A stretch of DNA of 64,000 nucleotides from Methanocaldococcus sp. 16A (GTDB lineage Archaea; AGJL01; Methanococci; Methanococcales; Methanocaldococcaceae). The translations under genes and the position numbers were made by a program. Location of the stretch: assembly GCA_049860595.1 (NCBI GenBank), contig CP187551.1; one strand, 5' to 3'. Under the pieces are notes generated by a model that saw only the letters and a list, made by a program, of their open reading frames with translations, was not told the DNA's origin and did no database searches. How positions within the stretch are numbered: the first letter of the stretch is position 1; each line of letters starts with the position of its first letter. Shown one piece after another: positions 1 to 64,000 of the stretch.

Positions 1-1836
1 AAAGCTTATGAAAATCCTGATGAAATTGATTATGGCTTAGTTGATGCTGGAGAAAGTAGGCATATTGTAGATTGGTATTTTGGTATAAATTTATCAAGGG
101 CGTTAATGAATGCCATAAGAGCAGTGAATAGATGGAAAACAATGAGTATTGGTAGAGTTCAAGGACCTGCATTAGCTTTTTTAACTGAAAGAGAGTTAGA
201 AATTAAAAATTTTATACCTAAACCATATTGGGTTATTGAAGCTTTATTAATAGACAATTTAAAAGCTACACATGAGAAAGATAAATTTTGGGATGAAAAA
301 GAGGCTAAAACTATTTTTGAAAAAATAAAAAATGAAAAATTTGCCAAAGTTGTTGAAATTAAAAAAACTAAAAGAAAATTAAAACCACTCCCTCCTTTTG
401 ACTTAGGAACTTTACAAAGAGAAGCTTACAGTTATTTTAAAATATCACCAAAGGAAACGCAAGAAATTGCTCAAAATCTTTATGAAAAAGCTTTAATCTC
501 ATATCCAAGAACATCCAGCCAAAAACTTCCAAAAGATAGGAAGTATTTGGGAGATATTCTAAATATAATAAAAAATCATCCAGTTTATGGAAAATGGGCA
601 GAGAGGATTTTAGAGGAGAATTTAAAACCTGTTGAAGGAAAAAAAGAAGACCCAGCACATCCTGCAATACACATAGTAGATATTCCAAAAGAAGAGCTTT
701 CAGAGAAAGAGAAGAAGATTTATAATTTAATTGCAAGAAGAACTTTAGCTGCTTTTTGGGATAATGTAGAGAGAGAATATTTAAATGTAAAAATTGATAT
801 AAATGGAGAAAAATTTAAGTTATCTGGCTCAAGGACAGTAAAAGAAGGTTGGCATGAAATTTATTACTTCCCAAAATTTGATGAGATTGAATTGCCTCCA
901 TTAAAGAAAAATGACATAATTAAAGTTGAAAAAATAACAATAACAAGAAAAGAAACTCAACCTCCAAAGAGATATACTGTTGCAAGTATTATTAAGGAAT
1001 TAGAAAAGAGAGGCTTAGGAACAAAGGCTACAAGAGCTGAAATAGTTGATAAACTAATAAAAAGAGGTTATGTTATTGATGAAGGTTCTTTAAAAGTAAC
1101 TGACTTAGGAATTTCAGTAATTGAAACATTAAAAAGATTCTGCCCAGAGATTATTGATGAAAAGATGACGAGGGATTTAGAGGAGAAGTTAGAGAAAATA
1201 CAGTTTAGAAAGATTAAAAAGGATGATGTTTTAGAAGAAGCAGAAAAAAGATTGAGAAAAATATTAGAAGAGTTTAAAAAGAAAGAAGAAGATATTGGAA
1301 TCTACCTTATAAAAAACTTAGATGCTACAAACAAAAAAGCAAAAATCGTTGGAAAATGCCCTAAATGTGGAGGAGATTTAATTTTAATAAGGTATAAAAA
1401 AAGTAGGTTTGTTGGATGCTCTAATTATCCAGAATGTGATGTAAAATATTCACTTCCAGATAAAGGTAGAATAAAGATTCCAAACAAAGTTTGTGAAATC
1501 TGCAAAGCTCCTATTTTAAAAATTGGGGATAGGGAAGTTTGTATTAATCCAGAATGTCCATTAAAACATGTTGAGGTTAAAGAAGAAAATAGAAAATGTC
1601 CAAAATGTGGGGCTAATCTGATTTTAAAGAAGGGAGTTTATGGGGCTTTTTATGGATGCTCAAATTATCCAAAGTGCAAATATACAGAACCAATAAATAA
1701 AAAAGAAGTTGTAGGAAAATGCCCTAAATGTGGAGGAGACTTGATTATTAGAGATGGAAAGTTTGGAAAGTTTATTGGTTGCTCCAACTATCCAAAATGC
1801 ACATATACAGAAAACCTAAAATCAAATGAAAAATAA
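1..1836 (+). CDS. topA: DNA topoisomerase I (type IA), 5'-truncated by window edge
   Basis: Frame open from base 1; SIGRVQ, ISYPRT (catalytic Tyr), AHPAI and GLGTKATRA motifs; C-terminal repeated CPKCG zinc ribbons. Confidence 0.95.
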   Translation, partial: KAYENPDEIDYGLVDAGESRHIVDWYFGINLSRALMNAIRAVNRWKTMSIGRVQGPALAFLTERELEIKNFIPKPYWVIEALLIDNLKATHEKDKFWDEKEAKTIFEKIKNEKFAKVVEIKKTKRKLKPLPPFDLGTLQREAYSYFKISPKETQEIAQNLYEKALISYPRTSSQKLPKDRKYLGDILNIIKNHPVYGKWAERILEENLKPVEGKKEDPAHPAIHIVDIPKEELSEKEKKIYNLIARRTLAAFWDNVEREYLNVKIDINGEKFKLSGSRTVKEGWHEIYYFPKFDEIELPPLKKNDIIKVEKITITRKETQPPKRYTVASIIKELEKRGLGTKATRAEIVDKLIKRGYVIDEGSLKVTDLGISVIETLKRFCPEIIDEKMTRDLEEKLEKIQFRKIKKDDVLEEAEKRLRKILEEFKKKEEDIGIYLIKNLDATNKKAKIVGKCPKCGGDLILIRYKKSRFVGCSNYPECDVKYSLPDKGRIKIPNKVCEICKAPILKIGDREVCINPECPLKHVEVKEENRKCPKCGANLILKKGVYGAFYGCSNYPKCKYTEPINKKEVVGKCPKCGGDLIIRDGKFGKFIGCSNYPKCTYTENLKSNEK

Positions 1837-1854
1837 AAATATGGTGAATTAGCC

Positions 1855-3012
1855 ATGACAACAAAGCTATATGTTGATTTTGGAGGATATTCAGCAATAG
1901 AAAAAGGAAATCTAATTATTCCAGGGGAGAATATCTTAAATAAAGAAGATTTTGATAAGATAGAAATTGGAGAAGTCGTAGATATCTACTCAAAGAGAGG
2001 GAAATTTTTAGGAAGAGGTTTTAAAAATCCAAGAGAAATAAGAATAATGACCTTGAGAAAAGAAGATTTAGATGAAAACTACCTAAAAGAAAAAATAATT
2101 AAAGCAAATGAATATAGGTTAAAATTAGGGTTTAAAGATACTTATAGAATGGTTTATACTCAATCTGATTGGTTAAATGGTTTGGTTATTGATAAATACA
2201 ACGACATAGCCACAGTTCAAATATTTAACTACGGTATTGAGAAGATGAAGGATGTTGTTGTTGAAACACTTTTAGATTTAGGGATAGACAGCATATATGA
2301 AAAAAGTTCTGGAAGGAATAGGAAAAGAGCAGGATTGCCAGAGGTTGAGGGGATATTAGCTGGAGAGAAAACAGAAACAATTATTAAAGAAGGAGATGCA
2401 AAATTTAAAGTTACCTTTGATGGACAAAAAACAGGCTTTTTCTTAGATCAAAGGGAAAATAGGTTAGAGGTAGAGAAATTTGTAAAAGAAGGGGATAGAG
2501 TTTTAGATATTTGCTGTTACACTGGAGGATTTTCAGTTCATTGTGCTATAAAAGGGGCTGAGGTCGTTGGAGTAGATTTGTCTAAAAAGGCTTTAAAATT
2601 AGCAGAGGAAAATATGGAACTAAACAATATTCCAAAGAATAAGTATGAGTTTATTGAAGGGAATGCATTTAAGGTTATGGAAGAGTTTATAGAAGATGGA
2701 GAGAAATTTGATATAGTAATTTTAGACCCCCCAGCATTTGCTCAATCAAAAAAAGCATTGAAAGATGCTATTAGAGGATATCACATGCTAAACAGATTTG
2801 GAGCTAAATTGGCTGATAGGTTATTAGTTACATGTTCATGCTCTCAACCTGTGGAACCAGATGCTTTTAAAGCTTTGGTTATAGATGCATGTTTAAAGGC
2901 AAAAAAATGGGCTAAGATTATAAAGTACGGCTCACAAAGTCCAGACCATCCAATAACTTCTAAAGGAACCGAGTATCTAAAATGTCTATTTTTAAGCGTA
3001 GAGGAAATTTAA
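1855..3012 (+). CDS. RlmI-like class I SAM-dependent rRNA m5C methyltransferase with N-terminal PUA-like domain
   Basis: GQKTGFFLDQRENR, VLDICCYTGGFS, DPPAF, TCSCS, DHP...EYLK motifs. Confidence 0.9.
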   Translation: MTTKLYVDFGGYSAIEKGNLIIPGENILNKEDFDKIEIGEVVDIYSKRGKFLGRGFKNPREIRIMTLRKEDLDENYLKEKIIKANEYRLKLGFKDTYRMVYTQSDWLNGLVIDKYNDIATVQIFNYGIEKMKDVVVETLLDLGIDSIYEKSSGRNRKRAGLPEVEGILAGEKTETIIKEGDAKFKVTFDGQKTGFFLDQRENRLEVEKFVKEGDRVLDICCYTGGFSVHCAIKGAEVVGVDLSKKALKLAEENMELNNIPKNKYEFIEGNAFKVMEEFIEDGEKFDIVILDPPAFAQSKKALKDAIRGYHMLNRFGAKLADRLLVTCSCSQPVEPDAFKALVIDACLKAKKWAKIIKYGSQSPDHPITSKGTEYLKCLFLSVEEI

Positions 3013-3027
3013 TTTTTTGGTGAAATT

Positions 3028-3612
3028 ATGAGATATGTTGCTTATAAAATTTATCCAGAAGAGTTTTTAAATAATGAAGTAATTGATAATGCTTTAATTA
3101 TAGAGGGGAGAAAAGTTAGAAGAGTTAGGATTTTAGGAAAAGTTGAAAGTATAAACGTTGGAAATATCATATCTTTTTATGTAGAAGGCGTTAATGTTAG
3201 ATACTTTGAAGAAAAGCCAGTTTATATTGAAGAAGGAGATATAGTAGATGTTATTGGAAGACCAAGAACCTACGATGGAGAAAAATATATTATGGCTGAA
3301 ATTATTAGAAAGAGAGATGAAAGATGGATAAAGCTTAGAGATTTAGAAATTAAAAAGACAAGAAAATACTTATTAAAAAATGCTGAACCATTTGAAGAAG
3401 ATTTAGAGGAAGAGATATACACTGAGATTTTAAATCCTGATGTCATAAAAGATAAAATTTTAGCTCTTATTGATAAATTTGGTGAAATCACATTTGAAGA
3501 ACTCGCTGGAATGGTTAGTATTCCAGAAGAGGATTTAGAAAAGTATTTATCTGAGTTAAAAAACTCTGGAGATATATTTGAACCAAGCTCTGGTGTTTAT
3601 AAAACATTATAA
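3028..3612 (+). CDS. OB-fold nucleic-acid-binding protein with C-terminal winged helix (RPA32-like)
   Basis: VRRVRILGKV...GDIVDVIGRPRTY OB fold; C-terminal wHTH ending GDIFEP. Confidence 0.7.
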   Translation: MRYVAYKIYPEEFLNNEVIDNALIIEGRKVRRVRILGKVESINVGNIISFYVEGVNVRYFEEKPVYIEEGDIVDVIGRPRTYDGEKYIMAEIIRKRDERWIKLRDLEIKKTRKYLLKNAEPFEEDLEEEIYTEILNPDVIKDKILALIDKFGEITFEELAGMVSIPEEDLEKYLSELKNSGDIFEPSSGVYKTL

Positions 3613-3625
3613 ATTCCATTTATAT

Positions 3626-3721
3626 TATAGGACTTTCACAGTTTATATAATTAATAAGGAAAAAATGACGCCAAGGGCATTAAATCTACCTTTTAATATT
3701 TATCCCTGCGAAAGTTCTATA
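3626..3721 (-). repeat. Palindromic MITE-like repeat, family A (TIR TAGGACTTTCGCA)
   Basis: tataggactttcaca...tgcgaaagttctata; its reverse complement aligns along its length with 26809-26904. Confidence 0.85.
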
Positions 3722-3744
3722 TTAATAAACTTGGAGGTGGAATA

Positions 3745-4296
3745 TTGTTATTAGAAGAAACATTAAAATCATGCCCAATTGTTAAAAGAGGAGAGTATCA
3801 TTATTTTATACACCCAATAAGTGATGGAGTACCAGTTGTTAAACCAGAGTTGTTGAGAGAAGTAGCAACAAGAATAATAAAGATAGGAGACTTTGAAGGA
3901 GCTACCAAATTAGTTACTGCTGAGGCTATGGGAATTCCTTTGGTAACAACTCTCTCGCTATATACAGATATCCCTTATGTAATTATGAGAAAGAGAGAAT
4001 ACAAATTACCAGGAGAAATTCCTGTCTTTCAAACAACTGGTTATAGTAAAGGGCAACTCTATTTAAATGGAATAGAAAAAGGAGATAAGGTTGTTATTAT
4101 AGATGATGTTATCTCAACTGGAGGTACAATGATAGCTGTAATTGAAGCATTAAAAAGAGCTGGAGCTGAAATAAAAGACATTATCTGTGTTATTGAAAGA
4201 GGAGAAGGAAAGAAGATAGTTGAGGAAAAAACAGGATATAAAATTAAAACCTTAGTTAAAATTGATGTTGTTGATGGAAAAGTTGTAATTTTGTAA
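3745..4296 (+). CDS. hpt: Hypoxanthine/guanine phosphoribosyltransferase
   Basis: [28 protein letters not shown]-binding loop; TTG start after GGAGG. Confidence 0.85.
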
Positions 4297-4318
4297 TTAA
4301 TTTAATGACGGTGGTTGA

Positions 4319-4942
4319 ATGGACATAAGAGAAATTAAACCAACAAAAATTATCTGTGTTGGTTTAAACTACATAGACCATGCAAAAGAGCTAAATATGG
4401 AAATTCCTGAACATCCAATAATATTTTTAAAACCTACTTCTGCAATCATTTATAATGAAGACTACATCATAAAACCAAAAATCTCTAAGAGAGTTGATTA
4501 TGAAGTTGAATTAGCTATTGTTATAGGAAAAAAAGGAAAGAATATTAAAAAAGAAGAAGCTGATGATTATATAATGGGATACACAATTTTAAATGATGTA
4601 ACAGCAAGAGATTTACAGCAGAAAGATGGGCAATGGACAAGGGCTAAATCATTCGATACATTTTGCCCAATAGGACCAAAAATAGTTAAAGACATAGACC
4701 CAATGAACTTAGATATTGAGTGTAGAGTTAATAATAAAGTAAGACAAAAATCAAATACAAAAAATATGATTTTTGATGTTTATGAGTTGGTTGAATTTAT
4801 CTCTTCAATAATGACACTATATCCTGGAGATATTATTTCAACTGGTACACCTCCAGGTGTAGGTGAATTGAAGGCTGGAGATGTTGTAGAATGTGAGATT
4901 GAAGGTATTGGAATTTTAAGAAATTATGTTAAAGATGAATAA
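4319..4942 (+). CDS. Fumarylacetoacetate hydrolase family protein
   Basis: [40 protein letters not shown]. Confidence 0.9.
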
Positions 4943-5029
4943 AGTTGTGTGCAAAAGCTACTTATTTTCAAAAATTTTCTATTTTTTTATTTATTTTTGT
5001 TTTACAAAATAATTTAATGGTGATGTCCA

Positions 5030-6028
5030 TTGTTCTCTATTCCACATCCAGGAAATTTTGAATCATTAAAAATTATTGTAGATGAGATTAATAAACATAG
5101 AAGAATAAATAAAAAACTAAAAAAGGAAAGTTTTGAGGTTTATATGGGATTTCCAGAGTTTATAGGAACTGGAAGAGCAACTTTATACAAACCAAATTTC
5201 GAAGATTTAGCTAAGCAAGTTAATTATGCAAAGAAAAACAACATCAGATTTGAGGTAGTTATAAACGCTTCCTGCATTGGTGGAATACACTTAACACCAA
5301 AAGGCATCAGTTATATAAATTGGATATTTAACCAATTAAAAAACATAGGTGTTGATAGTGTTGCCTTATCAGACCCTTATTTAATTGATTTAGCCAAAAG
5401 TAATGGATTGGATGTTAATGTCTCATGTATTGCCTTAGTTGATAGTTTAGATAAAGCACTATTTTGGGATGAAAAAGAGGTTTATGCAATAACCTTAGAC
5501 AGCTCAATAAATAGACACTTTGATATAATACATGAGATTAAAGAGAATGTTAGCTGTAAGTTAAAAATTTTAGTTAATGAATCCTGCTTATACAAATGCC
5601 CTATGAGGATTCAGCATTTTAATTTCTTTTCTCATGCAAATACTCAAAATGTTCCTGCTTTGGATGATTATTATTATAACAAATGCATAAATCTAAGAAT
5701 TAAGAAAAAAGAGTTAATAATAAAAAGTCCTTTCATAAGACCAGAGGATTTGAAATATTATAGAGGTTTAGTTGATATATTCAAAATTTCTGGAAGAAGT
5801 CATCCAATTGGATGGATAAAGAGAGCTCTAAATGCTTATTTAAATGAAAAATGGGATGGAAATTTAATGGAGTTATTGGATTGCCCAAGAGAGTTGGAGC
5901 ATTTTTATTATTTAGATAATAGAGCTTTAGATGGAGCTATAGAATATTGGAAATCATGCAATAAATTATGTAGTAAATGCAATTTCTGTAAAGAGTTGGC
6001 AGAGAAAGCCTTAAAGGTGAAAACTTGA
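5030..6028 (+). CDS. Peptidase U32 family (Fe-S hydroxylase-like) protein
   Basis: DSVALSDPYLI, NESCLYKCP, C...FKISGRS; C-terminal CxxxCxxCxxC. Confidence 0.75.
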   Translation: MFSIPHPGNFESLKIIVDEINKHRRINKKLKKESFEVYMGFPEFIGTGRATLYKPNFEDLAKQVNYAKKNNIRFEVVINASCIGGIHLTPKGISYINWIFNQLKNIGVDSVALSDPYLIDLAKSNGLDVNVSCIALVDSLDKALFWDEKEVYAITLDSSINRHFDIIHEIKENVSCKLKILVNESCLYKCPMRIQHFNFFSHANTQNVPALDDYYYNKCINLRIKKKELIIKSPFIRPEDLKYYRGLVDIFKISGRSHPIGWIKRALNAYLNEKWDGNLMELLDCPRELEHFYYLDNRALDGAIEYWKSCNKLCSKCNFCKELAEKALKVKT

Positions 6029-6384
6029 AAAATAAAATTTTAAAGGATAGAGAAGATATTGAGAAGTTTTTTATAAAGCTTTTAGGTAGAGAAATCTTTA
6101 TTTCAGAAATGGATGTTTTTGCTTCAAGATGCTCTTGTGTAGGGATAATGATAACTGTTAGGGGGCTTTTTATTGATGATGTTGAAATATTTAAAGAAAA
6201 GATTTTAAATAAATTGGAGGAGTTAGCTAAAAATTATGATATAAATGCTGATTGGATATTTGTTAGAGTGTTGCCAGGAAGTGATGATGTAATAAATATT
6301 GGAATTAGAGAGCTTTGTAATATTTGTAAGGAAGAGTATAAATTCAAAAAGCCAAGACCTGATTTAATTAGCTTAAAATTTTAG
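6025..6384 (+). CDS. Small Cys-containing conserved methanogen protein
   Basis: 4-bp overlap with U32 gene; RCSC and CxxC motifs. Confidence 0.6.
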   Translation: MKNKILKDREDIEKFFIKLLGREIFISEMDVFASRCSCVGIMITVRGLFIDDVEIFKEKILNKLEELAKNYDINADWIFVRVLPGSDDVINIGIRELCNICKEEYKFKKPRPDLISLKF

Positions 6385-6425
6385 ATTTAAGAGATTTTGT
6401 ATAACCAAAATTAAGGGATGATAAA

Positions 6426-8045
6426 ATGAGATTTGATATAAAAAAGGTTTTAGATTTAGCGGAGAAAGATTTTGAAAAGGCTTGGAGAGAGACAAAGGCA
6501 TTAATTAAAGATAAGCATATAGATGAGAGATATCCAAGAGCAAAACCGATGTATGGAAAACCTCATCCTGTAATGGAAACAATAGAAAAATTAAGGCAGG
6601 CATATTTAAGAATGGGATTTGAAGAGATGCTTAATCCAGTCATTGTTGATGAATCAGAGATTTATAAGCAATTTGGGCCAGAGGCAATGGCTGTTTTAGA
6701 TAGGTGTTTTTACTTAGCTGGATTGCCAAGACCTGATGTTGGTTTAGGTAATGATAAAGTTGAAATTATAAAGAAATTAGGTATAGATATAGATGAAGAA
6801 AAGAAAGAAAGTTTAAGGGAGGTTCTTCACTTATATAAGAAAGGAGCCATAGATGGGGATGATTTGGTTTTTGAGATTGCTAAGGCGTTAGATGTAAGTA
6901 ATGAGATGGGTTTGAAGGTTTTAGAAACTGCATTTCCTGAATTTAAGGATTTAAAACCAGAGGCATCAACCTTAACTTTAAGAAGTCATATGACCTCTGG
7001 ATGGTTTATAACTCTAAGCCATCTAATAAAAAAGAGAAAACTGCCTTTAAAACTATTCTCTATAGATAGATGCTTCAGGAGAGAGCAGAGAGAGGATAGA
7101 AGCCATTTAATGACTTACCACTCCGCTTCATGTGTTGTTGTTGGTGAAGATGTTAGTGTAGATGATGGGAAAATCGTTGCCGAGGGGTTGTTAGAGCAGT
7201 TTGGATTTACAAAATTTAAGTTCAAGCCAGATGAGAAAAAGAGTAAATACTATACTCCAGAGACACAAACAGAGGTTTATGCATATCATCCAAAATTAGG
7301 AGAGTGGATTGAAGTAGCAACTTTTGGAGTTTATTCACCAATTGCCTTAGCTAAATACAACATTGATGTGCCAGTTATGAACCTTGGGTTGGGAGTTGAG
7401 AGATTGGCAATGATTATTTACGGCTATGAAGATGTTAGGGCAATGGTTTATCCTCAATTTTATGAATATAAGCTTAGTGATAGAGATATAGCTGGAATGA
7501 TTAAGATAGATAAAGTTCCTATATTAGATGAGCTCTATAATTTTGCTAATGAGCTTATTGATATTTGTATAGCCAACAAAGATAAGGAAAGCCCATGTTC
7601 TATTGAAGTTAAAAAAGAGTTTAACTTTAATGGAGAGAAAAAAATAATTAAAGTTGAAATATTTGAGAATGAACCAAATAAAAAGCTTTTAGGACCTTCA
7701 GTATTAAATGAAGTCTATGTCTATGATGGAAATATCTATGGTATTCCACCAACATTTGAAGGAGTTAAAGAGCAGTATATCCCAATTTTAAAGAAAGCTA
7801 AGGAAGAAGGGGTTTCTACAAACATTAGATACATAGATGGAATTATCTACAAATTGGTTGCTAAGATTGAAGAAGCTTTAGTTTCTAATGTAGATGAATT
7901 TAAGTTCAGAGTTCCAATAGTTAGGAGTTTAAGTGATATAAACTTAAAAGTTGATGAGTTGGCTTTAAAACAGATAATGGGAGAAAACAAAGTTATAGAT
8001 GTTAGGGGGCCGGTGTTTTTAAATGTAAAAGTTGAAATAAAATAA
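6426..8045 (+). CDS. sepS: O-phosphoserine--tRNA(Cys) ligase
   Basis: LRSHMTSGWF, FSIDRCFRREQ, EVATFG, MNLGLGVERLAM. Confidence 0.96.
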   Translation: MRFDIKKVLDLAEKDFEKAWRETKALIKDKHIDERYPRAKPMYGKPHPVMETIEKLRQAYLRMGFEEMLNPVIVDESEIYKQFGPEAMAVLDRCFYLAGLPRPDVGLGNDKVEIIKKLGIDIDEEKKESLREVLHLYKKGAIDGDDLVFEIAKALDVSNEMGLKVLETAFPEFKDLKPEASTLTLRSHMTSGWFITLSHLIKKRKLPLKLFSIDRCFRREQREDRSHLMTYHSASCVVVGEDVSVDDGKIVAEGLLEQFGFTKFKFKPDEKKSKYYTPETQTEVYAYHPKLGEWIEVATFGVYSPIALAKYNIDVPVMNLGLGVERLAMIIYGYEDVRAMVYPQFYEYKLSDRDIAGMIKIDKVPILDELYNFANELIDICIANKDKESPCSIEVKKEFNFNGEKKIIKVEIFENEPNKKLLGPSVLNEVYVYDGNIYGIPPTFEGVKEQYIPILKKAKEEGVSTNIRYIDGIIYKLVAKIEEALVSNVDEFKFRVPIVRSLSDINLKVDELALKQIMGENKVIDVRGPVFLNVKVEIK

Positions 8046-8067
8046 AAAATATTTTTTTGGTGAAAAA

Positions 8068-8829
8068 ATGGATATAATAACTTTAACAACAGATTTTGGA
8101 AATTGTGAGGGATATGTTGGGGCAATGAAAGGTAGGATTTTAGATATTTTAAAAAAACATAATAAAGATGCAAAAATAGTTGATATTTGCCATGAAATAA
8201 AGCCGTTCAATATCTACCATGGAGCTTATATATTACTAACTGCTATTCCATATTTTCCACCATCGGTTCATGTTGCAGTTATAGACCCAACAGTTGGTAG
8301 TGAAAGGAATTCAATAGTCATTGAAACAAAAAATGGACATTATTTAGTTGGGCCTGATAATGGATTATTCACATATGTGTCTGAAAAATTAGGAATAAAA
8401 AAAATTATTAAAATTGATGAGAGCAAATATAAACCATCTTCAACATTTCATGGGAGAGATGTGTATGCAGTTGTAGGGGCTGAGATTTTAATTAATAACG
8501 GCTATGATGGAGAGGAGCTGAGTGATATAGTTAAATTAAATACTGAAAAAAAGAGAGTTATACACATAGATAGATTTGGAAATATAATAACCAATATTAG
8601 AGCTGATGAAATAGATTTTGATATTTATGATGAGGTTTTAATTAAAATAAAAACAAAAAATGGAGATAAAGTAATTAAATGTAAGTTTGTTAAATCATAC
8701 TTTGAAGGGGGAACTAACTTTATATGTTTAATAAATAGTGAAGGATTCTTAGAAATATCTAAGTTTATGGACAATGCCTCAAAGTTGTTAGGTGTTGATT
8801 ATTTGGATGAGATTGAGATTGTTGAATAA
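8068..8829 (+). CDS. SAM hydroxide adenosyltransferase (DUF62, chlorinase/fluorinase family)
   Basis: ITLTTDFG, VIDPTVGS, GPDNG, STFHGRDVYA, HIDRFGN. Confidence 0.9.
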   Translation: MDIITLTTDFGNCEGYVGAMKGRILDILKKHNKDAKIVDICHEIKPFNIYHGAYILLTAIPYFPPSVHVAVIDPTVGSERNSIVIETKNGHYLVGPDNGLFTYVSEKLGIKKIIKIDESKYKPSSTFHGRDVYAVVGAEILINNGYDGEELSDIVKLNTEKKRVIHIDRFGNIITNIRADEIDFDIYDEVLIKIKTKNGDKVIKCKFVKSYFEGGTNFICLINSEGFLEISKFMDNASKLLGVDYLDEIEIVE

Positions 8830-8830
8830 T

Positions 8831-9421
8831 TTAGAGTTTGCTTTTAGCATATAGATTCCCAAAGTAATATGCATAAACTAATTGAACATAAAATCCTAAA
8901 ATTGCTCCTATTATCCAACCTATTATTGGAATCATTGATATAACTCCAACTATTAAATACAAAACTATTAACACAATATAGCAAATAATATATTCCCCGA
9001 TAACTGATTTTATCCTACTGATTATTTCACCAAACTCAAATGCAGCTCCAAAACTATCTTTAGCTACATAATTTGCAAGAGCCATTGGAATTATAAATCC
9101 AGATATTATTATTAATATAAATCCAATTATTAATCCTACCGTTTTATTCACAAACATTAATGCCAACATAATAATCGATGGAATGATTAAATATGTCATT
9201 GATATTACTGCTCCCACCAAACCTTTTACAAATTTAGAACCGAACTCATCCCATTCTGGAAGGGTTTGATTTTTATTTGTAATTAACTTCATTGTTTCTA
9301 AGGCATAACCAAAGCTTATAAAATTTACAATTGGGACAATATTTAATAACCCCCCAATAAGGACTTTTTTAGTCCAATCTTTATCTTTCATAGGAAATTT
9401 TAATCCTTCTGAAATATCCAT
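8831..9421 (-). CDS. DUF4013-like membrane protein
   Basis: W.KVLIGGLL..VP.VNF...GY, LPEWD; several hydrophobic helices. Confidence 0.75.
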   Translation of the reverse strand: MDISEGLKFPMKDKDWTKKVLIGGLLNIVPIVNFISFGYALETMKLITNKNQTLPEWDEFGSKFVKGLVGAVISMTYLIIPSIIMLALMFVNKTVGLIIGFILIIISGFIIPMALANYVAKDSFGAAFEFGEIISRIKSVIGEYIICYIVLIVLYLIVGVISMIPIIGWIIGAILGFYVQLVYAYYFGNLYAKSKL

Positions 9422-9494
9422 TTTTTCACCTTTAATATTCTACAATATATAACTTAATTTTAATATTTATATAAGTTATGTTCGAGGTGAGATT

Positions 9495-10604
9495 ATGAAG
9501 ATTAGAGGATTCTGTTACAGATGTGGAGCAGAGGATGAGCTTATAGAGGGGCTTTGTCCTATTTGCTATGCTCAAGAACATCCACTAATTGAAGTTCCAG
9601 AGAGAGTTGAGATAGAAGTTTGCCATATGTGTGGCTCTTACAAAAGAAAGATATGGCAAACACCTAAGAGTGAAGAAGCATTTGAGATATTAAATGAAAT
9701 TGCATATTACGCAACAAAAGATGCTATTAAAAAGAAAAGTGTTATGGTAGATGTTGAGATTTACCCTGAAGTTACCCAACTTCCTGGAGGGAAGAGAAGT
9801 AAGTTAATTATCCCAGTTCATATTGTAGCTAAGGGAAGATTGCCAGGAGAGAATGAAGATAGAGTCTATGAAAAAAATGTTGAAGTGCATTTAAGGATGG
9901 TTCAATGTCCAAGATGCTCAAGATTCATGTCCAACTATTATGAAGCAACATTACAAGTTAGAGCTATGAATAGATATTTAACTGAAGAAGAAAGAGAAGA
10001 GTTAGATAACTTTGTTAGAGAAGAGTTAGCTAAAAGACTAAAAAAAGACAGAATGGCATTTATAGCAAAATTCATTCCACAAAAAGAGGGATTAGATTAT
10101 CAGCTTGGTTCAGTTGGAGCTGCAAGAAATGTTGCTCAAAAAATTAAAGAAAGATATGGAGGAAAGATTACAGAGACAGCAACATTAGTTGGAGTTGATA
10201 GAGATAGTGGAAAAGAGCTTTATAGAGTTACAGTTTCTGTAAGGATTCCTGAATATAAAGTTGGAGATGTGGTTGAATATAACGATAAATACTACTTGGT
10301 TACAGCAATAACTGAAGATAAGGTTTATATGAAATCTATCGATTATAAAAGAGAAAAAATCGGATTAGCTTGGCATATTGCAGAGAAGGAAACAAAAATG
10401 GCAAAAAAGAAGGATGAATTAGATACAGCAACAGTTATAGCAACTACACCAAACATTATGGTTATGGATGATAAAAGCTATGAAGTTTATGAGTTTGATA
10501 ATATTGAAGATGTAGAGATTAAAGAGGGGGATAAAGTTAAGATATTTAAAAAAGATGGAGTTTTCTATTTAGTAAATAAAGTAGAAGAAAAGAATAAACA
10601 ATAA
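9495..10604 (+). CDS. NMD3 family ribosome biogenesis protein
   Basis: FCYRCG...[29 protein letters not shown]. Confidence 0.9.
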
Positions 10605-10621
10605 ATGGTTTGGTGGAAGTG

Positions 10622-11773
10622 ATGATCAAATTAGAGATTGATAAGAGGGCATATAATTCAATAAAAAATTTTTCAAGATTGGTTTATACTAAAGCAATAA
10701 AAAACAAAGAAGATTTACCAAAAAAAGAGGAGATAGTTATTCTAACATATAATGGAAAATTCGTTGCTAAAGCTTTATACAATCCAAAATCAGTAATTTT
10801 AAAGATTTTAACCCGTGAAAATGAAGAAATTGATTATAATTTCTTCTACAAAAGAATATTTAATGCAAAAATTTATAGAGAAGATATTTTAAATTATAAA
10901 AACACTTACAGATGGATTTATGCTGAAGGGGATGAACTACCAACAATAATATTTGATAAATATAATGAGATAGGGGCTATGCAGTTGATGTCAAAGCTTA
11001 TTGAAAAGGAGTATTTAAAAGATATTGTTGATATTTTATTTGAATTATCTGACTTAGAAACAATATATGTAAAGAGAGGAAAGAAAGGAGCTCCTCTTAA
11101 AAATAAAATTTTTGGAAATAAAGAGAAATTTGAAACAATTATTAAAGAGGGAGAGGCTAAATTTAAAGTAAATGTTAAAGGGCATAAAACAGGATTTTTC
11201 TTAGACCAGCGAGAAAATAGATTAGAGATAGAGAAATTTGTAAAAGAAGGAGATAAAGTTTTAGATATTTGCTGTTACACTGGAGGATTTTCAGTTCATT
11301 GTGCTTTAAAAGGGGCTGAGGTTGTAGGAGTAGATTTATCTAAAAAGGCATTAGAAACTGCTGAAGAAAATATGGACCTAAACAATATTCCAAAAGATAG
11401 GTATGAGTTTATTGAAGGGAATGCATTTGAAGTTATGAAAGAGTTTATAGAAGAGGGAGAGAAGTTTGATATAGTAATTTTAGACCCCCCAGCATTTACA
11501 CAAACTGAAGAAGATATAAAAAATGCTTTGAGAGCTTATGCCTCTCTAAATTATTTAGGAATAAAATTAGCTAAAAGGATATTTGTCACTTGTTCTTGCT
11601 CTCATCATGTAGATAAGGAAATGTTTAAAAGAACAGTTATATCATCAGCTTTTAGAGCAAAAAAAGAGTTAATTATGATTGATTATAAAGGGCAAGCTCC
11701 AGACCATCCAATATCTATAGGAAACAAAAATCTTGAATATTTAAAGTGTATCTTTTTTTATGTTAAAGGTTAA
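10622..11773 (+). CDS. Second RlmI-like SAM-dependent rRNA methyltransferase
   Basis: GHKTGFFLDQRENR, LDICCYTGGFS, DPPAF, TCSCS; paralog of 1855-3012; start moved to ATG after GGTGG. Confidence 0.9.
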   Translation: MIKLEIDKRAYNSIKNFSRLVYTKAIKNKEDLPKKEEIVILTYNGKFVAKALYNPKSVILKILTRENEEIDYNFFYKRIFNAKIYREDILNYKNTYRWIYAEGDELPTIIFDKYNEIGAMQLMSKLIEKEYLKDIVDILFELSDLETIYVKRGKKGAPLKNKIFGNKEKFETIIKEGEAKFKVNVKGHKTGFFLDQRENRLEIEKFVKEGDKVLDICCYTGGFSVHCALKGAEVVGVDLSKKALETAEENMDLNNIPKDRYEFIEGNAFEVMKEFIEEGEKFDIVILDPPAFTQTEEDIKNALRAYASLNYLGIKLAKRIFVTCSCSHHVDKEMFKRTVISSAFRAKKELIMIDYKGQAPDHPISIGNKNLEYLKCIFFYVKG

Positions 11774-12462
11774 AGTTTTTTAGCATAATCAATCATTCCT
11801 TTAAACATCTTCAACCCATCATCTGAGCCGAGTATTTTTTCACTTGCTCTTTCTGGATGTGGCATTAATAAAACACAATTTTGGTTTTCATTACAAACTC
11901 CAGCTATATTGTCAATAGAGCCATTTGGATTAGCTTCCTCTGTTATCTCTCCTGTCTCATCACAATATTTGAAAACAATCATATTATTTTTATACATATA
12001 GTCGAGTGTTTCATCATCAGCGTAAAATCTTCCCTCAGCGTGGGCAATAGGTATTTTTAAAATGTCTCCTTTTTTATAATACTGTGTAAATGGTGTTTTG
12101 TTATTTTCAACTCTAATATAAACCCATTTACAAATAAATCTTGAATTTAAGTTGTTTGTTAAAACTCCTTTAGAAAATCCTGCCTCTAAACCAATTTGAG
12201 CTCCATTACATATTCCTAAAACTGGTTTTCCCTCTTCAACCATCTTTTTTAGCCCTTTAATTATTGGTGTTCTTGCACTTATAGCTCCAGCTCTCAAATA
12301 ATCTCCATAAGAGAATCCTCCAGGAATAACTGCTCCACTATAGTTGTCTAAGTTATCTTGAGTGAAAAAAACAAGCTCAGGAATTCCACCAGCTAATTTA
12401 ACTGCATGACATACATCTAAATCACAATTAGTCCCTAAGAATTTTGTTACTGCTATTCTCAT
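11770..12462 (-). CDS. purQ: Phosphoribosylformylglycinamidine synthase subunit PurQ
   Basis: GGFSYGDYLRAG, LGICNG, AHAEG, MPHPER. Confidence 0.96.
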   Translation of the reverse strand: MRIAVTKFLGTNCDLDVCHAVKLAGGIPELVFFTQDNLDNYSGAVIPGGFSYGDYLRAGAISARTPIIKGLKKMVEEGKPVLGICNGAQIGLEAGFSKGVLTNNLNSRFICKWVYIRVENNKTPFTQYYKKGDILKIPIAHAEGRFYADDETLDYMYKNNMIVFKYCDETGEITEEANPNGSIDNIAGVCNENQNCVLLMPHPERASEKILGSDDGLKMFKGMIDYAKKL

Positions 12463-12482
12463 ATTAATCTCCTCTGCTTTTT

Positions 12483-12776
12483 CTACTTTAATTCAGATGA
12501 TATTACATTTAACATCTCCTTAATTAATATTGGCATTTTATCAGTTCTTTCACTAAGCTCTATAATCTTTCTCTTTAACCTTTCATCATCACACTGCTTA
12601 ATATCTCTTGCTTTAATAGTTTTTCTACCTTCTTTTCTTGCATTTTGTTCAGCTACTTCAGTTGTTATTTTTATAATTTCTTCGAGCATTTTACAGAGTT
12701 CATCGACAGCTTCTGCAGAGATATTAAAGCTTGTATGTTGTTTCATTATCCTCTTTACTGTAGCTTTTGGTAACAT
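12483..12776 (-). CDS. Archaeal histone with C-terminal extension (MJ1647-type)
   Basis: LPKATVKRIMK...GRKTIKARDI histone fold plus ~30 aa tail; start moved to MLPK. Confidence 0.85.
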   Translation of the reverse strand: MLPKATVKRIMKQHTSFNISAEAVDELCKMLEEIIKITTEVAEQNARKEGRKTIKARDIKQCDDERLKRKIIELSERTDKMPILIKEMLNVISSELK

Positions 12777-12831
12777 AATAGCCCTCCAAATTTTTAGAAT
12801 AAAAAAATAAAGATAAAACAAATAAATTTAT

Positions 12832-13464
12832 TTATTCTTTATTTATATGTTCTACATTTACAACTCCTACTCTAATCAATGGAATTAATGGTATTCCTTC
12901 AATTTCATCCAATCCACTTTTATCTATCAATACAACAATTAATTTTGGGCTACAAATTTCTTTTAACTTCTTTATGCACTCTTTTAAGGTGCTTCCACTT
13001 GTTACAACGTCATCTATGATAACAGCCCTCTTGTAATTTACAGCAGAGAAGTTTTGTGAAATTGAACCAGTTATCTTTTTCCCTTCTTCAGATATATGTT
13101 TTTTTGGTATATAGATAGTTAGCTCCTTCCCTAACTCAGAAGCTACTAAGGTAGCTATAGGAACACCACTTGTAGAGACTCCAACAACGGTATCAAACTC
13201 AATATTCCTACTTTTTAAGATATCAACTATTATTGAGCTTATGCATTTTAACCTATTTGCTGAACTACCAATATTTTTCCAATCAATGAATATATCCACA
13301 TTTTTAAGTTTCATAGTTTTTTCTTCCTCTTTTAATAGTTTTTCAGCATTTAAAACTAAATATCTTGCTGTTTCCATTGATACATTGAGTTCTTCAGCAA
13401 TCTCTCCAATTGTAAGCCCATTGTTTTTTAGCTCTATAACCTTATTTAATAATTCTTTATTCAT
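12832..13464 (-). CDS. gfcR: HTH + orotate-PRTase-like regulator (GfcR/PyrE-like)
   Basis: N-terminal GLTIGEIAEELNVS..TARYL HTH; VIIDDVVTSG PRTase loop. Confidence 0.75.
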   Translation of the reverse strand: MNKELLNKVIELKNNGLTIGEIAEELNVSMETARYLVLNAEKLLKEEEKTMKLKNVDIFIDWKNIGSSANRLKCISSIIVDILKSRNIEFDTVVGVSTSGVPIATLVASELGKELTIYIPKKHISEEGKKITGSISQNFSAVNYKRAVIIDDVVTSGSTLKECIKKLKEICSPKLIVVLIDKSGLDEIEGIPLIPLIRVGVVNVEHINKE

Positions 13465-13497
13465 AATCTCCCTCATTAAAATTTTTATATAATAAAC

Positions 13498-14229
13498 TTA
13501 TAATATCCCCAAATACTTATGCATTTGTATTGTTAGCATAACATTATCTTTCAAATACTCTCCACAAGCTTCCATAATTTCAAACAATTTCTTTTGAGAA
13601 GGAGATTTTATATTTCCATGAGGTGTTACTGGTTGAATGCATAAAGTTATATTACCTATATCACTCAAATCCTTTGCTATTATTTTTACATCCTCTATAT
13701 CTGTTTTTTCCATTATAACAACCTTTGCATAGACATCGGAATTTAAATTATACAGCTTTTTTATTGTTTTAAGCTCATTTTTGTAGAGCTTTTCATAATC
13801 TTCATCTTTTATATGCCCAAAATGTTCCCTCAGCTTTATGTCAATAGATGCAATATCAAAATAAAAAACTTTTTCTGGAAACATCCCATTGCTCTCTAAA
13901 AATGTTCTATATCCTTTATCTTTTAAAATTTCAACGATTTCTTTTATTTGTTTGTGATATAATAGAGGCTCTCCTCCTGTAAAGGATACTGCAAATAAAT
14001 CTGGTGTTTTTAATTTGTCTATAGCATTTATTACATCTTCAATCTCCATATTTTGTAAAGTTTCAAATTCTCCACTGCCTGGGATTTTTTCCACCCTATT
14101 AAAATATTCTTTGCTCATCTCATCACAATAAATACAATTTAATGGACATCCAGCAAATCTTACAAATATAAACCTTCTTCCAATATACTTTCCCTCTCCC
14201 ATTATTGAGCTAAAAATTTCCCTTATCAT
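13498..14229 (-). CDS. queE: 7-carboxy-7-deazaguanine synthase (radical SAM)
   Basis: EIFSSIMGEG, FVRFAGCPLNCIYCD, TGGEP, QMHK. Confidence 0.9.
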   Translation of the reverse strand: MIREIFSSIMGEGKYIGRRFIFVRFAGCPLNCIYCDEMSKEYFNRVEKIPGSGEFETLQNMEIEDVINAIDKLKTPDLFAVSFTGGEPLLYHKQIKEIVEILKDKGYRTFLESNGMFPEKVFYFDIASIDIKLREHFGHIKDEDYEKLYKNELKTIKKLYNLNSDVYAKVVIMEKTDIEDVKIIAKDLSDIGNITLCIQPVTPHGNIKSPSQKKLFEIMEACGEYLKDNVMLTIQMHKYLGIL

Positions 14230-14256
14230 TTTTATCTCTCCATTTTGAACTTTTTG

Positions 14257-14295
14257 TTATAACCTAATACCTACAACCTTACTTAAACCGTTCTC
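14257..14295 (-). repeat. 39-bp diverged direct repeat of the smc 3' end (ENGLSKVVGIRL*)
   Basis: Matches 14331-14369 with five substitutions, all synonymous. Confidence 0.9.
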
Positions 14296-14297
14296 AC

Positions 14298-14322
14298 ATG
14301 AAACTTTTAGAAAAAGTTTCAT
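14298..14322. repeat. Perfect 11-bp-arm palindrome ATGAAACTTTT-AGA-AAAAGTTTCAT
   Basis: Read directly; lies between the two smc 3'-end copies. Confidence 0.85.
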
Positions 14323-14330
14323 CAAAAAAA

Positions 14331-17300
14331 TTATAATCTAATACCTACAACCTTACTCAATCCATTTTCCATATAAACTCCATAAACAACATCTGCCTTA
14401 CTAACCATCTGCTCTCTATGACTTATAACTATAAATTGGCTGTCCTTAGAGGCGTTTTTAATCATATCTGCAATTAAAGAGACATTTTTTACATCCAAGG
14501 CGGCATCAACTTCATCCAATACATAAAATGGTGAAGGATTCAACCTTTGAATGGCAAACAAAAATGCTAAAGCTGTTAAACTCTTTTCTCCTCCACTCAT
14601 AGCATCTAAACTTAAAAGCTTTTTACCTCTTGGAGAAGCATCTATCAAAATACCCCCCTCAAATGGATTTTTCTCATTTTCTAAGCTTAGCTTTCCAATT
14701 CCCCCAATCTCTTTATACACTTCCTCAAAGTTCTTAGCTATCTTGTTAAAAACTTCCATAAAGACTTCTTTCTTTTTATTTTCAAGCTCTTCCATCAATT
14801 GGATATATTTTTCCTCATCTCTCTCATATTCTTTTCTTTTTTCTATAAGCTCATTATATCTCTCAGCAACATAATTATAATCTTCAATAGCCCTCATATT
14901 AACTGGCTCTAATTTTTTTATTTCATTTTCAAGCTCTCCTATGTATATCTCAAGCTCTTCAATATCTTTTTTCTCAACTTCTTCACTTATATTTACTTTT
15001 TCACATAGGTAGAGTTTTCTCTCCTCTTCCTCCAACTTACTCTCATACTTTGCCTTTTCAACCATGAGTTCATTTATTTTATTTTCAATATCCCTAATTT
15101 TTCTTAATAAGTCCTTTCTTTCTCTTTCTAAACCTTCTATTTCTTTCTCAAGTTCTTCTTTTTTTGTAGTAAGTTCTTTTAGATTTTTAGTTAGCTCTTC
15201 ATATCTCTTCCTCTTCTCCTCCAATATGGATAAATTTTTTTCAATACTCTCTTTATAGAATGAGATATTCTTTTCTAATATGGCTTTTTTATTTATTAAC
15301 TCAGAGACTTTTTTATTTAATTCTTCAATCTTTGGAATTAATATCTCTTTAACTAAAGTTAATCCTTTATCAATTTCATTTTTTAATTTAGCTTTTTCTT
15401 TTTCTAAAATTTTTAATTCATCTTCAATTTCATTCATTCTCTTTAAGTTTTCATCACTTTCATATTCCTTCAGCTCATTAATTATCTTCTCTCTTCTTTC
15501 AATTAACTCATTTATTTTATTCTCAATCCCATTAATTCTATCTAAAATTTCCTCTTTTTTAAGGTTTAGCTCTTCCAACTCATATAAAATTTCCTTATTT
15601 TTTAGCTCTAACTCTTTTATTTTCATAGTGTTCTTTTCAGCTATCTCTCTTCTTCTCATCTCATTCTTTTTAATTATTTCCAAGGTATTTTCAATCTCCA
15701 TTTTTTTGGCAGAGCTCTTCTTTATTATCTCATTTAATCTCTCAATCTCATCTTTTATATTTCTTAACTCACTCTCAATGTCTATAATTTCATCAGATAT
15801 TCTATTTAGCTTACTTAAATCAATATCGACCTTTATCTTTGCCTTACTTTTAAAAGTCCCTCCAATCATCGCCCCACTCGGCTCTATAACCTCCCCATCC
15901 AAGGTTACAAACCTTACTTTTTTATATTTTTTAGATAATTCTTTTGCTATGTCTATATTTTCAACAACTACAGTGTTTCCAAATACATATTCAAAAATCT
16001 TTTTGTATTTAAAGTCAAACTCCACCAAATCAATAGCTCTCCCAATAACTCCCTCCTCATCTATATATTCCGCTTCCCTACCTTCAATCCTATCCAATGG
16101 CAAAAATGTAGCTCTCCCAAGCTTTCTCTCTTTTAGATACTTTATAGCTCTAACAGCATCATCCATTCTCTTAACCACTATATGATTCAACCTATTCCCA
16201 GCCGCTACTTCAATGGCTGTTTTATACTCAATCTTTGTTTTTCCTAAATTTCCAACAATATCAATAACTCCTGGCAAGTTAGCATTTAAGATTTCTTTGA
16301 TAGCTCTATCCATAGATAGCTCTTCCATTTCTTTTAATGCTTTAATTCTCGCGTTTTCTTTAACATATTCAGAATGTAACTCATCTAATTTAACTTGCAA
16401 TTCTTTCTTTTTTTCTTCAAGCTCTTTAATTCTTTTCTTTGAAAACTCTATCTCAACCTTTAAGTTTTCAAGCTCTAAATACAATGGTTTAGTATCAATA
16501 TCTTCAACAGATTCAAGCTCTTCCTTTAATTTTTTAATAATCTCATTATTCTTCTCAATTTCAAAATTCTTTCTGTTTATTAAATTGTCCAAGTCATTTA
16601 ATTCTTTTTTTAGTTTATAAAGCTCATTTTGATTTTTAGCTATTTCATCTACTATTTCCATTTCAGATTTTTTTAAATTTTTTATAATATTTTCACTTTC
16701 AGAAATTATCTCTTTTAATCTTTCTTTCTCATAATTTAAGTCCTTAATTTTTTCCTCTATTTCTTTAATCTTATTTTCCTTTTCAATAATCCTATCTCTA
16801 TTCTCAATAATCTTCTTCTGAGTTTCTTCAATTTCATCCTTTTTATTCTCAATTTCATTTTCAATTTTATTTAATTCATTTATTGAGCTTTCCAAAACCT
16901 TCTTATCGTTTTCAATTTCAATTTCAAGCTCTTTAATTGATTTATGAAGCTCTAAAACTTCTTCATTACCTTTTTCATTGAGTTCATTTATAATGTTATT
17001 TAATCTCAATTTTAAACTTCCTATCTCAGCATCTATTTCTCCAACTTTTCCTAAAAATTCATTTTTAAGGTTTTCTAAGTTTTTAATGTCATTTTGAAGA
17101 TTTTCTAAGAGCATATTTAGATAATTAACTTTCTTTAATATTAAAGCGTATTTTGCTGATTTTAGCTCTTCATTTAATTTAATATATTTTTCAGCATCTT
17201 CTTTCTCTTTTTTAAGCTTCTTTAAATTGTTTTCAACCTCACTAATTCTTATATCAATCATTTCAATTAACTCTCTCGCCTTTTTTAACTCTTCCTCTGC

Positions 17301-17840
17301 CTTCTTCTTTTTTTCATCAAACTCTGCTATCCCACTAATTTCATCAATAATCTTTCTCCTTTCAATAGGTGAAATGTTGATAATTTTTAATAAATCTCCC
17401 TGTGAAATTACATTATCTCCTAAAAGTCCTAATCTTCTAAATAAATCAATAATTTCATGCTTGGCCATCTTTTTTCTCTTTTCTTTATCATTTTCTTTCC
17501 AAACTAAATAATAATCCGTCTCTCCACTAATCTTTATCCTTCTTAAAATTCCTACTCTCTCAGCGTTAATATTGAAAGCATTATTTTCATTTGAGAAATA
17601 TAAACAAACTTCAGCAAAATCTGCCCTCTTTCCATTGTGATATGTTATTAATCCACTAAACCTATTAGCTCTCAACTTTTTAGCAGAAGTTTTTCCAAGC
17701 ACAAATAAGATGGCATCAACTATATTTGATTTTCCACTTCCATTAGGTCCTACTATTGCTGTAAATCCCTTTGGAATATCCAATGATAATTTTTTAAATG
17801 ATTTGAAATTTTTTAACTCTATTTTTTCCAAAGTAACCAT
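14331..17840 (-). CDS. smc: Chromosome segregation protein SMC
   Basis: GPNGSGKSN Walker A, long coiled coils, hinge GRATFLPL, MSGGEKS, LDEVDAALD. Confidence 0.97.
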   Translation of the reverse strand: MVTLEKIELKNFKSFKKLSLDIPKGFTAIVGPNGSGKSNIVDAILFVLGKTSAKKLRANRFSGLITYHNGKRADFAEVCLYFSNENNAFNINAERVGILRRIKISGETDYYLVWKENDKEKRKKMAKHEIIDLFRRLGLLGDNVISQGDLLKIINISPIERRKIIDEISGIAEFDEKKKKAEEELKKARELIEMIDIRISEVENNLKKLKKEKEDAEKYIKLNEELKSAKYALILKKVNYLNMLLENLQNDIKNLENLKNEFLGKVGEIDAEIGSLKLRLNNIINELNEKGNEEVLELHKSIKELEIEIENDKKVLESSINELNKIENEIENKKDEIEETQKKIIENRDRIIEKENKIKEIEEKIKDLNYEKERLKEIISESENIIKNLKKSEMEIVDEIAKNQNELYKLKKELNDLDNLINRKNFEIEKNNEIIKKLKEELESVEDIDTKPLYLELENLKVEIEFSKKRIKELEEKKKELQVKLDELHSEYVKENARIKALKEMEELSMDRAIKEILNANLPGVIDIVGNLGKTKIEYKTAIEVAAGNRLNHIVVKRMDDAVRAIKYLKERKLGRATFLPLDRIEGREAEYIDEEGVIGRAIDLVEFDFKYKKIFEYVFGNTVVVENIDIAKELSKKYKKVRFVTLDGEVIEPSGAMIGGTFKSKAKIKVDIDLSKLNRISDEIIDIESELRNIKDEIERLNEIIKKSSAKKMEIENTLEIIKKNEMRRREIAEKNTMKIKELELKNKEILYELEELNLKKEEILDRINGIENKINELIERREKIINELKEYESDENLKRMNEIEDELKILEKEKAKLKNEIDKGLTLVKEILIPKIEELNKKVSELINKKAILEKNISFYKESIEKNLSILEEKRKRYEELTKNLKELTTKKEELEKEIEGLERERKDLLRKIRDIENKINELMVEKAKYESKLEEEERKLYLCEKVNISEEVEKKDIEELEIYIGELENEIKKLEPVNMRAIEDYNYVAERYNELIEKRKEYERDEEKYIQLMEELENKKKEVFMEVFNKIAKNFEEVYKEIGGIGKLSLENEKNPFEGGILIDASPRGKKLLSLDAMSGGEKSLTALAFLFAIQRLNPSPFYVLDEVDAALDVKNVSLIADMIKNASKDSQFIVISHREQMVSKADVVYGVYMENGLSKVVGIRL

Positions 17841-17923
17841 TACAACCACCATCTATTTAAAAATGTAAAAGCCCCACTTATTTTTATTTTTTGGTTTGTT
17901 GTATATAAAAAATTAAATTTTGA

Positions 17924-19027
17924 TTATATATATTCATCTAAACTTCTCTGCTTATCTAAATTCTTTATTTCATCTGGTTCTATTTTAGATGGTTTTTTGT
18001 TTAATGCTTTTCTAATTCCCTCCCTAATAACCCAAACTCCTAAGGGAATGTCATAATCTTTTTCAACAGTTCTTTTAACTATAACTGTTGCTTGCTTTCT
18101 CATTTTGTTTAATTTTTCTAAAACTGCCAATCTTGTTGCGTAATAAGCTCCTCCTGTATTTTTAGCATATCTCTTCCTCTCCTTAATCTCTGAATCAAAA
18201 ATGGTTATATTTCTATTGCTTCTATTCCAAATACATCCTGGTTTATAAGTTTCTATTAATTTAAAGCTCCAAGGCTTTGGTAAGAAATAGATTTCAAACC
18301 TATTACCCAAATAATAATTTTCAAACTTCAATGGTTCATCTAAAACTTTATAATCCCTAATTTTTTTGATGTATTCTTTTCCTATAATGTCATCAACTGC
18401 AGTTATTGCCCATCTTGTTGGAACTAATCTCTTCTCTTTTCCTAAAATTCCACAAGAAAACAATCTTGAAGCATAGATTTCATCAAATTTTTTATAAATT
18501 TTTAAAACTCCCTCAATTGAGTAATCATCAAATACTTTATCAACAATCTGTGGAATTTTCGGATTGTCATATTTTAATCTCTTTAATTCACCAACTGGTC
18601 CTATAGGAGGTATGTCATTAAAAAACGGCAATATAAGTTTTGGTTTATTATAGAATTCCACTTCAGAATCTACTGGTTTTATACTCATAGCTATTTCTTG
18701 TAGTTTTTCAACCAATGGAGTTATTTTGTATGCATTTACTTTAATTCTTGGGGAAAATAGATTTAATCTAATTTTTAATATTTCTTCTTTTTTAAATCCA
18801 TATAAATGCTCAACATCCTCAAACCCACCAACAAGCGGAGATATAGATACATTTGGATAATTAACTCTCCCAACTAAAAAAGATGCTGAACTCCCAAACA
18901 CTTCAGTTTTAATCTCTGGCAGATATTTTAAAATTTCTCTAAATTTAGATTTATAAGTATTTTGTAAAAGGGGACATGTTTGCTTTCCGCAGTAGCTTTT
19001 ACCTTTGCATTTAATGCATAAATACAT
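17924..19027 (-). CDS. nreA: Nre family PCNA-interacting DNA repair protein
   Basis: N-terminal CxxC-C-C cluster, RLVPTRWAITAVD, GGAYYA, PLGVWVIRE, C-terminal PIP box QRSLDEYI. Confidence 0.8.
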   Translation of the reverse strand: MYLCIKCKGKSYCGKQTCPLLQNTYKSKFREILKYLPEIKTEVFGSSASFLVGRVNYPNVSISPLVGGFEDVEHLYGFKKEEILKIRLNLFSPRIKVNAYKITPLVEKLQEIAMSIKPVDSEVEFYNKPKLILPFFNDIPPIGPVGELKRLKYDNPKIPQIVDKVFDDYSIEGVLKIYKKFDEIYASRLFSCGILGKEKRLVPTRWAITAVDDIIGKEYIKKIRDYKVLDEPLKFENYYLGNRFEIYFLPKPWSFKLIETYKPGCIWNRSNRNITIFDSEIKERKRYAKNTGGAYYATRLAVLEKLNKMRKQATVIVKRTVEKDYDIPLGVWVIREGIRKALNKKPSKIEPDEIKNLDKQRSLDEYI

Positions 19028-19085
19028 GTAATCCCCTAAAATAATTAATTTAAATTAATAAATATATGTTTTTATAAGATAATAA

Positions 19086-19160
19086 TGCTCCGGCCGGGAT
19101 TTGAACCCGGGTCGCGGGCTCGAAAGGCCCGCATGATTGGCCGGACTACACCACCGGAGC
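19086..19160 (-). tRNA. tRNA-Glu (TTC)
   Basis: GCTCCGG acceptor stem, anticodon arm CGGGC-CTTTCGA-GCCCG, GGTTCAAATCC T-loop; CCA not encoded. Confidence 0.96.
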
Positions 19161-19182
19161 AATCGATAAAAAATAGAAAAAT

Positions 19183-19260
19183 TGGCGGACCCGAGGGGAT
19201 TTGAACCCCCGACCCCCGGCTTAGAAGGCCGGTGCCCTATCCAGGCTAGGCTACGGGTCC
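19183..19260 (-). tRNA. tRNA-Arg (TCT)
   Basis: GGACCCG acceptor, CCGGC-CTTCTAA-GCCGG anticodon arm, GGTTCAAATCC, encoded CCA. Confidence 0.96.
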
Positions 19261-19313
19261 TCTTCAACTCAACCTTTTTGGTTTGCAAGCACTTTCTACA
19301 ATGAACTTTCTAC

Positions 19314-19330
19314 TATATATACTTTTCGTT
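19314..19330 (-). promoter_or_regulatory. BRE/TATA promoter of the tRNA-Arg/Glu pair
   Basis: Minus strand AACGAAAAGTATATATA, matching the methanococcal stable-RNA promoter pattern, ~55 bp upstream of tRNA-Arg. Confidence 0.65.
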
Positions 19331-19510
19331 TCATGATTTATAACGAATTCTAATTAAAAGAAATTTAAAAATAGCCAACCTTGATATTTTTGTTTCTAAT
19401 GTCCAAATTGCTATTAAAAATTCTAAATGACAAATTTTTTATATGAAAAATCAAATTTTAACCGTGAAATTTTAGAAAATTGGTATTAGAAAATCTAATA
19501 AGGTGAAATT

Positions 19511-20365
19511 ATGAGGAAGTTTTTTGCCTTGGTTGTGGGAATTGTAGTGTCTGCTTTACTTCTATATGGATGTACTTCCAACCAAGCTACAGAGAATCCG
19601 CAAAAAGAGGTTCCAACTTTGGTAGTTTATAGCTGTGGAGGTCCAACAGAGGCAATTCAGGAATTAAATTCTGTTTTTGAAAAAAAATATAACTGTAAAG
19701 TAGAATTCACAGGAGCTTCATCAGGAACATTGAGGAAGGCTATAGAAAATGGTGCATACTGTGATGTTTATATGCCAAGAGGAGTTAAACATGCAGAAAT
19801 TCTATTAAATAAAAGTTTGATTGAGCCAGATTTCAAAATCTACCAATTTACTGAGTGGGTGATAATAACTCCAAAAGGCAATCCGAAGAATATAACAAAG
19901 TTAGAGGATTTGTTGAGAGATGATGTTATTGTATATACAAACTCAAAAGCATCAATTCCTGAAAGTAGAGCATTAAAACCAAAAAAGGACATAATTGAGA
20001 AGATTTATGAGAAAAGTGCAAAGGACTTTGATTGCTACAGAAAGATGCTAAAAGCCGTTGTTGATGGAGAATGTGATGCTGCACTTGTTGAGAGAAGGTG
20101 TGCATATTTAGATGGAGTGAAAGGAAATGTTGAGATTATTGAGATTCCAAGAGAATATTTAAACAAAGGAGATGGTTTATTCACAATTGGTGTTTTGAAA
20201 AACTCAAAGAATAAAGATTTAGCTTACAAATATATGGAATTTGTCTTATCTGATGAAGGACAAAGCATTTTAGCAAAACATGGATTTATTCCAGTAAAAT
20301 CTGAGAAAGGACAAGAGATATTAAACAAATACTATCCTGAATACAAAGACCTTGCCCCTAAATAA
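19511..20365 (+). CDS. ModA/WtpA-like substrate-binding lipoprotein (orphan)
   Basis: Hydrophobic signal + LYGC lipobox; GASSGTL...IENGA..DVY, PKGNPKNI..LEDL, FVLSDEGQ.IL.KHGF. Confidence 0.75.
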   Translation: MRKFFALVVGIVVSALLLYGCTSNQATENPQKEVPTLVVYSCGGPTEAIQELNSVFEKKYNCKVEFTGASSGTLRKAIENGAYCDVYMPRGVKHAEILLNKSLIEPDFKIYQFTEWVIITPKGNPKNITKLEDLLRDDVIVYTNSKASIPESRALKPKKDIIEKIYEKSAKDFDCYRKMLKAVVDGECDAALVERRCAYLDGVKGNVEIIEIPREYLNKGDGLFTIGVLKNSKNKDLAYKYMEFVLSDEGQSILAKHGFIPVKSEKGQEILNKYYPEYKDLAPK

Positions 20366-20402
20366 TTACTCTACTTTTTAATTCTATTTTTGGGGTGATA
20401 GT

Positions 20403-21056
20403 GTGGATTTGAAATTTAAAAGGATTTTATCATTAATTGTTAAATATGGAATTTTTGTTATTGCTATTCCTACATTGGCTATTGTTATTTTAAGATGTCC
20501 TTATGCTATTCCATTTTTAGCATGTGATTTATGCCCAGTAGTTGATTGTCCTTCCAAGTATTATAGAAAAGAGTTTGTTATATTTGCCCTTGGGTATATT
20601 GCTTTGTTTAGGAAAGATTTTTGTGCTTGGATTTGCCCTTATGGAACTTTAAATGACATTATTTACAAAATAAGAAGAAAAATATCCAAAAAATCATTAA
20701 AAATTCCGTTAGAGCTAAAATTGACATTTACTTTTTTAAAGTACGTTGTGTTTGTTTTTGCCATAATCGCACTACTGAATGGAAACCCAAGATACTACAT
20801 CCCAATCCACACAAGTGATTTACTTACCTCAATAAAATTAGCATATTTAACTGCTGGGAATGCATATTATGCAAGATTGGCATTAATATTAATTGGATTG
20901 ATTTTGGGCATAGCTATACCAAGATTTTGGTGTAGATTTTTGTGTCCTTATGGAACAACATTCCAATTGATAAAAAAAGCTTTCAGAAAAATAAAAACAC
21001 AAATACAAAAAGAACATAAATGTGAAAAATGTTCAAAGTGTGGAAATTATGATTAA
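20403..21056 (+). CDS. Membrane-bound 4Fe-4S binding protein (NapH/MauN-like)
   Basis: Two CxxxCPxGT motifs (FCAWICPYG, FWCRFLCPYG), CP...CDLCP..DCP, TM helices, C-terminal CEKCSKC. Confidence 0.75.
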   Translation: MDLKFKRILSLIVKYGIFVIAIPTLAIVILRCPYAIPFLACDLCPVVDCPSKYYRKEFVIFALGYIALFRKDFCAWICPYGTLNDIIYKIRRKISKKSLKIPLELKLTFTFLKYVVFVFAIIALLNGNPRYYIPIHTSDLLTSIKLAYLTAGNAYYARLALILIGLILGIAIPRFWCRFLCPYGTTFQLIKKAFRKIKTQIQKEHKCEKCSKCGNYD

Positions 21057-21900
21057 TGATATTTATCTTTCATTGGAACGCTCTTTAAATTTCTTTTTAA
21101 AAGCTTTTCCATATCTTATGTTTGGATTTATTTTATCTGCTTATTTAAAAATAAAGTTAAAAGGAGAGTTAAGGAAAAAGTTTGTTCATTTATTGGATGA
21201 TTCAAAAAAATCCATAATTTTAGCATCAATTATTGGAGCTTTTCTACCCTTATGTTCTGCAAGCAGTATTCCAATAGTTAATGCATTGAATTCACGAGGG
21301 GCTAATTTAGGAGTTAGTTTTGCGTTTGTAGTATCAGCATCATCAATAAATCCAATTAGTATATTGCTATCTCTCTCATTGTTAGGATATAAAATAGCAA
21401 TTATACAAATTTTAGCATCTTTAATCTTGGCTGTATTTGTAGGATTTGTTTTTCACAATAAAAGGACGATATTTTTTGTTGTTGAAAATAAAAAATCTAA
21501 TGACAATTTTTTTGATGTATTTATTGAGCAATTTAAAAAATTGTTTCCTTCTATTGTCTTAGGATTTTTGATTTCTGGATTTGTAATGACTTACATTCCA
21601 AAGGAGACAATTTTATTAGTTCTTTCTAACAATATAATCACATATTTTTATGTTTCAATAATAAGGATATTTATCTTCCTCTGCCCACATGCAATGATTC
21701 CTTTAATAAAAACGGTTGCAATAGAAGGAATTCCAAAGGGATTGATTATTTCATTTTTGATTTCTTCACAATCCATTGGTTTGCCTCTATTATTGGGAAT
21801 GAGAAAAATATATGGGATAAAATTAACATTGAGATATTTATTTAGTGTTATTGTTGGAAGTGGAATAATTGGAATAGCTATAGACAAAATTGGAATATAA
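21049..21900 (+). CDS. ArsP/DUF318-family permease
   Basis: Duplicated halves with LPLCSASSIP and FLCPHAMIP, G..AF..SA..INP; ~8 TM. Confidence 0.75.
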   Translation: MINDIYLSLERSLNFFLKAFPYLMFGFILSAYLKIKLKGELRKKFVHLLDDSKKSIILASIIGAFLPLCSASSIPIVNALNSRGANLGVSFAFVVSASSINPISILLSLSLLGYKIAIIQILASLILAVFVGFVFHNKRTIFFVVENKKSNDNFFDVFIEQFKKLFPSIVLGFLISGFVMTYIPKETILLVLSNNIITYFYVSIIRIFIFLCPHAMIPLIKTVAIEGIPKGLIISFLISSQSIGLPLLLGMRKIYGIKLTLRYLFSVIVGSGIIGIAIDKIGI

Positions 21901-22050
21901 CTAATCCCAAATTTATATGGTTAATTATAAATATAAGTTTGTGGCAAAGATAATAATCACATTTTTATTGTTTTTTATAATCTTAATAATATTGATGATT
22001 ACTCTATTTCTTTTTTTATTAAATTTAACTGATTCAGAGGTGAACACACT

Positions 22051-22614
22051 ATGTATAAAATTTTAGAGATTGCTGATGTTGTTAGAGTACCACCAGAAGA
22101 ATTTGGAAAAGATTTGAAAGAAACTGTAAAAAAAATTCTCATGGAAAAATATGAAGGAAGGTTAGATAAAGATGTTGGATTTATTTTATCCATTGTAGAT
22201 GTAAAAGAAGTTGGAGAAGGTAAGGTAGTACATGGTGATGGTTCAGCATATCATCCAGTTGTATTTGAAACTCTCGTCTATATTCCAGAGATGTATGAAC
22301 TTATTGAGGGAGAGGTTGTTGATGTTGTAGAATTTGGAAGCTTTGTAAGGTTAGGGCCTTTGGATGGATTAATCCACGTTTCACAAATTATGGATGACTA
22401 TGTCTCTTACGACCCTAAGAGAGAAGCAATTATTGGAAAAGAAACTGGAAAGGTTTTAGAAATTGGAGATTATGTTAGGGCAAGAATTGTTGCTATTAGT
22501 TTAAAAGCAGAGAGAAAAAGAGGTAGTAAGATAGCATTAACTATGAGACAGCCATATTTAGGGAAATTAGAGTGGATTGAAGAAGAAAAAGCTAAAAAAG
22601 AACAGCAAGAATAA
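22051..22614 (+). CDS. rpoE1: RNA polymerase subunit E' (Rpo7)
   Basis: [10 protein letters not shown]1 domain [19 protein letters not shown]. Confidence 0.95.
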
Positions 22615-22623
22615 GGTGAGCTT

Positions 22624-22803
22624 ATGAAAGCATGTTTAAAATGCAAATACTTAACAAATGATGATATATGTCCAATATGCCAATCTCCAACAAGTGAAAA
22701 TTGGATAGGGCTTTTAATAGTTATAAATCCCGAAAAATCAGAGATAGCAAAAAAGGCTGGAATTGATATTAAAGGGAAGTATGCATTAAGTGTAAAGGAG
22801 TAG
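22624..22803 (+). CDS. spt4: Transcription elongation factor Spt4 (RpoE''), absent from ORF track
   Basis: Manual translation [59 protein letters not shown]; GGTGA RBS; conserved position after rpoE1. Confidence 0.93.
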
Positions 22804-22810
22804 ATTGGCT

Positions 22811-23287
22811 ATGTTAAAGCTTCCAGAAAAGTTGAGGGAAAAATTAAAAAAGCCCTTTGGAAAAGTATATAAAACACTACCAGATATAAATGGAGATATT
22901 GTAACTGTTGGAGATATTGTAACAAAAACTGTAATTGAAAACAACATAATCCCAAAACTTTCCATTTTTGATTTAAAAACTCAGAGAGATATCCCTGTTG
23001 AAATAAACCATACATTCAAAAAAATTATTAAAGTAAAAAATCCTCCTGGATATATATCTGATGAAGCAATAGAAAGTATTAAATATCTATCTACAATAAA
23101 TGATAAAGACATTGCCCTATTAGTTGATGGTGAGGAAGACCTCCTTACTTTAATTGTTATCAAATACTTTCCCATTGGAACTTATGTTCTATACGGTCAG
23201 CCAAATGAAGGAATCGTTGTTTTAAAAATAGATAAAATACTAAAACAAGAAATTGAAGAAATATTAAAACAATTCAAAAAAATTTAA
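22811..23287 (+). CDS. GTP-dependent dephospho-CoA kinase (DUF359)
   Basis: [27 protein letters not shown]. Confidence 0.88.
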
Positions 23288-23298
23288 GAGGGGATAAT

Positions 23299-23604
23299 AT
23301 GGAAATAAAAATATTATCAGAAAGATACAATCCATTATTGAAAAGAAAAGAATACAGATTCATTGTAGACCACGAAGGACCTACACCAACCTTTAAAGAT
23401 GTTAAGTTAAAGCTCGCAGCAATATTAAATGCAAATAAAGATTTATTGATTGTTGAAAAAATTGTTGAAGAAGCTGGAATGCAGAGAGCAAGAGGTTATG
23501 CTAAACTTTATGACAATGAGGAAATGATGAAATTAATTGAAAGAGAACACATTTTAAGAAAAAATAAAATAGAAGAAGAAACAGCTGCTGAGGAGGGAGA
23601 ATAA
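23299..23604 (+). CDS. rps24e: 30S ribosomal protein S24e
   Basis: NPLLKRKE, TPT, GYAKLY. Confidence 0.93.
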   Translation: MEIKILSERYNPLLKRKEYRFIVDHEGPTPTFKDVKLKLAAILNANKDLLIVEKIVEEAGMQRARGYAKLYDNEEMMKLIEREHILRKNKIEEETAAEEGE

Positions 23605-23786
23605 TGACAAAAGGTAAAAAAACAGCAAAATACAAATACTACAAAATTGAAGGAGATAAAGTTGTAAGATTGAAGAAGGTTTGCCCAAAATGTGGGCCTG
23701 GAGTTTTCATGGCTGAGCACTTAAACAGATACGCATGTGGAAAATGTGGTTATATAGAATGGAAACAGCCACAAAAGAATGAATAA
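23604..23786 (+). CDS. rps27ae: 30S ribosomal protein S27ae
   Basis: CPKCGPGVFMAEHLNRYACGKCG. Confidence 0.95.
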   Translation: MTKGKKTAKYKYYKIEGDKVVRLKKVCPKCGPGVFMAEHLNRYACGKCGYIEWKQPQKNE

Positions 23787-23794
23787 AATTTAAT

Positions 23795-24814
23795 TTAATG
23801 TTCTAATTCTTCTTTTAATTCCAATACACTCATAGCTCTCAATATGTCTGTTTTTGATATTATTCCTTTTAATTTACCATCTTCTACAACAAACACTCTA
23901 TCAGTATAAGCCATTTTTCTTAGAATATCGTTTATATCGGTATCTTCATCAACTACAACAGGTTTTTGCATATAATCTCTAACAGTTCCTTCTTTTTTGT
24001 GTATGTTATTTATCCCTATACAGCCTACTAATTTTCCATTTTCAACTACTGGGTATCCAAAATATTTGTGTTTGAGCATAAAATTTAAAAATTCTTCAAT
24101 GCTCATATCTGGAGTTACATATACAGGATTTAATGTCATAATGTCCTTTGCCTTAATATTCTTAAATATCGTCTCAACTTCTACTATTTTACTTTCTTGT
24201 TCAGCTCCAAAATAGACAAATAAGCTAACTAAAATTAATATAATATTCATTGATAAAAGACCAAATATTAGCATGATTAAAGCTAAGCTCTTTCCAATAT
24301 TTGCTGCTATCTTTGTTGATTTTAAATAACCATATCTTTTTGATAAGATTGCTCTTAAAATCCTACCTCCATCCATTGGAAATGCTGGAATCAAATTAAA
24401 GCTCCCAAGCATTAAGTTTAATAAGCTTAAGGTGTATAATAAAGGATATCCATTTATGTTTACATCAAAAAATTGAGATATAATTAATAAAGTTATCCCA
24501 ATGATAAAGCTAACTAAAGGTCCAGCTATCCCTATCTTCAACTCACCCTCTTTTGGAATTTTATCCATCATTGCAACTCCACCAATTGGCAATAGCAAGA
24601 TTTTCTCTATTTTTACTCCATACTTTTTAGCAACATAACTATGCCCAAGCTCATGTAAAACAACAGACACAAATAATAAAATAAATAGAACAGCCCAAAA
24701 TATGCTGTTATTCATTATAGATAAAGCAATAACTATTACCAAAAATAAAATAAAGGTTATATGCAACTCTATTGGAATTCCCATAATTTTGAACAATCTT
24801 ATTGAGTAATTCAT
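23795..24814 (-). CDS. Site-2 intramembrane metalloprotease with CBS pair
   Basis: HELGH, NLIPAFPMDGG, C-terminal CBS domains. Confidence 0.92.
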   Translation of the reverse strand: MNYSIRLFKIMGIPIELHITFILFLVIVIALSIMNNSIFWAVLFILLFVSVVLHELGHSYVAKKYGVKIEKILLLPIGGVAMMDKIPKEGELKIGIAGPLVSFIIGITLLIISQFFDVNINGYPLLYTLSLLNLMLGSFNLIPAFPMDGGRILRAILSKRYGYLKSTKIAANIGKSLALIMLIFGLLSMNIILILVSLFVYFGAEQESKIVEVETIFKNIKAKDIMTLNPVYVTPDMSIEEFLNFMLKHKYFGYPVVENGKLVGCIGINNIHKKEGTVRDYMQKPVVVDEDTDINDILRKMAYTDRVFVVEDGKLKGIISKTDILRAMSVLELKEELEH

Positions 24815-24905
24815 ACCCCTCCCCCTATTTTTATTTTAATTACATTTTTAATTCTATTACTATATATTACTATTTCATAGCATATTTATGATTCGGTGAA
24901 AATCT

Positions 24906-25448
24906 ATGATTCCAGATGAAGAATTTATAAGAAAAGATAAAGTTCCAATAACAAAAGAAGAAATTAGGGCTGTAAGTATTGGGAAATTAAATTTAAATAA
25001 AGATGATGTTGTTGTTGATATTGGTTGTGGAAGTGGAGGAATGACAGTTGAGATAGCTAAAAGATGTAAGTTTGTATATGCAATAGATTACTTAGACGAT
25101 GCTATTGAGCTAACTAAACAAAATTTAGCCAAATTTAATATTAAAAACTGCCAAGTTATAAAAGGAAGAGCCGAAGATATTCTATATAACTTAGAGTTTA
25201 ACAAAGCTTTTATAGGTGGAACTAAAAATATTGAAAAGATAATTGAAATTTTGGATAAAAAAGGTATAAATCATATTGTTGCCAATACAATTATTTTAGA
25301 GAATGCGGTTAAAATAATGAATGAATTAGAAAATAAGGGCTATAATGTTGAAGCTGTTAATGTTTTTATTTCTTACAGCAAAAAAATCTCTTCTGGACAC
25401 ATGTTTTTGGCAAAGAATCCAATAACCATAATAAAAGCTGTCAGGTAG
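24906..25448 (+). CDS. cbiT: Cobalt-precorrin-6B C15-methyltransferase
   Basis: PITKEEIRA, DIGCGSG, NPITII. Confidence 0.9.
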   Translation: MIPDEEFIRKDKVPITKEEIRAVSIGKLNLNKDDVVVDIGCGSGGMTVEIAKRCKFVYAIDYLDDAIELTKQNLAKFNIKNCQVIKGRAEDILYNLEFNKAFIGGTKNIEKIIEILDKKGINHIVANTIILENAVKIMNELENKGYNVEAVNVFISYSKKISSGHMFLAKNPITIIKAVR

Positions 25449-25455
25449 ATTTAGT

Positions 25456-25842
25456 ATGGAGGAGAAAATAACTCTCTCAATACAAAATCCAGAAAGCGTT
25501 TTAATTTCCTATGTTGATATTTATTTAGGGGATAAAAATGTTTCATTGGAAGTTTTATCTAAAGACACTGCTAAGATAAATCTACCATTTGATAAAGATG
25601 AAGGAGAAGGAGAGATTATTGTTAAAATTAGATATAAAACTCTCCCTCATCCAAAAAATAAGGATAAAAAAGATATTAAAAAACAAAATTATAATATGAT
25701 GCAAAATCTTAATAAAATTACTAAAAAAACTAATGATAGAAAAAATGATAACATTATAATAGCAGATTCTAAACCAGTTTCATTAGAAGAACTTAAAAAA
25801 GAAGAGAAAAAGAGAAAATTAAGTGATATAATAATTGTCTAA
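25456..25842 (+). CDS. Hypothetical protein
   Basis: 128-aa ORF directly after cbiT; no recognisable motif. Confidence 0.6.
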   Translation: MEEKITLSIQNPESVLISYVDIYLGDKNVSLEVLSKDTAKINLPFDKDEGEGEIIVKIRYKTLPHPKNKDKKDIKKQNYNMMQNLNKITKKTNDRKNDNIIIADSKPVSLEELKKEEKKRKLSDIIIV

Positions 25843-25843
25843 C

Positions 25844-26764
25844 TTATAGCTTTTTTCTAATTGGCTCTAAAATCTTTATAAGCTCTTCAGCTACAGCATT
25901 TTTTAAATCCATTGGATGGAGTTCTTTATTTTTAAATAACTCTTCCAATTCTTTATAGCTATTAACAGTTAAATCCCCACCAAATTTTTCTGGTCTGTTT
26001 ATAGTTAAAGGATATTCAAGGAAATATTTGGCTATCTCCATTATAGGATTTCCTTCAACAACTCCAGCAGGGCAATAAGCTTTCTTTATCTTAGCCCTAA
26101 TCTCTTCTGGAGAGTCATCAACCGCTATAAAGTTTCCTTTTGAAGAACTCATCTTTCCTTCTCCATCTAAACCTGTCAATACAGGATTGTGAATGCAAAC
26201 GACCTTTTTTGGCAAAAGTTCTCTTGCTAACATGTGTATCTTTCTCTGCTCCATTCCCCCAACTGCAACATCAACATCTAAGTAATAAATATCATTTACC
26301 TGCATTATTGGATAGATAACCTCAGCAACCTTTGGATTTTCATCCTCTCTTGCTATAAGTTCCATACTTCTTCTTGCTCTCTTTAAGGTAGTTTTTAAAG
26401 CTAATCTATAAACATTTAAAGTATAATCCTTATCAAGCTGGAACTCACTACCATAAACATATTTTGCCTTTAATCCCATTGCCTCAAAAACTCTTCTGTT
26501 GTATTCACCAATCTCTCTAATCTCATCCAACTCTCCTTTCTGGTTTAAATATGCATGCAAATCAGCTAACAATATGATTATATCAAATCCTGCATTTTGT
26601 AAATCAATCATCTTTTTTATTTGCAAATAATGCCCTAAATGTATTTTACCACTTGGTTCAAAACCTATGTAAGCTTTTTTATCTTTTTTCTTTAAAACCT
26701 CTTTTAACTCCTCCTCACTAACTATTTCAACAGTGTTTCTCTTTATCATCTCAAATTCGTTCAT
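25844..26764 (-). CDS. tyrS: Tyrosine--tRNA ligase
   Basis: [28 protein letters not shown]. Confidence 0.97.
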
Positions 26765-26808
26765 TAGGTATCACCACAAAATTTTTGTTCATGCAAAACC
26801 TTATTATA

Positions 26809-26904
26809 TATAGGACTTTCGCAGGAATAAATGTTAAAAGGTATATTTGATGCCTTTGGCATCATTTTTTCATTAGCAAATATATAAAGTGCGAAAGTCC
26901 TATA
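26809..26904 (+). repeat. Palindromic MITE-like repeat, family A
   Basis: Perfect TIR TATAGGACTTTCGCA/TGCGAAAGTCCTATA; internal hairpin TGATGCC-TTT-GGCATCA. Confidence 0.9.
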
Positions 26905-26957
26905 TATAGGCAGGCATAATTTATAAATTTACGTTCAATCTTATTTTTGGTGATATC

Positions 26958-27581
26958 ATGAGGAAGATTATTTCATCAAAAGTTAGTTGTGATGAAGAAC
27001 TTTTGGAGCTTTGCGAGAGATTGTCAAGGTTAAATATTGACTGCACAATAGAATCAAAAGGAAACCATGTAAAAATATATGTATTTGGATATGATAAGGA
27101 TTCCTTAAATGAAAATTATAGAGCTGTAATGAACTTAATGGATAAAGTTAGGAAAAAGTATAGAAAAGATAAAGAAGGATTATACGAATATTCATTATCA
27201 GAACTTAAGTATCCAGTTAATAAAAACTTGGTTATAGATGCATTAAAACATTTAGGATATAAGATTATATACTTAGAGGATGAAAATGCTATAAAAACAG
27301 ATATAGATATTAATAAATTTAATGAAATATTGGGAGAGCTTCATGAGTTATATCAAGAGTTAAGATTTTCAAATCTTGGTTCAAAACCTGTTAAAAATTT
27401 GGTAGTATTAGTTTCATACATTACTAAAAAACCAATTGACGATGTTATTGAAGAAGCTTTAGAAAAAGGATTCTTTAGAGAAGAGGAAGGAAAAATTGTG
27501 TTAAACAAAGATATAAACTTAGCTAAAAAAGTTCTATTGGAGGGAGAAGATGGAGATAAAGATATTAGAGAGGAAGGATAA
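26958..27581 (+). CDS. DUF2067-like conserved archaeal protein
   Basis: 207-aa ORF with GGTGA RBS immediately upstream of rpoL; family assigned from recalled synteny. Confidence 0.6.
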   Translation: MRKIISSKVSCDEELLELCERLSRLNIDCTIESKGNHVKIYVFGYDKDSLNENYRAVMNLMDKVRKKYRKDKEGLYEYSLSELKYPVNKNLVIDALKHLGYKIIYLEDENAIKTDIDINKFNEILGELHELYQELRFSNLGSKPVKNLVVLVSYITKKPIDDVIEEALEKGFFREEEGKIVLNKDINLAKKVLLEGEDGDKDIREEG

Positions 27582-27849
27582 TTTGATTGAAATTGAGCTA
27601 ATTAACGAAGACCACTCACTACCAAATTTATTGAAAGATATTTTATTAACAAAAGAAGGAGTAAAGATGGCTTCTTACTCTATAGACCATCCTTTATTAC
27701 ACCCAGAAACTGGAAGATATATATCAAACCCAAAAATAACTATAATTACTGAAGAAGGTACAGACCCTATAGAGGTTTTAAAAGAAGGATTGAAAGATAT
27801 TATTGAAATGTGTAATACTTTATTGGATGAATTAAAGAAAAACAAATAA
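27550..27849 (+). CDS. rpoL: RNA polymerase subunit L (Rpo11)
   Basis: NEDHSLPNLL, ASYSIDHPL. Confidence 0.93.
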   Translation: MEIKILERKDNLIEIELINEDHSLPNLLKDILLTKEGVKMASYSIDHPLLHPETGRYISNPKITIITEEGTDPIEVLKEGLKDIIEMCNTLLDELKKNK

Positions 27850-27872
27850 AAACCAAAGTTTAACTCTTTTAT

Positions 27873-28071
27873 TATATGACTTTTGCAGGAATAAATATAA
27901 TAATGAACTTTGATGTCCTTTGAACATCTATAACTGTTTAAAATGCAACAATAATATTTACAACATATTGAATATATGAAACCAATGGCTTCAAGAGTTT
28001 CACAATACCTACTTAAAGTGCATTCAGACAGTTAATTCCTTAAATAAATGTTAAACTGCGAAAGTCCTATA
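27873..28071 (+). repeat. Family A repeat interrupted by a 100-bp nested element
   Basis: Left end tatatgacttttgcagg, right end tgcgaaagtcctata; removing the insert plus TA leaves ~97 bp like the other copies. Confidence 0.85.
27933..28032. mobile_element. Nested MITE-like element, family C (TIR ACTGT.T.AATGCA) flanked by TA
   Basis: TA|actgtttaaaatgca...tgcattcagacagt|TA; internal TGAAAC...GTTTCA inverted repeat. Confidence 0.7.
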
Positions 28072-28078
28072 ATCATTA

Positions 28079-28095
28079 ACCGAAAATTTTATATA
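28079..28095 (+). promoter_or_regulatory. Strong BRE/TATA promoter upstream of rpl1 operon
   Basis: ACCGAAAATTTTATATA consensus. Confidence 0.6.
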
Positions 28096-28178
28096 TGGTG
28101 TTAGCTATCTTAGCAATATAAAAATTTTTAATATAATTTTGCATTTATTATTTAAAAAACAGAATACCTTCTCTTTTC

Positions 28179-28261
28179 AATAGGACTTTCGCAATTATAT
28201 ACTCAATATAAGAAAATTAAAATGAAGCCTTTAAAACATTTGTTCCTGCGAAAGTCCTATT
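28179..28261 (-). repeat. Family A repeat, internally deleted
   Basis: Perfect TIR AATAGGACTTTCGCA/TGCGAAAGTCCTATT; internal hairpin missing. Confidence 0.85.
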
Positions 28262-28349
28262 CAATTATTTAAGTGTAAAATATTTATATTAGATGCTATA
28301 TAATATGGATGCTTTTTATACATAATATAAAAAAGAAAGGAGGATGAGT

Positions 28350-29009
28350 ATGGACAGAGAAGCACTGTTGCAAGCGGTGAAGGAGGCTCGCGAACTCGCG
28401 AAGCCGAGAAACTTCACACAGTCATTTGAATTCATAGCAACCCTCAAAGAGATTGACATGAGGAAGCCAGAGAACAGAATAAAGACTGAAGTAGTGCTTC
28501 CTCATGGTAGAGGGAAAGAAGCTAAAATAGCTGTTATTGGAACTGGTGACTTAGCTAAACAAGCAGAAGATATGGGTTTAACCGTTATTAGAAAAGAAGA
28601 AATTGAAGAGTTAGGTAAAAACAAAAGAAAATTAAGAAAAATAGCTAATGCTCATGACTTCTTTATAGCTCAAGCTGATTTAATGCCATTGATTGGTAGA
28701 TACATGGGGGTTATATTAGGTCCAAGAGGAAAGATGCCTAAACCAGTTCCAGCTAACGCAAACATTGCTCCATTAGTTGAAAGATTAAAGAAAACAGTTG
28801 TCATAAACACAAGAGATAAGCCATACTTCCAAGTATTAGTTGGAAACGAAAAAATGACAGATGAGCAAATAGTTGATAACATAGAGGCTGTTTTAAACGT
28901 TGTAGCTAAGAAGTATGAAAAAGGTCTCTACCACTTAAAAGATGCTTATGTTAAGTTAACCATGGGTCCAGCTGTAAAAGTTAAAAAAGAGAAAGCTAAG
29001 AAAAGATAA
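28350..29009 (+). CDS. rpl1: 50S ribosomal protein L1
   Basis: MDREALL...[26 protein letters not shown]; GGAGG RBS. Confidence 0.97.
28377..28417 (+). promoter_or_regulatory. L1 autoregulatory mRNA binding site inside rpl1
   Basis: GC-rich stem GTGAAG/CTTCAC with internal loop and GGC/GCC inner helix ~30 nt after start; L1-binding site known at this position in methanococcal L1 mRNA. Confidence 0.75.
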
Positions 29010-29042
29010 AAACTCTAAATAATAAAAGTGAAGGGGATAAAA

Positions 29043-30059
29043 ATGGAAACAAAAGTGAAAGCTCATGTAGCCCCATGGAAGATTGAGGAAGTTAAAACAC
29101 TAAAGGGGCTTATTAAAAGTAAGCCTGTAGTAGCTATTGTAGATATGATGGATGTCCCTGCCCCTCAATTGCAAGAAATTAGAGACAAAATTAGAGATAA
29201 AGTCAAATTGAGAATGTCAAGAAACACTTTAATCATAAAAGCTTTAAAAGAAGCTGCTGAAGAATTAAACGACCCAAAATTAGCTGAGTTAGCAAATTAT
29301 GTTGAGAGAGGGGCAGCTATATTAGTTACAGACATGAACCCATTCAAGTTATACAAGATGTTGGAAGAGAACAAAAGTCCTGCTCCAGTAAGAGGAGGAC
29401 AAATAGCTCCTTGTGACATTAAAGTTGAGAAAGGTTCAACTGGAATGCCTCCAGGACCTTTCTTAGGAGAGCTTAAGAGTGTAGGTATCCCAGCTGCAAT
29501 AGAAAAAGGTAAGATAGCTATTAAAGAGGATAAAGTTGTTGTTAAAAAAGGAGAAGTAGTTTCACCAAAATTAGCAGCTGTCTTAGATAGACTCGGAATC
29601 AAGCCAATAAAAGTCGGTTTAAACATTTTGGCAGTTTATGAAGATGGAATCATCTATACTCCAGATGTCTTAAAAGTTGATGAAGAGAAATTATTAGCTG
29701 ATATACAAGCTGCTTACCAAAATGCATTTAACTTGGCATTCAACACAGCATACCCAGCAAAAGAAGTATTGCCATTCTTAATACAGAAGGCATTCGTAGA
29801 GGCAAGAGCTTTATCAGTAGAGACAGCATTCGTAACAAAAGAAACTGCTGGAGATATATTAGCAAAAGCTCAAGCTCAGGCATTAACCTTAGCTTCAAAA
29901 TTGCCTGATGAAGCATTAGATGAAGACATTAAAGCTAAGTTATCCTCAGTAGAAGTTTCAACAGCTCCAGTAGCTGAAGAGAAGAAAGAAGAAGAGAAAA
30001 AAGAGGAAGAGAAGAAAGAAGAAGACACTGGAGCTGCTGGATTAGCCCTATTGTTCTAA
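29043..30059 (+). CDS. rpl10: 50S ribosomal protein L10 (P0)
   Basis: WKIEEV, SRNTL, TGMPPGP, acidic tail ending GLALLF. Confidence 0.96.
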
Positions 30060-30076
30060 CCGAAAAATATAAATAA
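30059..30076 (+). promoter_or_regulatory. Possible internal promoter for rpl12
   Basis: ACCGAAAAATATAAATA BRE/TATA-like immediately after rpl10 stop. Confidence 0.5.
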
Positions 30077-30202
30077 CTAATTATAAATAGTGAATTGCAA
30101 ATCTATTTCAATTGTTGTCGTTTGGATATTGGCAATGATTAAACATTAATAAATAAACAAACACAATATAACAACTAAAATAGAAACTTGGAGGTGTAGA
30201 TT

Positions 30203-30511
30203 ATGGAATACATATACGCAGCTTTATTATTGCACAGCGCAGGAAAAGAAATCACAGAAGATGCAGTTAAAGCAGTTTTATCAGCTGCAGGTATTGATGT
30301 AGATGAGGCAAGAGTTAAAGCATTAGTTGCTGGATTAGAAGGAGTAGATATCGAAGAAGCTATCGCAAATGCTGCAATGCCTGTCGCTGCAGCTCCTGCT
30401 GCTGCAGCTCCAGCAGCAGCTGCTGAAGAGAAGAAAGAAGAAGAGAAAAAAGAAGAGAAAAAAGAAGACGATGGAGCAGCAGTTGCAGGATTGGCTGCTT
30501 TATTCGGATAA
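30203..30511 (+). CDS. rpl12: 50S ribosomal protein L12 (P1)
   Basis: [11 protein letters not shown], Ala-rich hinge, acidic tail GLAALFG. Confidence 0.97.
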
Positions 30512-30665
30512 ATTCTCTACCTTTCTTTTTTTATTTTTAAACACTATATCCATTAATTTAAATATATAAATTATATGGGACGTTTAAAAGTATTTATATA
30601 TAAAGTATTTATATATGAGGTTTTTATATAATATTTAAGTTATCTACAAAGATGTGGTGAAAATC

Positions 30666-31208
30666 ATGGAACCAGAGATTAAGATTGTTAATGTTGTAGT
30701 TTCAACAAAAATTGGAGACAATATTGATTTAGAAGAGGTTGCTATGATTTTAGAAAACGCTGAATACGAACCTGAACAATTCCCTGGATTGGTTTGTAGG
30801 TTATCAGTCCCAAAAGTGGCTTTACTCATATTCAGAAGTGGAAAGGTAAATTGTACTGGGGCTAAAAGCAAAGAAGAGGCTGAGATAGCCATTAAAAAAA
30901 TTATAAGAGAGTTAAAAGATGCAGGATTTGATGTTATTGAAAATCCAGAGATTAAAATTCAAAATATGGTTGCTACAGCTGATTTAGGAATTGAGCCTAA
31001 TTTGGATGATATTGCATTAATGGTTGAAGGTACTGAGTATGAACCAGAACAATTCCCAGGTCTTGTTTATAGGTTAGATGACCCAAAGGTTGTTGTTTTA
31101 ATCTTTGGTAGTGGTAAGGTTGTTATTACTGGTTTAAAAAGTGAAGAAGATGCTAAAAGGGCTTTAAAAAAGATTTTAGATACAATAAAAGAAGTTCAAG
31201 AACTTTAA
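30666..31208 (+). CDS. tbp: TATA-box-binding protein
   Basis: Two YEPEQFPGLV repeats. Confidence 0.97.
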   Translation: MEPEIKIVNVVVSTKIGDNIDLEEVAMILENAEYEPEQFPGLVCRLSVPKVALLIFRSGKVNCTGAKSKEEAEIAIKKIIRELKDAGFDVIENPEIKIQNMVATADLGIEPNLDDIALMVEGTEYEPEQFPGLVYRLDDPKVVVLIFGSGKVVITGLKSEEDAKRALKKILDTIKEVQEL

Positions 31209-31223
31209 ATTTTAGGGATTGAA

Positions 31224-31814
31224 ATGATTGGCATCATAGATTACAACGCAGGGAATTTGAGAAGTATTCAAAAGGCAGTAGAACTTTATGATAAAGCAAT
31301 AATAACAAACAACAGTGAAGAGCTATTAGCATGTGATAAGGTAATTTTGCCAGGTGTAGGGAATTTTGGTAGTGCAATGGAAAATTTATCTAAATTAAAA
31401 GAGACAATATACAAAATCATTGATGATAAAGTTCCTTTCTTGGGGATATGTTTAGGAATGCAAGTTTTATTTGAAGAAAGTGAAGAGAAAAAAGGAATTA
31501 AGGGATTAGGAATTATAAAAGGCAATGTAATTAAATTTAGGAATGTCGAGAAACTTCCACACATGGGATGGAATAATGTAAAAATAGTTAAAGACTGTCC
31601 ATTGTTTGAGGGAATAAAAGATAACAGCTACTTTTACTTTGTCCATTCATATCATGTAAATCCTTCTGAAGATTGTATAGTAGGAATAACGGAATATGAG
31701 ATATGGTTTCCAAGCGTTATAAATAAAGATAACATTTATGCTACTCAATTTCACCCAGAAAAAAGTGGAAAAATTGGATTAAAAATTATAGAAAACTTTG
31801 TTGAGTTATTATAA
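31224..31814 (+). CDS. hisH: Imidazole glycerol phosphate synthase subunit HisH
   Basis: LPGVG, LGICLGMQ, PHMGWN, QFHPEKS. Confidence 0.96.
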   Translation: MIGIIDYNAGNLRSIQKAVELYDKAIITNNSEELLACDKVILPGVGNFGSAMENLSKLKETIYKIIDDKVPFLGICLGMQVLFEESEEKKGIKGLGIIKGNVIKFRNVEKLPHMGWNNVKIVKDCPLFEGIKDNSYFYFVHSYHVNPSEDCIVGITEYEIWFPSVINKDNIYATQFHPEKSGKIGLKIIENFVELL

Positions 31815-31818
31815 TAAT

Positions 31819-32559
31819 TTAATTTTTTGATGTTTCATTTAAAAATTTATCTAAAAATTCTAAGCCTCCACCATAATTTACTGCCTTTGGATGAATTGAC
31901 AGAAAAAACTGTCGATTTTCTTTTATGCTTAGTTTATAATCAATTACTGCAAGATATTCAGCTATTTTTTCTAAATACTTTGGAAGATACCACGTATATT
32001 CTCTATTTGTTATTTTAATAGGATGTATTTTTCCATTCCTGTCTATTATCATTTTGTTTTTTAGGATTATTGTCATATTTTTCTCTAAGAATAATTTTTC
32101 AGCATCTTTTGATAATGCATATCTTGGTGGAATAAAGTATTTAATTTCTTTAGGATTAAATTCACATTGCTCTAAAATTTTAAACGATTTATTTAGTTTT
32201 TCTTCTGCAACACTTTTATTGCAATTGAACTCCTCCCCTATGTGATTGTAAGCGTGAAACTCTATATGATAACCTTCTTTCTCCAATTTATGTAAATAAG
32301 CAGTAAATTCTGGATAATCCCTCAAATTATATTTATTTGCATGATTAACAATTAAGAAAAGATATGTTCTATTTTGGTAATTATGCTTGTTAATAATTTT
32401 TTCAATCTCCTTTAATTCATCAAAATATACTGGAGAGACATCATGAATTAATATTATAGGCTTATTTTGCTTATTTTGGATATTGTCACTAAAAATAAAA
32501 GAGAATAAAATAATAAATAAGATAAATATAGAAAATAAGAAAAGCAAAGTTTTATTCAT
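31819..32559 (-). CDS. DUF2334 / polysaccharide deacetylase-like membrane-anchored protein
   Basis: N-terminal TM; IHDVSP, HAYNH, FIPPRY, SIHP. Confidence 0.7.
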   Translation of the reverse strand: MNKTLLFLFSIFILFIILFSFIFSDNIQNKQNKPIILIHDVSPVYFDELKEIEKIINKHNYQNRTYLFLIVNHANKYNLRDYPEFTAYLHKLEKEGYHIEFHAYNHIGEEFNCNKSVAEEKLNKSFKILEQCEFNPKEIKYFIPPRYALSKDAEKLFLEKNMTIILKNKMIIDRNGKIHPIKITNREYTWYLPKYLEKIAEYLAVIDYKLSIKENRQFFLSIHPKAVNYGGGLEFLDKFLNETSKN

Positions 32560-32576
32560 AAGTTTCACTTAATTTA

Positions 32577-33158
32577 TTATTCTTCTTTTTTCTTTTTAAT
32601 TCTTGGCATACATAAAATTTCTCTTGCCTCTATGTTAAAGAAAGTGTTCATATTAGCAGGCTTTATAACCATTGCTGTATCTGCCCCTCTACCTGTCCCT
32701 CCAATAGCTATAACTTCTTCTTTTGCTTTTATTAAACCAGCATCACATGCCATAATTGTGATTTCATAGCAAACCTTAACTCCCTGCCCAAAAGTTCTTA
32801 ATGTCTCAGCAATAACTTGAACAGGCCCATAACCTCCCAACTTATTTGAAATTCCTCTTTCAACTCCACTTAAAGCATGACTTCCCCTAAATATCTTAGC
32901 TCCTCTTTTCTTTAATTCTTCTTCAACCTCTTTATCCATTGAAATTATATCCTCTCCATAAAATCCCTGATGATATGTAACAACAACAACATTTAGATCT
33001 AATTTTTCTTTCTCTAACAAGTCAAGTAATTTTTTAGCAGTCTCTCCTGTTGAAGATGCAACAACAATACTTTTTATATCCCCCTTCTTAGCTCTCTCTA
33101 CAGCTATTTTTAATGTTTCATCAGTGTTCTGCTTTCCAGGATATTCAAAGAGTTTCAT
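32577..33158 (-). CDS. Pyruvate kinase C-terminal-like (MTH1675-type) protein
   Basis: [43 protein letters not shown]. Confidence 0.8.
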
Positions 33159-33182
33159 ATTATCACCTACAACTATCTTATT

Positions 33183-34379
33183 TTAGTTTTTATTTCTATT
33201 CTTTAAGACCTCCTCAACAATCTCTTTAAAGACATCATCAGTTATAAATTTACCTTCCTCTCTAACTTCTTTAACTTTTTTAACTATCTCACACAACATC
33301 TCTTTATCATAATCAATACCCATAAGCTTTAATTTATAAGCAACAGCTCTACATCCAGAATGCTTTCCTAACAAAATATTTCTCTTAAGCCCTATTTTCT
33401 CTGGAAGGAATGGCTCATAGGTTAATGGATTCTCTATGACAGCATCAACATGAATTCCACTTTCATGGGCAAATACAAGCTCTCCAACTATTGGCTTATT
33501 CTTTGGAACTTTTATTCCAGAATACTCCTCAACCATCTTACATAATTCTGGCAGAACTTCCAAATTTAATCCCAAATCAACATCATATAAAACAGTTAAA
33601 GCCATAATTAGCTCTTCTAAAGCTGCATTTCCAGCTCTTTCTCCAATACCATTAACTGTTGTTGAAACTGCCTTAGCTCCTCCAATTAAACCATATATTG
33701 AATTTATAACTGCAAATCCAAAGTCGTTGTGGCAGTGAACTCCTATATGAGCCTTTTTTAAGTTTTCTTTTAATGTTCTACAGATAAATTCCATACTTTG
33801 TGGTGTAGCACATCCAACAGTATCTGCAATATGAACCCTATCAGCCCCTGCCTCTTCAGCTGCTCTATGCACTTTAATTAAATCCTCTATTGGAGTTCTT
33901 GTAGCATCTTCAGCAGAGAAAGCAACAAATAAGCCATGTTCTTTTGCATATTCAACTGCCTCAACTCCCATTTTTAAGATATCATCTAAGCTTTTGTTGT
34001 TAAATTTATATTTTAAATGTAATGGTGAAGTGGCAATAAAGGTAATTATCCCATCTACATCACATTCAATTGCCTTATCAATATCCTTCTTTAAAGCCCT
34101 ACATAAAGCTAAGATATCTGCATTTAACCCCTCATTTGCTATTGTTTTAACTATATCTGCCTCTCTCTCAGAGACTATTGGGAAACCAGCTTCAATCTGC
34201 TTTAATCCAAGCTCATCTAATTTCCTTGCTATCTCTAATTTTTGTTCTTTGGTGAAGCAAACCCCTGGAGTTTGTTCTCCATCTCTTAAGGTTGTGTCAT
34301 ATATGTAGATATCTTTTAAATCCAATTTTGGATTGTATGGACAGATAGCTTTCCAGCTACTCTCAAACAAAAAGTCCAT
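33183..34379 (-). CDS. aksA: Homocitrate synthase AksA (coenzyme B pathway)
   Basis: DTTLRDGEQ, HCHNDFG, GIGERAGN, HESGIH; lacks LeuA regulatory domain. Confidence 0.85.
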   Translation of the reverse strand: MDFLFESSWKAICPYNPKLDLKDIYIYDTTLRDGEQTPGVCFTKEQKLEIARKLDELGLKQIEAGFPIVSEREADIVKTIANEGLNADILALCRALKKDIDKAIECDVDGIITFIATSPLHLKYKFNNKSLDDILKMGVEAVEYAKEHGLFVAFSAEDATRTPIEDLIKVHRAAEEAGADRVHIADTVGCATPQSMEFICRTLKENLKKAHIGVHCHNDFGFAVINSIYGLIGGAKAVSTTVNGIGERAGNAALEELIMALTVLYDVDLGLNLEVLPELCKMVEEYSGIKVPKNKPIVGELVFAHESGIHVDAVIENPLTYEPFLPEKIGLKRNILLGKHSGCRAVAYKLKLMGIDYDKEMLCEIVKKVKEVREEGKFITDDVFKEIVEEVLKNRNKN

Positions 34380-34499
34380 AAATATCACCAACATTTGCAG
34401 TAATGAATTTTTTATTGTTTTTTATATGGTATTGATAATTAAAGGAGCTAAATATCTTATTAATATTTTAAAGATTTTTATTATTCAAATTATTATTAA

Positions 34500-35783
34500 T
34501 TATTTTATCTCTATCTTAGCTCCTAAATTTTTCATAACATCAACAAAATTTGGGAAAGATATTTTTACTGCCTCTTCTCCTTCAATTACAGTTTCTCCAT
34601 CTGCTTTTAAACCAGCTATGGTAAATGCCATAACTAATCTGTGGTCATTATAAGTGTTTAACTTAGCCCCTTTTAATTTTTTAACTCCTCTTATAATCAA
34701 ACCATCTGGTTTTTCTTTAATATCTGCCCCCATCTTTTTTAACTCTACAGCACATGCCCTTAGTCTATCACATTCTTTCAATCTAACATGCTCTCCATTG
34801 TAAATTTCTGTCTTTCCTTCTGCAAAGCATCCAAGAACGGCAATAGTTGGTACTAAATCAGGAATATCTTTAACATCCACATCTATTCCTTCTAAGCTGT
34901 ACTCTCCATCAATAACAACTTTATCTTTTTTAACTTTAATATCTGCCCCCATCTCTTTGACAATGTCAATTATTGCTCTATCCCCCTGCTTTGAATTAGC
35001 AAATAAATTTTCAATAACTAAATTTGAATTTATTAAAACCCCTGCTGCTACTAAATATGAAGCTGATGAGTAATCTCCTTCAACAATATAATTTATCGCC
35101 CTATATTTCTGATTTCCATAAACTAAAAATCCATTTTCTGTTTTATCAATTTTTATACCAAATCTATTTAAAATATCTAATGTTATGTCAATATATGGCT
35201 TAGATTTTAATGGAGTTGTTAAAATTATCTCAGTATCTTCTTTATTAAAAGGCAGAAGCATCATCAAAGAAGTTATAAATTGAGAGCTAACATCCCCTCT
35301 AATCTTTACAACATTCCCATCTATTTTAGAGCTCTTAACAATTATTGGTGCAGTTCCATCCATTTTTGATGAAAATGCATCTATATTTATCTGTTTTAGA
35401 GCATCCAATAAAGGTTGCATTGGTCTCCTTCTTATTGAATCATCTCCTGTTAAAATTGCATATCCTTTTGGTATTTGGGAAGATATAGAGGTTAATATCC
35501 TTAAGGTTGTTCCACTATTTCCAATATCTATAATGTTGTCTGGTGTTTTTAACTCTCCACCTTTAACAGACCATTCATCCTTTTCTTTATCTAAAGTTAT
35601 CTCAGCTCCAAGCATTCTACAGCCATGAACTGACGATAAGCAATCAGCTCCCCAGAGAGGGTTTATTATTCTGCTTTCTCCATCAGCTAAAGAAGCCCCA
35701 ATAACTGCTCTATGAGTATAGGACTTTGAAGGCGGAGCTTTAACTGTTCCTTCCAATCTGAAGGTTTTTCTCACAATTAACAA
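34500..35783 (-). CDS. aroA: 3-phosphoshikimate 1-carboxyvinyltransferase
   Basis: PPSKSYTHRA, GNSGTT, SSQF, RLKECDR, DHRLVMA. Confidence 0.96.
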   Translation of the reverse strand: MLIVRKTFRLEGTVKAPPSKSYTHRAVIGASLADGESRIINPLWGADCLSSVHGCRMLGAEITLDKEKDEWSVKGGELKTPDNIIDIGNSGTTLRILTSISSQIPKGYAILTGDDSIRRRPMQPLLDALKQINIDAFSSKMDGTAPIIVKSSKIDGNVVKIRGDVSSQFITSLMMLLPFNKEDTEIILTTPLKSKPYIDITLDILNRFGIKIDKTENGFLVYGNQKYRAINYIVEGDYSSASYLVAAGVLINSNLVIENLFANSKQGDRAIIDIVKEMGADIKVKKDKVVIDGEYSLEGIDVDVKDIPDLVPTIAVLGCFAEGKTEIYNGEHVRLKECDRLRACAVELKKMGADIKEKPDGLIIRGVKKLKGAKLNTYNDHRLVMAFTIAGLKADGETVIEGEEAVKISFPNFVDVMKNLGAKIEIK

Positions 35784-35933
35784 ACTATCACCATCAATAC
35801 TATTAACATTAAAAAATTAAAAATCTACTTTAAAATTTGTAATTTTATTTTATATCTCTTACTCTTAAATTTAAAAAAATAATAAAAAATAATATTTTCA
35901 ATGATTTTCCAAATTTACCATAAGTTGTCGCTA

Positions 35934-35965
35934 AGAAACTCTGCTTTAGGGCGGTGATGAATTCA
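35934..35965 (+). mobile_element. Possible decayed right end of an IS200/IS605-family element
   Basis: AGAAACTCTGCTTTAGGGCGGTGATGAATTCA resembles the GAAGCC.CGCC.TTTAGGGCGG..G....TCA right-end motif; isolated GC-rich patch in AT-rich spacer. Confidence 0.45.
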
Positions 35966-36049
35966 GATGAATGTTTTAATCAATAACATCATATTTCCAA
36001 TAAAAGCATTTTTTAAGCCCCTTATGCTTTTTAAATCTGATATATTCAT
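35963..36049 (-). pseudogene. Relic fragment resembling the DUF364 gene
   Basis: MNISDLKSIRGLKNAFIGNMMLLIKTFI*; 35987-36008 is the exact reverse complement of 44336-44357 (AFIGNMM). Confidence 0.45.
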
Positions 36050-36154
36050 AATTTAAAAATTTGTATTAATATATTTTTAGACGTATTTTTAGCTTTTACT
36101 TAAAAAAGATTTGTGATTTAATAAGTTAAATTGTATGTATAAATTAAAAAAAGC

Positions 36155-36397
36155 TTAATTTTTATCAATAACTAATTCTATAGCATTTACTGGACAAACT
36201 TCCATACAAGCTCCACATCCTCCACACAAATCTTGATTAACCACCTTAACAATCCCTTCCTCTACTATTATAACAACCTCATCTGTTTCAGGCCCCTTTC
36301 CTCCCCAAACTCCCGGGTCTTTTGCATTAACGGAGCATGAGACAACGCAATTTCCACAACCATGGCATCTCTCTGGATAAACAACCAACTTATACAT
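36155..36397 (-). CDS. fwdG: Formylmethanofuran dehydrogenase ferredoxin subunit G
   Basis: RCHGCGNCVVSC.VNA...GGKGP; CGGCGACMEVCP; follows fwdF. Confidence 0.85.
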   Translation of the reverse strand: MYKLVVYPERCHGCGNCVVSCSVNAKDPGVWGGKGPETDEVVIIVEEGIVKVVNQDLCGGCGACMEVCPVNAIELVIDKN

Positions 36398-36409
36398 TTA
36401 ACCACCTCT

Positions 36410-37474
36410 TTATTCAGTTGCTAAATTTTCAAATGCTTTTTTCCAAGCTATTGGTTTTGTTTTTGTTATGCTAATCTCTTTCCTTACAACTTTTATTGCA
36501 TTAACTGGACATGCCTTAGCACAAGCCCCACATAAAACACAGAGGTTTTGATTAACAACCAATCTTGAAACTTTTTCAGCTTTATCTTTTGGTTTAGGGA
36601 ATTCTAAGGCATTACATGGACATATGGCAACACAAGCTTCACAAGCGTTACATGCATCAACATCAATTATAACTTCTCCTTTGAATGGTTTCTCAACTTC
36701 AATAGCCTCTGCTGGACATATAAAAGCACACCATCCACAAGCAACGCATAAATCTTCATTAATATTAACATTCCCTTTAATATCCTCATACAACTTTGCC
36801 TTTGGAATCTTTTTCATCAAAGGACATTTATAACAAATAACCTCTATTGCATCATGTGGACAGACATATTCACAAACTTTACAGTAAACACACTTATCTT
36901 TATCAACTTCAATGTCAGTTATTGGTTTTGGATTTGTTGGTGTTGGGTGATTATATTTTAAGTTTATAGCATCTGCTGGACAATATTCAGCACAAATTCC
37001 ACAGAAGACACAGTTCTCTTTATTTATGTTAATTTCTCCAATAACAAACTTCTTCCTCTCAGCTAAACTTCTTTCTACTGTTATAGCATATTGAGGACAG
37101 ACCATCTCACACTGCCCACATAAAACACATTTATCTTGATAAATTTTGATACTCTTCCTTTTAATCTTTGGATATTTTTCATCCTCTTTTATTGATTTTC
37201 CATTGATTTTTAAATCCATTGCATCAAATGGGCAAGATGCAGCACATAATCCACATAAAACACATTTTTCTTCATCAATATCTAACTTTGGAGCTTCAAT
37301 GAGACCTTTAGCTATCGCTCCTAAAGGACCCAACACAATTGCCTTTGTTGGGCAGATGTCATAGCAGATACCGCAACCAACACATAGGTAATCATTCCAC
37401 ATTAACTCCCTTTTTTCAAAACCCTTTCTTGAGATTGTTATAACACCATTATAAACATCCTTTATCTGTTGCAA
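36410..37474 (-). CDS. fwdF: Formylmethanofuran dehydrogenase polyferredoxin subunit F
   Basis: Eight CxxCxxCxxxCP motifs; LGPLGAIAKG; TTG start after GGTGG. Confidence 0.88.
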   Translation of the reverse strand: MQQIKDVYNGVITISRKGFEKRELMWNDYLCVGCGICYDICPTKAIVLGPLGAIAKGLIEAPKLDIDEEKCVLCGLCAASCPFDAMDLKINGKSIKEDEKYPKIKRKSIKIYQDKCVLCGQCEMVCPQYAITVERSLAERKKFVIGEININKENCVFCGICAEYCPADAINLKYNHPTPTNPKPITDIEVDKDKCVYCKVCEYVCPHDAIEVICYKCPLMKKIPKAKLYEDIKGNVNINEDLCVACGWCAFICPAEAIEVEKPFKGEVIIDVDACNACEACVAICPCNALEFPKPKDKAEKVSRLVVNQNLCVLCGACAKACPVNAIKVVRKEISITKTKPIAWKKAFENLATE

Positions 37475-37677
37475 GATACCACCTCTAAAAGAAATACTAA
37501 AAATTAAAATATTTGTATTTTTATATGTTTTTTATTTAAGTTACATATCATCGAATTATAAAAACTATTGCAAATAAATATTTTTTGTCTTAATCATAAG
37601 TCGTAACTTATATATATAAAATACCTGACTATATAATGTTGAAACATTACTAAAAGATATAAATTATGTAACCATAT

Positions 37678-37693
37678 TTAGTTACGTAACTAA
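37678..37693. promoter_or_regulatory. Perfect 16-bp palindrome TTAGTTACGTAACTAA, candidate operator
   Basis: Read directly, 25 bp before fmdE ATG in the divergent fwdF/fmdE spacer. Confidence 0.55.
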
Positions 37694-37718
37694 TTTTAAT
37701 TAACTCGGTGATAGTTGT

Positions 37719-38291
37719 ATGGATATTCTAAACTCTATAACTAACAAACTTGATGGAATTAAAAGGGAAGATATTGAAAAAGTCATTAATTTTCATGGTT
37801 GTTTAAGTCCCGGAGTTTTAATTGGAATCTTCATGTTTAATTTGGCTAAGAAAATCCTCAATATTGGTGAAAATGACAGAATTTATGCTATTTGTGAAAC
37901 CTACAATTGTGTTCCTGATGCTTTCCAAATTCTTGGAAGATGCACAACAGGAAATAAAAGATTAAAAATCAATGACACTGGAAAGATGGCTGTAACTGTA
38001 AATAAATGGGGAAAAGAAGGGGAAGTTGTTAAAGGAGTTAGAATAATTCTCGACCATAAAAAAACTGTCAAATATCCAAAACTTCATGCTTGGTATCTAA
38101 ACATTGAGAAAGTTTCTCATGATGATGTTATTTTAGAAATTATTGAAGCTGGAGAAGATGTCTATTCTTATGAGTTTGTTGATATTCTCGTTCCACACAA
38201 ACAAAAAAAATCTATAAAATTGTGTGAAATTTGCAAAGAACCTTTTATACAAAAAAGAAATGAAACTATCTGCTCATCTTGCCAAAATTAG
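37719..38291 (+). CDS. fmdE: FmdE family protein with C-terminal zinc finger
   Basis: FHGCLSPG, ETYNCVPDAFQ, CTTGN, CEICKE...CSSC. Confidence 0.88.
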   Translation: MDILNSITNKLDGIKREDIEKVINFHGCLSPGVLIGIFMFNLAKKILNIGENDRIYAICETYNCVPDAFQILGRCTTGNKRLKINDTGKMAVTVNKWGKEGEVVKGVRIILDHKKTVKYPKLHAWYLNIEKVSHDDVILEIIEAGEDVYSYEFVDILVPHKQKKSIKLCEICKEPFIQKRNETICSSCQN

Positions 38292-38306
38292 ATTTTTGGT
38301 GATATT

Positions 38307-40055
38307 ATGTATCTTGTAATAAAGAATGGATATGTATTTGACCCAATGAATAGAATTGATGGAGAAAAAATGGATATCTTTGTTAAAGATGGAAAGATTG
38401 TTGAGGAACTATCTCCAAATGAACTAAAAGATGCAAAAGTTATTGATGCTACAAACAAAACCGTAATGCCAGGAGGTGTTGATTCCCACACTCATGTTGC
38501 TGGACCTAAAGTTACTGTTGGTAGAATGATGTGTCCTGAGTATCAATACAAACACGTTGTGAAAAAAACTGATATAACTCACAGCGGTTCTGGAAATATC
38601 GTACCTTCAAGCTATGCTATGGGTTATAAATACACAATAATGGGTTATACAACTGTTTGCGAAGCCGCTACTCCTCCAATGCTCGCAAAACACACTCATG
38701 AAGAGCTAAAGCACGTCCCTATTTTAAATAAATGTGCATACCTAATGCTTGGAAACAATTGGTTTGTTATGAGGTATTTAAAAGAAGGAGATATTGAGAA
38801 AACTGCTGCCTACGTTGCGTGGATGCTCAAAACCCATAAATGTTTTGGGATTAAGTGTGTAAATCCTGCTGGTGTAGAGAACTGGGGTTGGGGTTTAAAT
38901 ATCTATTCCTTAGATGAGCCAAATTTGCATTTTGAAGTTACACCAAGAGAAATTATTAGAGGATTAGCAGAAGTTAATGAAATGCTTGGCTATCCAATGT
39001 CAATACATGTTCATGCCAATGGTTTAGGTCATCCAGGAAACTGGGAAATTGCAAGAGAAACACTAACAATCCCAAAAGACATAAAACCAAATCAAAAGGT
39101 TGAAATTGAAGAAGAAATAAAGACAAAAGTTCCTCATGAGAGAGAGCAGAGTATTTATTTAACTCATGTTCAGTTTAACGCATTTGGTGGAACTTCATGG
39201 AAAGATTTTGAATCTGGAACAAACGGAATTATTGACTATGTAAATAAATCAAAACATGTTGTTATTGACAGTGGTTGTGTTGTTTTTGGAAAAGCTATTT
39301 GTATGACGGGAGATGGTCCAAATCTATACGATTTGGCAGTTTTAACTGGAGGGAAATGGTCTAATGATGATGTTGAGTTGGAGTGTGGTTCTGGTATAGT
39401 TCCTTTCGCATACAGAAAGAAAAATGGTGTGCATAGTGTTCAGTGGGCGATGGGTTTAGAATTATTATTGGGAGTTAAAGACCCATGGAAGGTTGTTATG
39501 ACAACAGACAGTCCAAATGGAGGTCCATTTACAAACTATCCAAAAGTTATCTCATGGCTAATGTCTAAAAAGGCAAGGGAGGATTTGTTAAAAGAATGCC
39601 ACAAATGGGCTTCTGAAAGAACTGAGCTTCCAAACATTGATAGAGAAATGAGTTTATTTGAAATAGCAACAATTACAAGAGCTACACCAGCAAAAGCTGT
39701 TGGATTGGCTCCAATGAAAGGGCATTTAGGTGTTGGAGCAGATGCAGATATTGCCATCTATGATATAAACCCAGATACTTTGAATCCTAATGACTACAAT
39801 ACCATTGAAAAGAAGTTTTCTTGTACAGAATACACAATAAATGGAGGAATTATTGTTGCTCATAATGGAAAGATTGTTTCAACGCCTGATGGGACAACAT
39901 ATTACTGCAATACCAAATTCTCAGACGAAGAAATCTACAATGAAATGATTAAAGATGTTAAAGATTGGTTTAAGTATTATACGTTTGATTTCACCAATTA
40001 TCCAACAACAGAGCATTATTTAACAAAACCAACGCCAATAAATGTAGGTGAATAG
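38307..40055 (+). CDS. fmdA: Formylmethanofuran dehydrogenase subunit A (amidohydrolase)
   Basis: GGVDSHTH, GIKCVNP, HVHAN.LG.PGN, TTDSPNGGPF, GHLGVGADAD. Confidence 0.93.
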   Translation: MYLVIKNGYVFDPMNRIDGEKMDIFVKDGKIVEELSPNELKDAKVIDATNKTVMPGGVDSHTHVAGPKVTVGRMMCPEYQYKHVVKKTDITHSGSGNIVPSSYAMGYKYTIMGYTTVCEAATPPMLAKHTHEELKHVPILNKCAYLMLGNNWFVMRYLKEGDIEKTAAYVAWMLKTHKCFGIKCVNPAGVENWGWGLNIYSLDEPNLHFEVTPREIIRGLAEVNEMLGYPMSIHVHANGLGHPGNWEIARETLTIPKDIKPNQKVEIEEEIKTKVPHEREQSIYLTHVQFNAFGGTSWKDFESGTNGIIDYVNKSKHVVIDSGCVVFGKAICMTGDGPNLYDLAVLTGGKWSNDDVELECGSGIVPFAYRKKNGVHSVQWAMGLELLLGVKDPWKVVMTTDSPNGGPFTNYPKVISWLMSKKAREDLLKECHKWASERTELPNIDREMSLFEIATITRATPAKAVGLAPMKGHLGVGADADIAIYDINPDTLNPNDYNTIEKKFSCTEYTINGGIIVAHNGKIVSTPDGTTYYCNTKFSDEEIYNEMIKDVKDWFKYYTFDFTNYPTTEHYLTKPTPINVGE

Positions 40056-40056
40056 C

Positions 40057-41295
40057 ATGGAAGTTATCTTAACACCAAAAGATACTCCAGATATTCCAAT
40101 AGAAGCAGAGGTTATAAATCCAGATATATTTGCCAATAAAAGTAAGGAAGAGATTGAATCTCTCTTAGTTTGGCAAGGTCCTAATACATATCCAATCTCA
40201 GAGTTCTTTGATGTTGAGATAAGTCCAAATAACCCAAAAGATGTAACAATCATTATTGAAGGAGATGTTGAGAGAGTTAAATACATTGGTTCAAAAATGA
40301 GTTCTGGAAAAATTATAATAAATGGAAATGTCGGAATTCAACTTGGTTCAGAAATGAAAGGTGGGGAGATTGTTGTTAATGGAAATGCTAAACATTGGGT
40401 TGGTAGAGAGATGAAAGGGGGAGTAATAAAGATTAACGGAAACGCTGGAGATTACGTAGGCTCTGCCTATAGAGGTAGTTGGCATGGAATGAAGGGAGGG
40501 AAAATTATTATTGAAGGAGACGCTGGAAACAACGTTGGAGCGGCAATAACAGGCGGAGAGATTATTATAAAAGGAAATGTTAAGCAATTTTGTGGAATTA
40601 GACAAAATGGTGGATCTATCTATATTGGAGGAAATGCTGAGAGAGCTGTTGGAGTAGAGATGACAAAGGGAACAATAGTTGTCTGTGGAAGAATAAGGTT
40701 CTTCGCTCCAGGATTTGAGTTTGATGGAATAGAGAAGGACCTAAACATAAATGATATGCCAATTTATGGAGAATATCTCAAATTTATTGGAGATTATGTT
40801 ATAAGCAGAAAACCTAAAGGAGTTTTGTATGCTTTAAAAGAGAAAAACCTTGGACTTATAGAGCCAGAACTTTATGAATGCTATGAAAATTACAGATACG
40901 ATGGAGGAATTAAAGCTCTTCTAAACACTGGAAGTACTGTTGTTCAAGGAGAAATCATCAAAGGAGGAAAGAAATTTACTGAAAAATACGTTAAGGAATG
41001 TGCCGTCTGTTATATTCATCCAAATGACTATGAATATCTTGGAAAACCAGAGTATGTAAATGTAATCAGTGAGGATAAGAAAGCAAGTATAGCTCTGAGA
41101 GCAATTCCTGATAGCTCATTACAAGAAGGAACTATATTTATTCCAAGGTCTATTTGGGCTAATGTTGTTATTCTCTCCTATACAGAATCCATGGGTTCTC
41201 CACTCTATAAGGGGTGTTATGTCTATGTTGAGCCAGTTAAAGGAAAAGCTGAGATATTAACTGCTGAAGAGATTATGAAAAAGATATATGGGTGA
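40057..41295 (+). CDS. fmdC: Formylmethanofuran dehydrogenase subunit C fused to a C-terminal D-like domain
   Basis: G..M.GG.I.I.G beta-helix repeats, then LNTGSTVVQG...IFIPRSIWAN...PLYKG (FwdD fold). Confidence 0.9.
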   Translation: MEVILTPKDTPDIPIEAEVINPDIFANKSKEEIESLLVWQGPNTYPISEFFDVEISPNNPKDVTIIIEGDVERVKYIGSKMSSGKIIINGNVGIQLGSEMKGGEIVVNGNAKHWVGREMKGGVIKINGNAGDYVGSAYRGSWHGMKGGKIIIEGDAGNNVGAAITGGEIIIKGNVKQFCGIRQNGGSIYIGGNAERAVGVEMTKGTIVVCGRIRFFAPGFEFDGIEKDLNINDMPIYGEYLKFIGDYVISRKPKGVLYALKEKNLGLIEPELYECYENYRYDGGIKALLNTGSTVVQGEIIKGGKKFTEKYVKECAVCYIHPNDYEYLGKPEYVNVISEDKKASIALRAIPDSSLQEGTIFIPRSIWANVVILSYTESMGSPLYKGCYVYVEPVKGKAEILTAEEIMKKIYG

Positions 41296-41300
41296 AATTT

Positions 41301-42632
41301 ATGGCTATGAAGGTTTTTAGGGGTATAACTTGTCCTGTCTGTGGAATGGCGTGTGACGATATAGAAGTCTGGTATGATGAAGAAAAGCAGGAAATAATTG
41401 TAAAAAATGTTTGTAGAGAGGGAGCTCCAAAGTTTAAAGAGATTGTTAGTCCACATAGAATAAGAGAACCAATGATTAAAAAGAATGGAAAGTTCGTTAA
41501 AGTTAGTTGGGAAGAGGCAATAAATAAAGCTGCAGAAATTTTAGCTAATGCTAAGAGACCTCTCCTCTTTATGGGAGCTGAAACGTCAGCTGAAGCACAT
41601 ATAGTCGGAATGCACATGGCTGAATACTTAGGGGGAGTTGTTGATTCAAACTCAACAATATGACACGGTCCTACTTTAATGGGGGTTCAAGAGGCTGGAC
41701 TTCCTGGCTGTACTGCTGGTGAAGTAAAAAATAGAGCTGATTTAATCATATTCTGGGGCTGTAATCCAATGCACTCCCACCCAAGACATATGAGTAGATA
41801 TTCAGTATTTGCAAGAGGGTTCTTTAGAGAAAGAGGCAGAAAAGATAGAAAAATAGTTGTTGTCGACCCAAGAAAAACAGATACTGCAAAGTTAGCAGAT
41901 TTACATGTTCAGTTAAAGCCTAACACAGACTATGAGATGTTCTCTGCTCTCCTAACAATATTAAGGGGCAAAAAGCCACATCACAGCGTTGAGAAGATAA
42001 CTGGAGTACCAATTGAAGTTATGGAAGAGATGATTGAATGGATGAAAAATGCTAAATTCGTAAAAATTTATGGTGGTTTAGGATTACCAGCATCAAGAGG
42101 GGGGCATAGAAATATAGAATGTGTCTTAACTTTAGTTAAAGAGTTAAATAAATATACAAAATGTTCCATTGGAGCTTTAAGAGGACACTGTAATGTTAAT
42201 GGATTCAACCAAGTTGCCTCATATATGTATGGTTATCCTTATGGAATAGACTTTGCAAGAGGTTATCCAAGATACAATCCTGGAGAATTTACATTTGCAG
42301 ACCTATTGAGAGAAAGAGAAATTGACGCTGTGTTAGTAGTAGCCGCTGGTATCGTTGAGCATACACCAAAAGACTGTGCAAAGTATTTGAATGAGATTCC
42401 GATGGTTTGTATAGATATAGCTCCCGGACCTACACCTTATGCTTCAGATGTTGTATTGCCTGGAGTTATTGATGGAATGGAATGTGGAGCAACATTCTAT
42501 AGGTTTGACGGATTAACTTTGTATGCAAAGCCTTTCACAACCTCACCATTTCCATTTACTAAGAGTAATGAAGACACTTTAAGACAAATATTTGAAAAGG
42601 TTAAAGAAATCAAAGAAGGTAAGAAAAAATAA
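41301..42632 (+). CDS. fmdB: Formylmethanofuran dehydrogenase catalytic subunit B, selenoprotein (UGA at 41661-41663 = Sec121)
   Basis: Two track ORFs are in one frame joined by NSTI-TGA-HGP at the conserved C/U-HGP metal ligand; N-terminal CPVCGMACDD; SECIS downstream. Confidence 0.92.
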
Positions 42633-42685
42633 TAAGAAAAATAAAAATTCAGCCAGGAAGTCCAGCCCACCAAAAAATGTTTGTG

Positions 42686-42721
42686 ATGATACGCCGAACC
42701 CGTTAAAGGGAGGCGTATCAT
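42686..42721 (+). ncRNA. Archaeal SECIS element in the 3' UTR of fmdB
   Basis: ATGATACGCC-GAA-CCC-GTTAAA-GGG-A-GGCGTATCAT: 10-bp stem, GAA/A internal loop, 3 G-C pairs. Confidence 0.9.
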
Positions 42722-42815
42722 AGCTCTTATTATTTTTATTTTTTTACAACATTTAGTAACTAATTTTGATTGATTTATTGAATAAAAATTAATTTAATAT
42801 AATTACGGTGATACT

Positions 42816-43947
42816 ATGATTTCAGTTAAAGAGGCAGAGAAGATTTTAGAGAAATTCAGATTTAACAAAACCGAATATATTAAAATAGAGGAAGCTTATG
42901 GAAGGGTTTTAGCTGAAGATGTTATAAGTGATACAGATATTCCAAGATTTGACAGAAGTGATATTGACGGCTATGCAGTAACAGAAATTTTAGATGAGTA
43001 TGTTTTAATTGAAGAAGTTTTTGCTGGAGATGATAAAGATTTAGTGATAGAGGGAAACGAATGTGTTTTAGTAGCAACAGGAGGGAAAGTTCCAAAAAAT
43101 ACAAAGTATGTTATACCAGTCGAAAATACAGTAAGAGTTAGAAATAAAGTAGTAGTTATTAGTTTTGATAGAATTGAAGGAATTTCAAAAAAGGGTTGTG
43201 ATATAAAAAAAAGGAGAGATAATTTTAAAGAAAGGCACTTTAATAAATGAGAGAAATATTGGAGTTTTGGCAGGATTGGGCATTGAAGAGATAAAAGTTT
43301 ATAAAATCCCAAAAGTAGGAATTATATCAACCGGTAATGAATTATTTAAGATGACTAAAGATATAAATTCAAAAACAATATCATCCATTGTAAAAAAAGC
43401 AGGTTGTGAGCCAATATTTTTAGGAATTGCAAAAGATGACTTTAATGAAATAAAAGAGAAAATAATTAACGCATCAGAAAAATGTGATATTGTTGTAACC
43501 TCTGGTGGAGTTTCTGTTGGAAAAAAGGATTTCCTACCGAGGGTTGTTGATGAATTGGGTGAGATTTTATTCCATAAGGTTAAGATGAGACCCGGCATGC
43601 CTATGCTATTTGGAAAAGTAAATGATAAACCTATTTTTTGCATGCCAGGGAATGTAGTTTCATGTTTAGTTTGCAGTTATATGTTTTTGCTTCCTTTTTT
43701 AATGAAAATGACACACAAACCATATAGAAAGAGAATTATTAAAGCAGAGTTATCAGAAAAAATTGTATCAGAACCAGATTTTTTATATTTAAGACCTGTG
43801 AAATTAAAAAATGGAATAGCCTATCCAATATTTAAAGGTTCTAATATACTAACTTCAATATTAGATGCCGATGGATTAGTCATAATAAAAGAAAATGAAT
43901 TAGAAAAGAACGAAGGAGAGATAATTGATGTTTGGCTGTTTGACTAA
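42816..43947 (+). pseudogene. moeA: Molybdopterin molybdotransferase MoeA, frameshifted at A8 run 43205-43212
   Basis: N-half GRVLAED, PRFDRSDIDGYAV, ATGG; C-half ISTGNEL, TSGGVSVG, RPGMP, MPGN; deleting one A gives a continuous DIKKGEIILKKGT...GVLAGLG. Confidence 0.85.
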
Positions 43948-43976
43948 TTTATTGCTTTTTTAAATTTGGTGAAAGA

Positions 43977-44741
43977 ATGATAATAGAAAAAATAAAAGAA
44001 AGAGCTTTAAATCTATTAAATGAAAAGGAAGATAAATTTAAAATATTAGATTTTTCTTTTGCTTTACCTTATAGTTATGTGTTAATTGAAAGCAATGGTA
44101 AAAAAGCTTTAGGCGTGGCAATGACATTATTGGAAGAGTATAGAGGGCATAAAAAGGATATAAATATATACAAAAATTTAGAAGATTTTATAAACATGGT
44201 AGATAGTTTTGATATTGTTGAAAGAACATTAGGATTAGCTGCAATAAATGCAGTATCTCAATATTATTTAAACTTTGAGGCAAATTGTAGAGATGCCACT
44301 GAGTTAGTTTTGAATAGGAATGATATTAAAAAAATTGCTTTTATTGGAAATATGATGCCAGTTGTTAATATGCTAAAAAAATCAGGAAAATTTGATATAT
44401 ATGTTTTTGAAAGAAATCCTTCTTTGTTATGTGAAGATGTTTTAAGTGATAGTTTTGAATATAGGTTATTACCAGAGATGGACGCAGTATTTATAAGCGG
44501 AACATCATTATTAAACGATACATTAGATTTTGTTTTAGATAGGGCTAAAAATGCCAAACTAAAGATTTTAGTAGGTCCTACTGCTCAGTCTCTACCAGAT
44601 TTATTTAAAGGGTTTGGTATAACTCATATAGCATCAACAAAGATTGTAAATGTTGATAAAGCACTCCTATATTTAAAATTTGCATCCTCTTCAATGCTAT
44701 TCAAAGAAGCTTCAAAGAAATATACCATTGAAGTTAAATAA
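43977..44741 (+). CDS. DUF364/DUF4213 Rossmann-like putative metal-binding protein
   Basis: LGLAAINA, AFIGNM, VFERN, ISGTSLLNDT, LVGPT. Confidence 0.8.
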   Translation: MIIEKIKERALNLLNEKEDKFKILDFSFALPYSYVLIESNGKKALGVAMTLLEEYRGHKKDINIYKNLEDFINMVDSFDIVERTLGLAAINAVSQYYLNFEANCRDATELVLNRNDIKKIAFIGNMMPVVNMLKKSGKFDIYVFERNPSLLCEDVLSDSFEYRLLPEMDAVFISGTSLLNDTLDFVLDRAKNAKLKILVGPTAQSLPDLFKGFGITHIASTKIVNVDKALLYLKFASSSMLFKEASKKYTIEVK

Positions 44742-44746
44742 AAATT

Positions 44747-44815
44747 AATTCCTCTCAGATACCCCGAAAGGGTTCATCATATTAATCAGCTTTTATTGCT
44801 CATCATCGAGGAATT
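44747..44815 (-). ncRNA. Box C/D guide sRNA
   Basis: Minus strand AATTCCTC-G-ATGATGA(C)-GCAATAAAAG-CTGA(D')-TTAAT-ATGATGA(C')-ACCCTTTCGGGGTAT-CTGA(D)-GAGGAATT with terminal stem. Confidence 0.9.
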
Positions 44816-44941
44816 AAAAATTATTCCTAAATCCTACAACTATACATAAATAAAATTTTTATAAACTTTTTTATATCACTTAGAATCTAAAAGTATATCC
44901 ACACTTATTCTTATAAAGACATTGATATCTATGGTGAAAGT

Positions 44942-46216
44942 ATGGGAATGACAATTGCAGAAAAGATATTAGCAAAAGCTTCTGGAAAGAAAGAGGTTAG
45001 CCCAGGAGATATTGTAATGGCAAACATTGATGTGGCAATGGTTCATGATATTACAGGACCTTTAACAGTCAATACATTAAAAGAGTATGGAATTGAGAAA
45101 GTTTGGAATCCTGAAAAAATTGTTATCTTATTTGACCACCAAGTTCCTGCTGATAGTATAAAAGCAGCTGAAAACCATATATTAATGAGAAAATTTGTTA
45201 AAGAACAGGGTATTAAATACTTCTATGATATTAGAGAAGGAGTTTGTCATCAAGTATTGCCAGAAAAAGGACATATAGCCCCTGGAGAGGTTGTTGTTGG
45301 TGCTGATAGCCATACATGCACACATGGAGCTTTAGGAGCATTTTCTACTGGAATAGGCTCAACAGACATGGCTCACGTATTTGCAACTGGTAAATTATGG
45401 TTTAAAGTTCCTGAAACTATTTACTTCAACATTACAGGAGATTTACAACCTTACGTTACTTCAAAGGATGTTATTTTATCAATTATAGGAGAAGTTGGTG
45501 TTGATGGAGCTACATATAAAGCGTGCCAATTTGGAGGAGAAACCGTTAAAAAAATGAGTATTGCTTCAAGAATGACTATGACAAACATGGCTATTGAGAT
45601 GGGAGGAAAAACTGGAATTATTGAACCAGATGAAAAAACAATACAATATGTAAAAGAGGCTATGAAAAAACATGGAACTGAAAGACCATTTGAAGTAATA
45701 AAAGGAGATGAAGATGCTGAATTTGCTGAAGTTTATGAAATTGAAGCTGATAAAATAGAGCCTGTTTTTGCTTGCCCACACAATGTAGATAATGTTAAAC
45801 AGGCAAGGGAAGTTGCAGGAAAACCAATAGACCAAGTATTCATAGGAAGCTGTACAAACGGAAGATTAGAAGATTTAAGAATGGCTATAGAAATCATTGA
45901 GAAACATGGTGGAATAGCAGATAATGTTAGAGTTGTTGTAACTCCAGCTTCAAGAGAAGAGTATTTAAAAGCTTTAAAAGAAGGAATAATTGAGAAATTC
46001 TTAAAGTATGGATGTGTTGTTACAAACCCTTCATGCTCTGCTTGTATGGGTTCATTGTATGGAGTTCTTGGAAAAGGAGAAGTTTGTGTCTCAACATCAA
46101 ACAGAAACTTCAGAGGAAGACAAGGTTCATTAGAGGCAGAGATTTACTTAGCATCACCAATAACAGCTGCTGCATGTGCTGTTAAAGGAGAACTCGTAGA
46201 CCCAAGAGATTTATAA
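44942..46216 (+). CDS. leuC: 3-isopropylmalate/citramalate dehydratase large subunit
   Basis: [33 protein letters not shown]. Confidence 0.9.
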
Positions 46217-46388
46217 TTCTTATAAATTTTATTTTGATTTTTTCTCTTTTTAACATTTTTATGCTCAAAATATTATTTAAAAGAATTTTTTTCTTTTTTA
46301 AAGCTTTGATTTAGTTTATAATTAACAATAAAATTTATAAAATATAACAAGAAAAATTTAAATTAATATTAAAATTTATGGTGAAATA

Positions 46389-46856
46389 ATGAAAAAGACA
46401 AAGGTTATAGTTTTAGCTGAAAACTCCCTAACTACTCCAGGTAAATTAGTTAGGTATTTAAATTCATTAAATCTACCTATTGTTGTAAAAGAAACTTGTT
46501 TTGGTGCATATATTGAAGGAGAAGAAGAGTTAGTAGATAAGTTAGCTCAAGAGATTAGAAATTATGAAAAGAATAGGATATTTTGTAAAGATAGGGGCTA
46601 TCCAATTTGGGATAAGAGAAGGTGTAGAGCATTTAGAGGAGGAGGGCCAAGAGAAGGTTTTCACCAATTAGAGGCTGAACAAGCGGTTTTAGACAAAATT
46701 GGTTTAGCATTAGATAAACTTGAAAAAGAAGGACTAAAACCAATGGAAGAAGTTTTAGCTAAAGAAAATGAACTGATAAAGAAAGAGAAAAAAATATCTG
46801 TAGAAGAGTTTAAAAACATAGTTAAAAAGGTATTAGGGAGCAAAAATGAGGCATAA
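46389..46856 (+). CDS. Methanogenesis marker protein 6 (DUF2102-like)
   Basis: VKETCFG, KDRGYP..D.RRCRA.RGGGPREGFHQLE. Confidence 0.8.
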   Translation: MKKTKVIVLAENSLTTPGKLVRYLNSLNLPIVVKETCFGAYIEGEEELVDKLAQEIRNYEKNRIFCKDRGYPIWDKRRCRAFRGGGPREGFHQLEAEQAVLDKIGLALDKLEKEGLKPMEEVLAKENELIKKEKKISVEEFKNIVKKVLGSKNEA

Positions 46857-47247
46857 ATATAGAAAAGGAAGCACTTTTGAGAGAGAATTAAAAAAACTTT
46901 TAGAAAAGGAGGGATTTGCAGTAATTAGAAGTGCTGGAAGTAAGGGAGTTGATTTAATAGCTGGAAGAAATGGAGAGATTTTAATATTTGAGTGTAAATC
47001 ATCATCAAAAAGTAAATTTTATGTAAACAGAGAAGATGTTGAAAAACTCATTAACTTCTCTAAAACATTCGGAGGAAAACCATATTTAGCAATAAAATTT
47101 AACGGAGAGATGTTATTTATAAATCCCCACCTTTTATCAACTAATGGAAAAAACTATGTAATTGATGAGAAGATAAAAGTTATTGCTATTGATTTTTATG
47201 AAGTAGTTGGTAAAGGAAAGCAGTTAAAAATAGATGATATGATTTAA
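46846..47247 (+). CDS. hjc: Holliday junction resolvase Hjc
   Basis: [27 protein letters not shown]. Confidence 0.92.
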
Positions 47248-47669
47248 TCTAATTTTAGATTTTCGCTTATAATTTTTGTTATTATAACGCTTAACAAAGC
47301 AATTTTCTTTGGTTTTACTACAACTGATATATGCCTATCATTTTTATGAAATCCAACGAGAATTGAAGCTACTCTATTTTCATCTGCTGGCAAAACACCT
47401 ATTGAAACCCTTCCATCAACACCAAAAACTGTTCCAATATCATGAATGTGATAAACTTTAATATTATCTTTTTTAAAGTCCTTGTTTATTTTTTCTGCTA
47501 CTACTGCACTCTGTTCCATTAAAATTTTTAATAAAGCGGCTGATTCAAAATTCATTCTTATACTTTCCTCTACATCCTTAGATTTCATTTTAAATATTAA
47601 CTGTTTTCCATCACACTCTACACCTAACTTCTTGTATGGTAAATCAACTACATACACAGTTCTCACCAA
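47244..47669 (-). CDS. Hypothetical protein
   Basis: 141-aa ORF convergent with hjc; no motif recognised. Confidence 0.55.
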
Positions 47670-47733
47670 AGTTCATTGAGACAACCTTGAGATAAAATTA
47701 TTTTTGTTATGTTGGATATATAAAAGATACGGT

Positions 47734-47828
47734 TATAGTTTTTTGCAAAACTTTTTAGAATAAATAAGGCACATAATGGACACTTTAAATCTTCATTTTG
47801 GTTTTAACAAATTTTACTAAAAACTATA
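47734..47828 (+). repeat. Palindromic MITE-like repeat, family B (TIR TATAGTTT..TGCAAAA)
   Basis: tatagttttttgcaaaa...ttttactaaaaactata; first ~36 bp align to the reverse complement of 49830-49936; abuts selB stop. Confidence 0.7.
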
Positions 47829-49226
47829 TTACCCCCATTTTCTAACTCTTTTCAATATCACTCTTTCTCCCCCACTAATATCCCCATCAAATTCAGCAAT
47901 TAAAGCTCCCTTAGTCCCAAATGTTCCTTTTATAATTCCCCACACATCCTTATCCGGAACATAAACTTTTTCTCCAATAAGTTTTTCTCCAGATGATTTA
48001 GATGTAGCCAATCCTTCAATATAGATTTTATCTTTTTTCTTAACAATTTTTCCTTCTCTAACAACTATCTTTTTAACTTCTACATCTTCAAATCCTACAA
48101 CCTCTCCAAAACCACAAATTCTCAAAGTTGTTGGAGGCAAGTCCAATCTCATTATCAAAACTTTATCTCCTTCCTCAACAACAACCTTCTCTTCTAATTT
48201 AAAGATACAGTAGCAAGAATCTCCTCCTGTAATTTCTTCTAAAATTATTGGCTCTTCTTTATCGTTAATTTTCTCTATTTTATATGGGATTATCGTAGCT
48301 GGAACTGTTAAAAGCCCAATATTTATATGAACCTTCATCTTTGGAGTCAAATTGTATTTAAATAAATTAAGAATCTTTATCTTTGCTATAAACTTATCTA
48401 CAACCTTTAATTTTGTATCTTCTGAAGTTAAGATACAACCCCTAAACAAACTATCTGGCTCAATTCCCATTAAAGCCATTCCTACCCTATCTCCAGCATA
48501 AGCTTTCTCAACATCTTGTTTAAAGCACTGTATGCTTTTAACTTTAACCTCATGGTTTATTGGTAGAATTCTTAGAGTATCTCCAACCTCTACTTTCCCT
48601 TTATGAATTGTTCCGGTTATAACAGTCCCAACCCCTTTTATTTTAAATGCATGGTCAATAGGCATTTTTAAATAGCTATTTATCTCTCTTTCAATATTTA
48701 AGCTATCTAATAAATTTTTAAGCTCTTTCTTTAATTCTTCTATTCCCTCTCCAGTTTTTGCTGAGATTTTAACAATTTTGGAGTTCTTTAAATTCATAGT
48801 TGAGCTTAATATTTGTTTCATAAACATTTCAGTTCTTTTAATTTCCTCATCACTTGCAATATCTATCTTATTTATAACAACAATTGTTGGGATGTTTAAT
48901 AAGTCCAAAACCAATAAATGCTCTCCAGTTTGAGTTTTTGGTCCTTCTTTAGCATCTACAACTAATAAAGCAGCATCTATTATATTCCCTGCCCCAATAG
49001 CAGTTCTTATCAACTCAGAATGTCCAGGGGCATCAACTAAGGTAATTCTATATCTATCTAAAATAAAAGAAGAAAAGCCTAAATCAATAGTTATCCCTCT
49101 TTTTTGAGATTCTTTTGGTTTGTCTAATGCAGATGTTGAGACAATCTCTGTTAGTTGTTTTGCTAATTGTGTTTTTCCATGGTCAATATGTCCAAACAAT
49201 CCAACATTTACATTTTTCATTTCCAT
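47829..49226 (-). CDS. selB: Selenocysteine-specific elongation factor aSelB
   Basis: GHIDHGKT, RGITIDLGF, DAPGH, NKID, LRICGFG, C-terminal GTFG.KG domain. Confidence 0.93.
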   Translation of the reverse strand: MEMKNVNVGLFGHIDHGKTQLAKQLTEIVSTSALDKPKESQKRGITIDLGFSSFILDRYRITLVDAPGHSELIRTAIGAGNIIDAALLVVDAKEGPKTQTGEHLLVLDLLNIPTIVVINKIDIASDEEIKRTEMFMKQILSSTMNLKNSKIVKISAKTGEGIEELKKELKNLLDSLNIEREINSYLKMPIDHAFKIKGVGTVITGTIHKGKVEVGDTLRILPINHEVKVKSIQCFKQDVEKAYAGDRVGMALMGIEPDSLFRGCILTSEDTKLKVVDKFIAKIKILNLFKYNLTPKMKVHINIGLLTVPATIIPYKIEKINDKEEPIILEEITGGDSCYCIFKLEEKVVVEEGDKVLIMRLDLPPTTLRICGFGEVVGFEDVEVKKIVVREGKIVKKKDKIYIEGLATSKSSGEKLIGEKVYVPDKDVWGIIKGTFGTKGALIAEFDGDISGGERVILKRVRKWG

Positions 49227-49241
49227 AAAACTCCACCTAAA

Positions 49242-49646
49242 CTATTTTTGTTTTTTAGCTCTCAATCTTTCTCTTCTAATTATATACCATCTTTTTGGAT
49301 TTTTTATTTTTAAAAATTTGATTTTTGCTTTTCTTATTGTTCCAGAAACTCCTAAGCAAATAATATTTATTGGCTTCTCTTTAAATTCCCTAACCAAAAT
49401 TAAAGAGCTTTTTACATAATCAACATTCTCTCTCTGACATCTCAAAATTCCATAGGGAAAATCATAATAAACAAGCCATGGATTTGCCTTAGATGTTCCC
49501 CAAGAGCCGTAATATTCCAAAACAGCTTTTCTAATTAAATTAACAACCTCTCCCTCTTTTAACTCTTCATCATACAATATTTTAAAGGCAATATATCTCT
49601 TTTTCTCTCTTAAAGTTGGTGGTAAGGTTTTAAGCATTTCTATCAC
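49242..49646 (-). CDS. rnp2: RNase P protein component 2 (Pop5)
   Basis: LPPTLREKKRYIAF, GILRC, GVSGTIRK. Confidence 0.92.
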   Translation of the reverse strand: MIEMLKTLPPTLREKKRYIAFKILYDEELKEGEVVNLIRKAVLEYYGSWGTSKANPWLVYYDFPYGILRCQRENVDYVKSSLILVREFKEKPINIICLGVSGTIRKAKIKFLKIKNPKRWYIIRRERLRAKKQK

Positions 49647-49720
49647 TCAATAAATAGTAATTGTATTTAGAAATTTTAAAATTTTATAATTATACATATT
49701 TTTAACAAAAGTTTTTATAA

Positions 49721-49811
49721 TAGGACTTTCGCAGGACTAAATATCACTATGAAAGTTTATGCTCTTTGAGCATATAAATTCTAATAGTATATATAAAATG
49801 CGAAAGTCCTA
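49721..49811 (+). repeat. Family A repeat
   Basis: TAGGACTTTCGCA/TGCGAAAGTCCTA; internal hairpin TATGCTC-TTT-GAGCATA. Confidence 0.88.
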
Positions 49812-49829
49812 ATTATTTAAGTTTTATTA

Positions 49830-49936
49830 TAGTTTTGTACAAAATAAACAAAACCTTATAAGGAAAATTTGATGCCATTCTTTTGAAAGGCATTCATTAA
49901 TGCCTTATTCATTATAAACACTTTTGCACTAAACTA
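49830..49936 (-). repeat. Family B repeat
   Basis: tagttttgtacaaaa...ttttgcactaaacta; internal hairpin ATGCC.TTC-TTTT-GAA.GGCAT. Confidence 0.75.
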
Positions 49937-49970
49937 ATAAATATTCTAAAAATTTAACTGAGGGATATTT

Positions 49971-50837
49971 ATGCTTAAAGATTATGCTCTCAAAATACTA
50001 AAAAAATCGTTAGAGTATGATGTTGGATTTGGCGATATCACAACAAATTCTATAATTCCAGAAGGTTTAAAAGCCAAAGGAGTTATTAAAGCTAAAGAGC
50101 CATGTATTGTTTGTGGGATTGATTTTATAGTTGCATTTTTTGAAGAATATAACATAAGATGTAAAAAATTATTTAATGATGGTGATGAAGCTTATGGAAA
50201 TATATTAGAGCTTGAAGGAGATGCGAGAACAATATTAATGCTTGAAAGAACCGCTTTAAACTTATTTATGTATTTGTCCGGAATTGCCACGACAACAAAT
50301 AGAATAATTAATAAAGTTAGAAAGATAAATAAAAAAGTTAGGATTGCTTGTACAAGAAAAACGCTTCCTCTATTATCTCCATTACAGAAATATGCGGTAT
50401 ATATTGGTGGGGGAGATACTCATAGATTTAGATTGGATGACTGTGTTTTGATTAAAGATAATCACATAGCAATAGTGGGAATAAAAGAAGCTATTAAAAG
50501 AGCTAAAGAAAACGTTAGTTTTACAAAAAAGATTGAAGTTGAAGTTAGCGACTTAGAAGAGTTGAAAGAGGCCTTAGAAGAGAGAGCTGATATAATAATG
50601 CTCGACAACTTTAAACCTGAAGATATAGGAAGAGCCTTAAAGATAATTGATGACTTTGAAAGAAGAAATAATTTTAGACCTATAATTGAAGTTAGTGGAG
50701 GGATTAAAGAAGATAATATTTTAGAGTATGCAAAATACAACATTGATGTCATATCTTTAGGAATTTTAACACATTCAGTAAAAAGTATTGATATGAGTTT
50801 AGACATAACATTTTCAGCAAGAAATAATAAAAAATAA
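49971..50837 (+). CDS. nadC: Quinolinate phosphoribosyltransferase
   Basis: ERTALN, TRKT, HRF.L.D..LIKDNH, IEVEV, MLDN, SGGI. Confidence 0.95.
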   Translation: MLKDYALKILKKSLEYDVGFGDITTNSIIPEGLKAKGVIKAKEPCIVCGIDFIVAFFEEYNIRCKKLFNDGDEAYGNILELEGDARTILMLERTALNLFMYLSGIATTTNRIINKVRKINKKVRIACTRKTLPLLSPLQKYAVYIGGGDTHRFRLDDCVLIKDNHIAIVGIKEAIKRAKENVSFTKKIEVEVSDLEELKEALEERADIIMLDNFKPEDIGRALKIIDDFERRNNFRPIIEVSGGIKEDNILEYAKYNIDVISLGILTHSVKSIDMSLDITFSARNNKK

Positions 50838-51000
50838 AAACTATTACTAAAAAAAATAAAAAATAAAATAAAAATTATATTATCTTACTTTTTAATTTTT
50901 ATTTTTAAAATATTTTAAAATAAGAAGCTTATTTATATATTTAATTAAATCATTGATTAGAGATTATTTTTTATTAAATAAAGGGATTTGGGGTTATATT

Positions 51001-51294
51001 ATGGATATCATACTAATCATGGCAGTATTGTTATTATTGGTGGGTGTTAGTTTAGCAATAGCATTTACCTCATTAAATAAAAATAAAATTCAAACTGTTA
51101 CAGCATATAAAAGAATCCTAGAAGAAAAGGTCGACTGCGAGATTAAAATATTAAAAAATTTAAAAAATAATGTGTGTTCTGAAGCTTCGGACGAGATTAT
51201 TAACAATATTCTAAATAGCGAAAATACCATTTTAAAAAATGCACTCAATGATAACTTAGATGATGCAGATATTTCTAAAAAATTAAGAAGGTAG
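51001..51294 (+). CDS. Small single-TM hypothetical protein
   Basis: N-terminal hydrophobic helix followed by charged domain. Confidence 0.55.
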   Translation: MDIILIMAVLLLLVGVSLAIAFTSLNKNKIQTVTAYKRILEEKVDCEIKILKNLKNNVCSEASDEIINNILNSENTILKNALNDNLDDADISKKLRR

Positions 51295-51711
51295 TAAAAT
51301 TCCTACAACTTCAATAAATTTTGGATTTTTTAATTTCTTATCAAAATACATACAAATTCCAACCATTATATTTCTTTTTTTGGCAATAATGTAATCACAC
51401 TCACATCCAATCATTTCAAAACTCTCTTTCATTCTTTCAAAACCAAAAGTGTCAGGGTATAAAGGGTTTTCATTTAAAATCTCATTTATTCTATTGACAA
51501 ACTTATCTATCTCATCAATATCATCAACTATGTCAAATCCTTCTTTTTTCAGTTTTTCAGTTAAGTATTTTTTAATATTATCATATTTTTCAAATTCTTC
51601 ATCTCTGCAAACTCCTTTAACCATTAACATATCATCAGTTTCAAATAATGGCTTAGAGCCTTTAAAAGCATTTAAAGCATGCATCAATTTTCCAATATTT
51701 GCTTTCCACAT
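51283..51711 (-). CDS. Conserved methanogen protein (DUF2120-like)
   Basis: AFKGSKP, PDTFG...MKESFE..GC..DY. Confidence 0.6.
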   Translation of the reverse strand: MWKANIGKLMHALNAFKGSKPLFETDDMLMVKGVCRDEEFEKYDNIKKYLTEKLKKEGFDIVDDIDEIDKFVNRINEILNENPLYPDTFGFERMKESFEMIGCECDYIIAKKRNIMVGICMYFDKKLKNPKFIEVVGILLPS

Positions 51712-51723
51712 AATAACACCAAA

Positions 51724-52665
51724 TTATAAATTTTTAACTTCCTCACAGTATTTTTTAATAATTTCAGCTGATTTTCTAAATGCAATTAACTCATCTCTGC
51801 TAAGTTCAATGGATACAATCTCCTCTATTCCATCTCTTCCAATCTTCACTGGAACACCAATACATAAATCTCTAATTCCATCAAACTCTCCATCTACATA
51901 GGCTGATAGAGTTAGTAACCTCTTCTCATTATTTACGATACATCTAACTACATTTAAAATAGCTGCTGCAGGCCCAAACTCAGAACCACCTTTTAATCTA
52001 ATAATCTGCTCTCCTTTTGTTTTAACATCCTCTATAATCTCATCTATTGGCAAATCCTTAAATTCTTCAAACTTATCAATTGGGATTCCTCCAATAGATG
52101 TGGCACTCAACAATGGAACCATACTATCTCCATGCTCTCCAATAATTCTTGTTCTAACCTCATCAATATGCACTCCAAAGAACTTAGCAATAGCTACCTT
52201 AAACCTTAAAGAATCTAAGTGTGTTCCCAAACCAAAAACCTGATTTCTTTCAAATTTTGAATCCACCAAAGCTTTATATGTCATTACATCTACAGGGTTT
52301 GTTATAACAAATATCTTTGTATCACATATCTCAGCTATTTTTTTAGCATATTTTCCAACAATTTTTGCATTTGTTTTTGCTAAATCCATCCTACTCATTC
52401 CTTCTTTTCTCGGAACTCCACTTGTTATTATAACAATATCACTTTCATCAATAATCTTTAAGTTTTCATCACTCTCAACGTATATGTTTGCATCACTTCT
52501 TGTTCCTGCTAAAGCATCATAAATATCTCTTTTTAATCCTTCTAATTTATTTATTGAATGCTCTCTCCCAATTAACACCAAATCTTTCATAAAAGGTTCT
52601 TTAGCTAATAATAAAGCTGTTGCACTTCCAACTTTACCAGAAGCTCCTATAATTGTAACTTTCAT
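51724..52665 (-). CDS. mdh: LDH-like malate dehydrogenase
   Basis: IIGASGKVG, GVPRKEGMSRMDL, TNPVD, LDSLR, GEHGDS. Confidence 0.92.
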   Translation of the reverse strand: MKVTIIGASGKVGSATALLLAKEPFMKDLVLIGREHSINKLEGLKRDIYDALAGTRSDANIYVESDENLKIIDESDIVIITSGVPRKEGMSRMDLAKTNAKIVGKYAKKIAEICDTKIFVITNPVDVMTYKALVDSKFERNQVFGLGTHLDSLRFKVAIAKFFGVHIDEVRTRIIGEHGDSMVPLLSATSIGGIPIDKFEEFKDLPIDEIIEDVKTKGEQIIRLKGGSEFGPAAAILNVVRCIVNNEKRLLTLSAYVDGEFDGIRDLCIGVPVKIGRDGIEEIVSIELSRDELIAFRKSAEIIKKYCEEVKNL

Positions 52666-52758
52666 AGTATCCCCTCAAAAGTTAGTAAAATTACTGTTTC
52701 AAAGAAAGTTTATTATTATATTTTCTAAGAATATTCTATACAAAATAAAAACTAAATA

Positions 52759-53550
52759 TTAAAGCTCCTCAACAAAAGAGTAAATTAAATTAACGTTATT
52801 TGAAAGTATCTCTTCAGCTTCATCTAATACATCATTTAATGTACTTATTGTTATAGCTGGCTGTGAAATTTCTGATAAAAATTTGTGGATATCATTTTCA
52901 TGGAATAAAATTCCTTCATAATATCTTAGATTTGGGATAGCATATAAAACTCCATCTAATGAGGTTATTTCTCTTGAAGCATCAACTATTGTATCAATTG
53001 TTAAAGTCATAGTTCCAGATGTTTTTGAAACTCTCGCCTTTCTGTATGTTTTTAAAACTCCAACTTTTGCCTTTTCAATGAATGGAGCTATTCTTTTGTA
53101 TGTGTTGTCTGCCTCATAAATATCAACATCAAAAACCCCCTTAGGGTCTTCAACAATAAAAACCTTTGGATTAAATTTAGCCAAAAATTCTGGCTCAACT
53201 CCTCCTAACCCTGTCAAATCAACAATTAAATCAGGATTTACTTCATTTTTCATAAGCTTTAATTTAAATTCATTTAAATTTAAGAATTTTATGCTGTTGT
53301 TGTTTGGAACAAACCCTTTCATAAATTCGTGTATATCAACTAAATAAACTTTATCAGCATATTTTGAGAGATTTTGAGCCACATAATTCCCCCACAAATA
53401 AACTCCAAATATCACAACCTCCTTAAACTCCTCCCCTTCCAAAAAATTTCTAATTGCATGATACTTTTTCTTAGCTATTTCATTTATTACATCAATAACC
53501 TTTGTTTTTGTGTCAATTGTTTTTACTGTCTCAGTTATCCCATACTTCAT
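52759..53550 (-). CDS. hcgC: FeGP cofactor biosynthesis methyltransferase HcgC
   Basis: MKYGITE, G.YLWG, DLTGLGG, VEDP, SKTSGTMTLT; adjacent to hcgB. Confidence 0.85.
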   Translation of the reverse strand: MKYGITETVKTIDTKTKVIDVINEIAKKKYHAIRNFLEGEEFKEVVIFGVYLWGNYVAQNLSKYADKVYLVDIHEFMKGFVPNNNSIKFLNLNEFKLKLMKNEVNPDLIVDLTGLGGVEPEFLAKFNPKVFIVEDPKGVFDVDIYEADNTYKRIAPFIEKAKVGVLKTYRKARVSKTSGTMTLTIDTIVDASREITSLDGVLYAIPNLRYYEGILFHENDIHKFLSEISQPAITISTLNDVLDEAEEILSNNVNLIYSFVEEL

Positions 53551-53574
53551 AACTCCACCTCCAAAAAATGAAAA

Positions 53575-54048
53575 TTAAATAGAAATATTTATTCCTACTC
53601 TCCTTAAAGCTTCAATCATCTCTTTCTTTATTCTCCCTTCTATATCCTCTTTATGAATAACTGATGAAGGAGACAAAGATGCTGTTAAAATTCTCCCTTT
53701 CTCATCTAATATTATAAGCATTGAACCAGAACCTGGAACTCCCAATCTTCCCCTCGCAATATATAAATCAGCTTTTTCAACATCTAAAGCAATTAATCCT
53801 TTAGTTAGAGCTGGCATTCTTGTTAAATCAGCAAATCTTGTATCTATGTCAAGCTTTTTAATTTCAGCATTACAAACTCTTAACATAATATCTCTTATTA
53901 CTTTAAATTTCTTTTGATTGTTTGTAGCAACAACAATTTTTTTGGCATTGATTATCTTTTCCTGGATTTTTTTTAGCTCTTCTTCTTTATCCCCTCTTCT
54001 AATATTGTTAATTGATTCAATAAAAGCATTTTTAATAATTTTCTCCAT
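53575..54048 (-). CDS. hcgB: FeGP cofactor biosynthesis guanylyltransferase HcgB
   Basis: RRGD..EE, ADLTRMPA..KG, ARGRLGVPGSGS, SPSS..H. Confidence 0.85.
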   Translation of the reverse strand: MEKIIKNAFIESINNIRRGDKEEELKKIQEKIINAKKIVVATNNQKKFKVIRDIMLRVCNAEIKKLDIDTRFADLTRMPALTKGLIALDVEKADLYIARGRLGVPGSGSMLIILDEKGRILTASLSPSSVIHKEDIEGRIKKEMIEALRRVGINISI

Positions 54049-54065
54049 TACAATCACATCTTTAA

Positions 54066-55508
54066 TTATACTCTCTTCAACCAATCTAAATCATTCTTAT
54101 GTAAATCTCTAATGTCTGTTAATCCAAATCTAAGCATAGCCAATCTACTAAACCCAATCCCCCAAGCCAAAACTGGCTTTTTAATACCAATTGGTTCTAA
54201 AACTTCAGGTCTAAATATTCCCGCCCCTAAGATTTCCAACCATCCTTTTCCTTCTAAATATACTTCCGCCTCTAAGGATGGTTCAGTGAATGGAAAGTAT
54301 GCAGGTCTAAACCTAACTTTTTCAAAGCCCAATCTATTTAAAAATTCTTTTAAAACCCCAATTAAATTGTTGAAATTAACATTATCATCCATTATAATTC
54401 CTTCACACTGATAAAACTCTGGTAAATGTTTATAATCAATTGCTTCATTTCTAAATACTCTATCTATACAAAATACTTTGTGTGGTTTTTCTTTTTCATC
54501 TTCTGATAATGAAGCTAAATACCTTATTGATGATGCAGTTGTATGAGTTCTTAAAATTAATCTTCTTGAAATATTTTCATCAAATTTGTATTTCCAGCAT
54601 CTTTCATGCACTTCTTTAACCTTAGGTAATAAATCTTCTGGAATATTTCCAACTTTTGGATATTTTAAGAAGAAAGTGTCTTGCATTTCTCTCGCTGGAT
54701 GGTCTTGTGGTTCAAACAGCATATCAAAATTCCAAAACTCTGTTTCTACAATTGGGCTCTTAATTTCTTTAAACCCCATTGCTAAGAGAATCTCTTTAAC
54801 TTCTCTAATAATTCTTGTTAATGGATGTACTTTAGCTGGATATATTGGCTTTGTAGGAACTTTTACGTCATAAGGTCTTATATATGCCTTTTTCCACTTT
54901 CCACTTATTATAATATCTCTTGTTAATTGAGTAATCTCTTCTTCAATCTCTATTAGTTTTTTAATGAACTCTTTTCCTTTTTCAGTTAATCTTATCTTTA
55001 TTTCTTTCTCTTCGTCAAAATCCACATAGCCTCTCTTTTTCAAAATTTCTATAATTTTCTTTTCTTCTTCATTGAAGTTGTTGAGGTATTTATTTTCTTT
55101 GATTTTTTGTAATATCTCTTCTTCAACATCTTTATAATCTAAGTTATCAAAAATAATTTTCCCTTTTTCAATCTTTGCAATTCCTTTTCTTTTTATAGCT
55201 CCTAAAGCAGCATTAATTTCTTCTTTTGGTAAAATATCTTTCAATTTTTTAATTTCTACCTCATTTGTATTTTGTTGCTTTAAATATTTAGCAATCTTTC
55301 TCTCTGGAAAATCATCCTCTTTAATAAGTTTTACTATTTTTTTTACTTTTTCTTCTGTTTCAACCAAATCTTTACCTTTTAACCATAAAGAAACTCTCAA
55401 AATCTTCTCTTTTGGCATAAATTTTTCTAATTCATTCAAATCAAACTCTTCTCTTTTCTGATTTTGAAAAATCTTTAACAGCCTTTTCTCGTCTATATGA
55501 AGTTCCAT
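54066..55508 (-). CDS. pheS: Phenylalanine--tRNA ligase alpha subunit
   Basis: [34 protein letters not shown]. Confidence 0.96.
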
Positions 55509-55621
55509 AATCATCACCGCATAACCTCTAAATTATTTATGTTTGTATAATACCATTCCCTTAATAAATAGATAACTATGTTTATTAACTATGTTTAGTC
55601 CATGTTTATTTTTTCTACTTA

Positions 55622-55705
55622 TATAGAACTTTTTGATTTAATTACTGACTTTTATTCATTAGCATTCTTATTCAATAAAAAATTCATTCCTGCGAAAGTT
55701 CTATT
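55622..55705 (-). repeat. Degenerate family A repeat
   Basis: Right end attcctgcgaaagttcta intact; left end tagaactttt degraded. Confidence 0.6.
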
Positions 55706-55826
55706 AAATACTTAAATCTTAATAATTAATCAACCTTTCATGTTAATATTTGAGATTAATTTATATTAATGCAATGAAACAAATATTATTAGTGTAGCTG
55801 ATATATTATCCGGTTTGGGGGTTATT

Positions 55827-56783
55827 ATGTATAATGATGAAGATATTAGAATAATTGATGAAATTTATAAAGAAGGTTATTTATTTGCTCAATATGGAAT
55901 CTACATAAAGAAAAAATTTAAACAACGAATTTTTAAAATTCCAGTTGATATAGGACTAGGCTGTCCTCACAAAAAAAATAATGGATGTATTTTTTGCCCA
56001 GAAATGGGAAGGCCAATATCTGTTAAATACTGCAATGCAAAAATCCCATTAAAAGAGCAGATTGAAAAACAAATGGAAAATCAAAGAAAGAAGGGGTTTA
56101 AAAAATTCTGTATCTATTTCTATCCTGGAACTAATACTCATGCTCCAGTAGAAAAACTAAAAGAAATCTGGGATTTTTGCCTATCTTATGAAGATGTTAT
56201 TGGATTATCTATAGGCACAAGACCAGATTGCTTAGAAAAAGAAAAACTTGATATATTAGCTGAGTATGTTGAAAATGGCTATGACATTTGGATAGATTTA
56301 GGAATTCAAAGTATGCATCAAAAAACTCTTGAAATTTTAAATAGAGGGCATAATGTATCTGATATAATAAGAGCTATAAAGGAATGCCATAAAAGGGAAA
56401 TAAAAGTTTGTGGGCATATAATTTTAGCTCTACCTGGGGAAACTTGGATAGAGATGATGGAAACTGCAAAAATCATATCTCTATTAGAAATTGAAGCCGT
56501 TAAAATTTATCCATTAGTTGTTGTTAAAGGCACAAAATTAGAAGAATTATATTGGAAAGGAGAATATAGAACGTTAGATGAAAAACAATATATAACTTTA
56601 GTTTGTGATTTTTTAGAACACCTCTCTCCTTATGTGCTAATTCAGAGATTATCCAAAGATAAGGTTCCAAAAAATATTAAAATCTCTCCAGAATGGGATT
56701 TAAGTAGATTTAAGGTTATGAATAAAGTAAATGAAGTGTTGAGAAAAAGAGGAACTAAGCAGGGGGCTAAATATATCTTTTAG
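55827..56783 (+). CDS. TIGR01212 (YhcC-like) radical SAM protein
   Basis: GCP...GCIFC, IGTRPDC, LGIQS, NRGH, HIIL.LPGE. Confidence 0.85.
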   Translation: MYNDEDIRIIDEIYKEGYLFAQYGIYIKKKFKQRIFKIPVDIGLGCPHKKNNGCIFCPEMGRPISVKYCNAKIPLKEQIEKQMENQRKKGFKKFCIYFYPGTNTHAPVEKLKEIWDFCLSYEDVIGLSIGTRPDCLEKEKLDILAEYVENGYDIWIDLGIQSMHQKTLEILNRGHNVSDIIRAIKECHKREIKVCGHIILALPGETWIEMMETAKIISLLEIEAVKIYPLVVVKGTKLEELYWKGEYRTLDEKQYITLVCDFLEHLSPYVLIQRLSKDKVPKNIKISPEWDLSRFKVMNKVNEVLRKRGTKQGAKYIF

Positions 56784-56791
56784 ATTAAAAT

Positions 56792-57799
56792 CTATTCATC
56801 ATCAATTCCAAAAGGATTTTTGCTATAGTACTCAACTGTTTTTAATGCAGAGCTTACAACCATTTCCCTAATGTTTGGAATCTCTTCTTCCAATTTTTCT
56901 AAAATTTTATGACATCTTCTCCTAATGCTATCTCCTCTATCTCTACTGTATGGGCAGATATCTTTATCTTTATAATATTCTATTCCACACTCTTCAAGGG
57001 CTTTTATTATATCCCTCTCCAACACAGGAAGCATAGGTCTAATTATTGTACATTCCTCCAATGGTATTTTAAAGCTTTGATAATCAACTACATTGGATTT
57101 AAATCTTGTTAATGGCCTCATAAACTTTAATCTCTCCCCTTTAAAGATATTTGCTAAGATTGTATCTGAGTTGTCATCTAAATTATGCCCATAAGCTAAT
57201 TTAACCTTTTCATAAGGAATATTCTCTTTTTCAGCAATTTCCTTAGCCAATTTTCCTAATAAATGCCTTTTAATTACAGAGCAAGAGAAGCATGGTGAAA
57301 ACTCCATTCCTTTTGAATTTTTTGTTAATATTTCAGATAGCTCTACAACATCCAAATCATTTTTTAATAATAAATGAGGAACATTTAGCATCTCACAGTG
57401 GTGTTTTATTAACTTAACTCCTTCTGTATTCTCTTTCCATGGTCTAACTCCTCCAATATTCACATCCACAGTCACAGCTATTAATTTTATTCCATACTTC
57501 CTTCTATAGACTTCCAATAAATGTAATAATAATAAACTATCCTTTCCTCCACTCAATCCAACTATAACAATATCCCTTGGGGCTATAATTTTATGCTTAT
57601 TAATAAACCTCCCAACCTTTGTTGATACATATTCATAAGCTTTTGAATACACTACTGGAACTCCAAACTCTTCTTCAATTTTATCCATCTTTGTTCTTGA
57701 TAACCTTGCCATTCTCTTGTTATTAACTAAAATTTTATCCTTTCTTATTGTTAAAAAGAATGGATTTGCATATTTCTTTAACTCTCTTAAATTAATCAT
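56792..57799 (-). CDS. PP-loop ATPase, TtcA/Ncs6-like tRNA thiolation family
   Basis: SGGKDS, PCFSC, GHNLDD, IRPM, CPY. Confidence 0.8.
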
Positions 57800-59283
57800 T
57801 TCAATCCCTCTAATATTGACTTTAAATTAATATTTCTCTCTACAACTTCAGCAAAGTAATTTAAACTTTTTTCTATACTGTCTTTATATGCATCTCCATC
57901 AATTTCATCTAACCCTTTTCTTTTTCTAATCAAATTAATGATATAATTTCTAAACTCATAATTTTCAAATATTCCATGGAAGTATGTTCCTATAGCCAAT
58001 CCATCACCAAATTTCTTAATAGCTCCATCAAAACCGTTTCCACAATTTCCAAAGCCTCTTTCAATTTTTATGAGAGGTTTTTCTCTTGTAATAGTATAAC
58101 CTTCATGTATCTCATAGCCTTTAACATTAAATATCTTATTGTCCATATTTAAATAACCATAAGAGTTCTTAACCACTTTATCATTTCCAAAGTATGTTTT
58201 CGCATCAAAGATTTTTAAGCCCTCAATATCTCCAACATCTGATTCTTTCTTATCTTTATCAATCAACTCTTTTCCTAAAACTTGATATCCCCCACATATA
58301 CCAATAACAATTCCTCCATCATTCAAAAATTCTAAAACTTTTTCATCAAAGTTGTGTTGTTTTAAATAATAAGCTTCTTTAGTAGAGCTTCTTGTTCCTG
58401 GAAGCACCAAGATGTCTCCAGTTATATCATCATCAAAGTCAATAAACTTTATAAATGCATCATACCTTAGAGGGTCTAAGTCCGTAAAGTTAGATATCTT
58501 TGAGAATCTAACAACGTTAATCTCTACTCCACTTTTTGCATTTCCAAAACTTCTCATACTCTGCAAAACTTGACTATCTTCCTCTGGTAAAACAAGGTTT
58601 TCATCATAAGGTACTATACCTAAAACAGGAACACCAGTTAATTCTTCAATTTTCTCAATTCCTTCTTTTAAAACCTCTGCATTTCCTCTAAATTTATTTA
58701 TAACTATTCCTTTAATAAGCTTCCTCCAATTTTCAGGCAATAGTTTTATGGTTCCATATATTGAGGCAAAAACTCCCCCTCTATCAATATCCGCCACTAA
58801 GATAGCTTTGGCATCAACCATCTCTGCAATTCTTAAATTTGCAATATCATCCTTCAACAAATTTATCTCACAGCAACTCCCTGCTCCTTCCATAATAACA
58901 TAATCATATTCTTTATCCAAAATATCCAAACTCTCTTTAATTTTTTTTATAAAAAAACTCTTATTTTTTCTATATTCATTGTAATCCATATCCTTGTATG
59001 GCCTTCCATGGACTATAACTTGGGAGATAAAATTACCTTTTGGTTTTAATAAAATTGGGTTAAAATGGACTGACGGCTCTACTCTACAAGCTAAGCTTTG
59101 AGTATATTGAGCTATTGCAATCTCCCCATCCTCCTTTGCTACTCTTGAATTCAAACTCATATTTTGAGATTTAAAAGGAGCTACTTTATAGCCTTTATTT
59201 GCTAAAATTCTGCATAATCCAGCAGTTATTGTTGTTTTTCCACTGTTTGAAGAGGTTCCAACAACCATTATAAACTCTGCCAT
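57796..59283 (-). CDS. cobQ: Cobyric acid synthase
   Basis: [39 protein letters not shown]. Confidence 0.95.
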
Positions 59284-59378
59284 TGTGTCACCAAAAGTTT
59301 AATATTCATTAAGATAACATTTTGACATTGAATTATAATTCTTTAAGTATCTTGTTAAATATCTTTTGCGTGATAGTC

Positions 59379-60350
59379 ATGTTTGATTTAGAAACAGAAA
59401 GAGTTATAAAAGAAATTGAAAATTTAAATAAAAAGAATCCAAAAGTAATTTTTCAAGCTCCAGAAGGTTTAAAATTATCTGTTGAGAAAGAAATTGAAAA
59501 AATTAAAAGATATTTTAAAGAGAAGGGAAAAGAAATTGAGATATATCTATGGGGAAATACGTGCTTTGGTGCATGTGATTTAATAGACAGTCATGTTAAA
59601 AACCTAAATATTGATTTAATTGTACATTACGGGCATGAAAAATTAAGCTATGCAAAGCCAGAGATTAAAACTCTCTTTATTCCTGCTTATCATTTATTTG
59701 ATAAAGATGAAAAAGAGAGGATTTTGAATGATATAAAAGAATTTATAGAAAAACATGAAAATGAAGGAAAAAAAGTATCAATAGCAACAACCATCCAATA
59801 TAAAAAACTTTTAAAGGATTTCAATCCAAGTATAATCTTAGGTTGTAGAGGAGAAGTTAAAGAAGGGGATGTTATATTATTTATAGGAACTGGGAGGTTT
59901 CATCCATTAATGCTTGCTTACAAATACCAAAAAGAGGTTTTTATATACAATCCTGTATCCAAATGCTTTGATAAGATATATGAAGAAGAGATTAACAAGT
60001 TTATTAAAAAGAGAATTTCTGCAATATCTAAATTAATTCTAAATAGGCCAAAAAAGGTAGGGGTTGTTTTATCAACAAAAAAAGGACAATTTAGAAAAAA
60101 GGTTTTTGATGAGATTATAAAATTATTAGAAAAAAACAATATCAACTATATCCCAATAATTGTTGATAACATCTCTCCAGATATTTTATTTTATGATGTT
60201 GATTGTTATATAGTAGTTGCATGCCCGAGGATTGTGTTAGATGACTATATTTTATACAAAAAACCAATTTATACTCCAGAAGAGTTCAAACTCTTCATAG
60301 AAAATAGCTTTGAATATAAGTTTGATGAAATTAAAGAAAGTGATTTTTAA
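59379..60350 (+). CDS. dph2: Diphthamide biosynthesis enzyme Dph2
   Basis: QAPEGL, CFGACD, HYGH, LGC, GRFH, ACPR. Confidence 0.92.
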   Translation: MFDLETERVIKEIENLNKKNPKVIFQAPEGLKLSVEKEIEKIKRYFKEKGKEIEIYLWGNTCFGACDLIDSHVKNLNIDLIVHYGHEKLSYAKPEIKTLFIPAYHLFDKDEKERILNDIKEFIEKHENEGKKVSIATTIQYKKLLKDFNPSIILGCRGEVKEGDVILFIGTGRFHPLMLAYKYQKEVFIYNPVSKCFDKIYEEEINKFIKKRISAISKLILNRPKKVGVVLSTKKGQFRKKVFDEIIKLLEKNNINYIPIIVDNISPDILFYDVDCYIVVACPRIVLDDYILYKKPIYTPEEFKLFIENSFEYKFDEIKESDF

Positions 60351-60356
60351 ATATTT

Positions 60357-60653
60357 TTAACAGAATGTCCTATTTGTTGCTGGTATGCAAAGAGTTTCAT
60401 TACAGTTTGGACATGTTATAGTAACTTTATCATTTTCATAGTATGCTTTAAATGGTTTTTTGCAATAAGGGCAGAAATATATTCTTCCTCCAGTTTCTTT
60501 ACACTCTCCAACTTCTCCAACTGTTGGATATCTCTCAAAAGTAATTTTACTTTCTTTATTTTGGTATTTAAAGAATTTTTCGACCATATTTAAGTAAATA
60601 TTAACTGCAGCTTCATTTACACAATCTTTTCCACAGTATGGACAATTATACAT
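60357..60653 (-). CDS. Small zinc-ribbon protein
   Basis: CPYC, C...CPYC, CPNC motifs; GAGGTG RBS. Confidence 0.7.
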   Translation of the reverse strand: MYNCPYCGKDCVNEAAVNIYLNMVEKFFKYQNKESKITFERYPTVGEVGECKETGGRIYFCPYCKKPFKAYYENDKVTITCPNCNETLCIPATNRTFC

Positions 60654-60791
60654 AAAATCACCTCAAAAACTTATTTATTGTTATTTAACCATATTATATA
60701 AGTTATCATTTTTGCTACATATATTATAAATATATTCCGTTTCATTTAATAATGTTTGTTCATGATTTTTCATTACAATGTTGGTGAAATC

Positions 60792-61385
60792 ATGTGGAAA
60801 AAGTTGGAAAGCTTAACCAGTAAAATTTACGAAAAGGCGAGAAAAAAAAAGGGAGAACATAGAATTGCCCTATTAATTGATGGCCCAAACATGCTTAGAA
60901 AAGAATTTAATATTGATTTAGATAAAATTAGAGAAGTTTTAAGTGAATTTGGTGATATTGTTATAGGTAGAGTATATTTAAATCAGTATGCATCAGATAA
61001 GTTGATAGAGGCTGTTATAAACCAAGGTTTTGAACCAAAAATATCTGCTGGAGATGTTGATGTTGAAATGGCTGTAGATGCTACTGAACTCGTTTTTAAT
61101 CCGAATATAGATACTATAGCTTATGTAACAAGAGATGCTGACTTTCTTCCAGCTATTAGAAAAGCAAAAGAAAGGGGGAAAAAAGTTATAGTTATTGGGG
61201 CTGAACCAGGTTTTTCTACAGCTTTACAGAATATTGCTGACTATGTTATCAAAATTGGAGAAGAATTTCAATTAGATAGAGAAAAATTAGAGAAAAAGAA
61301 AAAAAGCAAATTTTTAAAGGTTGAAGAAAAGCCAGAAAATAATGAAGTAGATAATAAAAAAGATAACGAAATAGGGGAAAAATAA
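60792..61385 (+). CDS. NYN domain protein (TIGR00288-like)
   Basis: [27 protein letters not shown]. Confidence 0.85.
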
Positions 61386-61414
61386 AACCATTAATTTAAA
61401 ATTAATTTAAATAA

Positions 61415-62011
61415 TTATTTTATTCCAAATATTTTTCTTAAGACTGTTGATGTTGCAAACGAACAGAGTATATACCAACCTAACCATCCTAAGGCAGTGT
61501 TAGAAACTATTTTAAAACCTCCTTTATAGAATATCGAACCAAGCCAATGCCAGAAATCAACAAACAAAATCTTTGACAATATTGTTGGTAAATATACAAC
61601 AACTCCATTCCAATCTGGATTTAGCTCTTGATAAATCCCACCAAATCCATAAACATGCTTCAAATAAATGAATATCAAAATTATTGGAATCCATGTGTAT
61701 ATCATTGGCTTAAAGCTCATTTTCATTAATTCAGCGTTAAGTTGCATAATTCTCTGTTGTTCTTCTTGTAGCTTTTCCAACATTTCAGGATTTTTGGACA
61801 TCTTTTTAAATTTTACTTGGAATTCTTGAATCTCTCTTTTTAGCTCTGCCACTCTTTCTTGGTCAACTAAAAGTTTTGTAGCTATATTGATAATTAGAGA
61901 TACGATTATTGCAATAATTAAAATTGCCAATGCTGGATGTAAAACTTTTATTATAGGCATGAAAATTGCATCCAACGTATTATAATATATATTTGTTATA
62001 GATTCAAACAT
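61415..62011 (-). CDS. DUF106 (EMC3/TMCO1/YidC-like) membrane insertase
   Basis: TM + coiled coil, FKPM...[13 protein letters not shown]; follows adkA. Confidence 0.85.
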
Positions 62012-62108
62012 ACATCCACCCTAAAAATGATTATAATAGAATCATAAATTTGTCTGTGATATCTTATTTAAAAAGTTATAAAAAATTAAAATTAAAAATT
62101 TAAAGAAT

Positions 62109-62693
<585 letters not shown>

Positions 62694-62735
62694 TCACCTC
62701 ACTAAGAATTTTATTAGTTTAGAGTTTCAACGACT

Positions 62736-64000
62736 TCACTTATTTAACAATTTTGCTATTGATGGGTGTAACTCACTTACCTTATCTTTTAAAATTTGTT
62801 CATACATTCTATATACAATTGAGACTGTTAACAAAACTCCTGTACCTCCTCCTAAAGCCCCAATAAAATCAGCTATCGCTGCCAATAGCCCAACAAAGGC
62901 AGAACTCATAACTGTTAATGGTGGAATATATCTTCTTAATCTCTGCTCAATTGCCTTTTCACTCTTTCTAAATCCTTTAATTGCCATACCTAATGAGCCA
63001 ATTCTCTTAGCCATACTTTTTGGGTCTAATCCTGTAGTTTCAACCCAGAATATACCGAAGATTATACAAAAGATAATCATTGCTATCATATATACTATAG
63101 CATGTAGAGGGTCTGAGATTACACTTGTTAATCCATAAGGCGTTGAGAGATAATAGGCTATCCCATCTACTGCTCTTCCTCCTTCATAATGTCCAAGAAT
63201 TGGAATTCCAAGCTTATACAATGCCAAACCCCAAAGTTGTATATTTGCAAATAAAGCAGCAGCTAAGATAACAGGGATGTTTGAGACATATATAAACTTT
63301 ATTGGATATTTTCCAACAGCCCCTTTGATTCTTCCATGAGCCAATGGAATTTCAACTCTTAAACATTCAGCATAAACAACCATTAAGAAAACAATTATTG
63401 TCCCAAGTATTGGAGCTATGTATTCAATGTTAGGCATTCCTTGAATTAATGAATTTAGGAACTTCCATAAATATCCTTCTGGCCCAAATGCTCCAACAAA
63501 TATAGTTTGTGAAACACCAGCAGCAATAAACAGCCCAATACCTGAACCAATTCCATATTTTGAGACTATCTCATCTAAATATATTAAGATTATTGAACCT
63601 AAGGCAATCTGAATAATTATCAAAAATGCTAACATTGGAGTTAGTGCTCCAAACGCTCCAGCTCCAACGAACAAAACTGCCTCAACAAAACACATTATTA
63701 TAGATAGAAGCTTCTGACATCCTTGGAACAAAGCTCTGTTTTCTGGAATTGATAAATCCATTTGAATTATTCCAGCTCCAACCAACAACTGCATGATAAT
63801 TCCAGCTGTAACTATAGGCCCAATACCTAAGGTAATTAAAGTCCCCATTTTTGATGCTGTAATTGTTTGCCAAAACTCAAATATGGCCGGAATTTGAGCA
63901 CCTGCTGTATAAATATCTATGGTTCCCATAATGAAATATAGAACCAAAACTATTCCAGTCCATTTAAGCTTTTCTTTAAATGACATTTCTCTAATTGGCA
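62736..64000 (-). CDS. secY: Preprotein translocase SecY, 5'-truncated by window edge
   Basis: LGIGPIVTAGII.QLL, GIGSGI.LFI, YVSNIP, GTG.LL.V. Confidence 0.96.
   Translation of the reverse strand, partial: PIREMSFKEKLKWTGIVLVLYFIMGTIDIYTAGAQIPAIFEFWQTITASKMGTLITLGIGPIVTAGIIMQLLVGAGIIQMDLSIPENRALFQGCQKLLSIIMCFVEAVLFVGAGAFGALTPMLAFLIIIQIALGSIILIYLDEIVSKYGIGSGIGLFIAAGVSQTIFVGAFGPEGYLWKFLNSLIQGMPNIEYIAPILGTIIVFLMVVYAECLRVEIPLAHGRIKGAVGKYPIKFIYVSNIPVILAAALFANIQLWGLALYKLGIPILGHYEGGRAVDGIAYYLSTPYGLTSVISDPLHAIVYMIAMIIFCIIFGIFWVETTGLDPKSMAKRIGSLGMAIKGFRKSEKAIEQRLRRYIPPLTVMSSAFVGLLAAIADFIGALGGGTGVLLTVSIVYRMYEQILKDKVSELHPSIAKLLNK

Follow-up and report, generated by a model that had tools for sequence, protein, structure and literature searches.

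A selenocysteine-encoding fmdB gene of the Fmd lineage in Methanocaldococcus sp. 16A and a possible RNA tether between its UGA codon and its 3'UTR SECIS

The window, a stretch of 64,000 nucleotides from contig CP187551.1 of Methanocaldococcus sp. 16A (GCA_049860595.1), contains a cluster of formylmethanofuran dehydrogenase genes (Table 1). Profile matches for each gene bear out the fmdE-A-CD-B operon with its C/D fusion that an earlier, sequence-only reading had described, fmdB being the last gene of the order fmdE-fmdA-fmdC/D-fmdB. An fmdE gene within the operon and fused C and D subunits are common to all seven Methanococcales loci compared, and moeA adjoins the fmd cluster in the same number (7/7). 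In the window, moeA is split, its A run at 43205-43212 holding one base more than the aligned genomes G001 and G007, whose frame is intact. The FwdG-like name of the small ferredoxin is suggested by its size and its position beside FwdF. The operon would provide its own A and fused C/D subunits, and the divergent FwdF/FwdG-like pair could serve as the electron wire; a second FwdA/fmdA copy lies at C1:1309197. FmdB itself is without domain IV (443 aa), and the Molydop_binding domain occupies residues 292-390 of the FmdC/D fusion, towards its C terminus.

Table 1. Genes and sequence elements in and around the fmd operon (positions in the window)
Feature	Position	Strand	Evidence or description
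FwdG-like 2x[4Fe-4S] ferredoxin, 80 aa, divergent unit	36155..36397	-	Pfam Fer4, 2 stretches, E 2.1e-16
FwdF-type polyferredoxin, divergent from the fmd operon	36410..37474	-	NCBIfam NF042909, 483.2 bits vs cut-off 375
fmdE	37719..38291	+	Pfam PF02663 FmdE, E 3.7e-30
fmdA (amidohydrolase subunit A)	38307..40055	+	TIGR03121, 827.9 bits vs cut-off 392.75
fmdC/D fusion	40048..41295	+	TIGR03122 subunit C, residues 6-261; FwdD model, residues 289-414; Pfam GXGXG and Molydop_binding
fmdB, catalytic subunit	41301..42632	+	443 codons, Sec codon 121; TIGR03129, 614.6 bits vs cut-off 327.8
UGA predicted to be read as Sec (metal ligand)	41661..41663	+	codon 121, context NSTI-U-HGP; TGA in 15/16 orthologues
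Coding half of the proposed tether duplex	41693..41710	+	codons E-A-G-L-P-G-C; starts 29 nt after UGA; exact 18-nt complement of 42650-42667
3'UTR half of the proposed tether (anchor)	42650..42667	+	spaced 17 nt from the stop and 18 nt from the SECIS
Archaeal SECIS	42686..42721	+	10-bp basal stem, GAA opposite single A, CCC/GGG clamp, 6-nt loop
T5 and T7 tracts directly 3' of the SECIS	42733..42746	+	tracts as read in the sequence; likely archaeal terminator
moeA (molybdopterin molybdotransferase), split by +1 frameshift	42816..43947	+	MoeA_N 42816-43250; MoCF_biosynth and MoeA_C 43267-43947
DUF4213/DUF364 protein ("putative heavy-metal chelation")	43977..44741	+	Pfam PF04016, E 4.6e-38; PF13938, E 1.9e-12

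The two plus-strand ORFs given in the ORF listing at 41292-41663 and 41679-42632 form a single frame, 41301-42632, in which the TGA within NSTI-U-HGP is the sole in-frame stop, as the sequence-only reading had it. The start of fmdB is likely the ATG at 41301, ahead of which GGTGA is found at 41291-41295; the M-A/T-M-K start is shared by five of the six closest orthologues, and the sixth (L014), which is trimmed in the alignment, prints RLMK. The score of the product above the curated cut-off assigns it to TIGR03129, formylmethanofuran dehydrogenase subunit B. In the residue alignment with PDB 9sw6_J, U121 aligns with the Cys of NATICHGP, which upholds the proposed location of the TGA at the Cys/Sec ligand position, and both the N-terminal [4Fe-4S] cysteines (tCPvCG..CDD and C-R) and the tiCHGP motif are conserved. 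Sec, not Cys, would be the protein ligand of the Mo/W atom in this CO2-reducing pterin subunit.

Sixteen fmdB orthologues are present in 40 Methanococcales genomes, and 15 of them, spanning four genera, carry TGA at the same codon. The codon differences between the orthologous loci L009 and L014 amount to 45 synonymous and 11 non-synonymous before the UGA and to 113 and 23, respectively, from the UGA onward. Judged by these counts, purifying selection is acting on both sides of the TGA, and fmdB is predicted to be translated beyond the UGA because of the synonymous excess downstream and the retention of the TGA in all but one orthologue. Gene callers split fmdB into a 123-aa and a 317-aa ORF, and public records represent relatives by the 317-aa piece only (P0002 and P0245, both truncated products), the very miscall that had been anticipated; these representations would suit a plain nonsense mutation that left a pseudogene or two separate ORFs. 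However, such a reading is highly improbable in view of the TGA exactly at the ligand codon in those 15 orthologues, the purifying selection on either side of it, a specific and covarying SECIS downstream and the full set of Sec machinery.

The SECIS starts 53 nt after the stop codon (42630-42632) and is the canonical archaeal element that had been noticed there. Its folding yields z = -4.46, with none of 200 shuffles folding as well, and a strict pattern scan of both strands recovers seven such hairpins in the 1.62-Mb genome against 0, 0 and 0 in block-shuffled copies of contig C1. The other six are located just 3' of ORFs named by their Sec-context motifs or, for three, by neighbouring NCBIfam matches, namely a HesB-like protein, HdrA, VhuD, VhuA/VhuU, FwuB and SelD, where the HesB-like and HdrA labels are presumed from motifs. 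Among the 12 predicted base pairs of the element in seven orthologues, five display compensatory double changes. The stem, the GAA/A opposition, the clamps, the loop, the location in the UTR, a gene with an in-frame UGA and compensatory change were each found, in agreement with the canonical euryarchaeal SECIS as defined in PMC11881835. An Rfam search of the window returned no archaeal SECIS match, its sole matches being two tRNAs. The genome also contains tRNA-SeC, SelB (538.6 bits; 5 kb away in the window) and SepSecS (609.2 bits), by which measure its Sec machinery is complete; UGA 121 would be recoded by tRNA-Sec, SelB and SepSecS, directed by the 3'UTR hairpin in its putative SECIS function.

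The best solved relative of the window FmdB is 9sw6_J (Methanothermobacter FmdB, PDB 9SW6), at 631.5 bits, compared with 441.7 bits for the tungsten FwdB 5t5i_B. The nearest solved relatives of FwuB are, in contrast, 9sfi_Q and 5t5i_B: the FwuB and FwcB of this genome score 832 and 748 bits against 9sfi_Q, 672 against 5t5i_B, and 455 and 443 against 9sw6_J. In a 68-row IQ-TREE tree, whose rows were hand-picked from thousands of matches, hold no Methanopyrus sequence and were taken from protein matches for Methanobacteriales and Methanosarcinales, a branch supported at 100/99 separates the 28 Fmd rows from the rest. On the combined evidence of clade, fmdE in the operon and fused C/D, the window gene is placed in the Fmd ("molybdenum-type") lineage, with neither the tungsten FwdB nor the FwuB and FwcB of its own genome; the tree and the PDB scores thereby support the lineage favoured by the sequence-only reading, and molybdenum as the metal is a further, probable step. 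Within this lineage, the FmdB rows of Methanocaldococcus fall among those of Methanotorris (support 89/97), and of the 17 genus-g1 genomes only four carry fmdB, as a transfer from Methanotorris to Methanocaldococcus would have it; against such a transfer, the divergence ratio Methanotorris : G007 is equal (about 2.3) for FmdB and FwcB.

A separate fwd set, for which a check had been suggested, is present: FwdA (at the C1 position given above) and FwdC (C1:1311232) are encoded elsewhere in the genome, and so are FwuB (Sec) and FwcB (Cys). FwuB, at C1:1336348 behind VhuG, VhuA and VhuB, is a separate gene from the one in the window. FwuB, known from Methanopyrus kandleri, M. maripaludis and this genome, resembles the window FmdB in its membership of TIGR03129, its Sec at the same position, its 3'UTR SECIS and its proposed tether; it differs in belonging to another clade, in being 45% identical to the window FmdB and in its location behind vhuDGAUB and not in an fmd operon. 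The window FmdB would constitute a third isoenzyme beside FwuB and FwcB, which would serve the Fwd-type complex. Three B subunits (Fmd-Sec, Fwu-Sec and Fwc-Cys) would match the supply of selenium and probably that of Mo/W.

Tungsten is often used by hyperthermophiles, and an Fmd-lineage enzyme carrying it here would be a second Sec tungsten enzyme and not a molybdenum one. The host is related to deep-sea-vent Methanocaldococcus (its nearest named record is a Methanocaldococcaceae MAG) and this assembly shows a frameshift in the adjacent moeA, both of which fit tungsten, as do the statements that metal specificity is not derivable from sequence (PMC11656701) and that W is able to substitute in Fmd (PMC11484787). 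We nevertheless regard tungsten as possible but doubtful, considering that the window FmdB is orthologous to Methanothermobacter FmdB, that moeA is linked to every locus compared, and that both molybdenum supply and the loss of moeA affect the M. maripaludis orthologue: deletion of moeA in M. maripaludis S2 raises fmdB along with moeA2 and a molybdate-transporter gene (PMC10805699), and Fmd transcripts rise without Mo (PMC11484787). The FmdB enzyme probably lets the cell use molybdenum. The reading of 41301-42632 as an Fmd-lineage FmdB with a Sec ligand and a SECIS-recoded UGA 121, equipped with a putative tether and acting as a third isoenzyme, probably for Mo use, is one that we hold with considerable confidence.

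Among known systems, the Mo enzyme FwdA/FmdBCE of Methanothermobacter marburgensis and M. wolfei (fmdECB operon; 9sw6_J) is alike in that fmdE leads, C and D are fused and the B subunits fall in the same 100/99 clade. It differs in its ligand, which is Cys where the window gene has Sec; furthermore, Methanothermobacter shares FwdA (PMC3087415), whereas the window operon has its own fmdA, and upstream of the latter operon no tfx-like gene was seen, the divergent FwdF/G pair being found there instead. M. maripaludis S2 fmdB (MMP_RS02705) belongs to the same orthologous group; the g2 orthologues, at 61-63% identity, have TGA at the corresponding codon and display the fmdE-A-C/D-B cluster beside moeA. 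A Sec FmdB gene is therefore not new as a kind, having already been seen in a relative. The sequence-only reading had suggested that the gene may be an unrecognised extra selenoprotein, in a Mo lineage of Cys enzymes; neither view is supported, since 15 of the 16 Methanococcales orthologues share the TGA and, for M. maripaludis, PMC1242214 gives two formylmethanofuran dehydrogenase B genes as read-through genes. Sec-FmdB orthologues are, on these two grounds, largely described already, and a second Sec formylmethanofuran dehydrogenase subunit has been counted as the tenth selenoprotein of strain S2 (PMC5887029). The orthologue alignment shows predicted Sec ligation to be the rule and not the exception in the Methanococcales Fmd lineage. 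The gene matters mainly for annotation, as a true selenoprotein gene that is split or truncated by gene callers.

The 3'UTR just 5' of the SECIS contains an exact complement of coding sequence shortly after the UGA, and the 18-bp duplex of the two would bring the SECIS, 1 kb off along the chain, beside a ribosome paused at the UGA. An anchor of 16-19 nt occurs in six of the seven orthologues that have a 3'UTR SECIS, L015 having the SECIS without the anchor. Across the six anchor-bearing orthologues, the six fully paired target codons show zero synonymous changes, the fmdB tether being invariant and without compensatory change among them. In the null comparison, matches reached at most 14 nt across 400 random pairs and were 8-14 nt long in a set of 60 pairs. 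The duplex energy is -38.5, -24.2 and -14.0 kcal/mol at 37, 65 and 85 C, respectively. Thermophilic relatives show the same design, in different sequences, in hdrA, selD and fwuB; the fwuB case includes compensatory changes, and the fwuB tether in this genome measures 19 nt. The anchor-SECIS distance is 17-20 nt for hdrA, and 12-19 nt for the fmdB, fwuB and hdrA of this genome. As a positive control, the published fdhA1 flank design was recovered in the fdhA of this genome, with flanks of 12 and 17 nt.

The exact UTR-CDS complement 5' of a 3'UTR SECIS, whose fold-back would place the SECIS near the UGA, seems to be a new point: as far as the accessible literature on tethered or intragenic archaeal SECIS extends, only the 5'UTR SECIS of fdhA1 was found, and its supplementary tables may already list flanks. 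In fdhA1 (Peiter et al. 2025, PMC11881835), a flank likewise pairs with the ORF a few tens of nucleotides past the UGA, over a longer stretch in thermophiles; the window gene differs in that its SECIS is a 3'UTR element whose 5' flank alone pairs, over 18 nt. According to the same paper, a M. maripaludis reporter did not need complementary flanks to place the SECIS near the UGA, and its activity was no higher with them. The increase was confined to activity per mRNA, about two-fold; the flanks lowered the abundance of the mRNA about three-fold, and total reporter activity stayed the same. These last figures, together with the missing selD anchors in the mesophilic genus g2, would be accommodated if the complementarity were real but served mRNA stability, an RNase target or ribosome slowing and not SECIS positioning. 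This is unlikely, however: in four different genes every target begins 6-37 nt past the UGA, every anchor lies just 5' of the SECIS, and short selenoprotein genes, in which the UGA is already close to the SECIS, have no anchor.

Returning to positioning of the SECIS as the role of the duplex, we propose tentatively, at not quite even chances, that in thermophilic Methanococcales mRNAs whose UGA and 3'UTR SECIS are separated by about 1 kb or more (fmdB, fwuB, hdrA and selD), a covarying tether of 16-28 nt brings the SECIS to a position 6-37 nt 3' of the UGA, fdhA with its 5'UTR SECIS representing the published two-flank form. Such "coding from a distance" would operate by RNA-RNA positioning with a bacteria-like geometry, tether length would follow growth temperature, and mesophilic or moderately thermophilic fmdB may instead use a SECIS-like hairpin that lies 87 nt past the UGA within the ORF. 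A recoding signal docked by such a tether would lie, as in bacteria, a short distance 3' of the UGA; unlike the bacterial SECIS, it would reach this position by long-range pairing and not by embedding in the ORF, and its hairpin is of the archaeal GAA/A type. No factor is known to bind the archaeal SECIS, nor is there an established way for a 3'UTR SECIS to communicate with a ribosome on a UGA 1 kb away. The tether matters more than the gene, as a concrete hypothesis for SECIS-UGA communication that can be tested by mutation, and, if true, it would provide a design rule for selenoprotein expression at high temperature.

The fmdB orthologues of genera g2 and g3 differ from the window gene, with its canonical 3'UTR SECIS and proposed tether: neither was found in them, and a SECIS-like hairpin is located inside the ORF instead, of GAA/A form and at codons 151-160 in M. 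maripaludis. Absence of the 3'UTR SECIS in g2 is weak evidence because the same relaxed scan also misses the selD SECIS in four of seven g2 genomes. If the proposal is true, this ORF hairpin would be the first intragenic archaeal SECIS. In its favour, synonymous-site constraint at the g2/g3 hairpin is the strongest in the gene; against it, the WGxNPM region gives hairpins in many Fwd/Fmd genes from codons alone.

The single gene that the sequence-only reading assembled from two same-frame open reading frames (ORFs; 41292-41663 and 41679-42632, plus strand), broken solely by a TGA at NSTI-*-HGP, was upheld. Read from 41301 to 42632 with TGA as selenocysteine (Sec, U), fmdB comprises 443 codons, of which only codon 121 (41661-41663, NSTI-U-HGP) is an in-frame TGA; its ATG at 41301 is preceded by a GGTGA at 41291-41295, which overlaps the stop codon of the upstream gene. 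The canonical archaeal Sec insertion hairpin (SECIS) reported 3′ of fmdB is likewise present, 53 nt past the stop codon, with a fold z of −4.46 and equally good folds in 0/200 shuffles. A strict pattern scan of both strands yielded seven such hairpins in the 1.62-Mb genome, and none in three shuffled copies of its contig C1. The combination of frame and SECIS is confirmed, far beyond chance. The remaining six hairpins lie 3′ of HesB-like, HdrA, VhuD, VhuA/VhuU, FwuB, and SelD ORFs, named from motifs and profile matches, the HesB-like and HdrA labels being presumed from Sec-context motifs. All six hairpin-linked ORFs except VhuA contain an in-frame TGA; at the VhuA-linked hairpin, the presumed selenoprotein is VhuU, a small ORF situated between the two. 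On the minus strand, a 74-aa ORF (42497-42721) overlapping the fmdB 3′ end, the UTR segment discussed below, and the SECIS is most likely spurious.

An fmdB orthologue (at least 61% identity) is encoded in 16 of the 40 Methanococcales genomes compared, i.e., in 4/17 genomes of Methanocaldococcus (g1), 2/2 of the Methanotorris-like g5, 4/13 of g3, 6/7 of the mesophilic g2, and 0/1 of g4. The ligand codon is TGA in 15 of these and TGT in one (G020), whose FmdB is identical to P0005, an NCBI record named M. vannielii. Codon differences are mainly synonymous both 5′ and 3′ of the UGA; for loci L009 and L014, 45 synonymous and 11 non-synonymous differences precede the UGA, and 113 and 23, respectively, are found from the UGA on. 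Seven orthologues carry a canonical 3′UTR SECIS, with compensatory double changes in 5/12 pairs, and the genome encodes tRNA-SeC, SelB, and SepSecS. The retained TGA, the synonymous bias on both sides, the covarying SECIS, and the Sec machinery make a pseudogene very unlikely.

The claim of a novel selenoprotein did not survive, since two read-through B-subunit genes had already been described in M. maripaludis (PMC1242214), and the Sec-type FmdB is thus of a known kind. Within g2, G017 has FwuB-type (Sec) and FwcB-type (Cys) genes only, whereas G018 and G019 contain a third, TGA-bearing B gene. The concern over annotation was justified, as database entries named M. maripaludis and M. formicicus contain no more than the 317 aa encoded 3′ of the TGA. 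The recoding signal differs from that of the M. maripaludis-type orthologues, the canonical 3′UTR SECIS and the tether described next being those of the gene studied here.

The most interesting result is this tether, a proposed duplex between the 3′UTR and the coding region, which opens to testing how Archaea recode a distant UGA. The 3′UTR segment 42650-42667, or anchor, is the exact reverse complement of coding positions 41693-41710; it lies 17 nt past the stop codon and 18 nt 5′ of the SECIS, while its coding half starts 29 nt after the UGA. Among the seven orthologues whose SECIS lies in the 3′UTR, six keep the pairing at 16-19 nt; in these, no synonymous change affects the six codons of the duplex, and neighboring codons vary. 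The seventh (L015) has no anchor and varies at those six codons. The longest matches in 60 random pairs were 8-14 nt, and among 400 random pairs the maximum was 14 nt, with at least 12 nt in 2/400. The duplex is predicted to be stable at 85 °C (−14.0 kcal/mol).

Tethers were also found in fwuB, hdrA, and selD; the distance from UGA to stop in these genes and fmdB is 945-1386 nt, and the short genes hesB, vhuD, and vhuU show complementarity of only 10-13 nt. The fwuB duplex is kept in 11/13 loci with compensatory changes; for example, L038 has two coding changes with counterparts in the UTR, and GGGG or TGGG stands opposite a proline codon CCC or CCA. Among 30 selD loci surveyed (strict SECIS in 25), anchors of 17-22 nt occur in g1 (12/12) and g5 (2/2) and anchors of 12-13 nt in g3 (7/8) and g4 (1/1), whereas both g2 loci evaluated lack an anchor. 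The hdrA anchors (20-28 nt, in 11/15 loci with strict SECIS) all end 17-20 nt 5′ of the hairpin. Across Methanocaldococcus, g5, and some g3 genomes, the hdrA, fwuB, and selD tethers (loci L126-L185) covary.

Flanks complementary to the ORF have been described for the 5′UTR SECIS of fdhA1 by Peiter et al. 2025 (PMC11881835, accessible portion), where they bring the SECIS to a point 43 nt 3′ of the UGA and reach greater lengths in thermophiles; this design was recovered in the fdhA of the present genome. For 3′UTR SECIS elements, the accessible portions of PMC11881835, PMC9622424, and PMC11227280 contain no mention of such flanks, and PMC9622424 states that no base context is associated with natural Sec codons. 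Because a mesophile reporter needed no such positioning of the SECIS (PMC11881835, same portion), the function of the tether is something that we infer, and we lean slightly toward a positioning device.

In the eight Sec-type g2/g3 orthologues (L016-L021, L023, and L024; genomes G021-23, G026, G032, G036, G018, and G019), a 3′UTR SECIS was undetected by scans that also miss some known g2 SECIS elements. These eight share a SECIS-like, in-frame GAA/A hairpin over codons 151-160 (Y-W-G-T-N-P-M-D-S-M), 87 nt after the UGA, in which synonymous changes are loop or wobble-neutral only. These codons form the least synonymously diverse 10-codon window of fmdB (0.117 versus a mean of 0.44; eight rows, near-identical L017 dropped), with the caveat that many family members have hairpins in the same region. 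The Cys orthologue of G020 (L022) also keeps this hairpin.

Coordinates and profile evidence for the fmd region and the genes with a proposed tether (window positions unless contig C1 of this genome, G000, is named)
Feature	Position	Strand or orientation	Details
EPSP synthase gene	34500-35783		flank of fmd block
FwdF polyferredoxin	36410-37474	divergent from fmd genes	483.2 bits
FmdE	37719-38291	+	Pfam PF02663
Subunit A	38307-40055	+	827.9 bits (NCBIfam)
C/D fusion	40048-41295	+	C model residues 6-261, D model residues 289-414
Subunit B	41301-42632	+	614.6 bits vs cut-off 327.8 (NCBIfam)
SECIS hairpin	42686-42721	+	10-bp basal stem, GAA vs one A, CCC/GGG clamp, 6-nt loop
T5 and T7 tracts	42733-42746	+	3′ of SECIS hairpin
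Aconitase-family gene	44942-46216		opposite flank of fmd block
SelB	about 47802-49211	−	profile match
selD	C1:1222690-1223812		anchor 22 nt; target starts 7 nt after UGA
hdrA	C1:1329837-1332010		anchor 26 nt; target starts 37 nt after UGA
fwuB	C1:1336333-1337790		anchor 19 nt; target starts 23 nt after UGA

NCBIfam and Pfam names bear out the proposed fmdE-A-CD-B operon, which is followed by moeA and a DUF364 protein; an 80-aa, FwdG-like two-cluster ferredoxin is paired with the FwdF gene and also divergent. A separate Fwd locus, for which a check had been suggested, is present. The TGA-bearing FwuB gene lies behind VhuG, VhuA, and VhuB, and the Cys-type FwcB gene is clustered with a second VhuA/VhuB-type hydrogenase set and HdrA, layouts that match the M. 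maripaludis JJ units hdrAU-vhuDGAUB-fwuB and vhcDGAB-hdrA-fwdB (PMC11097638, accessible portion). With three B subunits and a second FwdA and FwdC 25 kb from fwuB, the enzyme is therefore not the sole Fwd of the cell. FdhA-like (372-aa) and FrhB-like proteins adjoin fwcB (L008 5627-7881; C1:230627-232881, minus strand); the former aligns to the formate dehydrogenase alpha model over two discontinuous segments (285 bits versus a cut-off of 666), and together the two may serve the Cys back-up cluster as an F420-dependent electron-donating module.

The FmdB protein scored 631.5 bits against 9sw6_J (Methanothermobacter FmdB chain), 441.7 against 5t5i_B (tungsten FwdB), and 418.4 against 9sfi_Q (nearest solved relative of FwuB), the corresponding values being 455, 672, and 832 for FwuB and 443, 672, and 748 for FwcB. 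9SW6 is the Mvh-Hdr-Fmd complex, drawn as FmdABCFG, of M. marburgensis grown in molybdenum-containing medium; P0016 (NCBI: 'molybdenum containing... subunit B [Methanothermobacter]') matches 9sw6_J at 794 bits, and P0144 matches 5t5i_B at 981 bits. An IQ-TREE phylogeny (LG+G4) of 68 rows chosen by hand (32 Methanococcales loci, 24 named protein matches, 11 named contigs, and the FdhA of this genome as outgroup) placed 28 Fmd rows on one side of a branch (ultrafast bootstrap 100, SH-aLRT 99), in agreement with a quick tree. These comprise all 16 Methanococcales orthologues, Methanothermobacter Mo FmdB, and Methanosarcinales, with tungsten FwdB, FwuB, and FwcB outside. Judged from sequence, structure scores and tree together assign the gene to the Fmd lineage, as had been suggested; its metal is a separate question, and is not derivable from sequence (PMC11656701, accessible portion).

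The ferredoxin-to-DUF364 block spans 9158 nt (35784-44941). In G005 and G002, Fmd-less members of the genus, its flanking genes are spaced by 2064 nt and 1060 nt, respectively; in three others they are non-adjacent. Since the block is absent between the same flanks in G005 and G002, the fmd operon is an accessory island in this genus, gain and loss being alike possible. G001 retains a FwdF remnant of 37 aa only. The Methanocaldococcus FmdB rows are nested within g5 rows (support 89/97; L119 of G039 and L013 of G038 versus the window), and FmdA is as similar to g5 (89.5%) as to same-genus G007 (87.3%); these sequence comparisons hint at operon transfer between genera, which the relative rates of FmdB and FwcB do not require. 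In L125 (G026:C1:1186000-1205999), the orthologous cluster lacks fmdA (fmdE-C/D-B only), as does the fmdECB operon of Methanothermobacter, with whose row the encoded FmdB groups (91/98). Finally, moeA is broken between two frames, 42816-43250 and 43267-43947, and its run of eight A (43205-43212) is one base longer than in aligned G001 and G007, where it is interrupted or shorter and the frame intact; the break reflects a sequencing error or else a genuine homopolymer frameshift.
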